Assembly (NCBI GenBank): GCA_965221695.1 | Contig: OZ244905.1 | Location: forward strand, 1,536,001 to 1,600,000 | DNA from: Gammaproteobacteria bacterium | GTDB taxonomy: Bacteria > Pseudomonadota > Gammaproteobacteria > Eutrophobiales > Eutrophobiaceae | DNA length: 64,000 nucleotides | Reading direction: 5' to 3' | Position numbers and translations under genes: made by a program | Notes under the pieces: model-generated | Told to the model about the DNA's origin: nothing | Databases searched by the model: none | The model's input: the letters and a program-made list of their open reading frames with translations, nothing else | Shown here: positions 1 to 64,000 of the stretch, piece after piece | Layout: each line of letters begins with the position of its first letter | How positions within the stretch are numbered: position 1 is the stretch's first letter

Positions 1-364
1 GCCGTTTCCCGGTTTTCCAACGGACATGCAAGCCCAGTTTACTGCGTTGAACTGCATTGCTGAAGGACGCGCCGTAATCACCGAAAATATTTTCAATAAC
101 CGTTTCATGCACGTCATGGAATTGCGGAAGATGGGGGCGGATCTAGTCCAAGATGGAAAACGCCTCGTGGTAAATGGCGTAGACAAATTGACAAGCAGCG
201 CCATAATCGCTCGGGATTTGCGCGCGTCCGCCTGTCTTATTCTGGCTGGCCTGGTTGCCCAAGGAGAGACCCTGGTCGAACAGGTCTATCATATTGATCG
301 CGGATATGAGACCATCGAGGAAAAATTAATGCAACTTGGCGCCAGCATCAGGCGACTGTCCTGA
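1..364 (+). CDS. murA: UDP-N-acetylglucosamine 1-carboxyvinyltransferase, C-terminal part (starts before window)
   Basis: Frame open from window start: [17 protein letters not shown] and HIDRGYE motifs; upstream of hisG. Confidence 0.95.
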
Positions 365-369
365 AGAAT

Positions 370-1002
370 ATGAAAGACAGTATTACAATTGCGGTATCCA
401 AGGGGCGGATTCTTGCCGAGTCTCTGCCGCTACTCGCACGCGCCGGCGTGCATCCCCAGGATAATCCCGACACCACCCGCAAACTCATATTCGACACCAA
501 CCAACAAGAGGTACGACTGATCATCATCCGCGCCGCGGATGTGCCCACCTACGTTTTAAACGGCGGCGCTGATCTGGGTATTGCCGGGAAAGATGTGTTG
601 ATGGAATGTGAGAACGATAACCTGTACGAACCGTTGGACCTGAAGATAGCCCGTTGCCGCCTGATGCTGGCTGGCCTTCGAGACGTCCCGGTAAAACCGG
701 GCCGTTTGCGGGTTGCCACCAAATATGTTTGGACCACACGCAACTATTTTGCTGAAAAAGGACAGCAGGTGGAGCTCATCAAGCTGTACGGTTCGATGGA
801 GCTTGCGCCTGTGCTGGGCCTATCGGACCTCATCGTTGACCTGGTCAATAGCGGCAACACCTTGAAACAGAACGGGTTGGAACCACTGGACAAGATCGCT
901 GAGATAAGCTCCCGTCTTATCGTTAACAAAGCGTCAATGAAGATGAAGCAGGAAATGATCAAGCCGTTCATCCAGCGCCTTGCCGTAGCGGTGCGGCAAT
1001 GA
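370..1002 (+). CDS. hisG: ATP phosphoribosyltransferase, short form (HisZ-dependent)
   Basis: [22 protein letters not shown] and [14 protein letters not shown] motifs; 210 aa, no C-terminal regulatory domain. Confidence 0.95.
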
Positions 1003-2297
1003 TCGATATTGCAAGGCTGTCGGTTTCCAATCCCGATTTTGAAAGCAGCTTTGCGCAACTGCTTGCCGGCAACGACATCCTTGATCAGACGTTGACCGCA
1101 ACGGTTTCAACCATCCTGAACAACGTCAGGGAAACCGGTGTCACGGCCCTGCTGGAATACACTAACCGGTTTGACCGCCGCAATGCCGGCCCTGGCGACC
1201 TGGAGGTGACGGAAACGGCGTTGGATCATGCCATGACAACCATACCCCAGGACCTGCGCCGGGCTCTGGAAGACGCGACGGAACGGATTACCGCTTATCA
1301 CCGGCATCAAACGGGCCGATCCTGGTCGTTCGAAGACCCGGATGGTTCGACCCTGGGACAACGCGTAACCCCCTTGGATAGGGTGGGGGTTTACGTGCCC
1401 GGCGGCAAGGCCGCTTACCCGTCAACAGTCCTGATGAACACGTTGCCCGCAAAGGTGGCCGGCGTCGGGGAAATCGTTATGACCGTGCCGGCCCCGGACG
1501 GCGAACTGAACCCCGTGGCGCTGGCTGCCGCCCGCATCGCGGGCGTGAACCGGGTCTTTTCCGTCGGCGGCGCGCAAGCTATTGCGGCGCTGGCCTTTGG
1601 CGCCGGACCGATCCCCGCAGTCGACAAGATCGTGGGGCCGGGCAATCGCTACGTGGCCGCCGCCAAACGCCTGGTTTTCGGGGTTGTCGGGATAGATATG
1701 ATCGCAGGTCCTTCAGAAGTGGTGATCGTTGCCGACGGGAGCGCCGATCCGGACTGGATCGCGATGGACATGTTTGCCCAGGCCGAGCATGACGAGGATG
1801 CCAGGGCCATCCTGGTAACGACCGACGCAACCCTGCCCGCAAAGGTCGAAGCCTCCATTAACCGGCAAATCGGCGGCATGGCGCGCGCCGATATTATCCG
1901 CACGGCATTGAACAACAACGGCGCCCTGATCCTGGCTGAGAACCCGGAACAAGCATGTAACATCGTCAACGAGCTGGCGCCGGAACACCTGGAACTTGCG
2001 GTAGAGGACCCGGACAGTTACCTTGAAGCCATCAGGCACGCCGGGGCGATCTTCATCGGTCACTTCGCTGCGGAAGCGTTGGGTGATTATTGTGCCGGTC
2101 CAAATCATGTCCTGCCCACCGGCCGGACGGCAAGATTTTCCTCCCCGCTGGGCGTTTATGACTTCCAGAAACGCACATCCCTGGTGCACTGCACACCTGC
2201 ATCCGCGTCCCGACTGGCCGAAACCGCAACAGTCCTGGCCCGCGCCGAAGGCCTGTCAGCCCACGCCGGCGCCGCGCAACTGCGTATAAAAAAGTGA
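999..2297 (+). CDS. hisD: Histidinol dehydrogenase
   Basis: [37 protein letters not shown] and [13 protein letters not shown]; ATGA overlap with hisG. Confidence 0.97.
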
Positions 2298-2447
2298 TTA
2301 ACATTGATGTACAGGATATACAGGATTATATTGGAATGGCTCAGTAGCGCCTTCCCTGACTGTGCCAGCTTTATTCACTAACTATATCCGCACCTTCTGA
2401 AATAATTTTTCTTGTTCATCCTGTATATCCTGTACATCCATGTGAAT
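2297..2447. repeat. 151-bp element with 30-bp terminal inverted repeats (copy 1)
   Basis: ATTAACATTGATGTACAGGATATACAGGAT (2297-2326) and ATCCTGTATATCCTGTACATCCATGTGAAT (2418-2447) are 28/30 complementary; related TIRs at 53658-53808. Confidence 0.85.
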
Positions 2448-2452
2448 ACAAA

Positions 2453-3565
2453 TTATTGCCTGGGAGCAGGACGCTCCGCAACCTGTATGTTTATCGTCCG
2501 GGTTTCCCAGCCGCGCAGGACTTCCGCGCGAATCACGGAGCCGGGTTCAATCCGGGAAATCATGTTGATCGTATGTTGCGGGCTGAACAAAGGCATGTCG
2601 TTGATCGCAGTCATGATATCGCCGGGTACGATCCCTGCCCGGTCCGCGGGACTGCCCCTGAGCACGGCCACGATCAGTATCCCGCCCTGGTCCAGACCCG
2701 TCGCATCAATGATATCCTGTGGCAGGATCTGAAACTCGACACCAATCCAGCCGCGAATGACATGACCGTATTCAATGATCTGTGTCATCACGTCCAGGGC
2801 CAGGTCAACAGGAATAGCCAGGCCAATACCCTGCGAACCCCCGCTGCTGGAAATGATCGCGGTATTAATCCCTATCAGTTGTCCCTGAGCCGAGATCAGC
2901 GCGCCGCCGGAATTGCCCGGATTGATATCGGCGTCGGTCTGGATGAAATTCTCGAACGTCGTGATGCCGACCCGGTTGCGCCCCGTGGCGCTGACAATGC
3001 CCTGGGTAACTGTCTGCCCGAAATCATAGGGATTACCGATAGCCAGGACCACATCCCCTACCCTGACCTGGTTTGAATCGTTATAGGGGGCGGTATGGAG
3101 GTTGTCCAAGTCCGTTTTCAGGACCGCAAGATCAGTATCGCTGTCCACACCGACGACCTGGGCGCGCGACTGGCGGCCATCGTACAAGGTGATGCGGATT
3201 TCATCGGCATTATTGATCACGTGGGCATTGGTGAGCAAATAACCCCGGCTGTCCATGATCACACCGGAACCCAGGTTGCTGTTGCGCCGCTCGCCGGGAT
3301 TGCGGGGGCCGAAAAAACGCCGGAACAAGGGATCATGGAACAGGGGATGAACGGCGCGCCGCTCAATGTGCGTGGCGTAGACATTGACCACCGCGGGCGC
3401 GACCCCGGCCACCGCCTCGCTATAGGAGACGACGCCCTCTTGGCCACTCCTGCCGGCGCCGCCATCCCGTGCCGAATACAGTCCAGGAAACAGGTACAGC
3501 AACACGAACGCGACAGCCAGTCCAAGAATGACACATTGGGCAATAAATTTAACAGATCTGTCCAC
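2453..3565 (-). CDS. degS: HtrA-family serine protease with one PDZ domain (DegS/AlgW type)
   Basis: N-terminal TM segment, GSGVI, LTNAHV, DLAVLK, IQTDADINPGNSGG, single C-terminal PDZ. Confidence 0.85.
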   Translation of the reverse strand: MDRSVKFIAQCVILGLAVAFVLLYLFPGLYSARDGGAGRSGQEGVVSYSEAVAGVAPAVVNVYATHIERRAVHPLFHDPLFRRFFGPRNPGERRNSNLGSGVIMDSRGYLLTNAHVINNADEIRITLYDGRQSRAQVVGVDSDTDLAVLKTDLDNLHTAPYNDSNQVRVGDVVLAIGNPYDFGQTVTQGIVSATGRNRVGITTFENFIQTDADINPGNSGGALISAQGQLIGINTAIISSSGGSQGIGLAIPVDLALDVMTQIIEYGHVIRGWIGVEFQILPQDIIDATGLDQGGILIVAVLRGSPADRAGIVPGDIMTAINDMPLFSPQHTINMISRIEPGSVIRAEVLRGWETRTINIQVAERPAPRQ

Positions 3566-3653
3566 AGGTGGTATTTTAACCCGAAAATCTCATGAACAGA
3601 GCTTTGCACGCCCCGATTGCATGTAAGTGTTGCACCGGCCAGGGTATTCCTCC

Positions 3654-3750
3654 GTACCACTTCCGCAAAAGCGGGAGTCCAGTCAAATACGCTGTCGCCC
3701 GAAGGGCGACCCAGTGTTTTACTGGTTTCCTGCTAGCGCGGGAATGGTAT
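3654..3750. repeat. Degenerate REP-like palindromic element
   Basis: Arms 3654-3683 and 3721-3750 are imperfect inverted repeats (21/30) resembling ATTCCCGC-N4-GCGGGAATCCAG; central perfect hairpin GTCGCCC-GAA-GGGCGAC (3694-3710). Confidence 0.6.
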
Positions 3751-3785
3751 CCTTCATAGGTTATACAACAAAATTTACACAGCAA

Positions 3786-4730
3786 ATGCAACAGGAAGAC
3801 TTTACTGTAATCGTGCCGGAGCAACATGACGGCAAACGGCTGGACCAGGCACTGGCCCTGTTGTGCCCGCGCCATTCCCGTTCGCGCCTGCAGGCGTGGA
3901 TCAGGAACGGCTTTGTTACCGTGGATGGCGCCGGCCTGAAGCAGAAAGATACCGTCCGCAGTGGGCAGTCAATCAGGGTCTGCGCGACGTTTGACGATCA
4001 CAATGAAAACTGGGCCGGGCAGGACATACCCATTGACATCATCTACGAAGATGAGGACATCCTGGCAGTCAACAAGCAGCCCGGTATCACCGTGCATCCG
4101 GGCGCCGGCAACCCGGACCGCACCCTGGTCAACGCGCTGCTGTATTACGCGCCGCAACTGGCAAAAGTCCCCCGGGCCGGCATAGTGCAGCGGCTGGACA
4201 AGGACACCTCGGGCATCATGGTGGTCGCGAAGACGCCGGAGTCCCATACCAGGCTGGTCCGGGACCTGCAGCGGAGGAATATCACCCGGAGCTACCGGGC
4301 CATTGTCCACGGGACGCTGATCAGCGGGGGTACCGTAGACGCTCCCATAGGCAGACATCCCAGCCTGCGCACGCGCATGGCCGTCACCGACAAGGGCAAA
4401 CCCGCAGTCACGCATTACCGGATCGTCAAGAAGTTCCCCGCTTGCACGGATACCAGGGTGAAACTCGAGACGGGACGCACGCATCAAATTCGGGTTCACA
4501 TGGCGCACCTGGGCCATCCCATCATTGGCGACCCGGTGTACGGCGGCAGAAAGCGCCTTGCAAAAAACCTGTCCGCCTCGCTCAGGGAAGCGCTGGCCGC
4601 ATTTCCCAGGCAGGCGCTGCACGCGGCAAGACTCGAATTGCAACACCCCATAAGCGGCAACTTGCTGGAACTGGAAGCGCCCCTGGCCGCGGACATTGTG
4701 CAACTTCTTGAACAGATAGGCAATGACTGA
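3786..4730 (+). CDS. rluD: 23S rRNA pseudouridine synthase RluD
   Basis: S4 domain (RLDQAL...SRSRLQ), VNKQPG, RLDKDTSG, LETGRTHQIRVH and RQALHA; start moved to ATG 3786. Confidence 0.93.
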   Translation: MQQEDFTVIVPEQHDGKRLDQALALLCPRHSRSRLQAWIRNGFVTVDGAGLKQKDTVRSGQSIRVCATFDDHNENWAGQDIPIDIIYEDEDILAVNKQPGITVHPGAGNPDRTLVNALLYYAPQLAKVPRAGIVQRLDKDTSGIMVVAKTPESHTRLVRDLQRRNITRSYRAIVHGTLISGGTVDAPIGRHPSLRTRMAVTDKGKPAVTHYRIVKKFPACTDTRVKLETGRTHQIRVHMAHLGHPIIGDPVYGGRKRLAKNLSASLREALAAFPRQALHAARLELQHPISGNLLELEAPLAADIVQLLEQIGND

Positions 4731-4752
4731 ATTGGAAGGAGTGAGAAAAATA

Positions 4753-4778
4753 CTTGAATCACTGCGCGATGCCCATAT
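4753..4778 (+). promoter_or_regulatory. Probable sigma-32 (RpoH) heat-shock promoter of clpB
   Basis: CTTGAA-N13-CCCATAT about 50 bp upstream of the clpB start matches the RpoH consensus CTTGAA-N13/14-CCCCATNT. Confidence 0.7.
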
Positions 4779-4828
4779 TTAACTACTGTAACAGGCCAAG
4801 AAAACTCTGAGCTTAATGTAATTGACCA

Positions 4829-7405
4829 ATGCGTACAGACCGATTGACCAGCAAATTCCAACAGGCCCTGGGAGACGCCCGGAGCCTCGCGCTCGGGCGC
4901 GATAACCAGTTTATCGAACCGCTGCACCTGATGGCCGCGCTGCTGGACCAGGAAGGCGGTTCAACCACTCACCTGCTCGCCCTCGCCGGCGTGGATACCG
5001 ACCGGTTACACCAGGGAATAAGCCGCGCCCTGGAGAATTTACCCCGGATCCAGGGACACGACGGCGAGGTATACGTATCCAAGGACCTGGAACGCTTGCT
5101 TAACCTGACGGACAAGTACGCACAGAAGCGTAATGACCAATATATCTCCAGCGAATTGTTCTCCCTGGCTGCGGTGGACGACAAATCAGGGCTGGGGAAG
5201 TTGATGCGGGAATGCGGCGCAGAAAAACGCAAGCTTGAAGCCGCCATCGGCAAAGTCCGCGGCGGGGAAAGCGTCAATGATCCCAATAGCGAAGACAACC
5301 GCGGGGCGCTGGACAAATTTACCATTGACCTCACCGACCAGGCCATCCAGGGGAAACTGGACCCGGTCATCGGCCGGGACGAGGAGATCCGCCGCACCAT
5401 CCAGGTGTTGCAAAGACGCACGAAAAACAACCCGGTACTGATCGGAGAGCCCGGCGTGGGCAAGACAGCTATTGTCGAGGGGCTGGCGCAACGAATCGTC
5501 AACGGCGAAGTGCCCGATTCCCTGAAAAGCAGACGCCTGCTGTCGCTGGACATGGGCGCGCTCATTGCCGGGGCGAAGTTTCGCGGTGAGTTCGAGGAAC
5601 GCCTGAAAGCGGTGCTAAACGATCTCAAAAAACAGGAGGGCGGCATCATCCTGTTCATTGATGAAGTGCACACCATGGTCGGCGCCGGCAAGGCGGAAGG
5701 GTCGATGGATGCCGGTAACATGCTGAAGCCCGCGCTGGCCAGGGGCGAATTGCATTGCATAGGCGCGACAACCCTGGATGAATATCGCAAGAATATCGAA
5801 AAAGATGCGGCGCTGGAACGGCGTTTCCAGAAAGTGTTTATCGGCGAACCCAACGTAAATGACACCATAGCTATCCTGCGCGGTCTGAAAGAACGTTACG
5901 AAGTGCACCACAACGTGCAGATTACCGACCCTGCGATCATCTCCGCGGCAACGCTTGGACAGCGCTACATTACCGATCGGCAGTTGCCGGACAAGGCGAT
6001 AGACCTGATCGATGAAGCCGCGAGCCGCATCAGCATCGAGATCGATTCCAAGCCGGAGGCGATGGACCGGCTGGAACGGCGCCTTATCCAGATGAAGATC
6101 GAACGCGAGGCCCTGAAAAAGGAAACCGATGACGCGTCGAAACAGCGCCTGGCAGACCTGGATAGCGAAATCAACCGGGTTGAGCGGGAATTCGCCGACC
6201 TCGAAGAGATATGGAGAGCGGAGAAAGCGGCATTACAGGGCGCGCACGAGATCAAGGAACGGCTGGAACAGGCGCGCATGGAGTTCGAGACTGCGCAACG
6301 GGCCGGCGATCTCAACCGCATGTCGGAGTTGCAATACGGCATCATCCCCGATCTCGAAAAACAACTGGAAAACGCCGAACGGGCAGAAACCGAGCCGTTG
6401 CAACTGCTGCGCAACAAGGTCACCGAGAACGAGATCGCGGAAGTGGTATCGAGGTGGACGGGGATACCGGTCGCCAAGATGCTGCAGGGTGAAAAAGACA
6501 AGTTGCTGCAGATGGAAGATGCATTGCGCAAACGCGTGGTCGGCCAGGATGAAGCGATTGTCGCGGTCGCAGACGCGATACGGCGCGCCCGCGCCGGGTT
6601 GTCCGACCCCAACCGGCCAAACGGCTCATTTATTTTCCTCGGACCCACCGGCGTGGGCAAGACTGAATTGTGCAAGTCGCTGGCGGACTTCCTGTTCGAC
6701 AGCGAGGACGCGATCGTCCGCATCGACATGTCCGAATACATGGAGAAGCACTCGGTGTCCAGGTTGATCGGCGCGCCGCCGGGCTACGTTGGTTATGACG
6801 AAGGCGGTCAGTTGACCGAACAGGTGCGCCGCAGACCGTACAGCCTGGTACTGCTGGACGAGGTGGAAAAAGCCCACCCCGATGTTTTCAACGTGCTGCT
6901 GCAGGTGCTGGATGACGGGCGCCTGACCGACGGCCAGGGCCGCACGGTCGACTTCCGCAACACCGTCATAATCATGACCTCGAACCTGGGTTCGGACCAG
7001 ATCCGGGAACTGTCCGACGACGCGGATTACGACACGATGAAAGCAACGGTGCTGGAAATCGTGTCCGCATACTTCCGGCCGGAATTTCTCAACCGGATTG
7101 ATGACCTGGTGGTGTTCCACTCGCTGAAGCGCGCGCAACTCACCGCGATCACCGAAATCCAAGTGAACCGGCTGCAACAGCGCCTGGCTGACCAGGGTAT
7201 CGATATCTCTCTCTCGGACAAGGCCAAGGAGACCCTGGCCAATATCGGCTATGACCCGGTCTATGGCGCCCGGCCGCTGAAACGGGCCGTGCAGACGCAC
7301 CTCGAAACCCCCCTGGCCAGGGAACTGCTGGCAGGCAAATTTCACTCCGAGAGTACCATTCTCGTGGATGCCGAAGACGGCGTCCTCAACTTCACTGCCG
7401 GGTAG
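4829..7405 (+). CDS. clpB: ATP-dependent disaggregase ClpB
   Basis: Two AAA+ modules ([16 protein letters not shown]), middle coiled coil, GYVGY loop; 858 aa. Confidence 0.98.
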
Positions 7406-7415
7406 GCCCGGTTTT
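7397..7415 (+). terminator. Possible weak intrinsic terminator at clpB stop
   Basis: GCCGGG-TAGG-CCCGGT stem-loop followed by a short T run. Confidence 0.35.
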
Positions 7416-7467
7416 AAATCCGTGCCTGTTTACGCGATACTGAGGCGACTTACGATGCGCAACACCG

Positions 7468-8340
7468 ATGAATACGTTCCAGGAAATTCCGCTACCCCTG
7501 TTTTATGCCTTTATTGGCCTCCTGGGACTGGCGGTCGGGAGTTTCCTGAACGTGGTCATTCTGAGGCTGCCGCGCATGATCGAAACGGCATGGCGCGCGG
7601 AGTGTCGTGAATTACTTGCTATCACCACCAGCGAACCAGAAGAACAGCCCTGGAACCTGCTCCGTCCCGGCTCCACATGCCCCCACTGCGGGCGCCGCCT
7701 CAGCTTGTTGGAGAACATCCCGGTAATCAGTTACCTGCTGCTCAAAGCAAGGTGCAAGGGTTGCAACAACAGGATTTCTTTACGTTACCCCCTGGTTGAA
7801 TTGCTGTGCGCAACGCTAACGCTGTTGGTCGCGCTCAGGTTCGGCATCAGCGCCCAGACCGCTTTTGCCTGTTTCTTCACCTGGGCGCTCATAGCGCTGG
7901 CCGGCATCGACATTGACCATCAACTACTGCCAGACAGCATCACTCTTCCCTTGCTATGGCTGGGCTTGTTCTGTAACTATTTTGGCCTGTACACAGACCT
8001 GTATTCCAGCGTGGCGGGCGCGGCAGCGGGTTACCTGATTTTTTGGCTGGTCCTGCATGTTTTCAAGCTCCTCACCGGCAGAGACGGGCTGGGCGCGGGC
8101 GATCTGAAGCTACTGGCGCTACTCGGCGCGTGGGCCGGCTGGCAGATGCTAGCGACAATTATTTTCGTTTCCTCGCTGCTCGGTTCACTGGTGGGACTTT
8201 ACCTGATTATTGCGCGCGGGCAGCAAAGGTCGACGCCAATCTCCTTCGGCCCCTACCTGGCCTGCGCAGGCTGGCTGTGCCTGATATGGGAGTTGGATAT
8301 TTTTGATTTTCGGTATCTGTCTGGAGCAATATTGACATGA
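7468..8340 (+). CDS. pilD: Prepilin peptidase/N-methyltransferase (A24)
   Basis: GSFLNVVI.RLP, two CxxC pairs, ENIPVISY, IDIDHQLLPD, GAGDLKL and FGPYLA. Confidence 0.95.
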   Translation: MNTFQEIPLPLFYAFIGLLGLAVGSFLNVVILRLPRMIETAWRAECRELLAITTSEPEEQPWNLLRPGSTCPHCGRRLSLLENIPVISYLLLKARCKGCNNRISLRYPLVELLCATLTLLVALRFGISAQTAFACFFTWALIALAGIDIDHQLLPDSITLPLLWLGLFCNYFGLYTDLYSSVAGAAAGYLIFWLVLHVFKLLTGRDGLGAGDLKLLALLGAWAGWQMLATIIFVSSLLGSLVGLYLIIARGQQRSTPISFGPYLACAGWLCLIWELDIFDFRYLSGAILT

Positions 8341-8951
8341 AGCTTCCCTTGCGCGTGGGCTTGACCGGAGGCATAGGCAGCGGTAAGTCTACAGTCAAAA
8401 ATTTCTTTGACGAACTCGGCGCGCCCACCATCGATGCAGACGAGATTTCCCACAAAATTACAAAACCCGGCCAGGCAGCTTTCGACGAGGTAGTGCGCCT
8501 GTTCGGAGCAGAGAGCCTCGATGAAACAGGCAACCTGGACCGGCGACGGTTGCGCGAACTGGTCTTCAGCGAACCGGCCCTGAAACAAAAGCTGGAGGCC
8601 ATCATCCACCCGCGCGTGCGCGCCCAAATCCAGGAGTTTATACATCAGACGGACTATCCATACTGCGTCATCTGCATACCTCTGCTACTGGAGACCGGCT
8701 CCCAGTCCAAGGTGGACAGGGTGTTGGTAGTGGACACGCCCGAGGAACTGCAGGTGGAGCGGGTCGGTCTGCGGGATCAGGCGGACGAACGGCAAACGAA
8801 GCGGATAATCCAATCTCAATTTGGCCGCGCGCAGAGATTACGCGCCGCGCATGACATAATTGTGAACGATGGTAATATTAACGACTTGAAAACACAGGTC
8901 AAAAGCCTGCATGACAGATACATGAACATCGGCTTGGAACAACAACAATAA
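8337..8951 (+). CDS. coaE: Dephospho-CoA kinase
   Basis: VGLTGGIGSGKST, IDAD, LEAIIHPRV and IPLLLE; pilD-coaE-zapD synteny. Confidence 0.96.
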   Translation: MKLPLRVGLTGGIGSGKSTVKNFFDELGAPTIDADEISHKITKPGQAAFDEVVRLFGAESLDETGNLDRRRLRELVFSEPALKQKLEAIIHPRVRAQIQEFIHQTDYPYCVICIPLLLETGSQSKVDRVLVVDTPEELQVERVGLRDQADERQTKRIIQSQFGRAQRLRAAHDIIVNDGNINDLKTQVKSLHDRYMNIGLEQQQ

Positions 8952-8972
8952 CCTCACACACCTGACTGCGCT

Positions 8973-9743
8973 ATGGAACCTCTTCTGATCTACGAACATC
9001 CCCTGAACGAGCGTATCAGGACTCTGTTAAGAATAGAGAGCTTATTCGGCAGGTTAAGTCATTATTCCTCGTCAATCGACACTATGGACATGCGCCTGAG
9101 CATCTCCCTGATGATTAACCTGAATGAATTATTGAAACTGTCCGATACGCGAACCGAACTGACCCGGGAACTGGAGCGTTTCCAGTCTGTTCTAAGCGGG
9201 CTGGAAGGCAAGCCTGGAGTGGATGCCTACAAACTCAAGCATATCCTCAGCGATCTCAAAAAGTGTCTGGATGTCCTCAACGACGACGCCTGCCAACCCG
9301 GCGCCAGACTGGATAGCGATGAATTGATCACCTCCATCAAACAAAAGGACTCGCTGAGCGGAGGCGCATGCAATTTTGACTTGCCCGCCTATCAGTATTG
9401 GTTGAACAGGTCTACCCGCGCAAAACAACAAAGTCTGCGCGCCTGGCAGGAAGACCTGTCAATCGTCCGGAAAAGCGCAGAACTGGCGCTGAAACTGATT
9501 AGAAGTAATACCACATCAAAAAAAGAAATTGCTCAGGGAGGATTCTACCAGCAAGCGATTGAACCCAGCGCGCCTTACCAGTTGATCCGTATCATCACTG
9601 CGCGCGAGCTGAAGTGTTTCCCGGAAATCAGTGGCGGCAGACATCGGATCACGCTGCGTTTCCTGGAGCAGGAAGAGACGCAGCAGCGGCCGGCGCAAAC
9701 CGAAAAAGATGTGGCATTCGAACTGCAATTCTGCGCTTCATAA
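8973..9743 (+). CDS. zapD: Cell division protein ZapD
   Basis: YEHPLNERIRTLLRIE, GGACNFDLP and FPEISGGRHR; follows coaE. Confidence 0.92.
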   Translation: MEPLLIYEHPLNERIRTLLRIESLFGRLSHYSSSIDTMDMRLSISLMINLNELLKLSDTRTELTRELERFQSVLSGLEGKPGVDAYKLKHILSDLKKCLDVLNDDACQPGARLDSDELITSIKQKDSLSGGACNFDLPAYQYWLNRSTRAKQQSLRAWQEDLSIVRKSAELALKLIRSNTTSKKEIAQGGFYQQAIEPSAPYQLIRIITARELKCFPEISGGRHRITLRFLEQEETQQRPAQTEKDVAFELQFCAS

Positions 9744-9748
9744 ACCGA

Positions 9749-10777
9749 TTATTCAAAGTCCCTGACTTTTTTCAACCTCGCGACCGCATCCGGCTTGCTC
9801 CACACATCGCTGATCAAGGCGACGCCCTGTGCCCCGTGCTGTATAGCAATGTCTACATCGGAAAGTTTCATTCCGCCAAGAGCATAAACAGGAACCGGTA
9901 TACGGCTCACCAACTCGGAAAATCCATCCCATCCGAGGATATTTTCCGAAGAACAAGGAGACTGTCCCCGGTTTCCGCTTGATGAAGATTCAGCTCTCTT
10001 GTTTCTGACCGGGGACAAAACACAAAAGTCAACGCCCACATCTACCGCGTGCGCCAATTCACGCCTGTTATGACAGGAAGCGGCAACCCAGGTCCCGGCA
10101 GGCAGCGGACGTTGCGCTAATTTCAACAAGCGCCTGCTGTTAAGGTGGACGCCGGAGGCGCCGACTTCCATAGCGTATGCCGGAGAAGCATTGACGAGCA
10201 ATTCCGCTCTCTTGCTTCTGCATTCGCCGATCATACTGATGGCAACCTGTTTGTGGCGCTTCGATTTTTTACTTCTAAACTGTGCCAACCTCACGCCGGC
10301 CGCGAGATATTCCTGCAATTCGCCCATGAAGGCCGGTGGGTAATGCTCCAGATCCGGAGTGATGAGATACACGGATGGCAGTTTGCAAGCGGTGATAATG
10401 CCCTTGTTTGCGGGGGGAAAATCCAATGCCGCCAGCGAGGAGATGTCAACCCATTGCGTCTCCTGTCCTTGCTGTCCTGTCACTTTTCCGTTCCAACGGT
10501 AGATCTTCCACACCTCAAGCCGCAATGATCTGTCGGGATAATCATAGTCGAATGAAATAAGTGGGGAACAATCACTGATCTCGATATTGATCTCTTCATA
10601 CAGTTCCCGTTTCAGCGCATCCAGCGCGGTCTCGCCAGCACGCGCTTTGCCGCCGGGGAATTCCCATAGACCGGCACAGTGAACGTCACGTGGACGCCTA
10701 GCGACCAACGCCTTGTCCCGCGTTGCATTGTAGACAACGCCCAAAACGACATGATCTGATGTTGTAATCCGCATCAA
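9749..10777 (-). CDS. Nudix (MutT-like) hydrolase fused to thiamine-phosphate-synthase-like TIM barrel
   Basis: Nudix box WEFPGGK...GETALDALKRELYEE; C-terminal GVHL, ASCH, LSPV and PVYALGG; usual position after secA-argJ. Confidence 0.9.
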   Translation of the reverse strand: MMRITTSDHVVLGVVYNATRDKALVARRPRDVHCAGLWEFPGGKARAGETALDALKRELYEEINIEISDCSPLISFDYDYPDRSLRLEVWKIYRWNGKVTGQQGQETQWVDISSLAALDFPPANKGIITACKLPSVYLITPDLEHYPPAFMGELQEYLAAGVRLAQFRSKKSKRHKQVAISMIGECRSKRAELLVNASPAYAMEVGASGVHLNSRRLLKLAQRPLPAGTWVAASCHNRRELAHAVDVGVDFCVLSPVRNKRAESSSSGNRGQSPCSSENILGWDGFSELVSRIPVPVYALGGMKLSDVDIAIQHGAQGVALISDVWSKPDAVARLKKVRDFE

Positions 10778-10907
10778 GGGTTAACGCAGGTTCACCTGTG
10801 GCAAGACGATAATTTTTGCATACTCCAGCGTGTTCGGCTCTGGCTCCGTTCCAAACAGAACTGGATGTGGGATAAAATCCGGGTTAACCCCGCTTCCGGG
10901 GCGTTTA

Positions 10908-12122
10908 TCAGCTCCGGTATTCAGCGTTAATGCTTACGTAGTCATGGGACAGATCGCAGGTCCAGTAGCAACCGCCGACTCCACCCTTGTCCAAATCTAT
11001 GCGTATCTCGATTTCCTTACCCTGCATGGCGGCAACCCCTTGCTCCTCGGTATAGCTTGCGGCCCTGGCGCCGTTCTCGACGATACACACCCCGTTCAGG
11101 CACAATGAAACCTTACTGATGTCCAGACTGGCGGTCCTGCTGCGGCCGATGGCGGCCAGCAACCTGCCCCAATTGGGATCCGAAGCATACAACGCGGTCT
11201 TCACCAGGGGCGATGTCGCCAGCGCCTCCGCGACCGCTGCGCATTCTTTATCATTGCGCGCATTATCGACACGGATGGTGACAAACTTTGTCGCGCCCTC
11301 GCCATCTCTGACTATCTCCTGTGCCAGGCGCATACATACCGTCGTAATTTGCTCTACCAGCAAACCATATGCGGGATGGTCTTCGTTTGTCACCGGGCCA
11401 ACATGGCCTTTGCCGGTGGCAACCAGGACACAGGCATCGTTGCTGGACGTATCGCCGTCAACACAGATTCTGTTGAACGATTGGTCCACGGCTGTCTTCA
11501 GTATACGGTCCAATACATCCTGATTGACGCTGGCATCAGTAGCGATAAAAGCCAGCATGGTTGCCATATCAGGTTTAATCATGCCAGAGCCTTTTGCAAT
11601 GCCGGTCACGACGCTCAAACCGGGGTCTGTTGCATACGCGCTAACACCTTTCGGGCGTGTATCGGTCGTCATAATGGCCCGAGCGCAATCGGGCCAGGCA
11701 TCGCCGGTTAATGCCTCAAGCAGTTGCGGCAGCGCGCGGCATATTTTATCAACCGGCAAGTATTCCCCGATCACGCCGGTGGAAAACGGGAGTATCGCTT
11801 CCTGCGCGCAACCGGTCCGGGAAGCCAAGGCCGCGCACACCTGCCTGGCGTCGTCAATGCCTCTGGCGCCGACTCCCGCATTGGCGTTACCGGCGTTGAC
11901 CAGCAGGTATCGGGCGGGTGCGCGCCTGAGGTGGTCCCTGGCGACCCTGACCGGCGCTGCCTGAAACCGGTTGCGGGTAAACACTGCGCTGAGCGTGGCG
12001 TCGGCGCAGACTTCGAACAAGGCGAGGTCGTCCCTGGGCTTGTCGTAGATGCCCGCCGATGCGGCAGCCAGCCGCATACCCGGCACTGGCAGTAGCTCCG
12101 GGAGCTGTGTTAATTCTGACAT
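10908..12122 (-). CDS. argJ: Bifunctional ornithine acetyltransferase/N-acetylglutamate synthase
   Basis: NAGNANA, STGVIG, IMTTDT, KGSGMIKPDMATML, DGEGATK, DPNWGR and INAEYRS. Confidence 0.97.
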   Translation of the reverse strand: MSELTQLPELLPVPGMRLAAASAGIYDKPRDDLALFEVCADATLSAVFTRNRFQAAPVRVARDHLRRAPARYLLVNAGNANAGVGARGIDDARQVCAALASRTGCAQEAILPFSTGVIGEYLPVDKICRALPQLLEALTGDAWPDCARAIMTTDTRPKGVSAYATDPGLSVVTGIAKGSGMIKPDMATMLAFIATDASVNQDVLDRILKTAVDQSFNRICVDGDTSSNDACVLVATGKGHVGPVTNEDHPAYGLLVEQITTVCMRLAQEIVRDGEGATKFVTIRVDNARNDKECAAVAEALATSPLVKTALYASDPNWGRLLAAIGRSRTASLDISKVSLCLNGVCIVENGARAASYTEEQGVAAMQGKEIEIRIDLDKGGVGGCYWTCDLSHDYVSINAEYRS

Positions 12123-12123
12123 G

Positions 12124-14817
12124 TCAGTTCAGTTTTCCATGGCAGAATTTGAATTTTTTGCCGGAACCGCAGGGGCAGAGTTCGTTGCGGCCGATTTTTC
12201 TCTGGTTGCGGATAAACGGTTTCTGCTGTGGCGGAGCCTCGGGCTTGGCGCCTATCGCGTTGGGCGCGTCCGGATGGCTGTACTGCACTTTTGCGGGCTG
12301 GGGTCGTTGCTGCAACATCTGGATGTCTTGATCCTCCTTGATCTGTATTTTCGCCAGCAGGGTAACAACATCATACTTGATGTTTTCCAGCATCAAGCCA
12401 AACATCGCGAATGCTTCCTTCTTGTATTCTTGCTTGGGATTCTTTGCCGCATAGCCGCGCAAGCCTATGCCCTGCCTGAGATGATCCATCGCCACCAGGT
12501 GCTCTTTCCAGTGCCGGTCCAGTGTATCCAGCATCAGTCCTTTTTCCACCCTACGCGCCAGTTCCTCCGGTAAATCTGCATGGCGCAGGTCGATATCGGC
12601 GGCGACACTCTCAAGCGTTTTTGCCAGCAGCGCCTGTTCGTCCATGGAAGCATCCTCATCCAGCCATTGCTGTACCGGCAGGCGTGTATTCAATTCATTG
12701 GCCAGGGCTTCTGTCAACGCGCCGATATCCCACATTTCGTCGAGGCTGCCGGGGGGGATATGGTTTGCAAAAATGCCTTTTATCACATCCTCCCGCATCG
12801 ATGTAATATCAGCGGTGACATCGTCTCCACCCAGCAGCCCACTACGCCATTCATAAATGACCTTGCGCTGGTCGTTGGCAACATCATCGTATTCGAGCAG
12901 GTGTTTACGGATTTCGAAGTTATGGGCCTCAACTTTCCTCTGCGCATTTTCAATCGCCTTGGTCACCAGGTTGGATTCGATGGCCTCGCCCTCCTCCATA
13001 CCCAACCGCTGCATGATGGAAGACACACGCTCGGATGCGAAGATACGCATCAGGTCGTCTTCAAGGGAGATATAGAACCGGCTTGAGCCCGGGTCGCCCT
13101 GGCGCCCGGAGCGACCTCGCAACTGGTTGTCGATACGCCGGGACTCGTGGCGTTCGGTGCCAACTATGCGCAAACCTCCCTGTTCGATCACCTTATTATG
13201 GCGTTCCAGCCAGGCCGCACGAGTCTGCTCCAGCAGCGCTTTATCGGCCTCTCCCAATGATTTGATTTCGGCATCCAGGTTTCCGCCAAGCACGATGTCG
13301 GTGCCGCGCCCTGCCATGTTGGTCGCAATGGTCACTGTGCCCGGACGTCCGGCCTGGGCAATGATCTCCGCCTCCTTCTCATGGTACTTGGCATTCAATA
13401 CCTGGTGTTTTATCTTCTGTTTCTTCAACTGGTTCGACAGGTATTCCGATACCTCTATGGACACGGTGCCAACCAGAACAGGCTGGCCGTTCTCCTGGCA
13501 GGATTTGATATCATCGATTATCGCCGTGTATTTCTCCTGGGCGGTCAAGTAAATCATATCCGCCTGGTCGTCCCTGATCATCGGCAGGTGAGTCGGAACT
13601 ACGGTCACTTCCAACCCGTAGATCTGCTGAAATTCATATGCTTCGGTATCCGCGGTGCCGGTCATGCCGGCCAGTTTTTCATAAAGGCGGAAATAATTCT
13701 GGTAGGTGATGGTCGCCAGTGTCTGGTTTTCATTCTGGATGGGCACGTTTTCCTTTGCCTCAATGGCCTGGTGCAAGCCGTCAGACCAGCGCCTGCCCGG
13801 CATAGTCCTGCCGGTAAATTCATCGACAATCACCACTTCATTGTTCTGCACGATATAATCGACATTATTATGGAACAGGGAATGGGCCCGCAGCGCCGCG
13901 TTCAAATGATGCAGGATGGGGATATTCACCGGGTCGTACAAGCTCATGCCTCGCTGCATTACATTGTTTTCCAACAGCATCTTCTCCACCCGGTCATGGC
14001 CTGTTTCCGTCAGGTAAGCCTGTTTGCTCTTCTCCTCCAGCACATAATCGCCATCTTCTTCTTCCTGCTTCTGCAGCCTTAACCGGGGGACAATCCTGTT
14101 CATGCTGAGGTACAGATCGGACCTGTCATCCACCATGCCGGAGATAATAAGCGGCGTGCGCGCCTCATCTATGAGTATCGAATCCACCTCATCAACTATT
14201 GCATACTTCAGGTTGCGTTGAACCTGATCGTCGTTGCGGAACTTCATGTTGTCGCGCAGGTAGTCGAAGCCAAATTCGTTATTGGTTCCATAAGTGATAT
14301 CTGCGGCATAAGCTTGTTTCCGCTGCTCGTTATTCAACCCGGACACGATCACGCCAGTGGTCATTCCCAAGAAAGAATAAATTGCCCCCATCCATTCGGC
14401 GTCGCGCTTGGCAAGGTAATCGTTGACAGTAATGATGTGCACGCCTGTGCCCGTGAGTGCGTTTAAGTAAGCCGGCAATGTCGCCACCAGCGTCTTGCCT
14501 TCGCCGGTGCGCATTTCCGCGATGTTGCCTTGGTGCAATACGATGCCGCCCAGTATTTGCACGTCGAAATGGCGCATATCCAAAGTTCTCCTGCCGGCTT
14601 CGCGCGCCAGGGCAAAGGCCTCCGGCAGGACCGCCTCCAAGGTTTCGCCACGTTCGATTCGGGATTTTAATTCCTCAGTCCTGCGCGGAAACTCTGCGTC
14701 CGCAAGCGCGGCAATATCCGCTTCAAGCATGTTGACCCGCTCAACGGTCTTTTGCATGCGCTTGAGGACGCGCGCGTTCCTGCTGCCGAACAGCTTCGTG
14801 AAAACGGTTTTTATCAC
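12124..14817 (-). CDS. secA: Preprotein translocase ATPase SecA
   Basis: MRTGEGKT, DEVDSILIDEARTPLIISG, QLRGRSGRQGD and C-terminal CPCGSGKKFKFCHG. Confidence 0.99.
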   Translation of the reverse strand: MIKTVFTKLFGSRNARVLKRMQKTVERVNMLEADIAALADAEFPRRTEELKSRIERGETLEAVLPEAFALAREAGRRTLDMRHFDVQILGGIVLHQGNIAEMRTGEGKTLVATLPAYLNALTGTGVHIITVNDYLAKRDAEWMGAIYSFLGMTTGVIVSGLNNEQRKQAYAADITYGTNNEFGFDYLRDNMKFRNDDQVQRNLKYAIVDEVDSILIDEARTPLIISGMVDDRSDLYLSMNRIVPRLRLQKQEEEDGDYVLEEKSKQAYLTETGHDRVEKMLLENNVMQRGMSLYDPVNIPILHHLNAALRAHSLFHNNVDYIVQNNEVVIVDEFTGRTMPGRRWSDGLHQAIEAKENVPIQNENQTLATITYQNYFRLYEKLAGMTGTADTEAYEFQQIYGLEVTVVPTHLPMIRDDQADMIYLTAQEKYTAIIDDIKSCQENGQPVLVGTVSIEVSEYLSNQLKKQKIKHQVLNAKYHEKEAEIIAQAGRPGTVTIATNMAGRGTDIVLGGNLDAEIKSLGEADKALLEQTRAAWLERHNKVIEQGGLRIVGTERHESRRIDNQLRGRSGRQGDPGSSRFYISLEDDLMRIFASERVSSIMQRLGMEEGEAIESNLVTKAIENAQRKVEAHNFEIRKHLLEYDDVANDQRKVIYEWRSGLLGGDDVTADITSMREDVIKGIFANHIPPGSLDEMWDIGALTEALANELNTRLPVQQWLDEDASMDEQALLAKTLESVAADIDLRHADLPEELARRVEKGLMLDTLDRHWKEHLVAMDHLRQGIGLRGYAAKNPKQEYKKEAFAMFGLMLENIKYDVVTLLAKIQIKEDQDIQMLQQRPQPAKVQYSHPDAPNAIGAKPEAPPQQKPFIRNQRKIGRNELCPCGSGKKFKFCHGKLN

Positions 14818-14928
14818 GTGGAAAGTCCCATCAATATGTCACTACTTCGCATCGCTTGAGCACGAAAAGGCTCGCACTGATTAAAACAGAACGACAGGAA
14901 AAAATAAAGATTCAGCGGACAGAAAGCT

Positions 14929-15810
14929 TTAGTTTAAAGAAATATAATTGCGGGGATTGATGTGCCGGCCGTTTTTGACGACCTCGAAATGTACATGCGG
15001 GCCGGTGCTGCGGCCGGTGCTGCCCATAAGCGCAATCACCTGCCCTTTTTCAACCCTATCCCCTACATTCACCAGGTTTTCACTGTTATGGGCGTATCGG
15101 GTTACGTAACCATTGCCGTGACTGATTTCAACCAGGTTTCCATAGCCCTTGTTCGGACCGGACCAGGTGACTATGCCCGAGGCAATGGAAGTAACCCCCG
15201 TGCCGGCCTTGCTGGCCAGGTCCAGGCCCAGGTGAAATTCTTTTTTACCGGTTATCGGATCAGTACGGTAGCCGAACAGTGACGAGATCCAGCCACCTTT
15301 TGCGGGATTGCCCAGTGGCTGGGCCGAGGCGCGCAGGCTTCTTCCCATCAACATAGCCTCCATGGCCGTCAGTTTGGTCTGACGGTCCTCCAGCGCCTGC
15401 TCTAAGCGGTTGAGTGAGATGAGAAAATCGTATTCGGACGATTCTCCTGAACCGTTCCCGGCCAGGTTGGTATGGGGACCACCGAGCCCGGGCTGGCTAT
15501 CGATATCGAATTCAATATCATCCACTTGCGCCATCTGTGCGAGCCTGGAACCCAGGGCATCCAGCCGCATCACATGGCTTTGCAACAGGCTTACCCTGCC
15601 AACCATAGCGTTCAGCGCCGTTTCGGTATCCGCTCTCACTTCCTCCAGAGACTGCAATTCACCCTCAACAGCGCGTTTGTTGAGATAAACTCCAACCAGA
15701 TTGGAAAGGTAGATCGAAACCGCGGCGAATGCCGCCAGCGCGACAACACACAGCTTTACCGGCAGCTTCAGGGCTTTCTTTTTACTGTTCAGAAAGATTA
15801 TCATCTTCAC
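14929..15810 (-). CDS. M23 family peptidoglycan endopeptidase
   Basis: HLGLD, YAH and GRSTGPHVHFEV motifs, coiled-coil N-terminus; typical position upstream of secA. Confidence 0.92.
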   Translation of the reverse strand: MKMIIFLNSKKKALKLPVKLCVVALAAFAAVSIYLSNLVGVYLNKRAVEGELQSLEEVRADTETALNAMVGRVSLLQSHVMRLDALGSRLAQMAQVDDIEFDIDSQPGLGGPHTNLAGNGSGESSEYDFLISLNRLEQALEDRQTKLTAMEAMLMGRSLRASAQPLGNPAKGGWISSLFGYRTDPITGKKEFHLGLDLASKAGTGVTSIASGIVTWSGPNKGYGNLVEISHGNGYVTRYAHNSENLVNVGDRVEKGQVIALMGSTGRSTGPHVHFEVVKNGRHINPRNYISLN

Positions 15811-15839
15811 ATGTTACAGCCCGAGAGCAAATTCAGACA

Positions 15840-16307
15840 ATGATATCCCGAAGATCTCTGCAGATGTATCTGTTAGCTGACATCATAACAAACTCTGATC
15901 AATTGTCACAAACCTTAAATCATATAGAAATGCTAGGGAGATTACAAACGAAACTACGTGATTACCTTGGGCCACCCCTGAATGGGCACGTAATTATCGC
16001 CAATTACCGGCAGGAAACTCTAGCGATTCATACAGACAGCGCTGCCTGGACGACCAGGTTGCGCTACCGCACACGGGATATTCAGAGACTTTTCCAGGAC
16101 GATCTGCCGGGAATAAAGACAATCAGTATTAAAAATCCGCCCATAGAGACGCGCTCGCAGACCACGCGCCAGGCCGCCAAAGCCTCTCCCCGGACGGTGG
16201 AAGCCATTCACAAGGTTGCTGTCGGGATGACAGACCCGCCTTTACGTTCCGCGCTACTGAGGATAGCGGACAAACTGTCAGGCGCTGGCGAGAGGTCGGA
16301 TATATGA
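15840..16307 (+). CDS. DUF721/DciA family protein (helicase-loading factor)
   Basis: [12 protein letters not shown] motif and C-terminal LRSALLRIA; conserved location opposite lpxC; start uncertain. Confidence 0.7.
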
Positions 16308-17189
16308 AACCGACTCTGCCACCTCTTCGTTGAAGTTTACGATCTCCCAAGCGTCCCGTGTATAGACCAGTTTGTTCAGCAGGCGGTTATTCAGTTCATG
16401 ACCGGATTTGTAACCCTGGTAAGAACCAATCAGGTTATGGCCGAGCAGGTACAGGTCGCCTATTGCGTCGAGGATCTTGTGCCTGACACACTCATCCTGA
16501 TAACGCAGGCCTTCCTTATTCACCACTTGTTCGCTATCGACGACCACTGCATTATCCAGGCTGCCTCCCAGGATAAGATTCTTCTTTCGCAAAAAGTCAA
16601 AATCCTTCATAAAGCCGAAGGTCCTGGCCCGGCAGACTTCTTTGATAAATGATGTGGTGGAAAAATCAACTTCCGCGCGGCAACGCCCGTTGCGAAACGC
16701 AGGATGATCGAACTGTATGGTAAACCCCACCTTGAACCCATCATAAGGTTCGAGCATTGCCCATTTGTCTCCATCCTCAACGGATAATTTCCGCTTTATT
16801 TTTAGAAAACGCTTTTCTTCATCCTGTTCACACACACCCGCAGATTGGATCATAAACACAAAAGGCCCGGCGCTGCCGTCCATGATCGGCACCTCTTCGG
16901 TGCTCACATCAATATAGGCATTGTCGATACTGAAGCCGGCGAACGCTGACAACAAATGCTCTACCGTGGACACTCTTGCCCCGTTGCTGACCAGTGTTGT
17001 AGACAACAGGGTGCTGCCTACATTGGCTGTCTGCGCAGGAATCTCCGTAGGGGGATCCTGGTCGACACGGCGGAAGATTATCCCCGTGTTTCCCGCTGCC
17101 GGGCGTATGGTAAGATCAGCTTTCTTGCCGGTATGCAGTCCTATGCCCTGCGCTCGGATTGCGTTTTTCAGTGTGCGTTGTTTTATCAC
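16278..17189 (-). CDS. lpxC: UDP-3-O-acyl-GlcNAc deacetylase
   Basis: [26 protein letters not shown] and [11 protein letters not shown]. Confidence 0.98.
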
Positions 17190-17196
17190 GTGTCAA

Positions 17197-18354
17197 TCAA
17201 TCAGCCTGCCGCCTCAGAAATGCGGGAATCTCCAGGTAATCAGAGTCGTCTCCGACAGATAGGACATCATCATTGGCGACCTTGTTACGAAATACAGTAG
17301 GACGTTCAAGTGTACCATAATCCGGGTTTTGAACGCCAGGTTCATTGCTTGAAACCAGCGTCGGACGCGAAATCTGTTCAGCCGGATGGCTGAGTCCGGT
17401 CGCTACAATCGTTACCCATATTTCTCCGCTGAGTTCCGGGTTGAGCACCGTCCCGATCACCACTGTCGCCTCATCGGCGGCCACGGTCTTGATGATATTG
17501 CCCACCTCATTGAATTCGCCTATGCCAAAGTCCATGCCGGCGGTGATATTGGCGAGTATGCCTTTTGCGCCCGACAGATCAATATGTTCCAACAACGGGC
17601 TACTGATAGCTGCCTCTGTCGCAACCCTGGCGCGGTCTTCGCCCTGGGCTTTTCCGGAACCCATCATAGCCATACCCATTTCGCCCATCACGGTCTTGAC
17701 ATCAGCAAAGTCGACGTTGATCAACCCCTGGCAGGTAATAACTTGCGCAATTCCCTGGACCGCGCCCAGAAGGACGTCATCGGCAGCCTCGAACGCATTC
17801 AGCAGGGAAACATCAGAGCCAAGCACATCCACCAGCCTGTCATTAGGCACTGTGATTAGGGAATCGACGTATTGGCCAAGCTCGCGAATCCCGCTGTTGG
17901 CAACCTCAACCCGTTTCTTCCCTTCAAACGAGAACGGTTTGGTCACCACCGCAACGGTCAGGATACCCATTTCCTTTGCCACCTGGGCAACAACGGGCGC
18001 CGCGCCGGTGCCTGTGCCGCCGCCCATTCCGGCGGTAATGAACACCATGTCAGCGCCTTCCAGGATATCCATTATCCGATCCCTGTCTTCCAGCGCCGAC
18101 TGGCGTCCAATTTCCGGGTTGGCGCCGGCGCCCAGACCATTGGTAATATTGTTGCCCAGTTGTATGATGTTGCGCGCGCTGGATGCTTTCAACGCCTGGG
18201 CATCGGTATTGGCGCAGATGAACTCAACTCCTTCAATCTCGGCCGCCATCATATGGTTGACCGCGTTGCCGCCGCCGCCACCGACTCCAATCACTTTTAT
18301 CACTGCCGCCTGGTTTGCGGCATCGACGAGCTCAAACATGTTATCTTCCTCCAA
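17197..18354 (-). CDS. ftsZ: Cell division protein FtsZ
   Basis: GVGGGGGNAV, GMGGGTGTG, INVDFADV and C-terminal EIPAFLRRQAD. Confidence 0.99.
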   Translation of the reverse strand: MEEDNMFELVDAANQAAVIKVIGVGGGGGNAVNHMMAAEIEGVEFICANTDAQALKASSARNIIQLGNNITNGLGAGANPEIGRQSALEDRDRIMDILEGADMVFITAGMGGGTGTGAAPVVAQVAKEMGILTVAVVTKPFSFEGKKRVEVANSGIRELGQYVDSLITVPNDRLVDVLGSDVSLLNAFEAADDVLLGAVQGIAQVITCQGLINVDFADVKTVMGEMGMAMMGSGKAQGEDRARVATEAAISSPLLEHIDLSGAKGILANITAGMDFGIGEFNEVGNIIKTVAADEATVVIGTVLNPELSGEIWVTIVATGLSHPAEQISRPTLVSSNEPGVQNPDYGTLERPTVFRNKVANDDVLSVGDDSDYLEIPAFLRRQAD

Positions 18355-18400
18355 ATTATTGAATAATGCGTTAAAGAACCTGGGTTGAATCTGAGAGTCT

Positions 18401-19621
18401 TTATACGTTGCCTTGAAACCAACTCTTCATTCGATTCCAGATTCCGGTTGTTCCATTCTTGATATACCCTTCGCGCATCCCGCTCTGGTGCTGGCGTCGG
18501 CTATACAGTAATAGTCCCACTCCGGTTGCATAAATCGGATTTTTTACCAATTCGATCAAACCGCCGACATACTGCGGAGACCCCACTCTTACAGGTAGAT
18601 GGAAAACTTCTTCAGCCAGTTCAACCACGCCGCGCATGTTTGAGCTGCCGCCGGTCAAGACAATACCTGCCACGATTTGCCTCTCATAACCACTGCGTCT
18701 TAATTCGGCCTGCACCAGTGAAAACAATTCGACATAACGAGGCTCAACCACTTCTGCCAGTGTTTGAGTGGACATCCGGCGCAACGGCCGGTTGCCGACA
18801 CTGGGAATATCCAAAGTCTCGTCGGAATTGGCAAGCTGTGCCAGCGCACAAGCATGTTGCACCTTGATCTCCTCGGCATTCTTTGTGGGCGTGCGCAGCG
18901 CAACGGCAATGTCATTGGTAACATGGTCGCCCGCAATCGGAATGACCGAAGTATGGGTGATTGCGCCATTGGTAAAGACGGCCAAGTCGGTGGTGCCGCC
19001 GCCAATATCCACAAGACAAACACCCAGATCTTTTTCGTCCTCAGTCAATACCGAATAGCTGGACGCCAGTTGTTCCAGGACAATATCGTCAGCCTCCAGG
19101 CCGCAACGGCGCACGCACTTGATGATGTTCTGGGCCGCGCTGACGGCGCCGGTGACGATATGCACCTTCGCTTCCAACCTCACCCCGGACATGCCGATGG
19201 GTTCCTTAATGCCTTCCTGGTTGTCGATGATGAAATCCCTGGGAATGATGTGCAATATCTTCTGGTCTGCCGGGATAGCCACTGCGCGGGCCGCGTCAAG
19301 CACTCTTTCTATATCGCCCGCAGTGACTTCATTGTCGCGGATCGCGACAATTCCATGCGAATTCAGGCTGCGAATGTGGTTCCCGGCAATCCCCGTAAAC
19401 ACCGCATGGATGTTACACCCGGCCATCAATTCCGCTTCCTGTATGGCGCTTCGAATGGTCTGTACTGTAGACTCTATGTTGACCACCACACCTTTTTTCA
19501 GTCCGCGCGAGCGCGCGGACCCCAGACCGATGATTTCGATGTCGTTTTCCTCGTTTATCTCGGCAACTATTGCAACCACCTTTGACGTGCCGATATCCAG
19601 CCCAACAATTAAATTAGACAT
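18401..19621 (-). CDS. ftsA: Cell division protein FtsA
   Basis: GLDIGTSKV, VDIGGGTTD, GIVLTGG and C-terminal amphipathic helix. Confidence 0.98.
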   Translation of the reverse strand: MSNLIVGLDIGTSKVVAIVAEINEENDIEIIGLGSARSRGLKKGVVVNIESTVQTIRSAIQEAELMAGCNIHAVFTGIAGNHIRSLNSHGIVAIRDNEVTAGDIERVLDAARAVAIPADQKILHIIPRDFIIDNQEGIKEPIGMSGVRLEAKVHIVTGAVSAAQNIIKCVRRCGLEADDIVLEQLASSYSVLTEDEKDLGVCLVDIGGGTTDLAVFTNGAITHTSVIPIAGDHVTNDIAVALRTPTKNAEEIKVQHACALAQLANSDETLDIPSVGNRPLRRMSTQTLAEVVEPRYVELFSLVQAELRRSGYERQIVAGIVLTGGSSNMRGVVELAEEVFHLPVRVGSPQYVGGLIELVKNPIYATGVGLLLYSRRQHQSGMREGYIKNGTTGIWNRMKSWFQGNV

Positions 19622-19627
19622 AAGCGC

Positions 19628-20404
19628 TCACCCTGAAACACTGGTTGCGGACCCGCTGGCCCATTTGATCGCAAACCCGTTCGTATATCTCATATCAATC
19701 GATTGTGCCTGCAACAGCTTGTCGGCATGGTATGGGATTGCATAATGAAAAAATCTTTCAAACCTGTCTTCCACATCCTTCCTTCCCAGCAATACCAGCG
19801 GACCCTCCGCAAGTCTGAACTGCCAGGCCCGCCTTTCTGTCAGCGCCAGCGTGTCGACTTCAATGTCTCGCTGCGCAAGTTCCGTTTTCAGGAACTCGAA
19901 TTTTTCCAGTACTGCTTGCTCGCTGCCCTTAGGTCCGTTCAGAAACGGCAATCCGGGCGGAAAGGAGTCCTGCGGCGGTGAAAATATCACCGCGTTGTTG
20001 CTTATCAGGCTGTTGCTGCCCCATAGGGCTACGGGTTCATGTTCTGTGACATAGATAAACAGGCTATCCGGCCAGACCCGCCTGACCACGACGTTGCTGG
20101 CCCACTCATCTTGCAACAATTCCTGTTTGATGCCGTCAATGCTTACGGTGATGAATCCGCCATGGATGGCGTTCGCCGCTTTTCTTTCCAGTTCCGTCGG
20201 AGACAAATGGGCGAAAAGACCGGAAATCTGCACCTTTTTTATCGGCAGGATTTCTGGCCAAGGTATTTTCTGCCAGCAATACACGGCCAGCAAGACACCC
20301 GCTGCCAGAACCAGGAGCCTGATCAGGCGCCACTGCCATTGTGCCAGAGCCATGGCGTCGGCTGAGCTCAAATCATGGTCTGTATCGAGATATAGCTGTT
20401 TCAT
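19628..20404 (-). CDS. ftsQ: Cell division protein FtsQ
   Basis: Single TM, VRRVWPD POTRA segment and IDMRYTNGFA; between ddl and ftsA. Confidence 0.92.
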   Translation of the reverse strand: MKQLYLDTDHDLSSADAMALAQWQWRLIRLLVLAAGVLLAVYCWQKIPWPEILPIKKVQISGLFAHLSPTELERKAANAIHGGFITVSIDGIKQELLQDEWASNVVVRRVWPDSLFIYVTEHEPVALWGSNSLISNNAVIFSPPQDSFPPGLPFLNGPKGSEQAVLEKFEFLKTELAQRDIEVDTLALTERRAWQFRLAEGPLVLLGRKDVEDRFERFFHYAIPYHADKLLQAQSIDMRYTNGFAIKWASGSATSVSG

Positions 20405-20406
20405 TA

Positions 20407-21357
20407 TCAGCTACCTCCAGTCATTTCCGGCGTCGGCATGCTCGTATCGAGAACCCGCAACACCAGGTCGTCAAAATCGATTCCCGCCTGACGCGCCGCC
20501 ATCGGAACCAGGCTGTGACCGGTCATGCCGGGAACCGAGTTAATATCGATCAAGCTGGGCCTGCGGCGCTCATCCAGCAGTATATCGACCCGGCCCCAGC
20601 CGCTGGCGCCGATGGCAGCGAATGCTTGCAACGCCAGGTCGGCCATTTCCGCTTCAAGTTCCTGTGAGAGGCCAGAGGGACAGAGATAGCGCGTGTTATC
20701 ATCTTCATATTTGGCCTGGTAGTCATAAAATTCCCGCTCTGTTTCTATTTTAATTACCGGCAAGGCCTGCCCGTTGAGTATGCCCACGGTGTAATCTCCA
20801 CCCGGTAGCCAGCGTTCGCAAAGCGCTTCATCGTCGTAGCTGAGCGCATTCATCCATACCCGCCGTAAGTCCTCCCGGGCAAACGCCTTGGCGATGCCCA
20901 GGCTGGAACCTTCGTGCACCGGTTTCACCATCAGCGGAAATCCCAGTTCCCGGGCTGCCGCGTCAAGATCCTGTTCGTTACGGATAAGTTTGAAATCCGG
21001 GGTCGGCAAGCCCAGTCTTTCCCAGATCCACTTGCACCGCAGTTTGTCCATGGACAGGGCCGAACCCAGCACCCCGCTGCCGGTATAGGGCAGATTCAGA
21101 GTCTCGAGCGCGCCTTGTATGACGCCATCCTCGCCGCCTCGCCCATGCAATGCGTTAAACACGCGATCAAACTCGCCATTAATGAGGTCGGTTGTCACTG
21201 TGGCTCCCACATCGATTTCCCATGCATCCACTCCCTGCCGGCGCAGGGCGGCAAGGATTGAGGCTCCCGTCTGCAACGAGATTTCCCGCTCGGACGATCG
21301 GCCTCCCATCAAAACGGCGACCTTGCCGTAGCGCCTGTGTTGTGTCTGCTTGTTCAA
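20407..21357 (-). CDS. ddl: D-alanine--D-alanine ligase
   Basis: GGRSSEREIS, LHGRGGEDG, FYDYQAKY and PGMTGHSLVP. Confidence 0.97.
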   Translation of the reverse strand: MNKQTQHRRYGKVAVLMGGRSSEREISLQTGASILAALRRQGVDAWEIDVGATVTTDLINGEFDRVFNALHGRGGEDGVIQGALETLNLPYTGSGVLGSALSMDKLRCKWIWERLGLPTPDFKLIRNEQDLDAAARELGFPLMVKPVHEGSSLGIAKAFAREDLRRVWMNALSYDDEALCERWLPGGDYTVGILNGQALPVIKIETEREFYDYQAKYEDDNTRYLCPSGLSQELEAEMADLALQAFAAIGASGWGRVDILLDERRRPSLIDINSVPGMTGHSLVPMAARQAGIDFDDLVLRVLDTSMPTPEMTGGS

Positions 21358-22280
21358 TATCCCACGCTCCTGGATGCGCCTATTATTTTCACTTCTCGCT
21401 CCAATTCGATACCCGTCAGTTGCGCCACGGTTGTTTGCACATGCGCGATCAAGTCTTCAATGTCGGCCGCGCTCGCCTGGCCCGTATTGACGATGAAATT
21501 TGCATGTTTTTCCGACACGCTGGCGCCCCCTATGGCGCAATTCTTGAGGCCGCATTGCTCAATCAACCTGCCGGCGAAGTCGCCGGTCGGATTCTTGAAG
21601 ACGGAACCGCAACTGAACTGGCCGGTGGGCTGGCTTGCGGCCCTCTGCGCCAGCAAATCCCTGATCCGGGCCTCAGCCATCATTTCAGTATCCGGGCTGA
21701 GTTGGAATATCGCGCCCAGAAACCACTCATCCGACGCCAGACCAACGCGGCGATACCCGGTATCGAAATCGCAACCTGTTCTTTGCATGCGCGCGCCCGC
21801 TCGGTTCACTAACTCAACTCGTTCAACAATATTCCAGGTCTCCGAACCGAAGGCGCCAGCGTTCATGGCCAGCGCTCCGCCCACCGATCCCGGGATCCCC
21901 GCCATAAATTCCGCGCCGGACAGGTTACTCCGGGCGCTGAACCGAGCCACTTTTGCGCAAGCAACGCCGCAACCGGCCCGGAGCGTATTGCCGGGAAGCA
22001 ATTCCAACCTGTCTTTCATTCCCCTGGTCGAAATAACAACGCCCCTGATGCCGCCATCCCGCACCAGCACATTACTGCCCAGTCCTATCCAGGTAACCGG
22101 CTCGGTATCCGGCAACGCGGCAAGAAAACCGGCCAGATCCTGTTCATCGACTGGCGCGAAAAACAGGTCCGCGGGTCCGCCAACTTTCCAGGAAGTGTGC
22201 CGGGACATGTTCTCTCCTGCCGTTAATCTGCCCCGTATGGCCTGCTCGTCAAGATATCCGGTAACGGTTTTCATAAGCAT
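21354..22280 (-). CDS. murB: UDP-N-acetylmuramate dehydrogenase
   Basis: HTSWKVGGPA, GLGSNVL, GIPGSVGG...MNAGA, GSVFKNP and KHANF. Confidence 0.96.
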   Translation of the reverse strand: MLMKTVTGYLDEQAIRGRLTAGENMSRHTSWKVGGPADLFFAPVDEQDLAGFLAALPDTEPVTWIGLGSNVLVRDGGIRGVVISTRGMKDRLELLPGNTLRAGCGVACAKVARFSARSNLSGAEFMAGIPGSVGGALAMNAGAFGSETWNIVERVELVNRAGARMQRTGCDFDTGYRRVGLASDEWFLGAIFQLSPDTEMMAEARIRDLLAQRAASQPTGQFSCGSVFKNPTGDFAGRLIEQCGLKNCAIGGASVSEKHANFIVNTGQASAADIEDLIAHVQTTVAQLTGIELEREVKIIGASRSVGY

Positions 22281-23690
22281 TTATGGGCTCCCGCTGCGGT
22301 ACGCGTCGAGTAGCCGGCCACCCAGCGCGCTGATATCTCCGGCGCCCAACAGCAGCAGGATATCGTTATCTTCGGTAACGCTTTCCAGCAGTGAACGCAA
22401 TTCTGCCTCGTCATTGGCCAGGATAGGCTCCACTTTGCCTCTGACTCGGATCGCCCGGCTCAGTGAACGGCTGTCGGCGCCCTGTATGGGTTGCTCTCCG
22501 GCAGGATATACGTCAAGTAGAATCAATGTGTTGAGTTCCGACAATGCCTGGCAGAACTCTTCAAACAAATCCCGGGTGCGGGTATAACGATGTGGCTGGA
22601 ATACCGCCACCAGTCTCCTACCGGGCCAGCCGTCGGCTACGGCGCGGGTGATGGCTGCTATTTCACTGGGATGGTGCGCGTAATCATCAATCAACAAGAC
22701 CAACTTGCCATTGATACGTATATTCCCCAGTATCGAACTCCTGCGAGCTATACCTTGGAAATTTGCCAATCCGGCGCTGATTGCCTGCCTGGACACACCG
22801 AGTTCTGTTGCCAGAGCTACGGCCGCCAATGCATTGAGGACGTTATGGCGCCCCGGCAGGTTCAATGTTACCCGGAACGGTTCGTCCCCGGTGGCGCGCG
22901 CGATGTTGAAACTGGCGCACGGGCCGGCAAACTCGATCGCCTCCGCTCGGTAATCCGCAGCGGATTCTATGCCGTAGGTGACGTAGGGGCGGTTTATACG
23001 CGGGAGAATCTCGCGGATGCCGGGGTCATCGCCGCAGATGACAACCAGACCGTAAAACGGCAGGCAGTGCAAAAAGTCAATAAAATTGTCTTGCAGCGCC
23101 TGATAACTGCCGCCGCAATATTCCAGGTGGTCGGCATCGATGTTCGTCAAGGCCGCGTACATCGGCGACAGGTGCAGAAATGAAGCGTCGCTCTCATCCG
23201 CCTCGGCTACGATGTATTTCCCCTTGCCCAATCGGGCATGGGAACCGCTCATGTTCAAACGGCCGCCGATAATATAGGTCGGGTCGAACATCCCTTCCGC
23301 CAGCAGGCTGGCAATCAGGCTGGTGGTCGTGGTTTTGCCATGGGTGCCGGCCACGGCGATCCCTTCGCTGAAACGCATCAGTTCGGACAACATTTCCGCG
23401 CGCGGGATGATTGGTATGCGCTTGGCCCGCGCGGCTTGCAATTCCGGGTTGTCGGCAGGCACAGCGCTTGAATAAACCACGACATCGCTGCCGTTGACGC
23501 ATTCCGCACTGTGCTCAAAGCGCACCTCGACACCCATGCCGGCGAGTCTTTCCGTGATGCTGCCGCGCGCCAGATCGGTGCCCGTCACCGTATACCCAAG
23601 GTTATGCAGCACCTCGGCAATCCCGCTCATACCAGCGCCGCCGATGCCGACGAAATGGATTTGTCTGACCCGCCGCATTTCAACTCGCAT
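22281..23690 (-). CDS. murC: UDP-N-acetylmuramate--L-alanine ligase
   Basis: HFVGIGGAGMS, GTHGKTTT, EADESD and DDYAHHP. Confidence 0.97.
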   Translation of the reverse strand: MRVEMRRVRQIHFVGIGGAGMSGIAEVLHNLGYTVTGTDLARGSITERLAGMGVEVRFEHSAECVNGSDVVVYSSAVPADNPELQAARAKRIPIIPRAEMLSELMRFSEGIAVAGTHGKTTTTSLIASLLAEGMFDPTYIIGGRLNMSGSHARLGKGKYIVAEADESDASFLHLSPMYAALTNIDADHLEYCGGSYQALQDNFIDFLHCLPFYGLVVICGDDPGIREILPRINRPYVTYGIESAADYRAEAIEFAGPCASFNIARATGDEPFRVTLNLPGRHNVLNALAAVALATELGVSRQAISAGLANFQGIARRSSILGNIRINGKLVLLIDDYAHHPSEIAAITRAVADGWPGRRLVAVFQPHRYTRTRDLFEEFCQALSELNTLILLDVYPAGEQPIQGADSRSLSRAIRVRGKVEPILANDEAELRSLLESVTEDNDILLLLGAGDISALGGRLLDAYRSGSP

Positions 23691-24783
23691 TTTCCGCCAC
23701 TCCGCTATTCACATACTCAAGGCAACGGTCGCCCACCGCCTGCGTCGCATCGGGGAACGCGCATAACCGGGCGTTGCGCGCCAGTTCGGACAACCTGTTT
23801 TCTACGCTGCACAACCGCCATAGCAGGTCTTCAATGCCAGCCTCGGTCAGCTCTTCTTCCGGGAGCAACAACGCCGCGCCGGCATCGCACAGGTAACGGG
23901 CATTGGCTGTCTGATGATCGTCGATGGCAAACGGGAACGGGACCAGGATTGAACCGAGTCCCGCAGCGCATAGTTCCGCAATGGTCAGCGCGCCGGCCCT
24001 GCAAACAGCAATATCTGCCCACTTGTACGCCGAGGCCATATCGACGATAAACGGGTCAAGCTTGACCTGATCCAGTTGCAGGCCAGCATACACACGCTGC
24101 GTATCGGCCAGGCGCTGCTCTCCGCATTGGTGCCAGACGTTCACTTTCTGCCTGCGCCGCAACCTGTTCAAACCCCGCGGCGCTATCCGGTTCAGTTGCC
24201 GCGCGCCCTGGCTGCCGCCGAGCACCAGCACATTTAATCTGTCGGAGGAGCGGGCAGATTTCCACCCCGGAAGGTCTACAATCTCCCGGCGCACAGGATT
24301 ACCCGTTGTAACAACCTTGGCGCTATCCTCGAAAGCGCCCGGAAAACCCTGCATGATCTGCGTCGCAAACCGGGCCAGGATGCGGTTGGTAGAGCCTGCG
24401 ATCCTGTTCTGCTCGTGTATCAGTAACGGAATGCGCAACAACCAGGCTGCGATGCCGCCCGGCCCGCTGGCAAAGCCGCCCATGCCCAACGCCGCGGCCG
24501 GTTGCCTTTGGATACAGATGCGCAAGGACTGGAGGATCGCTAGCAGAATTTTCACCGGCGCCGCCAATTTGCTTTGCAGCCCCTTGCCGCGCACTCCGCT
24601 CACCCTGACGGTCAACAACTCTATGCCCTGTTTCGGCACAACCTGATTTTCTATCCCATGGGGCGTTCCCAGCCAGAACAAGCGCGCCCCGCGCGCGCGC
24701 AAATATTCCGCCACGGCCAGCGCCGGGTAAACATGCCCGCCGGTGCCGCCCGCCATGATCATGATTGGGCTGTTACGCTTCAC
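23680..24783 (-). CDS. murG: Lipid I N-acetylglucosaminyltransferase
   Basis: AGGTGGH, HEQN, GNPVR, GGSQGA, RAGALT and DDHQ; start set at GTG 24783. Confidence 0.96.
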   Translation of the reverse strand: MKRNSPIMIMAGGTGGHVYPALAVAEYLRARGARLFWLGTPHGIENQVVPKQGIELLTVRVSGVRGKGLQSKLAAPVKILLAILQSLRICIQRQPAAALGMGGFASGPGGIAAWLLRIPLLIHEQNRIAGSTNRILARFATQIMQGFPGAFEDSAKVVTTGNPVRREIVDLPGWKSARSSDRLNVLVLGGSQGARQLNRIAPRGLNRLRRRQKVNVWHQCGEQRLADTQRVYAGLQLDQVKLDPFIVDMASAYKWADIAVCRAGALTIAELCAAGLGSILVPFPFAIDDHQTANARYLCDAGAALLLPEEELTEAGIEDLLWRLCSVENRLSELARNARLCAFPDATQAVGDRCLEYVNSGVAENAS

Positions 24784-25963
24784 GACCGCCTCCCTGCCTG
24801 CGTATCCTGATGCCTCGGGGATATCGGTTTTCCAAATCAATGCGCAACAGGATTGCCACAAGTATGCAACTGCTGAGGATACTATTGGCGCCATAACTGA
24901 ATAACGGCAAGGTCAGACCCTTAGTAGGCAACAACCCCACGTTTACGCCCATGTGGATAAATGCCTGGATACCCATGATTAAGCCGATGCCATACGCCAT
25001 ATGCGAGGCAAAGTATTTCCCCAACTGATGGGCGTGACCGGCGATGCTGAATGCTCTCCAGACAAATACCAGGAAAGCCGCGGTCAACAGCAGGGAGAAC
25101 AGCAGTCCCAGTTCCTCAGCGGAAATGGCAAAGATAAAATCCGTATGGGCTTGGGTCAGGTAAAATAGCTTCTGCACGCTGCTGCCCAGACCTACACCCA
25201 GCCACTCGCCCCGGCCGAATGCGATCAGTGACTGGATGAGCTGATAGCCGGAATTGAAAGGGTCCTGCCAAGGATCGATAAATGCCTTCAATCTGGCCAG
25301 GCGGTAGGATGGAAAGACCGCCAGCGCGCCCAGCGCTGCCACCATCACTGGAATCCAGATCAGAAACCGGCTGGCGGGAATGCCGGCCAGGAACAACATA
25401 CCCACAGCCGTCAGAAAAATGACCACGACCGAACCGTAATCAGGCTCGAGCAGCAACAGCCCGGAAATGACGATCACCACACTGATGGGACGCATGAAAC
25501 CGCTAAACGTCATGCGCACACTGTCCGCATGCCGCGTCAGGTACGCGGCCACATAGGCAATAATGCACACCTTGGCCAGTTCGGAGCTTTGCAGATTGAC
25601 CGGACCCAACCGGATCCAGCGGGCGCTGCCATTGATTTCACGGCCTACGCCGGGGATCAGTACCAATACGAGTAGCGCCAGCGCCAGCAACAGCAACGGC
25701 GCGCTGAGTTTTTCCCATACAATCACCGGAGATTTCAGGATCATGGCGCCCAACGCCAGGCTCAGCGCGAGCGAGAAAACCTGGCGTCGAAAATAGTAGA
25801 ACGGATCATCGTGCAATCGTTCGGCGAGCGCAACGGAGGAGGAAGCCACCATTACCAACCCTGCGACCAACAAAAACAGAACAACGATAACCAGCCAGGG
25901 ATCATGATCGTGCCAGCTTGAAGCCTTCACATCCTGGAGCCTGACTGCCTGCAATTTCTGCAT
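24773..25963 (-). CDS. ftsW: Peptidoglycan polymerase FtsW (SEDS)
   Basis: NGSARW, QSSE, EPDYG, GYQLIQS, HTDFI and PTKGLTLP; start set at ATG 25963. Confidence 0.96.
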   Translation of the reverse strand: MQKLQAVRLQDVKASSWHDHDPWLVIVVLFLLVAGLVMVASSSVALAERLHDDPFYYFRRQVFSLALSLALGAMILKSPVIVWEKLSAPLLLLALALLVLVLIPGVGREINGSARWIRLGPVNLQSSELAKVCIIAYVAAYLTRHADSVRMTFSGFMRPISVVIVISGLLLLEPDYGSVVVIFLTAVGMLFLAGIPASRFLIWIPVMVAALGALAVFPSYRLARLKAFIDPWQDPFNSGYQLIQSLIAFGRGEWLGVGLGSSVQKLFYLTQAHTDFIFAISAEELGLLFSLLLTAAFLVFVWRAFSIAGHAHQLGKYFASHMAYGIGLIMGIQAFIHMGVNVGLLPTKGLTLPLFSYGANSILSSCILVAILLRIDLENRYPRGIRIRRQGGGREA

Positions 25964-27369
25964 TATTGATCTCCCCGGGCGCTGATCTTGGCGAGCGCGC
26001 GCTTGAAAGCGTCGCCGCGATCGGCGAAATCCTTGAACATGTCGATACTGGCGCACGCGGGGGACAACAACACGGTATCTCCGGGCTGCGCGCAACGCCG
26101 TGCCGCGTTCACCGCCGCGTCCATTCCGGTAGCATAAAATACGGCGCTGCTTTCCGGCGCTATACGGGCAATATCCGGCGCGCTGTTTCCTATGAGGATG
26201 GTTGCTTTCACATATTTTCCCAACACGTCTGCGAGCGGCGAAAAGTCCGCGCCCTTACCATCGCCCCCGGCAATCAGAATTATGTTCTTGCGCTGCTGCG
26301 ATAATCCGCGCAGAGCCGCCAGGGTTGCTCCGACATTGGTTCCCTTGGAATCATTGAACCAGTCTACGCCGCTGATCCTGGCCACCCATTCACAACGGTG
26401 CGGCAACCCGACAAAAGCACGCGCGGCTTCCAGCATGGATGGCATCGGCAGTTCCAGGGCGCTGCCCAACGCCAGGCACGCCAGCGCGTTGGCCAGGTTG
26501 TGCCGGCCATATATCTTGAGCTCGGATTGTCTGATCAAGGCCTTATTCCGATGCGCCAACCAGACCTCGCCGGCGCGCTCCAGCACGCAGAAGTCTGCCT
26601 CGGGCCGGATCATGGAATAACTGATCGTTGTGCGCTCCGGTCGCGACATAGAGCGCACGATTTCATCATCCAGGTTGATAATCATGACGCCGTCTCCGGC
26701 GTAGATATTTTGCTTGGCGCGCGCATACTCCGTCATCTCCCCGTGACGGTCGAGGTGATCCGCCGACACGTTGAGCGCCGCCGCGGCGACAGGTCTGTGC
26801 GAGCGCAAGGTCTCAAGCTGGAAACTGGATAATTCCAGCAAGTAGTAATCCGGCGCCGGCTGCGCCAGCAAATCCAGCGCTGGAATTCCGATATTTCCTC
26901 CCAGGCCAACGCGCAGACCCGCGCGTTCCAGCATCTTCGCCAGCAAGCTCACCACCGTGCTCTTGCCGTTTGACCCGGTTACCGCAACCAGCGGCGCGTT
27001 AATATGGCGGCAGAAAACCTCCACATCTCCCAGGATTTCCACTCCTGCGCTGGCCGCGGCGCGGATAGCCGGATGATTCAGCGCGATTCCCGGACTGACG
27101 ATCAGACGGCGCGCCCGGCACAGCAGGTCGGGCTGGAATTCGCCCGGAAAGAACGGCATATCCGGATAACGCTGTTTCAGATCTGAAAGCCCGGGCGGCT
27201 CCTGCCTGGTGTCGGCCACCCCCACACGCTCTGCTGAACCTGCCAGGTAACTGACACAGGACAGACCGGTCCTGCCCAATCCCAGCACCAGTGTATCAAA
27301 GCGTTGCGCGCGTTCAGTCATATGGCGGTCGTCGGTAGCATTTGCAGCCAGCGTAGTTGTCGAACCCAT
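25963..27369 (-). CDS. murD: UDP-N-acetylmuramoyl-L-alanine--D-glutamate ligase
   Basis: GLGRTG, TGSNGKST, ELSSFQL, DHLDRH, NDSKGTN and LSPACAS; start uncertain (27369 or 27321). Confidence 0.95.
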   Translation of the reverse strand: MGSTTTLAANATDDRHMTERAQRFDTLVLGLGRTGLSCVSYLAGSAERVGVADTRQEPPGLSDLKQRYPDMPFFPGEFQPDLLCRARRLIVSPGIALNHPAIRAAASAGVEILGDVEVFCRHINAPLVAVTGSNGKSTVVSLLAKMLERAGLRVGLGGNIGIPALDLLAQPAPDYYLLELSSFQLETLRSHRPVAAAALNVSADHLDRHGEMTEYARAKQNIYAGDGVMIINLDDEIVRSMSRPERTTISYSMIRPEADFCVLERAGEVWLAHRNKALIRQSELKIYGRHNLANALACLALGSALELPMPSMLEAARAFVGLPHRCEWVARISGVDWFNDSKGTNVGATLAALRGLSQQRKNIILIAGGDGKGADFSPLADVLGKYVKATILIGNSAPDIARIAPESSAVFYATGMDAAVNAARRCAQPGDTVLLSPACASIDMFKDFADRGDAFKRALAKISARGDQ

Positions 27370-27389
27370 GTCTCGATGCCAAGCCCCCG

Positions 27390-28472
27390 TCACCTGATCT
27401 TCATGCTGGCCAGTCCGATGAGCACCAGGATCACTGTAATGATCCAGAAGCGCACAATGACTCGCGGCTCGGGCCAACCCTTTAATTCATAGTGGTGATG
27501 CAGCGGCGCCATGCGGAATATTCTCTTGCCGGTAAGCTTGAATGAACTGACCTGCAGGATAACGGAAACCGTTTCGATGACGAACACGCCGCCCATGATG
27601 AACAGGACCAACTCTTGCCTGACGATTACCGCGATGGTTCCGAGCGCGGCGCCCAGGGACAGGGCGCCGATGTCGCCCATGAACACTTGGGCAGGATAAG
27701 TGTTGAACCAGAGAAAGCCCAGGCCGGAGCCGGCGATGGCCGCGCAGACAATACAGATTTCGCCGACACCGGGCACATAGGGGAAGCCGAGATATTCAGC
27801 AAAACTGACATGGCCGGTAACGTAGGCAAACGCAGTCAGCCCGCCCACAACCATAACGGTCGGCATGATCGCCAGACCGTCCAGTCCGTCTGTAAGGTTC
27901 ACCGCGTTGCTTGAGCCCACTATGACTAAATAGCTGGTCAGGATGAACAGCAAACCCAGTTCATAATTGAAGGATTTGATAAACGGCAGGATCAGTGTCG
28001 TCTGCGCGGGCGCGCCGGCGCTCGCATACAGGTAGCCGGCGATGGAAAGAGCAAACACCGACTGCCAGAAATATTTCCATCGAGCGCTCAGACCCTTGGA
28101 ATTCTTGCGCATGATCTTCCGGTAATCGTCCACCCAGCCGAGCAAGCCGAATGCCAGGATGGCGGCAAACACGACCCAGACGAAGCGGTTGGAGAGATCC
28201 GCCCAGCAAAGTATGCTGATGGAGATGGAAAATAGTATCAGCGCGCCGCCCATGGTCGGCGTGCCAGCCTTTTCCAGGTGCGTCTGCGGGCCGTCAGCGC
28301 GCACTTCCTGGCCTATGCGGTATTTGTCCAGGTAGCGGATCAGCATCGGACCGGCCAGCAACGTTACGAACAGGGCGGTCAGGGCGCCAAGGATAGTGCG
28401 GGTAACGATATATTGAAACGCATTGAACCCGCTGTAGAACTGCGTCAGGTATTCCGCCAGCCAGAACAGCAT
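27390..28472 (-). CDS. mraY: Phospho-N-acetylmuramoyl-pentapeptide transferase
   Basis: [30 protein letters not shown] and MAPLHHHYE. Confidence 0.98.
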
Positions 28473-29839
28473 CAGACGCTCCCCTCAGCCAGCGCTTCCA
28501 CCACGCGCTCCATGGCCATGGACCTGGAACCTTTGACCAGCAATACGAGGTCCGGGCGCAGTTCATTGCGCAAGGTCTTGACCAGGTCATCCAGCGCAGA
28601 GAAATGCGCCGCGCCGACGCCGAAACCGGCGACCGCACGCGCGGCGAGTTCCCCGAAACCGTAGAGGCGTTCGATGCCAAGTTCGCGCGCTTCTGCGCCG
28701 GCCTGTTCGTGCAGACTGGAAGCGTCGGCGCCGAGTTCGCCCATATCACCCAGGATCAACCAGGCTCGTCCCGGCATTTCACGCGCAACCTTGAGGGCGG
28801 CGACCAGCGACGCGGGGTTGGCGTTATAGGTATCGTCAATTAAGAGCGCGCCGCGCGCGCCGGTTTTCAACTGCATCCTGCCCTTGACGGGTTGCGCCTT
28901 GCGCAGCCCTGACTGAATCTGGTCTAGCGGAATATCAATTGCAATACAACAAGCTGCCGCCGCCAGCGCGTTCATGACATTATGGCGGCCCGCCAAGCTC
29001 AATTCCATGGCGATACTGGTATCGGTCCCGGAGTCGTTCAATACCAGGTCGAAGCAAACCCGCCCCGCGCCGGGAGTCAGATCGACATTCTGCGCGCGCA
29101 CATCCGCCCGCGAGTCCATACCGAAGGTGATCTGCCGGTAACCGCGGGAACGCTCCAACCATAGTTGCGCGCGTTCGTCGTCGATATTGATGATGGCGAC
29201 GCCGCCCGGCGCCAGTCCTGTGTAAATTTCAGCCTTGGCCTCGGCTACTCCCGCAACAGAGCCGAATCCCTCAAGATGGGCCGGCGCGCAGAGGGTAATC
29301 AGCGCCACATCCGGTCTGGTAATATGGCTTAACCAGCTTATTTCTCCGGGGTGGTTAGCGCCCATTTCGACTACCGCGTGCCGGTAGCCGGCAGCCAGTT
29401 TGAACAGGGTCAACGGAACGCCGATATCGTTGTTGAAATTTCCCTGGGTAGATAGCGTCTCACCATTGATGGACAGGATTGATCTGATCATTTCCTTGAC
29501 CGTGGTCTTGCCATTGCTGCCTGTCACCGCAATGACCGGCAAGTCGAACCCGGCGCGCCAGTGTCCTGCCAACTGACCCGCCCGTTTCCTGGCGTCATCC
29601 ACCTTAATCACGGGCAACGGATAGTTGTGATCCCGATCCACCAGCGCCGCGCTAGCGCCCCGCGCCAATGCGTCAGAAATAAAATCATGGCCGTCCCGTT
29701 CCGGTCCGCGCAAGGCGATGAACAACTCTCCAGCTTGTAGTGTGCGGCTATCGTAACTGCAACCGGCAAACTGCCGATCCTCTCCACAGAGTTGGCCCTC
29801 CAGAACGGCGCTGGCCGCTGATAACCACATGCTGATCAT
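28472..29839 (-). CDS. murF: UDP-MurNAc-tripeptide--D-Ala-D-Ala ligase
   Basis: [34 protein letters not shown] and KGSR. Confidence 0.97.
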
Positions 29840-31338
29840 CCGGCGCGCTCCAGGATCATACGAACCTGTTGCCGGTCGCTGAAGGGATAACGTTTCCCGG
29901 CAACTTCCTGAATGGTTTCGTGTCCTTTGCCGGCAATCAGCGCTATATCGTCGGGCCCCGCCTTTTCCAGCGCGATTTCGATGGCCCGGGAGCGATTCCG
30001 CTCGATAGTAACGGCGTCGGCGCGAGACATGCCGGAAAGAATGGCTGCGATGATGTCAGCGCCAGCTTCACTCCTCGGATTGTCATCAGTCAAAATCACC
30101 TCCGTAGCTAGCCTTTGCGCCACCTCTCCCATTAACGGCCGCTTTTCCACATCGCGCTCGCCGCCACAACCGAAAACGCAAATCAGCCGCCCTTCGCAGC
30201 GCTCTCGCAGACTCGCTAAAGCCTGCTCAAGGGCTGCGGGAGTGTGCGCATAATCCACTACCACGCGCGCGCCGTCCGTCCGCGCAAAACTTTCCATGCG
30301 GCCCGGAACCGGACCGATCGCTTCCAACTTTTCCAAGACACTGTCCAAGGAGAAGCCCGCCAGGCACAGCGTCGCAACCACGGCCAGTATATTGCCTGCG
30401 TTGAATTTCCCCGTCACCCCGGGCCGCGTGCGACCGTTTCCCCAAGGACTGGCAATATCCAGCACAAGTTCGAAGCCGGGCGCCAAGGTGGCGCTGACCA
30501 ACGGAGGGCGCGCCCCGCCCGACAAGCCATAGCTGATCGCTTCCACCCCGGTCGGGAGCTGTTGCAGCAGCGCCCGCCCGCAAGCGTCGTCGCTGTTCAC
30601 CACCGCTGCGTCCAGAGTTTCAAACGCAAACAGTTTTTTCTTGGCTCGGAAGTAATGGTCCATGTCCCGGTGATAATCCAGATGATCCCGGCTCAGGTTG
30701 GTGAACACCGCGGTATCGAACTCAACGCCAGTCACACGTCCCTGGTCCAAGGCATGGGATGACACTTCCATGAATGTCGCCTGCGCGCCGGCATCGAGAA
30801 AATCAGCGCACAGACGTTGCAGGCCGATGGCATCAGGTGTCGTATTGGAGCCGGATTGCAGACGCGGGAAACAACCGTAGCCGAGCGTGCCGACCAGCCC
30901 CGCCGGTTGCCCGGCAAGCTGCGAATGAACCTTTGCCAACCACCAGCTTACTGATGTTTTGCCATTGGTTCCGGTAACGCCGGTCACACGCATCTGTCTC
31001 GTGGGTTGGCGATAAAACCGGCTGGCGATCAATCCCAGTTTATCTCGTAACTTCGGCACCGGAATAACCGGGCTAAGACGCTGGTCCAGATCAGACAACA
31101 GCGCCGTATCCACAGCCGCCGCCACTGCTCCCGACATAAGCGCTTCCCGGATGAACAGGCTGCCCCGGGTCCTGGTCCCCCGACAGGCAAGAAACAGGTC
31201 GCCGGCGCGCACCGCGCGACTGTCGGAGCTGATCCCCTGCGCGTATATTTCGGGGGCGATCAGCGCATCGGTCATCCCTTCCAGCAAAGCCCGCACTGGA
31301 AGACCGGTTTGAGTATTGTTTTCCGCCAATATCATCAC
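29836..31338 (-). CDS. murE: UDP-MurNAc-dipeptide--meso-DAP ligase
   Basis: TGTNGKTS, MEVSSH, DHLDYH, DYAHTP, DNPR (DAP specificity) and AGKGHE. Confidence 0.97.
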   Translation of the reverse strand: MMILAENNTQTGLPVRALLEGMTDALIAPEIYAQGISSDSRAVRAGDLFLACRGTRTRGSLFIREALMSGAVAAAVDTALLSDLDQRLSPVIPVPKLRDKLGLIASRFYRQPTRQMRVTGVTGTNGKTSVSWWLAKVHSQLAGQPAGLVGTLGYGCFPRLQSGSNTTPDAIGLQRLCADFLDAGAQATFMEVSSHALDQGRVTGVEFDTAVFTNLSRDHLDYHRDMDHYFRAKKKLFAFETLDAAVVNSDDACGRALLQQLPTGVEAISYGLSGGARPPLVSATLAPGFELVLDIASPWGNGRTRPGVTGKFNAGNILAVVATLCLAGFSLDSVLEKLEAIGPVPGRMESFARTDGARVVVDYAHTPAALEQALASLRERCEGRLICVFGCGGERDVEKRPLMGEVAQRLATEVILTDDNPRSEAGADIIAAILSGMSRADAVTIERNRSRAIEIALEKAGPDDIALIAGKGHETIQEVAGKRYPFSDRQQVRMILERAG

Positions 31339-33047
31339 CTGGAGCTTTCAGCGAGCAACGCTCTTTGTTTCAATCCAATCAGGTTGTCGGGAGGGATATT
31401 CAGGATGCGCAACGCGCCGCGCATGACCGCGGCAAACACCGGCGCCGCCACCTGGCCACCGAAGTATTGTCCGGTCCTGGGATCATCCACCACCACAACC
31501 AGAACAAGACGCGGGTCAGTGGCCGGAGCAAAACCCGCGAACAGGGACACGTAACGATCCTCCTCATAACCGGAATCCGATGCCTTGTGCGCGGTGCCGG
31601 TTTTACCGGCGACATGATATCCCTCCACCGCCGCGCGCCAGCCGCTGCCGCCGCTCCTAACTACTGATCGCATAATATTATTCACCTCGAACGCGACCAT
31701 TTCCGGCATCACTCGCCGCGGTTTGCGCAGGGTATCGACTTTCTCGAAGCTGATTGGGTACAACAAGCCACCGGACGCAATCACAGAATAAGCCTGGGCC
31801 AACTGCAAGGTGGTTGTCGATATACCGTATCCGTATGAGACAGTGGCCAGGTCAATTCTGGACCAATCGGCAAAATCCGTGAGCGTCCCCGGCGCTTCCC
31901 CGGGATACCTGCTCATGGTGGGACTGCCAAAACCGATGCCATGGTGCAGCTTCCAGAGCGGTTCCGCCCCTAGCGACAAAGCAACCTTGGTGACGCCCAC
32001 GTTACTGGACTTGCGGATTATATCGCTCACGCTGATGATACCGTAATCATTGATGTCACTGATCAGATGGCGGTCTACGGCGAAACGTCCCGGCGCTGTG
32101 TCTACCATGGTTTGCGGCTCGTACATCCCTGACATCAACGCCGCGGCTATGGTGAACGGCTTTATCGTGGAACCGGGTTCGAATACATCCGTTACCACTC
32201 GGTTGCGATATTGGCTACCACTCATGGCGGCGCGATTATTGGGGTTGAACGGAGGTTGCACAGCCAAGGCTAGCGTCTCGCCGGTTCTTACGCGGAGCAG
32301 CAGCAACATGCCTCCTCTGGCCTGGTGGTCCAGCACCGCGGTTTGCAGTTCCCGGTATGCCAGGTATTGCAGCCGTTGATCCAGGGCCAGGGCCAGTGTC
32401 TTGCCGGGAACGGGCTGTTTGATGTTTTCAATGTCTTTGACAATCGAACCGTACAAGTCCTTCAACACTCTTTTTTTGCCGGGAGCGCCGCGCAACCAGT
32501 CGTCATAAGCGAGTTCAATGCCTTCCTGCCCTTCATCATCAATATCGGTAAACCCGATCAGGTGAGAAGCCACTTCACCCAGGGGATAGTATCTTTTGTA
32601 CTCCTTGCCGGTATGTATTCCCGGTATTTTCAGAGCCTGAACCCGGCGCGCTGTGTCGGGCAGCGCCTGCCTCTTCAGATAAAAAAAATTCCGCCCCCGG
32701 CGCTCCGACAGTGACTGCCTGAGACGTTCCGCCGAAGCGCCCAGCAGACCGGCCAGTTCCCGCAGGTCTGCGCCGGAATCCAGAACCTTAGCCGGCACAG
32801 CCCAGATCGAAGAAACCGGCGTGCTCACCGCCAGAGGTTCGCCGTTCCGGTCAGTAATCAGTCCCCGGTATGCGGGGATGGCAACACTGCGCACCGACCT
32901 CGCATCGCCTTCGTTAATCAGGAAATCCTTGTTCAGTATCTGCAGATAGAACACCCTGGCTGCGACCGCGGTCGCAGCAATAGCAAACAATGCCAGCACG
33001 AACCACTTGCGGATTGCGGGACTGCCGATGCCGATGCGCTCGTTCAT
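31335..33047 (-). CDS. ftsI: Division transpeptidase PBP3
   Basis: RGLITDRNG, EPGSTIK (SxxK), KSSN (SxN) and KTG. Confidence 0.96.
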   Translation of the reverse strand: MNERIGIGSPAIRKWFVLALFAIAATAVAARVFYLQILNKDFLINEGDARSVRSVAIPAYRGLITDRNGEPLAVSTPVSSIWAVPAKVLDSGADLRELAGLLGASAERLRQSLSERRGRNFFYLKRQALPDTARRVQALKIPGIHTGKEYKRYYPLGEVASHLIGFTDIDDEGQEGIELAYDDWLRGAPGKKRVLKDLYGSIVKDIENIKQPVPGKTLALALDQRLQYLAYRELQTAVLDHQARGGMLLLLRVRTGETLALAVQPPFNPNNRAAMSGSQYRNRVVTDVFEPGSTIKPFTIAAALMSGMYEPQTMVDTAPGRFAVDRHLISDINDYGIISVSDIIRKSSNVGVTKVALSLGAEPLWKLHHGIGFGSPTMSRYPGEAPGTLTDFADWSRIDLATVSYGYGISTTTLQLAQAYSVIASGGLLYPISFEKVDTLRKPRRVMPEMVAFEVNNIMRSVVRSGGSGWRAAVEGYHVAGKTGTAHKASDSGYEEDRYVSLFAGFAPATDPRLVLVVVVDDPRTGQYFGGQVAAPVFAAVMRGALRILNIPPDNLIGLKQRALLAESSR

Positions 33048-33307
33048 GGCGCCAGAAATACTCTCGATCCGCTATTCGGCCCCAACATGTCCAACTCTTC
33101 CCTGACTACGCGTTCAATCCGGTCGTTCATTGACCAGGCGCTCTGTTCAAGCTGGAGCCTGCCCCATTCTTCATTCAGTAAGTCCCGCTCTTTTTTCAAC
33201 TGTTCTATTTCCATGAATACCGCGCGCGAGGCATGCTGCGTTGCCACAACCGATAGAGCCGAAACCAGGTCGGCAAGCACAAGGATAAAAATAACAGCCG
33301 GCCTCAT
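33044..33307 (-). CDS. ftsL: Cell division protein FtsL
   Basis: TM plus coiled coil with EWGRLQLEQ; between rsmH and ftsI. Confidence 0.9.
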   Translation of the reverse strand: MRPAVIFILVLADLVSALSVVATQHASRAVFMEIEQLKKERDLLNEEWGRLQLEQSAWSMNDRIERVVREELDMLGPNSGSRVFLAP

Positions 33308-34245
33308 TCCAATTTCTCCGCTGCTCTCAGGATTGCGCTGCGGCCGCGCGCGTTATCCAGGTTTGCCTCTCTTCCCGTCTTGATCGGCCGTCCCAGCGGC
33401 CGCATCACAGGCTTGATTTGAGCGCTGGGAACAGGCAGGTAGTCAGGATAGTTGTCGGCGCGGGACTGCTGCCTGATAAACCTCTTGACAATCCGGTCCT
33501 CTCCCGAATGAAAACTGATCACAACCAGCCTTCCCCCGGCCCGCAAGACGCCGGTTGCCTGCGACAATGCCGTCTGTAACGCCTCAAGCTCTTTGTTGAC
33601 GTGAATCCGGATTGCCAGGAACGAGCGCGTCGCGGGATGTTTGCGCCGTTCAACGCCGGGGACTGCCGCCTCGATCAGTTCGGCAAGCTCCCGGGTGGAT
33701 GTTATCGCCTGTTTCGAGCGCTGATCCGTAATGGCCCGGGCAATGCGACCGGCATATCTTTCCTCGCCGTAATGCCGCAATACGCCTCTTATTTCCGCCC
33801 GGTCTGCCTGATTAAGCCAGTCTGCCGCGCTAAAGCCTTCATCGGGATTCATCCTCATATCCAACCTGCCGTCTCTGATGAAACTGAAGCCGCGAGAGGT
33901 ATCGTCCAGTTGCGGCGAGGAAACCCCGAGGTCAAACAACAGGCCGTCAACCTTGCCATGCAAACCAGCCTGTCCGATAACTTCGGCAAGACGAGTAAAC
34001 GAGCACGGATAGAAACTGAACAACGGGCTTGCGTCAAATTCATCCTGGGCAAACCTGGCTGCTTCCGGGTCCTTGTCAAAAGCGAACAACCGGCCCGGGT
34101 CCTGAAGACGCTGCAGGATCGCCCTGCTATGGCCGCCGCGTCCGAACGTGCAGTCCACGTAACAACCGCCGGGACGAATTGCAAGGGCTTCCAGCGCCTC
34201 CTCGAGTAATACCGGTTTATGCGTGTACCCATTCAACTTCAACAA
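33304..34245 (-). CDS. rsmH: 16S rRNA m4C1402 methyltransferase
   Basis: HKPVLL, DCTFGRGGHS, DLGVSSPQLD, ISFHS.EDR and RSAILR. Confidence 0.97.
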   Translation of the reverse strand: MLKLNGYTHKPVLLEEALEALAIRPGGCYVDCTFGRGGHSRAILQRLQDPGRLFAFDKDPEAARFAQDEFDASPLFSFYPCSFTRLAEVIGQAGLHGKVDGLLFDLGVSSPQLDDTSRGFSFIRDGRLDMRMNPDEGFSAADWLNQADRAEIRGVLRHYGEERYAGRIARAITDQRSKQAITSTRELAELIEAAVPGVERRKHPATRSFLAIRIHVNKELEALQTALSQATGVLRAGGRLVVISFHSGEDRIVKRFIRQQSRADNYPDYLPVPSAQIKPVMRPLGRPIKTGREANLDNARGRSAILRAAEKLE

Positions 34246-34259
34246 GTCTTAGCCGGGGC

Positions 34260-34718
34260 TCACAAGGACAGTGATTGTAGCGCCCCGGCCGGCTCCCCCT
34301 GTTCATCGCCAACCCGGCTCAACCAGTTCTCCCGCTGTTCGTCCCAACTTGCCCTGTTCCATATCTCGAACTTGTTGCCCTGGCCCAGGATAACGGCCTG
34401 CTTGCCGATGCGGGCGTAGTCCCGCAACTCTGCAAGGATCAGTATCCTGCCGTGGGCATCGAGCTGGCAATCGGTTGCATAACCGCGCATCATCTGCTTA
34501 GCCCTGCGGCTCTGTTTGTCGAAGTCCGACAGGTCCGCCAGTTTTTCCTCGATCAATTCCCAGTCAGGCAACGGGTACAACCACAGGGCGCGGTCCAGCG
34601 GGTTGAGGGTCTGCACCAGGCAGCCGCCGGCATCTCCCATAAGCCGTTCGCGATAGCGGCTGGGTATGGCCACTCTCCCCTTGCTGTCAAGACTGACACT
34701 GCTGAAACCCCGGAACAT
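34260..34718 (-). CDS. mraZ: Transcriptional regulator MraZ
   Basis: MFRG...LDSKGRVAIP, LDAHGRI and GNKFEIW. Confidence 0.97.
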   Translation of the reverse strand: MFRGFSSVSLDSKGRVAIPSRYRERLMGDAGGCLVQTLNPLDRALWLYPLPDWELIEEKLADLSDFDKQSRRAKQMMRGYATDCQLDAHGRILILAELRDYARIGKQAVILGQGNKFEIWNRASWDEQRENWLSRVGDEQGEPAGALQSLSL

Positions 34719-34744
34719 TGATATACCCTTGTGTTACATTAAAA

Positions 34745-34769
34745 ACCACAATTACCCACTTTTTCCCAC
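34745..34769 (-). promoter_or_regulatory. MraZ-binding direct repeats in the dcw promoter
   Basis: Minus strand GTGGG-N5-GTGGG-N5-GTGGT, three boxes at 10-bp period just upstream of mraZ. Confidence 0.8.
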
Positions 34770-34963
34770 AATAGACAACTATAGGCAACAGGACATTGTC
34801 ATGTCAAGTAAATCTTGCAACTTTTCTGCAAAAATCTGCCAGCGTTACAGGCACTTAGGAGAGGTCAGCGCCGCGCCGGTCGGTTAGCGCGGAGGGATAC
34901 AGCTATACAAATCTTTAAATATTATGCAGTTGTAACGGGTTCTTAATAAAGATCTGAACATAA

Positions 34964-35319
34964 GGGAGTCAGCCTGTAAGCCGGGTTCTGTCCAGGACAA
35001 TCATTCATCTGGGATGCATGTCGCCATACACCTCTTGCGGCCTACCCGGGGACAATGCGGGCCACATTATTGCCCCCTTATTTGGCCTTGCTCCAGGCGG
35101 GGTTTACCTTGCCGTGCCTGTTGCCAGCCACGCGGTGCGCTCTTACCGCACCATTTCACCCTTACCCATCCATAACCGGGTGGGCGGTATATTTTCTGTT
35201 GCACTTTCCGTCGGCTCGCGCCGCCCAGGTATTACCTGGCGCCCTGCCCATATGGAGCCCGGACTTTCCTCTATCCTAACCTTTTGCGGGTTACGACAGC
35301 GATTGTCCGGCTGACTCCC
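34964..35319 (-). ncRNA. rnpB: RNase P RNA (class A)
   Basis: 5' GGGAGTCAGCC pairs with 3' GGCTGACTCCC; contains GAGGAAAGTCCGGGCTCC and ACAGAACCCGGCTTA; between rsmI and mraZ. Confidence 0.97.
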
Positions 35320-35422
35320 ATATGTATATTAGTCTGAAATCGGAGCCTTTACCATCAGTCTTGTCTCCGGGGCGTCGATTGGTCTGGTATCGCGGGCTAA
35401 CGCCCGCGCTTCCAGGGACGCG

Positions 35423-36283
35423 CTATTCGGGTCGACCCGCGCCGCTTTCATCTTGCAAAGCAACAGCAACTTCATATATCTGGTTTTTGCCGACACCCGC
35501 CAGTTCGGCCGCAATCTGCACGCTCTGCCTCAAGCTCAGGTGTTTGAGCAATACCTTCAGCAAGGCCGTCAATTCAGCGTGGTCGTGGTGTTCCTGCCGG
35601 GCGCCGCCAATCACGACCACGAATTCACCCCGGTTTTGGTCCGGGTCGCTCTCGATCCAGTCAAGTAATCTGCCCAATGTTCCATGGCGTATGGTTTCAA
35701 ACTTCTTGGTCAGTTCCCGAGCAATGCACGCTTCCCTATCTGCGCCGAAGATCGTTGCTGCGTCGGCCAGAAATGTCTTGATCCGGTGTGGGGCCTCGTA
35801 GAAGACCAGGGTGTGTGTGATGTCTGCCAACGCCGCCAGGCGCTTGCGTCGAGCTGCTGCCCTGACTGGCGCAAAACCCTCGAACTGGAACTTCCCGGGA
35901 GCGACTCCCGCTGCCGACAAAGCCGCTATCAGCGCTGTTGGCCCGGGCGCCGGCGTCACCGGGATATTTTCCGCATGGGCCTGCCTGACCAGCTTGAAGC
36001 CGGGATCACTGATCAACGGAGTGCCAGCGTCGGCAATCAAGGCAATATTGCTGCCTGTGGCAAGACGGTTGATGATTCGATCGATCATTCGCTCCTCGTT
36101 GTTCTCATGGAAAGCCAGAGTCCGGGCGCTGATATCGAACGCGTTCAACAAGGTTGCGCTGTGGCGCGTATCTTCCGCCAGGATCAGGTCGACGTCTGAC
36201 AGAATTCTGCGCGCGCGGGGGCTCAGGTCTTCAAGGTTGCCAATCGGCGTTGCCACGATGTATAAGGTTCCCGGTTCAGTCAT
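35423..36283 (-). CDS. rsmI: 16S rRNA Cm1402 methyltransferase
   Basis: LYIVATPIGNLED, AEDTRH, DAGTPLISDPG, YEAPHR and RELTKKFE. Confidence 0.97.
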   Translation of the reverse strand: MTEPGTLYIVATPIGNLEDLSPRARRILSDVDLILAEDTRHSATLLNAFDISARTLAFHENNEERMIDRIINRLATGSNIALIADAGTPLISDPGFKLVRQAHAENIPVTPAPGPTALIAALSAAGVAPGKFQFEGFAPVRAAARRKRLAALADITHTLVFYEAPHRIKTFLADAATIFGADREACIARELTKKFETIRHGTLGRLLDWIESDPDQNRGEFVVVIGGARQEHHDHAELTALLKVLLKHLSLRQSVQIAAELAGVGKNQIYEVAVALQDESGAGRPE

Positions 36284-36322
36284 TGCCTGTATTTTGCGTT
36301 GGTTTCTTTATACAATAACCGT

Positions 36323-37895
36323 ATGCCCGCTTTTCTCAAAATCCTGCTGCTGTTTGCATTGTTGCAGGGCTGCGCACTGGAGGTCAGAGAGACTGCGGAA
36401 ACTACGCAATCAGCACAGGAAAGAGAGCAGTTGGCGCGCGCGCATCAAGAACAGGCGCAGCGTCTCTGGTTACGGGCGCAGGAGTTCGAACAACAAAGGG
36501 ATTTTATCAGGTCAGCCAACGAACTTATCAGCTATCAAGCCTACCTTGACCAGGACGCCGATATCAGGGCCAATACGGCGAAAATCTGGGGATTGCTGAA
36601 CCGGGCCGACAGGAAATCACTGGAACAACGCTACGGGGCCGACCCCCAGGCGCTGTCAGGCTGGTTGGAACTTGCTGTAATCAAACGGACTCTGCTGTCC
36701 GACTCCGAAGCGCTGGCGCGCGCGCTGGTATCCTGGCAGGAAAACCACCCGGCACATCCCGCTCATTCAACCATCATCGGAGAACTGCGCGCGTCTGCGC
36801 TGCTGTACCAAAAACGGCCTGGCAAAATTGCCCTGCTGCTACCGCTGCGCGGCGCATTTCGGGAAGCTGCGGAAGCCGTCAGGGACGGCTTTGTCTCTGC
36901 CTGGTTCAATTCCGGACCTGAGCGGCCTCCGGTCATGATCTATGAGGCGAACTCGCTGAATATCAATCAGGTTTATTCCAAGGCGGTGACTGAAGGGGCG
37001 GAGTTCATCGTGGGACCGCTGGAAAAAGAGGCGCTGACAAAGCTATCCGCCTGGCCCGGCCTGTCCGTGCCGACGCTGGCCCTGAACCAGGCCCGGATCG
37101 CCCCCGATATTGCGGCCAACGCCGATGCAAGCATCTTGCCTGCCCTGATACAATTCAGCCTGTCTCCGGAAGATGAGGCGCGCCAGGTGGCGGAACGGGC
37201 TTCTGCGGATGGCCGGCGCCGGGCGTTGGCCATTGTTCCCGCTGATGAATGGGGCCAGCGTCTGCGCCGCGCGTTCCGGGAAAGCTGGTCTGCTTCGGGT
37301 GGAATAATCCTGGAAGTAACAGAATACGACCCTCGTACTGACGACTACGGCGCCACGATCAAACAGTTGCTTAACGTTGACGACAGTGAGTATCGGACAC
37401 GAAGGCTTCGGCAAACGCTGGTCAGGGGCCTGGAAAATCGCGCGCGCCGGCGTCAGGACGCGGATATGATCTTCATGGCCGCATTCCCCATCACCGGTCG
37501 CCAGCTCATCCCGCAACTACGCTTCCACGACGCTGGGCACATACCTTTGTATGCCACCTCGCATATATTCACCGGCATCGTAAACGCGCAGGCTGATGCC
37601 GACATGAACGGCGTTGTCTTCCCCGACTTACCATGGATCCTGGCCCCTGAAAGTGAAATCTCTGCAATCAAGACCCTCATCAACGAGAATTTCAGGGCCG
37701 ACTCCTCCGTCTATCAGCGCTTGTATGCGTTCGGTGTAGATGCCTTTAACCTTATTTCGCAAGTAAATCGCCTGGCCTACGAAGACGAGGCTGAGTTCCA
37801 CGGGGCTACCGGGATTCTCAGCATGGCCGATGACGGACGAATAATCAGAAAACTACCCTGGGGTAAAATCATCAACGGCAAACCGGAATTGCTCG

Positions 37896-37906
<11 letters not shown>
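36323..37906 (+). CDS. lpoA: Penicillin-binding protein activator lipoprotein LpoA
   Basis: Lipobox LLQGC, IALLLPL.G, IVGPLEK, LSPEDEA and RLYAFGVDA; divergent from rsmI; start set at ATG 36323. Confidence 0.9.
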
Positions 37907-39482
<1,576 letters not shown>

Positions 39483-39542
39483 CCGGGTGCAAGACAGATG
39501 GGGACGGCGTAAAATACTAGTACTTGCGGGCGCTGGTACTGC

Positions 39543-40181
39543 TCAGGCTGATAAGCGTTCGCACATCTCGCATTCCGCTTCCGTCATGCTGGATTGAAAC
39601 GCTTTGCGTTCGAACAGCGCGCGCGCGTATTTGAGTAATGCCCGGCAACTGGAAGGCAACTTGATGTTGTACGCTTCCAAGCGCCACAACAGTGGAGCCA
39701 TGCAGCAGTCTACCAGGGTAAATTCTTCAGACATAAAATAAGACATGTTGGAAAAGATGGGGTCTATCGCCACCAGGCTGCTGCGCAGAGTCTTTCTAGC
39801 GCTGGCAGCCGCAATTTCATTTTCGCTGTTGAGTTCTTCAGCCATTTGATAAAAATCCCGAGTGATGCGATAACGCAATTGTCTGTTAATGGCTCGGGAC
39901 ATGGGGTCAACCGGCATCAGTGGTGGATGCGGAAAGCGCTCATCCAAATATTCCAGAATGATTTGGGAGTCATAAAGAACAAGCTCGCGATCCACCAGTG
40001 TAGGCGTAGTGCCGTATGGATTCAAATCCGCCAACTGCTTGGCAACCTCATCTGTCTGAGTGAACTTGACGTCGGTTTCAATTTCTTTTTCTGCCAGTGT
40101 CAGACGCACACAGTGGCTAATCGGACTGGTCGTGTCCGAATACAGCACCAGCACAGGACCTCCGTTAAGTATGTTAATCAT
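39543..40181 (-). CDS. sspA: Stringent starvation protein A (GST fold)
   Basis: LNPYGTTPTLVDRELVLY and YLDERFPHPPLMPVDP; start ATG 40181 overlaps the petC stop. Confidence 0.93.
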   Translation of the reverse strand: MINILNGGPVLVLYSDTTSPISHCVRLTLAEKEIETDVKFTQTDEVAKQLADLNPYGTTPTLVDRELVLYDSQIILEYLDERFPHPPLMPVDPMSRAINRQLRYRITRDFYQMAEELNSENEIAAASARKTLRSSLVAIDPIFSNMSYFMSEEFTLVDCCMAPLLWRLEAYNIKLPSSCRALLKYARALFERKAFQSSMTEAECEMCERLSA

Positions 40182-40972
40182 TTTATCTCTCGCCAGTATT
40201 CTTGCTTGAGCAGGTAGACGATGACCAACAACACCAACAGGTAAACGATTGTCCAAACGCCGATGGTCTTGCGTTTCAGCTTGATCGGCTCTCCCAGGTA
40301 GACCATGAAATTGACCAGGTCGGTGACTGTCTCCTCGTAGCTTTCATCCTGGTAAGGTTTTGGCTTGTCCAGGGGTTCGGTGACGACCTCGAGGTAATCA
40401 ATCTCCCTGGTGATCTTGTCATCCTTGCCAATCACTTCCTTGTACACGGGTTCCTGCCAGCCTTGGAGTTGCCAAAGCACATGAGGCATGGCAGTGTCCT
40501 GAAAAGCCAGATTGTTAACGCCATTGGGACGGGATGGATCCACATAAAATGTCATGAGGTAAGTGTACAACCAGTCCGCGCCGCGGGAACGGGCAGTTAC
40601 TGACAGATCGGGCGGAGCGACGCTGAAGTATTTCTCCGCCTCGTGCTTGCTCAAGGCAATGGTCATTGTATCGCCGGGTTTGTCGGTCCCGAACATAAGG
40701 TTTTCCTTCAGCACGCTCTCGCTGATATTCAGGTCCTTGCCCAGGCGGTTATAGCGCATGAACGAAGCCGAATGGCAACTGAGACAATAGTTTACAAAGG
40801 TGCGGGCGCCTCGCTGCAGCGATTTACGGTCGGACAGGTCAACCTCGGCGCGCATCATCTGCTCGTCGCCGGTAGCTGACAAACAGGGATTGGCCGGCAA
40901 CCACAACAGGAAAAAAAAGGTCCATATGAAAAGCCGACCACAATCTGACATGGCAACGCGCAAACTCATCAT
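40178..40972 (-). CDS. petC: Cytochrome c1
   Basis: LQRGA..FVNYCLSCH haem motif, PPDLS, AMPHVL and C-terminal TM. Confidence 0.96.
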   Translation of the reverse strand: MMSLRVAMSDCGRLFIWTFFFLLWLPANPCLSATGDEQMMRAEVDLSDRKSLQRGARTFVNYCLSCHSASFMRYNRLGKDLNISESVLKENLMFGTDKPGDTMTIALSKHEAEKYFSVAPPDLSVTARSRGADWLYTYLMTFYVDPSRPNGVNNLAFQDTAMPHVLWQLQGWQEPVYKEVIGKDDKITREIDYLEVVTEPLDKPKPYQDESYEETVTDLVNFMVYLGEPIKLKRKTIGVWTIVYLLVLLVIVYLLKQEYWREIK

Positions 40973-42189
40973 GTCACCCTTTGCGGCACAGGTTTGTCAT
41001 TGTCGGATGCAGTGTAAAACGGCATCAACAGGAAAAACAGGAAATAGATCAGGGTGAAAAACCGCGCCATCCAGGTGTAGACAGTGGTGGCGGGTTGCAG
41101 GCCAAGCCAGCCCAACACCAGAAAACTGATTGTAAACAGGGTCAGGGCAGTCTTGTACTTCCAGCCGCGATAGCGAATTGACTTGACCGGGCTCCGATCC
41201 AACCAGGGCAGGAAACAGAACAACAATGTCGCTGCGCCCATGGCCAGCACTCCGCCGAGCTGGCTCGGCACGGCCCTAAGGATGGCATAGAACGGCGTGA
41301 AGTACCACACCGGCGCGATATGCTCCGGTGTTTTCAGAGGGTCTGCGGGTATGAAGTTGTTCGCTTCGAGGAAGTAACCGCCCATCTCCGGTTGAAAAAA
41401 TACGACCGCGCAGAAAATGATCAGGAACACCACCACACCGACAATGTCCTTGACGGTGTAGTAAGGGTGAAACGGAACACCGTCCAGCGGCACGCCGTCG
41501 GGACCTTTGTGGTCCTTTATCTCGATTCCGTCCGGATTGTTCGAGCCCACCTCGTGCAGAGCGAGCAGGTGCGCGCCTACCAGACCGCACAAAACCAAGG
41601 GGAAGGCAATGACATGCAGGGAGAAAAACCGATTCAGGGTCACGTCAGAGACGACGAAATCGCCCCTGATCCATAGGGCCAGTTCATCTCCTACAAGCGG
41701 CAGCGCGCCGAACAACGAGATGATTACCTGAGCTCCCCAGTAGGACATCTGTCCCCAAGGCAGCAGGTAGCCGAAAAATGCCTCGCCCATTAGGGTAAAG
41801 TATATGAGCATGCCGATAATCCACAGCAACTCCCTGGGCCGCTTATAGGAGCCATAGAGCATGGCGCGGTACATGTGCAAGTAGATCACGATAAAAAACG
41901 CGGAAGCGCCGGTTGAGTGCATGTAACGGATCCACCAACCCCATTCGACATCGCGCATAATGTATTCGACTGAGGCAAACGCATTTTCCGCGGACGGCTT
42001 ATAGTTCATGGTCAGCCAGATACCGGTGACGATTTGGATCACCAGAACAAACAGGGCCAGCGAACCGAAGAAATACCAGAAATTAAAGTTTTTCGGGGCG
42101 TAATACCGGGCCAGGTGGTCGTTCCAAAGCTGTAGCAACGGAAAGCGCGCGTCCACCCAGTCCCGCAATGCAATCAGAAATTTCCTCAT
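40969..42189 (-). CDS. petB: Cytochrome b
   Basis: RYMHSTGAS, GYLLPWGQMSYW and TPEHIAPVWYF. Confidence 0.98.
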   Translation of the reverse strand: MRKFLIALRDWVDARFPLLQLWNDHLARYYAPKNFNFWYFFGSLALFVLVIQIVTGIWLTMNYKPSAENAFASVEYIMRDVEWGWWIRYMHSTGASAFFIVIYLHMYRAMLYGSYKRPRELLWIIGMLIYFTLMGEAFFGYLLPWGQMSYWGAQVIISLFGALPLVGDELALWIRGDFVVSDVTLNRFFSLHVIAFPLVLCGLVGAHLLALHEVGSNNPDGIEIKDHKGPDGVPLDGVPFHPYYTVKDIVGVVVFLIIFCAVVFFQPEMGGYFLEANNFIPADPLKTPEHIAPVWYFTPFYAILRAVPSQLGGVLAMGAATLLFCFLPWLDRSPVKSIRYRGWKYKTALTLFTISFLVLGWLGLQPATTVYTWMARFFTLIYFLFFLLMPFYTASDNDKPVPQRVT

Positions 42190-42791
42190 GACTGCGCGCC
42201 CCCGGAATCATCTCCAATCAATACCCGGGTATCGCTTAGATACTGGTGCGGGGGCACAACCAGATTGGTGGGCGCAGGCACGCCCTTGTAAACCCTGCCG
42301 GCCAAGTCAAACCGGCTCCCGTGGCAAGGACAGAAGAAACCTCCGCGCCAATCATCACCCAACTGATGGGACGGACCGTCTCCTTTGCGCACATGCACAG
42401 GCGAACAACCCAAGTGGGTGCATATTCCCACCACAATCAGGTAATCGGGTCGTTGCGAGCGGTATTCGTTGCGCGCATAAAACGGTTGTTGTTCAACTTC
42501 GGAGTCCGGATCTCTCAAAAACTCATCCATCTGGTCCAGATCGCCGATATCCTGTTCAGCCCGGCGCAGGATCCAAACCGGCTTGCCTCGCCATTTGACG
42601 ATTTTCAGCTCTCCAACCTCCATATCGCCGATATCCACCTCGACCGGCGCGCCGATAGCCCTGGCCCTGGCGCTGGGACCCAACGTGGACACAAATGGCA
42701 CGCTGACGCCCAACGCGCCCGCGCCGCCTACGACGGATGCGGTAGTGGTCAGGAAGCGGCGGCGTTCAGTGTTGACTCCATCATGCTTCAT
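42186..42791 (-). CDS. petA: Rieske Fe-S subunit
   Basis: Tat motif RRRFL, CTHLGC and CPCHGS; start set at ATG 42791. Confidence 0.97.
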   Translation of the reverse strand: MKHDGVNTERRRFLTTTASVVGGAGALGVSVPFVSTLGPSARARAIGAPVEVDIGDMEVGELKIVKWRGKPVWILRRAEQDIGDLDQMDEFLRDPDSEVEQQPFYARNEYRSQRPDYLIVVGICTHLGCSPVHVRKGDGPSHQLGDDWRGGFFCPCHGSRFDLAGRVYKGVPAPTNLVVPPHQYLSDTRVLIGDDSGGAQS

Positions 42792-42947
42792 TCCGTATAT
42801 CCTCAAATTCGCTCTTGCCATGAAAAACTATCAGGGTGTGAAAGTATATCACGAACTGGCTCAAATGATGAATTTGCAATAAGCAATTGCCACAATAACT
42901 GGTATTATGCGATGATCGAAATCAAACAGACAGGAGCCGTAATCCGA

Positions 42948-43733
42948 ATGTATCGCGATTCACTACTTTGTGCATTTGCCGCCATGCTGCTGCTCGGCGG
43001 TTGCGCCTGGTTCGGCGAGAAGGATGATGATGAGGCCAACAACTGGACAGTGGAACGGCTTTACTCCGAGGCCAAGGGCGCGCTCGATTCCGGTTATTAC
43101 AGCAAGGCGGTCGAATATTACGAGTTTCTCGAAACACGCTTTCCGTTTGGCGTTTTCGGACAACAATCGCTGCTGGATCTCGCTTATGCTTATTACAAGA
43201 CGGAAGAGTTTGATTCGGCCATTTCGGCCTGCGACCGCTTTATCCGCTTATATCCACAGAATGCCCATGTTGATTATGCCTACTTCCTGAAAGGAGTGAT
43301 CAACTTCAACCGCGGCAGAGGGCTGACGGAACGTTTTTTACCCATCGATTCCAGCCGCCGGGATCAAAGCTCGGCCTTGACATCGTTTCGCGCGTTTTCC
43401 GAATTGCTGGAAAGATATCCCCAGAGCCAGTATGCCGAGGACGCAAAAAAGCGTATGGTATTCCTGCGCAATCGTCTTGCCAGGCACGAAATACATGTGG
43501 CTGACTATTACATGAAACGAGGCGCATATCTGGCCGCGGCAAACCGGGCCAGGACCGTGGTGGAGTCCTACCCGCGCACGCCTGCGGCGCCCGATGCGCT
43601 GGCGCTCATGGCCAAGGCCTATAAAGTTCTGGAAATGCCTGAGCTCGCGGCTGACACCGTGCGCGTCTTGAAGCTTAACTACCCGGATCATCCGGGTATC
43701 TACGAAATAAGAGACATTGTCGTCGAAGACTAA
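42948..43733 (+). CDS. bamD: Outer membrane assembly lipoprotein BamD
   Basis: Lipobox LLGGC, TPR repeats (LAYAYYK, RFIRLYP, DYAYFLKG) and RGAYLAAANR; AGGAG upstream of ATG 42948. Confidence 0.95.
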   Translation: MYRDSLLCAFAAMLLLGGCAWFGEKDDDEANNWTVERLYSEAKGALDSGYYSKAVEYYEFLETRFPFGVFGQQSLLDLAYAYYKTEEFDSAISACDRFIRLYPQNAHVDYAYFLKGVINFNRGRGLTERFLPIDSSRRDQSSALTSFRAFSELLERYPQSQYAEDAKKRMVFLRNRLARHEIHVADYYMKRGAYLAAANRARTVVESYPRTPAAPDALALMAKAYKVLEMPELAADTVRVLKLNYPDHPGIYEIRDIVVED

Positions 43734-45352
43734 TCTTCTCTATAACGGGAAGTGATCGGGTAACGCCGGTCGCGGCCAAAGGCTCGTTCGCTGATCCTGA
43801 CACCGGGCGCGGCCTGGCGGCGCTTGTATTCGTTTCTATCCACCATCCTGATCACCTGGTAGACGGTATCCCGGTCATAACCGTCAATGATGATCTCGCC
43901 CGGGGTCTGGTCTAGCTCAATATATTTTTCCAGTATCGGGTCGAGAACATCATAGCTCGGCAGGGAATCATCGTCTTTCTGGTCAAACCGCAATTCCGCG
44001 GAGGGCGGACGGTCGATGATCCGCTGCGGTATGATCTCACCATCCCGGTTGCGCCACCGGGACAGTTCGTACACCAGCATCTTGGGCACATCCTTAAGCG
44101 GGGCGAAGCCGCCTGCCATATCTCCGTACAGGGTTGCATAACCGACCGCAAGCTCACTCTTGTTGCCGGTAGTCAATACCAGTTTCCCGGTCTTGTTGGA
44201 AACCGCCATAAGTAGCAATCCCCGACAACGGGCCTGAATATTCTCCTCGGTGGTATCTTCAGGGAGATCCTTGAAAACCGGAGATAAAATCTCTGAAAAT
44301 GCGGCAACCGGTTTCTCAATGCTAATAATATGAGAAATAACCCCCAGCCGCGCCGTCATTCGCCGCGCGTCCTCTACGCTCATCTCCGCAGTGTAGCGTG
44401 ACGGCATCAGCAACGCTTCCACGTTCTCCGGACCCAGCGCATCCACAGCGACAGCAAGGGTCAGCGCCGAGTCGATACCGCCCGACAGACCGATGACCGC
44501 TCCCTTGAATCCGTTTTTTGATACATAATCCCTGACACCGAGCGTCAACGCACGGTATACGCTTTCGGTAAAACTCAGCGGAGCGGCTTGTGGCGATGCG
44601 GCTTTCATCTTGATGCAACCATGGACCCGTTCCAGATCCACCCGATACAACCCCTGCTCAAACTGCGGCGCTTTAAAGACGAATTCCCCTTTGCCGTCAA
44701 CGACCAGGGAACCACCGTCAAATACGAGTTCATCCTGGCCGCCGACCAGATTCACATAAATGATGGCGATCTGATGGTCCACGGCGCGCCGGCGCAGCAG
44801 TTCCTCGCGCAGCGTGGTCTTATCGGTATGGTACGGCGAGGCGTTAATATTGATCAGCAGTTCCGCCCCGGCCTCCGAGGCTTCCCGCGCGTGGCCTTCG
44901 CTCCACAGATCCTCACACACGCTCAGCGCCACCTTGCAGTCCGGCGTTTCAACCAGGTTCAGGCCTGTTCCCTCGGTAAAATAACGTTTTTCATCGAACA
45001 CCCCGTAATTGGGAAGGTTCTTCTTGCGGTAGGTAGTGACGAGCTTTCCGTCACGGATCAGGCTGCTAGCGTTATACAGGCGCTTCCCGTCCGCAAGCGG
45101 ATAGCCGAGGATAACATCAATATCCTGCGTTGCGCTGACTATTTGCCGCAGGGCCTGTTTCACCTGAACGTGCAAATGGGGGCGGAGCAACAGATCTTCC
45201 GGCGGATAGCCGGTGAGAGCAAGCTCCGGAAAAATAACGGTATCGGCGCCGGCGCTGTCCCTGGCCTTGGCAATGTATTCACAAATCTGTATTGCGTTGC
45301 CGTCTATATCTCCGACACACAGATTAATCTGCGCAATAGCGATTTTTTTCAC
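43730..45352 (-). CDS. nadE: Glutamine-dependent NAD+ synthetase
   Basis: Nitrilase domain ([16 protein letters not shown]) plus [14 protein letters not shown] and PPSAEL. Confidence 0.97.
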
Positions 45353-46221
45353 TGCAATATTGCCGCAATGGCCTCTCCCAATGCGGCCGGCGACCTGACG
45401 GTCGTCACGCCTGCGGAGTCGAGCGCGGAGAACTTGTCCTGGGCAGCGCCCTTGCCACCCGAGATGATCGCGCCGGCATGGCCCATACGCCTTCCCGGCG
45501 GCGCAGTAATACCGGCGATGTAACCGACTACCGGTTTGCTGACATATTGTCCGATAAATTCCGCCGCTTCCTCTTCGGCGCTGCCGCCTATCTCGCCTAC
45601 CATGATGATTCCGCGGGTATCCGGGTCCTGCTCAAACAGCGTCAGGCAGTCAATAAAATTCATGCCCTGCACCGGGTCGCCGCCAATGCCGATGCAGGAG
45701 CTCTGACCCAGGCCGGCAAGAGTCGTCTGGCGTACCGCTTCATAAGTCAGCGTGCCGGAGCGAGAAACGATGCCGATGCAACCAGACTGGTGGATAGAGC
45801 CTGGCATAATGCCTATTTTGCATTCACCTGGCGTAATAATACCGGGGCAGTTAGGGCCGATCAGCCTAGCGTCCGAACACAAATCGATGCTGGCGCGTGC
45901 CTTGACCATGTCGATGATCGGGATGCCTTCGGTGATACAAATTATGAGTTTTATCCCTGCCTGCGCAGCTTCGGTAATAGCCTCGGCTGCAAACGCGGCC
46001 GGAACCATGATCATGCTGGCGTCTGCCTGGGTCTCCGCGACTGCCTCCTCCACCGTATCAAATACAGGCCGGTCGAGATGAGTCTGCCCGCCGCGCCCCG
46101 GAGTGACGCCGCCAACCACCTGCGTGCCGTATTCGATTGCCTGTTCGGCATGAAATGTGCCCTGACGTCCAGTGAAACCCTGGACAATCAGCTTGGTATT
46201 GTTACCCACTAAGACCGCCAT
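45349..46221 (-). CDS. sucD: Succinyl-CoA synthetase alpha subunit
   Basis: [20 protein letters not shown] and RMGHAGA. Confidence 0.98.
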
Positions 46222-47390
46222 CAGTTTTCTCCCCGGCTGACCGCGACCACTTTGTGCGCGGCATCGCTCAGCCCATCAGCGGAAATGATCTGCAGGCCGC
46301 TTTCGTCAAGCAGCGTCTTGCCCTCCTCGACCCGAGTGCCTTCCAGCCGCACCACAACAGGAATTTCCAGTCCGGCCTCCCTGACCGCGCTGATAATGCC
46401 CTCTGCAATCAGGTCACAACGGACTATGCCGCCAAAGATATTGACCAGGATCGCCTTGACTTTGGCGTCGGACATGATCAGTTTGAACGCCTCGGCCACG
46501 CGTTCCGTTGTCGCTCCGCCCCCCACATCCAGGAAATTGGCGGGTTCGCCGCCATGCAGTTTGATGATGTCCATGGTTGCCATGGCCAGGCCGGCGCCGT
46601 TCACCATGCAGGCGATGTCGCCGTCCAGCGCGACATAATTCAGGTCGAACGCCTTGGCCTTATTCTCTCTTGCATCTTCCTGACTGGGGTCGCGCCAGCT
46701 CTCCAGCTCCGACTGGCGGTACAGCGCGTTTTCATCAACGCTGACCTTCGCATCCAGCGCTTCCAGGTCCCCGTCCCCGGTGATCACCAGGGGGTTGATT
46801 TCAACCAGGCTCAGGTCCTTGTCGACGAACAGCTGGTACAGCCCCGACAGGATTTTAGCCAGTTGTTTGCCCTGGGTACCGTTCAGACCCAGGGAAATGG
46901 CCAGGGCGCGGCATTGGTATTGCTGCAGGCCCATTACCGGATCGACGGCAAAAGTGAAAATCTTTTCGGGTTCGGTGGCCGCCACCTCTTCAATATCGAC
47001 CCCGCCGGCGGCAGACGCCATCACCGCAATGCGGCGCTTACTCCTGTCCACCAGCATACCCAGGTACAGTTCAGAGGCTATATCCGACAAGGCTGAAACC
47101 AGCACGCAATTTACCGGTTTGCCTTCGGCCCCGGACTGTTTCGTGACCAGGATTGTGCCCAGCAGGTTATTCACATAATCCTCCAGCTCGTCCTTGCCTT
47201 TGACCAGCCTGACGCCACCGGCCTTGCCCCGCCCCCCGGCATGCACCTGGGCTTTTACCACCCAACTGTTGCCACCCAGTTCCGCCGCGGCGTCCAACGC
47301 ATCCCCGACGGAATGGGCGGGTTTTCCTTCGGGCACGGGAATGCCGTATTCCGATAATAGAATTTTTGCCTGGTATTCATGCAGATTCAT
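46221..47390 (-). CDS. sucC: Succinyl-CoA synthetase beta subunit
   Basis: [32 protein letters not shown] and NFLDVGG. Confidence 0.98.
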
Positions 47391-47511
47391 TTCCTGAATT
47401 CTCCTGGTGTATTAAAATTAAGGAAAGTCTGAACAAGTTCATTCTGGACCTGTCAGAGCACGTAAAACAAAATTGTCCGCGTTGGGTGAGCCGATCCGGT
47501 ATCCTGAAAAA

Positions 47512-47736
47512 ATGTTACGTCTGCTGTTCATTATCCTGCTGCTGGTGTTGCTGTTAGCCCTGGTCCGGCGCTTCCTGCCGGGAAAGCCGGACACGCCGGA
47601 CGAACCGGACGAACCGCGCATCGCCAAAATGGTCCGGTGCGATTATTGCCGGATATATATCCCACAGACTTCTGCGATAAAACATGCCGAGCGTTATTAT
47701 TGCTGTGACGAGCACAAATCAATGGGTTCAGAGTGA
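47512..47736 (+). CDS. PP0621-family small membrane protein with Zn-binding motif
   Basis: N-terminal TM then MVRCDYC..YIP...YCCDEH. Confidence 0.75.
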   Translation: MLRLLFIILLLVLLLALVRRFLPGKPDTPDEPDEPRIAKMVRCDYCRIYIPQTSAIKHAERYYCCDEHKSMGSE

Positions 47737-47795
47737 GCGGTTGACGGTTACTCTGACACCGGGACTTACCAGTCACCGCAGCGCAGCATAGTCTA

Positions 47796-48572
47796 TCACT
47801 GGTTTTGGATGATCTCCATCAACAAGTCGTGGATCGGAGGATTGCCCGCGACGATGTTGCCGGATTCCAACCGGGTTTCACCGCTGTCCAGGTCGGTGGC
47901 GTAGCCTCCCGCCTCCCTGATCAGCAACGCGCCGGCGGCAATATCCCATAATTCCAGGCCGTATTCCCAGAACCCGTCCAAGCGTCCGGCGGCGACATAG
48001 GCAAGGTCCAGCGATGCCGAGCCTGGCCGCCTGATGCCGGCCGTGACCTTGGTTAACTGCCTGAATGTATCGAGGTAGGTATCGAGACAATCCAGCGACC
48101 GAAACGGGAAACCGGTGCCGATCAAAGCCCCCTCCAGCGATTCCCTGTGGGAAACCCGGATACGCCGATCATCGAGGTACGCGCCATCGCCCCGGCTTGC
48201 GGTGAACAGCTCCTGGCGCAACGGGTCGTAAACTATGCCCTGGTCGAGAACGCCCTTGTGTTCCAGCGCGACCGAGACCGCAAACTGGGGGAAGCCATGC
48301 AGGTAATTCGTGGTACCGTCAAGCGGGTCGATAATCCAGCGGTAGTCACTGTCGCCCTGCGCGCCGCTCTCCTCGCCCAGAATGGCATGGTCGGGATAGG
48401 ATTTTAGCAAGGCATCGATGATGATTCGTTCAGCGCGCCGATCGACTTCACTGACATAATCATTGCGGCTTTTCTCAGCGACCGTGATACCCTGCATCCG
48501 GTCCATACACTGGATGATAAAATCGCCCGCAGAACGGACCGCGCGGATTCCCATATTCATCATAGGGTGCAT
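47796..48572 (-). CDS. suhB: Inositol monophosphatase family protein SuhB
   Basis: WIIDPLDGTTNY, RRPGSASLD and WDIAAG; divergent from trmJ; start set at MHPM. Confidence 0.95.
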   Translation of the reverse strand: MHPMMNMGIRAVRSAGDFIIQCMDRMQGITVAEKSRNDYVSEVDRRAERIIIDALLKSYPDHAILGEESGAQGDSDYRWIIDPLDGTTNYLHGFPQFAVSVALEHKGVLDQGIVYDPLRQELFTASRGDGAYLDDRRIRVSHRESLEGALIGTGFPFRSLDCLDTYLDTFRQLTKVTAGIRRPGSASLDLAYVAAGRLDGFWEYGLELWDIAAGALLIREAGGYATDLDSGETRLESGNIVAGNPPIHDLLMEIIQNQ

Positions 48573-48639
48573 TTTTTTCTCCTGTAGATATACTCCGTAT
48601 TCGTTTTGATCGTTCAACCCGGTCGGAGAAGCTTATTAT

Positions 48640-49374
48640 ATGCTGGAACAGGTAAAAATTGTCCTGGTAAATACGACCCACCCGGGAAATATCGGCGCCA
48701 GCGCCAGGGCCATGAAAACCATGGGATTGGATCAGCTTGCGCTGGTGTGCCCGCAGCGCTTTCCCAGCGCGGAGTGCACGGCCAGGGCCGCGGGTGCGGA
48801 CGACATTCTAGCCGGCGCGCAACAGTATTCAAGCCTGGAACAGGCGGTTTCGAACTGCGGACTGGTGTTCGGGACCAGCGCCCGCAGCAGGAGCATTGCC
48901 TGGCCGGAGGTTACGCCCGAAACTGCCGCAGCACAGATTTTCGAGCATACCGGCGCCGCGCCCGGCGCAAACGCGGCGGTGCTGTTCGGGCGCGAGAGTT
49001 CCGGCTTGACCAACGAAGAACTGGAAATCTGCCATGCAATGATCCGCATACCCACCAATGCGGAGTTTGCGTCGTTGAATATTGCTTCTGCGGTACAGAT
49101 CATCTGCTATGAAATCAGCAAACTAAGTCTTGCCCGAACAACGGATGATATTGTGGATGACGAGTCCAAATCTGCGGCTACAGTTGGCGAGATGGAACAC
49201 TTCTATGCGCATTTCGAGCAGACCCTGGTCGAGATCGGCTATCTTGACCCGGCACGACCGCGCCGCCTGATGCGCCGCTTGAGACGTTTATTCAATCGCT
49301 CCCGACCCGACAGCAATGAATATAATATCCTGCGCGGCATACTGACCGCGATACAGGAGAAAATTAAGAATTGA
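48640..49374 (+). CDS. trmJ: tRNA C32/U32 2'-O-methyltransferase
   Basis: HPGNIGASARAMKTMG, FGRESSGLTNEEL and SLNIA. Confidence 0.94.
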   Translation: MLEQVKIVLVNTTHPGNIGASARAMKTMGLDQLALVCPQRFPSAECTARAAGADDILAGAQQYSSLEQAVSNCGLVFGTSARSRSIAWPEVTPETAAAQIFEHTGAAPGANAAVLFGRESSGLTNEELEICHAMIRIPTNAEFASLNIASAVQIICYEISKLSLARTTDDIVDDESKSAATVGEMEHFYAHFEQTLVEIGYLDPARPRRLMRRLRRLFNRSRPDSNEYNILRGILTAIQEKIKN

Positions 49375-49389
49375 GAATTAGGGAATAAG
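49362..49389 (+). repeat. Short degenerate heptamer tandem repeat
   Basis: AATTAAG-AATTGAG-AATTAGG-GAATAAG spanning the trmJ stop. Confidence 0.45.
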
Positions 49390-49425
49390 AACTACAATAA
49401 CGAAAACCTTGAGGAGAAGTTGATT

Positions 49426-50889
49426 ATGTCAAATATGGGCATACGGGATGCCAGGCGGCCTGCGGCCGATGCGTTGCTGCAGGATATCGCCGATTATGTA
49501 CTGGGCGGCGCGGCCGCCAGTGAAGAGGCGCGCAGCGCCGCGTTCTACTGCCTGCTGGATACGCTGGCCTGCGGCATGCTGGCCTTGAAGTTTCCGGCCT
49601 GCACGAAACTGCTGGGACCGGTGGTGCCCGGAGCGGAAATGCCGGACGGCGCGCGGGTACCGGGCACGAATTACCGGCTGGACCCGGTGCAGGCGGCGTT
49701 CAACATCGGCGCGATGGTGCGCTGGCTGGACTTCAATGACACCTGGCTGGCCGCCGAATGGGGCCACCCGTCCGACAATCTCGGCGGCATTCTTGCGGTC
49801 GCCGACTATCTCAGCCGGAAAAATGCCGCTGCCGGCCAGGAACCGCTGACCGTTGCAAACCTGCTTGACGGCATGATCCGCGCCCATGAGATCCAGGGTG
49901 TGCTGGCCCTGAAGAACAGTTTCAACGGCGTTGGCCTGGACCATGTTCTGCTGGTGCGCATCGCCAGCGCCGCGGTGGCCACGGCAATGCTCGGCGGCGA
50001 TCGCGACCAGGTCATCAATGCCGTATCCAATGCCTGGATCGACGGCGGCGCATTGCGCACATACCGCCATGCGCCGAATACCGGCTCGAGAAAAAGTTGG
50101 GCGGCGGGCGACGCGACCAGCCGCGCCGTGCGCCATGCATTGATCGCGCTGACCGGCGAGATGGGTTACCCTTCCGCGCTGAGTGCAGAGCACTGGGGCT
50201 TCCAGGATGTGCTGTTCGGCGGCAACGAAGTTGTCGCCGAACGCCCCTTCGGCTGTTACGTGATGGAAAATGTGCTGTTCAAGATTTCATTTCCGGCGGA
50301 GTTCCATGCCCAAACCGCAGTGGAAGCGGCGCTGGCGCTGCACAGCCAGGTGCGGGACCGGCTGGATGACATCGATAAGGTGGTTATGGAAACCCAGGAA
50401 GCCGGGGTACGCATTATCGATAAGACCGGCCCGCTCGATAACCCGGCGGACCGCGACCATTGCATTCAGTACATGACCGCGATTCCACTGATCTTCGGAC
50501 GCTTGCGTGCCGAGGATTACGAGGATGACGTCGCTGCCGACCCGCGTATTGACGCACTCAGGGATCGGATGCAGGTGACGGAGAACCGGCAGTTCACCAC
50601 CGACTACCATGACCCCGACAAGCGCGCCATCGGCAACTCGGTTCAGGTATTTTTCCGGGACGGGTCAGCGACCGAGAGGGTCGTGGTCGAATACCCCGTC
50701 GGCCACCGGCGCCGGCGTAGCGAGGGTATTCCGCTGCTATTGGATAAATTCAACGACGCGGTGGCCGGTCACTTCTCTGCTGCCCGAAAAGACGCCATCC
50801 TGGCAGCCTGCGCCGACCGGCACGCGCTTGAGCAGATGCCTGTTAACGTCTTCTCGGACCTGTGGGCCGGCGGAGGAGAAGAAGCTTGA
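49426..50889 (+). CDS. prpD: 2-methylcitrate dehydratase
   Basis: [38 protein letters not shown] and [13 protein letters not shown]; GAGGAG upstream. Confidence 0.96.
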
Positions 50890-53549
50890 CCGGCCGGCAG
50901 AACCGCGTTAAGAGTACGTACTACTTCGGCAACCAGTTGTCCGAGGGCAGCAGGAAAGACAGGAACCTGCTCGGCGGTAAAGGCGCGAACCTGGCCGAGA
51001 TGACCAGTATCGGCCTCCCCGTTCCGCCCGGGTTTACCATCACCACCACGACCTGCGCCGAGTATTACCAGAATGGGGGTAAGCTCCCGAAGGGGCTGCA
51101 AAGCAGCATCAAACTGAATATGAGCCGGCTTGAGAAGGAAACCGGCAAACGCTTCGGGGATGACGACAACCCCTTGTTGGTGTCCGTCAGGAGCGGCGCC
51201 GCGGTGAGCATGCCGGGGATGCTGGACACGATCCTGAACCTGGGCCTGACGGACCGGTCGGTCGCCGGTCTTGGCCGGCAGACGGACAACCGGCGCTTCG
51301 CACTGGACGCGTACCGGCGCTTGATCAATATGTTCGGCAACGTGGTCATGGGCATCGACCATGAACATTTCGAGGCAGTTTTCACCGATATCAAGCAACA
51401 GCACGGCGTCACCGAAGATGCCGACCTGAAGGAGGAGGGCCTGGAGAAGCTGATAGCCTGTTACAAGAACGTCTACCGGCAGCACGGTGGCGAGGAGTTC
51501 CCCCAGGCGCCGCATGAACAACTGGAGAAGGCCGTCGAGGCCGTATTCCGAAGCTGGAACACTCCGCGGGCGCAGGCCTATCGCAAGATAAACAACATCC
51601 GCGGACTGATTGGCACCGCGGCCAATATCCAGTCCATGGTATTCGGCAACATGGGCAATGATTCGGGCACGGGCGTTGCGTTCACCCGTGACCCCACCAC
51701 CGGCAAAAACGAGTTTTACGGCGAATTTCTGGTCAATGCCCAGGGTGAGGATGTGGTGGCAGGCATACGCACGCCGCAGCCGGTCGCCGGGATGAAAAAA
51801 TGGCGCCCGGAAATCTATGAGCAACTGCTGCGGGTGAAACAGCTCCTGGAGACCCACTATAAGGATATGCAGGATATCGAGTTCACTATCGAAAAAAGCG
51901 TGCTCTACATGCTGCAGACCCGTACCGGGAAACGCACCGGCGCGGCGGCGATAAAAATTGCGGTGGATATGGTCAAGGAGAACCTGATCAGCCGCAAAGA
52001 CGCGTTGTTGCGCGTGCCCGCGAATGACCTGAACCAGGTGTTGCTGCCCTCGTTCGACCAGAAGGCAAAACGGGAAGCGCTGACCACAGGGCTGCCGGCA
52101 TCCCCTGGGGCCGCGTCGGGTTATCCTGTGTTCACGGCCGACGAGGCGGTGGAAAAGAGTGAGAGTGGCTTGCCGGTGATACTCGTGCGGCGGGAAACCA
52201 GCCCCGAGGATATTCATGGCATGCATGTCGCGGAAGCCATCCTGACATCCACGGGCGGCTCCACCAGCCACGCCGCGGTGGTGGCCCGGGGCTGGGGCAA
52301 ATGCTGCGTGACCGGCGCCAGCGAACTGATCATCGACAACAAGCGCAAAACCCTGACCATCAGGGACAGGTTAATCACCCAAGAGGACATGATCAGTATC
52401 GACGGCAGTAACGGCGAAGTCATGCTGGGCAACGTACCCAAACAACCGCCGGTGTTCACGCCTGAATTCAAAACGATCATGACCTGGGCCGACGAAACAC
52501 GCAAACTGGTAATTCGAACCAATGCCGATACGCCGATGGATGCGGCCGCAGCGTTGGAGTTCGGCGCTGAAGGCATCGGGCTCTGCCGTACCGAGCACAT
52601 GTTCTTCGGCGAAGACCGCATTGCCGCAATGCGTGAAATGATCCTCGCCGATAATGAGGCCGCGCGGCGCAAAGCGTTGAAGAAACTGTTGCCGTTCCAG
52701 CGCCGAGACTTCGAAGGGATCTTCAGCGCGATGCGCGGCCTGCCGGTGACGATACGGTTGTTGGACCCGCCGCTGCATGAATTCCTTCCGGAAGACGTAA
52801 AACAGCAACGCCGGCTTGCGCGCAGCATGAAGGTCAGCGCCGAGAAGGTCATGCACCGGGTCAACCAGTTGCATGAGGTCAATCCGATGCTGGGCCACAG
52901 GGGGTGCCGATTGACAGTGACCTATCCGGAAATACTGGAGATGCAGGTAACCGCGATCGTCGAGGCGACGATAAACTGCCGGAGGAAACGTATCAACGCA
53001 AAGCCGGAGATTATGATCCCGCTGGTCGGACTCGAAAGTGAGCTGTCCATGCTCAGGGAAAAGGTGGACCAGGTTATCAGCGATGTAGTGCACAGGAAAA
53101 AGTTCACCGGCAAAATGGATATCCTCATAGGCACCATGATCGAGGTTCCCAGGGCCGCCATCACTGCGGACGCTATCGCGTTGCACGCCGATTTCTTCAG
53201 TTTCGGCACCAACGACCTGACCCAGATGACCCTGGGCTACAGCAGGGACGATATCGGTAGTTTCATGCCCGAATACCTGGAAAAGAACCTGTTGGAAGAA
53301 AACCCGTTCCAGAGCATTGACGTCACCGGCGTGGGCCAGCTCGTGGAACAGGCGGTACATCGGGGCAGGTCAGTCAAACGGGAACTGAAATGCGGCATCT
53401 GCGGCGAGCATGGAGGCGACCCGGAATCGATCAACTTTTTCCAGTCAGTGCAACTGGACTATATTTCCTGCTCACCGTTCCGAGTCCCCATCGCGCGCCT
53501 GGCCGCGGCCCAGGCCGCGCTGCGGAATCAACTGGAATTGTTCAGCTAG
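50886..53549 (+). CDS. ppdK: Pyruvate, phosphate dikinase
   Basis: [26 protein letters not shown] phospho-His, [15 protein letters not shown] and CGEHGG; likely TTG start overlapping the prpD stop. Confidence 0.96.
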
Positions 53550-53569
53550 GAACTTCTGATACATCAGGT

Positions 53570-53643
53570 TGGAGCGGGTGATGGGAATCGAACCCACGTT
53601 CTCAGCTTGGGAAGCTGATGTTCTGCCATTGAACTACACCCGC
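53570..53643 (-). tRNA. tRNA-Gly(CCC)
   Basis: Reverse complement GCGGGTGTAGTTCAATGGCAGAACATCAGCTTCCCAAGCTGAGAACGTGGGTTCGATTCCCATCACCCGCTCCA; 74 nt with encoded CCA. Confidence 0.97.
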
Positions 53644-53657
53644 ACAGGAATTTTTAT

Positions 53658-53808
53658 ATTAACATGGATGCACAGTATGGACAGGATTAACAATGTTTTT
53701 GCCACATGTTTTGCCACAGAGCACACAGAGGAATTATAGTTGTATAATTTAATGCGCAAATTATGCGGACACACTAATATCCTGTAAATCCTGTACATAC
53801 ATGTTAAT
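53658..53808. repeat. 151-bp element with 30-bp terminal inverted repeats (copy 2)
   Basis: ATTAACATGGATGCACAGTATGGACAGGAT (53658-53687) and ATCCTGTAAATCCTGTACATACATGTTAAT (53779-53808) are 25/30 complementary; same TIR family as 2297-2447. Confidence 0.85.
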
Positions 53809-53819
53809 TTATCAGGCTC

Positions 53820-54017
53820 ATGAATATAGTTGTTAATGGTGAACAAACTTCGCTGGCGGACGTGGCAACGGTATCCGACCTGATTGCCGCGCTGGACATT
53901 GAAGGCAACGTCGCGGTGGAGATAAACAGGGAGATAGTCTCCCGTAGTACCTTTGAGTACCATCAGCTTGCTGATGGCGATGAAATTGAGATAGTCACTG
54001 CAATCGGTGGTGGCTGA
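53820..54017 (+). CDS. thiS: Sulfur carrier protein ThiS
   Basis: IVVNGE, VAVEIN.EIV and C-terminal IGGG. Confidence 0.95.
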   Translation: MNIVVNGEQTSLADVATVSDLIAALDIEGNVAVEINREIVSRSTFEYHQLADGDEIEIVTAIGGG

Positions 54018-54027
54018 GGTAACCTGA

Positions 54028-54855
54028 TTGAATAACCCTGCATCCTCTGCGCTCTCCGTGGCTGAACAACCTGGCGAAGACACTTTCAACATTGCCGGTA
54101 AGGTCTACTCATCGCGCCTGCTGGTCGGCACGGGCAAATACAAGGACCTGGAGGAGACCGGCAAGGCCATTGCAACCAGCGGGGCGGAAATCGTCACGGT
54201 GGCGATCCGCCGCACTAATATCGGCCAGGCAAAAGACGAACCCAACCTGCTCGACTACGTCAGCCCGGATGAATACACCATTCTGCCCAACACCGCAGGC
54301 TGCTTCGACGCCGATTCGGCGCTGCGCACCTGCCGTCTGGCGCGCGAACTGCTCGGCGGCCAAGACCTGGTGAAACTGGAAGTGCTGGGAGATAAAAAGA
54401 CCCTGTTCCCGGATATCCCGGCAACCCTTGAGGCCGCAGAGATACTCGTAAAAGAAGATTTCAAGGTCATGGTGTACACCAACGATGACCCGATCATCGC
54501 GCTGCGCTTCGAGGAAATGGGCTGTATCGCGGTAATGCCGCTGGCCGCGCCCATCGGTTCCGGGCTGGGGATACGCAATCCTTACAATATTCGGACCATC
54601 GTTGAGAACGCCGGTGTGCCTATCCTGGTGGACGCAGGCGTCGGCACCGCTTCGGACGCGGCAATTGCGATGGAATTGGGCTGCGACGGCGTGCTGATGA
54701 ACACGGCCATCGCGGAAGCGAAAAATCCGGTACTCATGGCATCGGCAATGAAAAAAGCCGTGGAGGCGGGCCGGGAGGCCTACCTTGCCGGGCGCATGCC
54801 GAGACGGGCATACGCCAGCGCGTCATCGCCGATTGATGGAACTTTTTTCAGCTAA
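54028..54855 (+). CDS. thiG: Thiazole synthase
   Basis: [32 protein letters not shown] and DAGVG. Confidence 0.97.
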
Positions 54856-54970
54856 CTCCTGGCGCCCGTCAACACGCCGCGGCAAAGGATATGCCGCCCT
54901 TCATCAAATACTGGAATGCGCCTGTCCGGGTATGCCTGAAATCAGCGCTTCTGCAAAGGAGTTATAAACC

Positions 54971-55651
54971 ATGTCCGGGAAACGCTCTGTCAGAAGTTAT
55001 GTATTGAGACAGGGTCGGCTGACAAAGGCGCAGGCCCGCGCTATCGACAAGCATTGGGCTGAATTTGGCGTCGACTACCGGGACGAAACCCTGGACCTTA
55101 ATGAATTGTTCGGACGGGATGCGCCTCGGATACTGGATATAGGCCCGGGCATGGGCGAGACAACCCTCGAACTGGCAAGCAGGAATCCCGAAAACGATTA
55201 CTTAGCGGTCGAGGTGCACCGCCCCGGTATCGGCCGCCTGCTATACGGTATAGCTGAACATCGACTGAGCAATATCCGGGTGATCAACCATGACGCGGTC
55301 GATGTGGTAAACCGGCAGTTACCAGAACATTCACTGACTTCCATCTACATCCATTTCCCGGATCCCTGGCCCAAGAAACGTCACCATAAACGGCGCCTGG
55401 CACAGCCGGGCTTCATCAACAGGCTGACGGCGCTGATGAAAAGCGAGGGGCAGTTATACCTAGCCACCGATTCTGAGGACCTGGCCGAACATATGCTGTT
55501 GGTATGTGACGCTGAACCCGGCCTGGTCAACCAGGCAGGACGCGGCAATTTCGCACCGCGGCCCCAATGGCGGCCACTAACAAAGTTCGAACAACGGGCA
55601 TTGGATTTGGACCACCAGGTACGGGAACTTATATATTGTCGGCGAACCTGA
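54971..55651 (+). CDS. trmB: tRNA m7G46 methyltransferase
   Basis: RSYVLRQGR, EVHRPG, FPDPWPKKRHHKRRL, ATD and TKFE. Confidence 0.96.
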   Translation: MSGKRSVRSYVLRQGRLTKAQARAIDKHWAEFGVDYRDETLDLNELFGRDAPRILDIGPGMGETTLELASRNPENDYLAVEVHRPGIGRLLYGIAEHRLSNIRVINHDAVDVVNRQLPEHSLTSIYIHFPDPWPKKRHHKRRLAQPGFINRLTALMKSEGQLYLATDSEDLAEHMLLVCDAEPGLVNQAGRGNFAPRPQWRPLTKFEQRALDLDHQVRELIYCRRT

Positions 55652-55674
55652 TAAGATGGACTTCAATTGCTGAC

Positions 55675-56466
55675 ATGTCAGATTTAACTCAAACCGCAAC
55701 AGACATCGCCAGGGAAGCCGCGGAGAAAATCATGGGGGTCTACGAGACGGATTTTGAGGTCCGGAGCAAGACCGACCGAACTCCACTCACCCAGGCCGAC
55801 ATGTCCTCTCACGATGTAATTTGCAGCAGACTGACGCGGCTCACGCCGGATATTCCCGTACTGTCGGAAGAATCCGCACATATTCCCTATTCAACAAGAA
55901 AAACCTGGAACCAATACTGGCTTGTCGACCCATTGGACGGCACCCGCGAGTTCATCAAGCGCAATGGCGAATTTACCGTGAACATTGCCTTGATCCGGAA
56001 CAATTATCCCGTGTTGGGCGTGATTTACGCGCCAGTGATGGACCTTTGCTATTACGCCGCACAAAACGAGGGCGCCTACAAGCAGGGCGATGGCGGCAAC
56101 GCAGACCTCAAACTCAAGGCAAAGACCAGCCATGCCGACGCGCTGGTCGTCGCCGGGAGCCGCTCCCATGGCAACAAAAGGCAACAAGCGTTCGTCAGCA
56201 AAATGGGCGACCAGGTTGAATACATTGCGATAGGCAGCTCCCTGAAATTCTGTCTCGTGGCCGAAGGCGTTGCTGACATCTACGCGCGCTTCGGACCTAC
56301 TTGCGAGTGGGACAGCGCCGCTGGCCAGTGCATCCTCGAAGAAGCAGGCGGCAGGGTAACCGACACCGATTTCACCCGCCTGCGCTACAACGCCAAGGAG
56401 TCCTTGCTCAATCCTGATTTCCTGGCCTTTGCTGATCCTGCATTCGAGTGGAAAAGCTGTTTGTGA
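55675..56466 (+). CDS. cysQ: 3'(2'),5'-bisphosphate nucleotidase
   Basis: PLTQAD, LSEE, WLVDPLDGTREF, SRSH, GSSLKFC and EWDSAAG; start set at ATG 55675. Confidence 0.95.
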   Translation: MSDLTQTATDIAREAAEKIMGVYETDFEVRSKTDRTPLTQADMSSHDVICSRLTRLTPDIPVLSEESAHIPYSTRKTWNQYWLVDPLDGTREFIKRNGEFTVNIALIRNNYPVLGVIYAPVMDLCYYAAQNEGAYKQGDGGNADLKLKAKTSHADALVVAGSRSHGNKRQQAFVSKMGDQVEYIAIGSSLKFCLVAEGVADIYARFGPTCEWDSAAGQCILEEAGGRVTDTDFTRLRYNAKESLLNPDFLAFADPAFEWKSCL

Positions 56467-56502
56467 TTAGGATAAATCTTACGAATCTAACGGTCGTTTC
56501 CT

Positions 56503-56754
56503 ATGAAACTTGAGTTCACCAAGCATGCAACACGCGTGCTGGCAGAGCGGACAATCCCTCGCATATGGGTGGAACGAACTGTCCGTGAACCGGAACTTCG
56601 ACAACAGGACCCGAATGATCCACTTGTAGAGCGCTTTTACCGTCGCATCCCCGAAAATGGCGGTCGTGTCTTGCGGGTAGCTGTAAACACTAAGGTTGCG
56701 CCGTGGCGGGTGGTAAGTGTATTCTTTGATAGAAGCAAGCGAGAAAAATTATGA
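56503..56754 (+). CDS. DUF4258-like protein, putative toxin
   Basis: FTKHA...ER.I...WVE..V..P, GRVLRVAV and VVSVFFDR pattern; coupled to a DUF2283-like gene. Confidence 0.75.
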   Translation: MKLEFTKHATRVLAERTIPRIWVERTVREPELRQQDPNDPLVERFYRRIPENGGRVLRVAVNTKVAPWRVVSVFFDRSKREKL

Positions 56755-56951
56755 AACTGCATGTCGATAAAGAAGCTGATGCGCTCTACCTGCGTTTGGA
56801 TAATTCAAAAATTGTCGATTCAGAGGAAGTCTCACCGGGAGTCGTTCTCGACTATAATGAAGCCAACGAACTCGTAGGGGTAGAGATGTTGAACCTTTCC
56901 AGACGCTCCTCAAGCATCAAGTGGTCTTCCCTTGAATTTGAAACCTCGTAG
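56751..56951 (+). CDS. DUF2283-like protein, putative antitoxin
   Basis: DKEADALYLRL...SEEV.PGVVLDY....LVGVE; acidic; ATGA overlap with the upstream gene. Confidence 0.8.
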   Translation: MKLHVDKEADALYLRLDNSKIVDSEEVSPGVVLDYNEANELVGVEMLNLSRRSSSIKWSSLEFETS

Positions 56952-57042
56952 AGCGGCTTTGAAGAACAGACCGAATCGCTACCCGACGATCCTCACCGCA
57001 TGATCTTGGACGAATCAACCTCAATGGTCTAAAGTTACTGGC

Positions 57043-57513
57043 ATGAGCAATAAAATAGATAAAGGTGGACAGTTCCCCGATATCGAACTGAACATTGCCG
57101 GAGGAGGCAGGCTGCGCCTCCCGGGTGATATCAGTACCCCTTATGCCTTCATCCTGTTCTATCGCGGTCATTGGTGACCTTTCTGCCGCCGGCAGTTGGT
57201 CGGCTTCGAAAAACAACGCAAGGCGCTGGCCGAGCTTGGCGTGAGCATTGTTGCGGGTTGCGTGGATTCAGAGGAAAAAACAGCCGAAGTCGCTTCTGAA
57301 CTGGGCTTCCCCGTCGCCTGGGGCATGACTCGCGAGTTAGGTGAACAATTCGGCGCCTGGTGGGACGAAGGGAGAGAATTCATCCAGCCCAGCGAATTTT
57401 TCCTGACCGCTTCAGGCAAGGCGCTCGCTTCCACGTACAGCAGCTCCCCGATAGGCCGGATGGATCCGGAAGACGCCGTCACCCTGGCAAAATTCATCAT
57501 TCAGAAAGCGTAG
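57043..57513 (+). CDS. Peroxiredoxin-like (AhpC/TSA fold) protein with UxxC motif, probable selenoprotein
   Basis: MSNKIDKGGQFPDIEL...ILFYRGHW-TGA-PFCRRQL... continues in frame into ORF 57196-57513; TGA (57175-57177) aligns with the first Cys of FYRGxWCPxC. Confidence 0.88.
57185..57204 (+). promoter_or_regulatory. Candidate bacterial SECIS hairpin
   Basis: GCCGCCG-GCAGT-TGG(T)CGGC stem with bulged U and a G-first loop about 14 nt after the UGA; folded by eye. Confidence 0.5.
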
Positions 57514-57517
57514 CAGC

Positions 57518-57542
57518 GGGTCGGGTCAGCCAGGTCCGACCC
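57518..57542. terminator. Hairpin between convergent genes
   Basis: GGGTCGG...CCGACCC stem between the Prx-like and cupin stop codons. Confidence 0.4.
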
Positions 57543-57548
57543 GGTATT

Positions 57549-58235
57549 TTACCGCCACAGCATTTCAATGACTGTAATTTCGTTCTCCCCGGTGTTGGTA
57601 TGGCTGTGAGTCTCTCCTCCCGCCTGCCATTGAAAATCGCCGGCTTTGACCTGCCGCGCATTGCCGTTGCCATCTGATATTTCACCCGCGGACAGGTAAA
57701 CTTTTGTAAAGGGAAGATGATGCGTATGAACCCCCGTTTGCTCTCCCGGCTGCAAGTGGATTTCATAGACACTGGCATGGGGTTTTTCCGTTAGCAGGAC
57801 CATGCCGCCGGTATCGCCTTCCAACGCCGCCTTGTCAGCAGATTTGTCGCCCTTGACGCCGATGGCAATAACATGGAATGGCGTTGTGCCGATGTTCCCG
57901 ACACGATGGACATGCGGCAAATCGTGGTTGTCGGAACTGAACCTGATATCACCGGTTTTAACATCTGCGACTCTCCTTTCCTCGCCTAAGGGTTCCGCCC
58001 AGACTTTGGTCCCCACAATCGTGACGTAAAGCAGATCGAGCTTATGTTCATGGTTCAGACTCACGTAACCGGGCGGCAAAAAAACATTCAGGATCATGGC
58101 CTGATCGTTCTCAAACACCAGCTTGTGCTGCGGTTCCTCGTACACCGGTATCCAATCCTGCGCAGATAAAGCGGAGCAACATACCGCCAGGAGGACACTG
58201 CCTAAAACATTACGGAAGCTGATCAATCTACTCAT
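57549..58235 (-). CDS. Exported protein with two cupin-like repeats
   Basis: Signal peptide (...SALSA|QD) and two HxH-containing halves (LNHEH...HRVGNIG; GVHTH...HSHTNTG). Confidence 0.7.
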   Translation of the reverse strand: MSRLISFRNVLGSVLLAVCCSALSAQDWIPVYEEPQHKLVFENDQAMILNVFLPPGYVSLNHEHKLDLLYVTIVGTKVWAEPLGEERRVADVKTGDIRFSSDNHDLPHVHRVGNIGTTPFHVIAIGVKGDKSADKAALEGDTGGMVLLTEKPHASVYEIHLQPGEQTGVHTHHLPFTKVYLSAGEISDGNGNARQVKAGDFQWQAGGETHSHTNTGENEITVIEMLWR

Positions 58236-58571
58236 GTCGTATTATTCTCCTTCAGTAACACAGCAAGTTGCGAATCCTGGGATTTTAATTTTACGAAGTT
58301 CTGACTTAATCTCACAGGTGAGATTTTCAGGCTTGATAATCTTACATTAAAACGTTGACAATATTGCAGTAATTAACCCCGCGCCGGCGACGAGTTGATT
58401 TGAAGAAGTGACCGAATACATCCGTGGCGCGGGACCTGCTTACCGCAGCTTCGTCCATGATCGTCTGTTGGAACACGGTACGGTTGATCAACGATTGCAT
58501 GAGGAGCATACCGTGACGGGTTTACTGTTCTACCGGATACAGAATACAAATTGGTGGCCAGGGACATCTCC

Positions 58572-58655
58572 ATAAAACAATCGAGTTTTTCGGACTTGGC
58601 CTATAAGCAGAAAAAGACGACCCGCAAAGAGCGGTTTCTTGCCGAAATGGATGCA
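58572..58655 (+). pseudogene. IS5-family transposase N-terminal remnant
   Basis: IKQSSFSDLAYKQKKTTRKERFLAEMDA resembles IS5 transposase starts (MKQxSF.D..Y..K.K.TR.E.FL.EMD); ATA instead of ATG; similarity ends after about 28 codons. Confidence 0.75.
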
Positions 58656-58660
58656 AAGGG

Positions 58661-59890
58661 TTATATCAGGTATCGCAGAAACTCTTCAGCGCTGATTATC
58701 AATACTTTATATTTCCCCAGTTCAACAATATCAAATACATCCGGTTTATTCACAACCTGGAGTACATACGGGCAATTTATTTGCGGCAAAAACACTTTCC
58801 AGTTTTCCGATAATTTTTCCTGGTTCAGCTTTACTTCCACCGGAAACCAGGGCTTGTTGTTCTTCAACAGGAGAAAATCGATTTCCTTTTTTTCCTTGTT
58901 CCTGAGATAGCGCAGTTCATAGTCGCCCTCTCCCGTATCAGTCAGGTAGTCGCAATATTTCAACAAGTGCAATGCTACCAGGTTTTCGAAGCGAGATGCC
59001 TCATTTTCCACCTCGCTCCAATCCCAGAGATACAGTTTTCCCTCTTTTTTTATGGAGCGGGACAGGGATTTTGAGTAGGGCTTGACCTCAAAGAAATAAT
59101 ACAATTCGTTAAGGTACTGCAACCAGCGCCTGACTGTGGTATAGGCTACCTCAAGGTCTTCACTCAACGACGTGATGCTTAACTGGTTAGCTGCGCGCTC
59201 CGGCAACAGACTCGCAAGCATTTCCACCTGGCTTAACTCCGGCAGCCGGCTCAGGTCCCGCAAGTCCTCCCTGATTACTCTCTCCACCCGGTTACGCCGC
59301 CACAGGTTCAGGGTTCTGTCTGTTCCCGCCAACAGAGGCTCCGGGAATGGGCCGAACCGCAGTAACAAAGGCAGGTAATCTCTGGCTCTCCCGCTGATTT
59401 GAATGGAACGGTCGAATACGGCAGGCAATAAGTCAGGAGCGGCAATTCCAGGCTTCCTGCGAAGCATTTCATACAGTGAGAAGGGATGCAGGCGCAGGTG
59501 ATAGTATCTGCCCAGCAGGCTGTCACTGCCTTTCCGGTATACATTCAGGCGCGCGCTGCCGGTCACCAGTATATCGCAGGACATGTCCAGGGTATCGTAA
59601 ACCCCTTTAAGGTTTTTCTTCCAGGATTTTGCCTTGTGCAGTTCATCCAGAACGATTAACGGCCTGGCGTCTTCCTGCGCGGCAGGCGGGATTATCCCGC
59701 TCGGGTCTTTGGTCCAGAGACGGCGGAACTTAATCTCGTCCCAGTTGTAATAACGACCGGTTTCGTACTGTCTTAAAATGCGTTTGGCCAACGTGGTTTT
59801 GCCGCATTGCCTGGCCCCGGACACGAAGGCCATTTTTCCGGATTGAAAACAGACCTCACTGAGTATATTTTCCAGGTAGCGCTCTTTCAT
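58661..59890 (-). CDS. AAA+ ATPase (AAA_14-like) with C-terminal DUF4143-like PD-(D/E)xK domain
   Basis: Walker A GARQCGKT, Walker B IVLDE, VTGS, LHPFS, KLYLWD, FENLV and EIDF...PVEVK; likely start ATG 59890. Confidence 0.88.
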   Translation of the reverse strand: MKERYLENILSEVCFQSGKMAFVSGARQCGKTTLAKRILRQYETGRYYNWDEIKFRRLWTKDPSGIIPPAAQEDARPLIVLDELHKAKSWKKNLKGVYDTLDMSCDILVTGSARLNVYRKGSDSLLGRYYHLRLHPFSLYEMLRRKPGIAAPDLLPAVFDRSIQISGRARDYLPLLLRFGPFPEPLLAGTDRTLNLWRRNRVERVIREDLRDLSRLPELSQVEMLASLLPERAANQLSITSLSEDLEVAYTTVRRWLQYLNELYYFFEVKPYSKSLSRSIKKEGKLYLWDWSEVENEASRFENLVALHLLKYCDYLTDTGEGDYELRYLRNKEKKEIDFLLLKNNKPWFPVEVKLNQEKLSENWKVFLPQINCPYVLQVVNKPDVFDIVELGKYKVLIISAEEFLRYLI

Positions 59891-59892
59891 GA

Positions 59893-59976
59893 TGACCATT
59901 TTATCGGCTGTCAATAAAATGGTCAATAAGTGCGAAATTCAGCTGGCCATTTTTTTGTCTACCGATAAAATGGTCA
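59893..59976. promoter_or_regulatory. Twin palindromic operator-like sites upstream of the ATPase gene
   Basis: TGACCATTTTAT-N9-ATAAAATGGTCA (59893-59925, perfect) and TGGCCATTTTTT-N9-ATAAAATGGTCA (59944-59976). Confidence 0.7.
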
Positions 59977-60035
59977 AAAGTTGGGTCCGGATGTTAATTT
60001 GCCAGTACCATAAAGATTTTAATGGAACATGCAAC

Positions 60036-60111
60036 TGGTGGCCAGGGACAGAATCGAACTGCCGACACAGGGATTTTCAGTCCCCTGCTCTACCTACTGA
60101 GCTACCTGGCC
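60036..60111 (-). tRNA. tRNA-Phe(GAA)
   Basis: Reverse complement GGCCAGGTAGCTCAGTAGGTAGAGCAGGGGACTGAAAATCCCTGTGTCGGCAGTTCGATTCTGTCCCTGGCCACCA; 76 nt. Confidence 0.97.
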
Positions 60112-60200
60112 AGGGAGATAAGAGCGCCATACCTGTGGCGCTGCGGAGCAAAATAGTGTATTAAATCTGACTCCGGGTTTTCCGTCAAGAGGATATTGCC

Positions 60201-61568
60201 ATGACGCAGGAAGAAATAACGCTTGCACTGCGCGGGACTCTGATACATGCGCCGGCTGTGGGCGTGGTTGAAATTCTTGAAAACGCGCTGATCACAGTGG
60301 ATAACAGCGGTCAAATCGCCGCAGTAACGACTCCGCAAGAACCGGACTACGCGGCGCTGGAGCAGGCGGCGACACGGACAGGCAAGCTCAGGCAACTATC
60401 GCAAAAAGAGTACCTGTTGCCCGGATTGGTCGACACCCATGTGCATGCGCCGCAATGGCCGCAACTGGGCAAAGCGCTGGACCGGCCACTGGATGTATGG
60501 CTGCAGCAGTATACGTTCCCGCTGGAAGCCAGGTATGCCGACCCGGATTTCGCCGAGCGGATTTACCGCAGCCTGGTTCGTACCTTGATCGCCAACGGGA
60601 CGACAACGGCGATGTACTACGCGACCATTCACCTTGAGGCATCAAGCCTCTTGGCAGAAATCTGCCTGGAGCAGGGCCAACGGGCGCTGGTGGGCAAAAT
60701 CGCGATGGATAATCCTGAACAATGCCCCGACTATTACCGCGATGCGAGCGCTGGGCAGGGCTTGGAAGACTCCGAGAACTTCCTGGAGCAGGTACTGGGT
60801 TTACCCGGCAACGCGGGCAGGTTGGCGCTACCGGTGATCACGCCGAGGTTCATCCCCGCGTGCACGGATGAAATGCTGCGGGGATTGGGCAAACTGGCGC
60901 AACGCACCGGTTGTCATATCCAAACCCATTGTTCCGAGGGCGATTGGGAACATGCCTACGTGCTTGACCGCTGCGGAAAAACCGACACGCTTAGCCTGGA
61001 CAGCTTTGGCCTGTTGACCGAAAAGACAGTCCTGGCCCATTGCAACTTTATCGATGACACTGACATGCGGGCGATCAAGGGCGCGGCAACGGGGATCGCG
61101 CATTGCCCGTTATCCAACCTGTATCTAGCCAACGCCGTGTTTCCGGCACGCAAAGCGCTGGACAAGGAATTACAGATCGGCCTGGGCACGGATATCGCCG
61201 GTGGCGCCAACCCCGGTATCCTGCACAACTGTCAAATGGCGGTCACTGCCTCACGCGCGTTGGAGGACGGCGTCAATGCGGAACTCCCGGCAGCGGAACG
61301 GGGCAGGCCCGGCGAGCGCATTGATTTTCGCGAAGCCTTCTGGATGGCCACCGCGGGCGGCGGTGAGGCCCTTGACCTGAAGGTGGGCAAATTCGTTCCG
61401 GGTTACGCATTCGACGCGATCGTGATCGACACGGACGCGCCGGACAGCAATCTCATCATCTGGGATGACCTGGACAGCGATGACGATATTTTACAAAAGA
61501 TCATCTACAACGCCGACCGCCGTAACATCAGACAAGTATGGGTGCAGGGGAGACAGATCAAGGGTTGA
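60201..61568 (+). CDS. guaD: Guanine deaminase
   Basis: PGLVDTHVHAPQ, GTTTA, PVITPRF, IQTHCSE, HCPLSN and GLGTDIAGG. Confidence 0.92.
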   Translation: MTQEEITLALRGTLIHAPAVGVVEILENALITVDNSGQIAAVTTPQEPDYAALEQAATRTGKLRQLSQKEYLLPGLVDTHVHAPQWPQLGKALDRPLDVWLQQYTFPLEARYADPDFAERIYRSLVRTLIANGTTTAMYYATIHLEASSLLAEICLEQGQRALVGKIAMDNPEQCPDYYRDASAGQGLEDSENFLEQVLGLPGNAGRLALPVITPRFIPACTDEMLRGLGKLAQRTGCHIQTHCSEGDWEHAYVLDRCGKTDTLSLDSFGLLTEKTVLAHCNFIDDTDMRAIKGAATGIAHCPLSNLYLANAVFPARKALDKELQIGLGTDIAGGANPGILHNCQMAVTASRALEDGVNAELPAAERGRPGERIDFREAFWMATAGGGEALDLKVGKFVPGYAFDAIVIDTDAPDSNLIIWDDLDSDDDILQKIIYNADRRNIRQVWVQGRQIKG

Positions 61569-61670
61569 GAGAGTCAGAAAATTTGTGCCTGGCAGCGATA
61601 CGAATTATAATTGGCAGATGACCAAAGCGGTCATTTTCAATACAATCATGAATGAAAGGAAACGTTGTTT

Positions 61671-61949
61671 GTGGAAATCATATGGAACCTCGGCAAGGCA
61701 GCGCGCAACCTACGGAGGCATGGCGTCTCATTTCAAGAGGCGGCTACGGTATTTAATGACCCACTAAGTTTGACTGGATATGACCCTGACCATTCATTTG
61801 AAGAAAACCGTTATATTACAGTCGGGATTTCTCACAATGGACGAGTTATGATGGTAGCCCATTGCGACCGGAATGATCATGTTCGGATCATCAGCGCTTG
61901 AGAACTTACACGCAGAGAAAGAAGACAATATGAAGAAGGAATCACCTGA
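61671..61949 (+). pseudogene. BrnT (DUF497)-like toxin with premature stop
   Basis: W...KA..NLRRHGVSFQEAATVF.DP...E.R...RIISA-TGA-ELTRRERRQYEE; TGA (61899-61901) replaces the Arg of ISAR. Confidence 0.8.
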
Positions 61950-62136
61950 AAAGATGAAAGACGAGTTACGTCAGGAATATGACCTGTCTGAATTACTCCG
62001 GGGTGGAGTAAAAGGTAAATACGCGAAGCGTATCCGCGCCGGAACCAACCTTGATTTATTACCGGATGATGATTCCAACGCCTCTTGCCGGGAAACAGCG
62101 CAAGAGGAAAACCTCAATCTTACTCACTCAAAGTAA
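61930..62136 (+). CDS. Putative antitoxin partner of the BrnT-like gene, C-terminus possibly degenerate
   Basis: DELRQEYDLS...GVKGKYAKR...GTNL; overlaps the toxin 3' end. Confidence 0.6.
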   Translation: MKKESPEKMKDELRQEYDLSELLRGGVKGKYAKRIRAGTNLDLLPDDDSNASCRETAQEENLNLTHSK

Positions 62137-62157
62137 AAACAAAGAGTCAGAAACGCA

Positions 62158-62427
62158 TCACGACACCGGCACATACTCCTTCGGTTTGTCTGAGCCTTCA
62201 CCAAAGAAATATTTTTCCATTTCCTCCTCCAGGAACTTGCGCGCCTTTGGCTCAAACGGAGTCAAGCGGTATTCGTTGATCAGCATGGTCTGGTGAGACA
62301 GCCACATTTGCCAGGCTTCCTTGGATACGTTTTCATAGATGCGTTTGCCCAGGTCGCCGGGGTATGGGGGGGCAACCAGGCCCTCCGCTTCCCGGTTCAG
62401 TTTTATACAGTTGACTGTGTTCGCCAT
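62158..62427 (-). CDS. yggX: Fe(II)-trafficking / oxidative damage protection protein
   Basis: VNCIKL..EAEGL..PPYPG.LG.RI...[18 protein letters not shown]; downstream of mutY. Confidence 0.95.
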
Positions 62428-62444
62428 GATGTTTTCTCCCAGTG

Positions 62445-63494
62445 TTATGCTACCTGCCTCAGCAATGTCTTGACCGGCGCGGCGATAGCTATTTCCATAC
62501 CGCGTTCGGGGTTGTGCCAAAGGTAGCTTTCATTATCCCGTATTGTATCAGCCTTATCCTGGATTACGCCTTTCATCGGCGTAATATCCAGGTGGAAGTG
62601 ACTGAAGCTGTGGCGGATTTGCGGCAGAGTGGTAAGCGCCTCAGACACCAACGCTGCGCGTGACTCTATCCAGTCAGCCAGTTCCGCGCCGGAGCGGTAT
62701 TCCGGGAAGCTCCATAGCCCGCCCCAGATACCGCTTGGCGGGCGTTTTTCCAGCAGGATTTCTCCCTGCTCGTTTTGCAGCAGGGCAAATACCACCTTGC
62801 GTTCCGGCAAGGCTTTTCTGATTTTCCTGGTGGGTAACTGTTGCTGTGCCCCATGGCGTTGCGCATAGCAAGCGGATACCAGCGGACAATCCTCGCAATG
62901 CGGACTACTGCGGGTACAAACAGTGGCGCCCAGGTCCATGATAGCTTGCGTGTAAGCGGCGGTTTGCTGTTGCGGCGTCTCCCGCTCGGCCAACTCCCAC
63001 AAGCGCTTCTCCACTTCTCGCTGCCCCGGCCATCCGTATATGCCGTAGTAGCGGGTCAGCGCCCGTTTTACGTTACCGTCGAGGATAGGCGCGCGCCGGC
63101 CATGCCCCAGACACAGTATCGCGCCCGCGGTGGAACGGCCGATGCCGGGCAATGCCATCAACGCATCCAGGTCAGCAGGCAGGCGGCCCTGGTATTCCTG
63201 GACGATAATCCGGGCGGCCCGGCACATGTTTCTCGCCCTGGCGTAATATCCCAGTCCGGCCCAGAGGCTCAACGCTTGATCCAGAGGCGCGTCAGCCAGT
63301 GTGTGCGCGTCCGGAAACCGTTCAACAAAACGGAGAAAATAAGGGATCACGGTTTTCACCTGGGTCTGTTGCAGCATGATTTCGGAGACCCAGACGCGGT
63401 ATGGGTCCGCATCCTGCTGCCAGGGCAGATCATGCCGGCCATGGCGTTTGAACCAGGGCAGCAATGCGGCAGCCAACTCAGGCATCGGGCGCAC
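62445..63494 (-). CDS. mutY: A/G-specific adenine glycosylase
   Basis: [38 protein letters not shown] and 4Fe-4S Cys motif. Confidence 0.97.
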
Positions 63495-64000
63495 TGCCAG
63501 CGAGTCTCTCCATTGTTAATATGCTCTCTTGCGCCTCCTTGACCATCTTGCGTTTCAGAAAATACGGACCAATAGCGGGGGGGATCCAGAAATCAGGCTC
63601 CAGATTGAAGCTGTAGACCATTTCAGAGCGGCCCCGGCCGCGCGCTTTGATCTGCCATTCAGCCCTGCCGGATTTAAAATCGCTCTGCTTCGGAACCATG
63701 TGCGCTACCAGCCTGCCTTCGGGGAACAGCTCCACATCTTCGACCATGACCGCCTTGAAACAGAAAAATACGATGCAGGTACCGACGACAAGCCGGCGCC
63801 GGGTCTTGTCTTCGGGCGCATCCTTGACAAGCGAAGATTCGAGCATCACTTCGCTGAGTTGATGAAAATTCTCGTGATCCGTAAGTAGCGCCAATAAGTC
63901 TTCCTTCCCGGCATCAACTTGCATGACCAGGTGCAACCGATAATCGTTACCCTCATGTTCCACATGGGCGGACTCTATCTCGCCGGCGCCCGACAGGCCG
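63478..64000 (-). CDS. Probable START/SRPBCC-fold protein (5' end beyond window)
   Basis: Frame open to the window edge; C..FFC motif and LEPDFWIPP.IGP typical of exported polyketide-cyclase-like proteins. Confidence 0.55.
   Translation of the reverse strand, partial: GLSGAGEIESAHVEHEGNDYRLHLVMQVDAGKEDLLALLTDHENFHQLSEVMLESSLVKDAPEDKTRRRLVVGTCIVFFCFKAVMVEDVELFPEGRLVAHMVPKQSDFKSGRAEWQIKARGRGRSEMVYSFNLEPDFWIPPAIGPYFLKRKMVKEAQESILTMERLAGSAPDA

Follow-up and report, generated by a model that had tools for sequence, protein, structure and literature searches.

Does the TGA at codon 45 of a frame at 57043..57513 on the forward strand end translation, or is it read as selenocysteine (Sec)? The frame lies in the 64,000-nucleotide stretch of DNA that we analyzed as a whole (here called the window), and an earlier note, made from the letters alone, had proposed that it is a selenoprotein. 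The frame and translation given there were reproduced: a single run of 156 codons extends from ATG 57043 to TAG 57511-57513, and its sole in-frame interruption is the TGA at 57175-57177, with no other stops or frameshifts. The read-through product has 156 residues and carries U45 (Sec) within the segment ...FYRGHWUPFCRR...; the table-11 ORF list holds two pieces only, 57043-57177 (44 aa) and 57196-57513 (105 aa, TTG start). As the note had also supposed, the product is AhpC/TSA-like: it matches Pfam AhpC-TSA (PF00578) over residues 8-126 with an E value of 3.8e-16 and 59.6 bits (cut-off, 26), and Redoxin is matched as well. We conclude that the locus is very probably a genuine gene of the Prx-like thiol:disulfide oxidoreductase family whose UGA is decoded as Sec, while Sec insertion itself, the chemistry, and the substrate are features that we infer from sequence. 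Assignment of a selenoprotein coding sequence to 57043..57513 draws on the frame, the Pfam match, the conserved ATG and length, and dN/dS ratios, and assignment of Sec to the UGA, which opens a UxxC redox motif, draws on the TGA of orthologues and on Cys in distant relatives.

A sequencing or assembly error at a true TGC or TGT codon, which the earlier note had held up as one way for its proposal to fail, has nothing in its favor beyond the general prior of single-base errors and is of negligible probability, since contigs of three to four runs cover 57175-57177 and carry TGA with no difference listed at the codon, although those of X1 to X3 (three studies, of which X1 may be the source sample) differ from the window elsewhere (e.g., at 57091, 57112, and 57117), and since TGA is also present in 93 other loci. 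Of 13 runs listed, none is recorded as an RNA run, and these contigs therefore carry no information on expression.

The distribution of those loci speaks to whether the interrupted frame is a functioning gene. In a search of 41 genomes (the host, 22 more from its genus, and 18 from other genera), a full-length match with exactly one TGA, at 83 to 99% identity, was obtained in 13 genus genomes including the host, and a fourteenth genus orthologue is partial, on a gapped contig, with the TGA present. All 14 genus orthologues thus have the TGA in one and the same codon, 44 codons past an ATG that is conserved among them, as is the length of the gene; in 11 of them, an in-frame stop lies 3 codons upstream of this ATG. 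The search detected no orthologue in the remaining 9 of the 23 genus genomes, nor in the 18 genomes of other genera, and its absence within the genus indicates that the gene is dispensable. A wider scan, with one genome per species, yielded 309 confirmed relatives, and the best 80 of these were kept and examined. All 80 have TGA at this codon (79 by pattern and L101, which reads FYRGYW*P, by inspection). They are recorded for the most part as uncultured marine Gammaproteobacteria (Pseudomonadales, OM182, K189A, Azotimanducaceae, Halioglobus, and Granulosicoccus), along with a few Myxococcota and one Synoicihabitans. Across the genus and these best 80 of 309 relatives, TGA is kept at the same codon down to 52% protein identity.

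Selection acts on both sides of this codon. Codons 1-44 have a dN/dS of 0.070 and codons 46-155 one of 0.120 across 78 pairs of 13 genus orthologues (the gapped L033 was left out), and the 60 nt upstream of the ATG show only 41% ungapped identity among genus orthologues. Judged by these substitution patterns, both halves are coding and constrained. Low dN/dS on both sides, together with the diverged upstream sequence, rules out for practical purposes both a pseudogene and an independent 105-aa gene. A pseudogene, meaning a nonsense mutation in an ordinary CxxC redoxin whose halves are now decaying, would fit the interruption of the frame under table 11 and the absence of the gene from part of the genus. 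It is nevertheless exceedingly unlikely, because the same TGA recurs in the 14 genus genomes and the 80 further loci over such a range of identity, because the halves are under purifying selection rather than showing the decay that the earlier note had named as the mark of a pseudogene, and because there are no further stops or frameshifts, nor do the orthologues show relaxed selection or scattered disruptions.

Slightly less remote, though still very unlikely, is a reading, implicit in the annotation as it stands, in which the UGA terminates translation and TTG 57196 initiates a 105-aa protein of its own. Such an ORF does exist and is the form held in databases; however, its product would be without strands 1-3 and the entire redox motif of the fold, purifying selection is stronger on codons 1-44 than downstream, and ATG 57043 is conserved in 14 of 14 orthologues while the sequence above it diverges. 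We therefore regard the ORF at 57196..57513 (forward strand) as an annotation artefact and not a separate gene, a view based on the ORF list and on the tails found in databases.

The surroundings of the gene are less informative. Its neighbors comprise thiG, a Methyltransf_4 gene, an inositol monophosphatase, a DUF4258/DUF2283 pair, an AAA_14/DUF4143 ATPase, tRNA-Phe, and an amidohydrolase, and the next gene is a cupin on the opposite strand (57549-58235). When eight neighbors were compared by tblastn with 93 related loci, matches came only from the sister genome G008, plus single chance neighbors in two others, and no conserved operon partner was found. Since the neighborhood is common to the sister genome only, context gives no clue to function. 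A consensus scan picked out a terminator-like hairpin followed by a T-run at 57517..57543 on the forward strand (11 pairs, 8 of them G-C), which begins 4 nt past the stop codon and, given the orientation of the cupin gene, may serve both genes. A promoter scan of 56400-57800 returned no sigma-70-like sites. By eye, -10-like boxes are visible about 35 to 45 nt upstream of the ATG in orthologues.

We then asked which residue homologous proteins carry at position 45. Among 92 protein database matches, 13 span at least 96% of the query and the others are fragments, mostly the 85- to 110-aa tail that follows the TGA; P0008 (105 aa, 99% identical; longest contig 3,539,060 bases, matching the host genome in size) and about 75 more entries of 85 to 110 aa represent the post-TGA part only. 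Fourteen long matches could be aligned at position 45, and these show W in 10 and C in 4 (P0051, P0055, P0064, and P0065, at 47 to 51% identity). At greater distance, 1395 matches were obtained at E values up to 0.001 among 1.84 billion cluster representatives, and in 41 full-length distant representatives (27 to 42% identity) position 45 is Cys in 34, W in 4, and another residue in 3. The earlier note had suggested looking for Cys or Sec here in homologues, and Cys is indeed what most distant relatives have; Cys forms occur only below about 52% identity. The second motif position is more uniform: Cys48 (TGC at 57184..57186, forward strand), the putative resolving Cys of UxxC, is kept in 39 of the 41 distant representatives and is invariant in the closer clade alignments, an assignment that profile alignments to PDB entries also support.

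The W-bearing entries raise the possibility that the UGA is decoded, though not as Sec: Trp or Cys would be inserted through near-cognate read-through or a reassigned code. W in 10 of 14 full-length database proteins favors this, but those entries derive from contigs shorter than 1.4 kb, and among them P0007 differs hardly at all from the translated L043, a locus with TGA in its DNA; the most likely explanation of the W forms is thus gene calling with a TGA=W code. True homologues have Cys, never a conserved Trp, at this position. Within the window, moreover, TGA ends 36 of 58 frames of at least 250 codons, and it serves as the stop in 4 of 9 genes around the locus; TGA is thus an ordinary stop here, and a reassigned code is excluded. 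Add to this the complete Sec machinery and SECIS-like hairpin described below, and decoding as Trp or Cys has scarcely any chance of being correct.

For Sec decoding, by comparison, the host is fully equipped. Its genome is a single contig of 3,539,060 bases, estimated at 96.85% completeness, and searches of the whole genome found selA (583.7 bits), selB (296.1 bits), and selD (306.9 bits), each above its curated cut-off. The gene for tRNA-Sec (selC) scores 77.4 bits with the Rfam model, again over the curated cut-off, begins 35 nt past the end of the selB match, and has the anticodon TCA according to ARAGORN. The Sec decoding system that the earlier note expected of this organism is accordingly present in all four parts, selA, selB, selC, and selD. 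The same genome holds at least three other TGA-containing redox genes, which indicates that Sec decoding is widely used in it; Rdx/SelW (Pfam) was not found in the host genome at the stated completeness. The closest named relatives of the host are uncultured marine Gammaproteobacteria.

Bacterial SECIS elements have been described in general terms as a stem-loop directly 3' of the UGA inside the coding region (PMC9312934), and the earlier note placed a hairpin with G as the first loop base at 57185-57204. A hairpin does lie there, but in a different register, with the 5' arm shifted by 3 nt: the supported stem pairs 57188-57193 with 57199-57204 around the loop AGUUG at 57194-57198. This candidate SECIS of 6 bp and a 5-nt loop (57188..57204, forward strand), supported by covariation and by energy, starts 13 nt past the U of UGA (10 intervening bases) and falls within codons 49-54. 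In the genus alignment the hairpin is paired in 98.8% of 84 cells, and its fifth pair (57192/57200) is GC in 6 sequences, CG in 3, GU in 2, UG in 2, and mismatched in 1, so that 13 of 14 are paired. Over 88 distinct sequences, 92.6% of 528 cells are paired, compared with 88.0 +/- 0.6% in shuffles (none of 500 reached the observed value), and registers slid along the sequence pair 7.6 to 54.4% of cells. Compensatory changes on both sides of the stem occur at 3 pairs in 23 cells of this 88-sequence set, in which the fifth pair is unpaired in 26 sequences. The hairpin evaluates at -10.2 kcal/mol and is the minimum free energy (MFE) fold once the first 9 to 13 nt after the UGA are omitted. Those 9 to 13 nt adjoining the UGA would lie in the ribosome.

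A conserved hairpin with compensatory changes is consequently found where the earlier note anticipated a SECIS, just 3' of the UGA, and we treat it as a candidate element. Some of the conservation of the hairpin reflects coding, as the codons that contain it are themselves conserved. Compensation takes place between the third (wobble) position of the Arg50 codon and the second position of codon 53 (V/A/G); since residue 53 covaries with the Arg50 wobble base, a SECIS stem at this position would constrain protein evolution.

Three other structures were considered and set aside. The register with G first in the loop (5' arm 57185-57190) is 81.6% paired, which shuffles equaled or bettered in 368 of 500 cases; in 78 of 88 sequences its fifth pair does not form, and it shows no covariation. 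The MFE fold of 57175-57235 taken alone pairs the UGA itself, has a z score of -0.23 against shuffles, and shows no covariation. A second hairpin 36 to 53 nt past the UGA (columns 49-66 of alignment A4) has 75% of cells paired family-wide and is absent in the window sequence. An Rfam scan of 57000-57600 at E values up to 10 gave two chance-level matches and no SECIS family.

In the E. coli fdhF SECIS, the loop bases G23 and U24 are numbered relative to the UGA; on the same kind of count, with the U of UGA as 1, the loop G of the candidate is at +21 and the U at +22. The candidate hairpin therefore resembles fdhF and the bSECISearch consensus in having an apical-loop G-U about 20 nt from the UGA, and unlike fdhF it has a shorter stem (6 bp), no obvious bulged U, and a loop 2 nt nearer the UGA. 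By analogy with established bacterial Sec decoding, a ribosome arriving at the UGA at 57175 would encounter the hairpin at 57188-57204, which would recruit SelB carrying Sec-tRNA(Sec) and so place Sec at position 45; the tRNA(Sec) would be charged through SelA and SelD, both encoded in the host genome.

What kind of enzyme would result? An AlphaFold2 model built from a 43-sequence alignment (pLDDT, 92.1; pTM, 0.88) places U45 directly before helix 46-57, and the top Foldseek matches are BcpB (5epf; TM, 0.82) and Bcp4 (3hjp; TM, 0.83), with ResA at TM 0.68 to 0.73. In profile alignments to 6q5v, 5xbq, and 5xbs, the peroxiredoxin (Prx) TxxC motif has its Thr opposite U45 and its peroxidatic Cys opposite C48, while the Prx Pro and the catalytic Arg of Prx (...tvRavFiiD...) are matched by R41 and P116, respectively. 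Against ResA, U45 and C48 align with the Cys pair of CxxC, and P116 aligns with the Pro of "...PLPTTF...". These alignments of UxxC with both ResA CxxC and Prx TxxC agree with the suggestion in the earlier note that Sec replaces the first Cys of a CxxC motif. P116 is invariant within the clade and is Pro in 22 of 41 distant relatives, and a thioredoxin-type "cis-Pro" interpretation therefore holds for the clade alone. Arg41, Arg50, Arg111, and Arg139 are invariant. As modeled, the protein is a Prx/BCP-like scaffold with a thioredoxin-type W-U-P-x-C active site, and it is probably cytoplasmic, given that its N-terminus, MSNKIDKGGQFPD..., is without a hydrophobic stretch.

On this structural footing we lean toward thiol-disulfide or selenenylsulfide exchange as the chemistry. 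Sec45 would most likely act as the nucleophile that attacks a disulfide, sulfenate, or peroxide substrate; the adduct would then be resolved by Cys48 to give an intramolecular selenenylsulfide, and a thioredoxin- or glutaredoxin-type reductant would recycle it. A true peroxidase, in which Sec45 is peroxidatic as in glutathione peroxidase (UxxT), is a real but lesser possibility. BCP-type peroxiredoxins (5epf and 3hjp) come nearest to the protein in overall fold, Sec at the first motif position matches the glutathione peroxidase arrangement as tabulated in a review (PMC13188914), and an N-terminus free of hydrophobic stretches suggests a cytoplasmic protein, all of which would suit a peroxidase; on the other hand, three of the four Prx catalytic residues (Pro, Thr, and Arg) are replaced by R41, U45, and P116, and the combination of W-C/U-P-x-C with Pro116 aligns with disulfide oxidoreductases of the ResA type.

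Beyond the exchange chemistry that we favor, a more speculative and rather improbable proposal is that the FYRGHWUP[FY]CRR clade represents an almost obligately selenium-dependent cytoplasmic enzyme, given that Sec is used in all of the best 80 loci and that Cys appears only at lower identity. Its hybrid site (Prx/BCP scaffold, W-U-P-x-C, Pro116, and a ring of Arg41, Arg50, Arg111, and Arg139) would then carry out a reaction for which Cys is insufficient, neither classical peroxide reduction nor protein-disulfide exchange, and the SECIS stem would be a further constraint on the protein. Under that proposal, the enzyme could, for example, reduce an oxidised compound of sulfur or selenium that is small and anionic, or a lipid.

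The gene belongs to a selenoprotein family that is already known, published under the names "Prx-like 1" and "Prx-like thiol:disulfide oxidoreductase." The "hidden" selenoprotein of the earlier note is thus hidden in the sense that annotation misses it; the family itself was published in 2008, and reads with the same motifs stand in the supplement of PMC2398784. Family and Sec use having been reported then, what remains is an annotation error at the Sec codon, and the gene opens no new biological question. In public collections it mostly appears as a tail of 104 to 110 aa or a head of 44 aa, or else carries W at the Sec codon. Neither the protein nor any of eight Cys relatives reaches the cut-off of an NCBIfam model, and automatic pipelines will therefore keep truncating the gene. 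With the other TGA-containing redox genes of the host (at least three), it documents a selenoproteome of several members in a lineage of uncultured gammaproteobacteria, and the 88 sequences assembled here provide a clean set for the SECIS of this family.

The protein can also be compared with other known systems. It shares the fold of canonical peroxiredoxins (BCP/PrxQ, AhpC, and Prx6) at TM 0.78 to 0.83, with Cys48 at the position of the peroxidatic Cys, and departs from them in that the PxxxTxxC...R signature is not kept (Pro is R41, Thr is U45, and Arg is P116 here). The Sec-containing Prx of Eubacterium acidaminophilum is listed as TxxU (PMC13188914), that is, with Sec at the peroxidatic position, whereas here Sec comes three residues earlier. 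ResA, TlpA, and DsbE (1su9, 3c71, and 3gl3) are likewise similar, in that W-C-x-x-C resembles W-U-P-F-C, P116 is shared, and the folds agree at TM 0.63 to 0.73; unlike these membrane-anchored or periplasmic proteins, ours has no hydrophobic N-terminus, identity is about 21%, and the NCBIfam ResA model NF002854 gives 17.8 bits against a cut-off of 170. SelL and SelL-related proteins also combine a Prx-like fold with Sec in a CxxC-type motif, given for SelL as UxxU (PMC2398784); with 17.4 bits against a cut-off of 120 for the SelL-related redox protein model NF040769, the protein is no member of that family.

The closest counterpart is Prx-like 1 of the Global Ocean Sampling (GOS) data, a marine, bacterial family predicted by bioinformatics and entered in Table 2 of Zhang and Gladyshev (2008; PMC2398784) as "Prx-like 1, pfam00578, UxxC," for which 225 Sec-containing sequences and 2,740 Cys homologues are listed. 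Later accounts list the "Prx-like thiol:disulfide oxidoreductase" as pfam00578 with UxxC or UxxU and as a high-confidence prediction (PMC9312934 and PMC13188914). In supplementary file 1 of the 2008 study, the reads under "#Prx-like 1" contain LFYRGHWUP[FY]CRR, IQPSEF, and SSP[IV]GRMDP, with "YRGHWU" occurring 24 times; judged by eye, these reads and our gene are of one clade. That set is heterogeneous and also includes a secreted WUPFC/WUPYC type, of which the host genome has a copy. Our protein has what defines the family, namely an AhpC-TSA domain, Sec from an in-frame UGA in UxxC, Cys homologues, and motif likeness as compared by eye: the Pfam domain is the same, UxxC is the same, and the FYRGHWUP[FY]CRR, IQPSEF, and SSPxGRMDP motifs recur. 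Set against the GOS entries as published in that table and supplement, it shows no difference of substance, and it adds a complete-genome instance in which the SECIS register and the Sec machinery are documented together.

Tryptophan occupies the position of the Sec codon in the full-length database entries P0002 to P0007, P0009, P0019, P0020, P0060, P0095, P0116, P0120, and P0123. These entries most likely arise from gene calling of short metagenome contigs under a genetic code in which TGA is read as Trp, and such gene calling is, in all likelihood, a systematic route by which selenoproteins reach protein databases with the wrong residue.

Downstream of the UGA, our alignment of relatives (A4) contains a second hairpin at columns 49 to 66, corresponding to 36 to 53 nt past the UGA; loci L046 to L119 are examples. 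The element (GAACGC...GCGUUC) spans the E-R-R-x-A-F codons, with 75.2% of cells paired and compensatory changes in five pairs; no such fold arises in the window sequence or elsewhere in its genus. The hairpin is either an extension of the SECIS specific to one clade or an unrelated element.

Directly 5′ of the window's selenoprotein gene, on the forward strand, lie genes for DUF4258 (56503 to 56754) and DUF2283 (56751 to 56951) proteins, which overlap by 4 nt and resemble a small toxin-antitoxin-type module. When neighbor genes were compared across related loci, this pair was found at this site only in this genome and its sister genome, G008. Farther upstream on the same strand, the listed open reading frames for a Methyltransf_4 protein (54971 to 55651) and an inositol monophosphatase (55567 to 56466) overlap by 85 nt; the real start of the latter is probably further downstream than listed, since its Pfam match begins only at residue 36. 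On the 3′ side, over 57512 to 57540, some contig variants from three sequencing runs (X1 to X3) diverge from the window immediately 3′ of the stop codon, pass through another G+C-rich hairpin sequence, and rejoin it at 57540. The predicted intergenic terminator is therefore polymorphic among strains, with the genes on both sides kept.

An in-frame TGA also interrupts a second AhpC-TSA gene of this genome (G000:C1:2601114-2601488, reverse strand; 74.7 bits), which lies in a frame at 631 to 1845 on the reverse strand of locus L120. Because a hydrophobic segment precedes the motif at its TGA (SADWUPYCKRQ), its probable product is a Prx-like selenoprotein that is secreted or anchored in the membrane. 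Within the genus, at least 13 genomes contain relatives carrying one TGA.

The selD profile match falls within a 763-amino-acid open reading frame (L009, 250 to 2541; G000:C1, about 105.7 to 108.0 kb, forward strand) and is confined to its C-terminal part. This frame may encode an Ndh-SelD fusion, a type described in the GOS selenoprotein study (PMC2398784). Two paralogous proteins of about 400 amino acids with a CMD (AhpD-like) domain have an in-frame TGA within a C-F-Y-U (CxxU) motif. Both are encoded on the reverse strand, one directly 3′ of selA (L001, 2857 to 4110; G000:C1, about 112.4 to 113.6 kb) and the other at L121 (613 to 1869), and both are similar to the "AhpD-like" selenoproteins of the GOS study.
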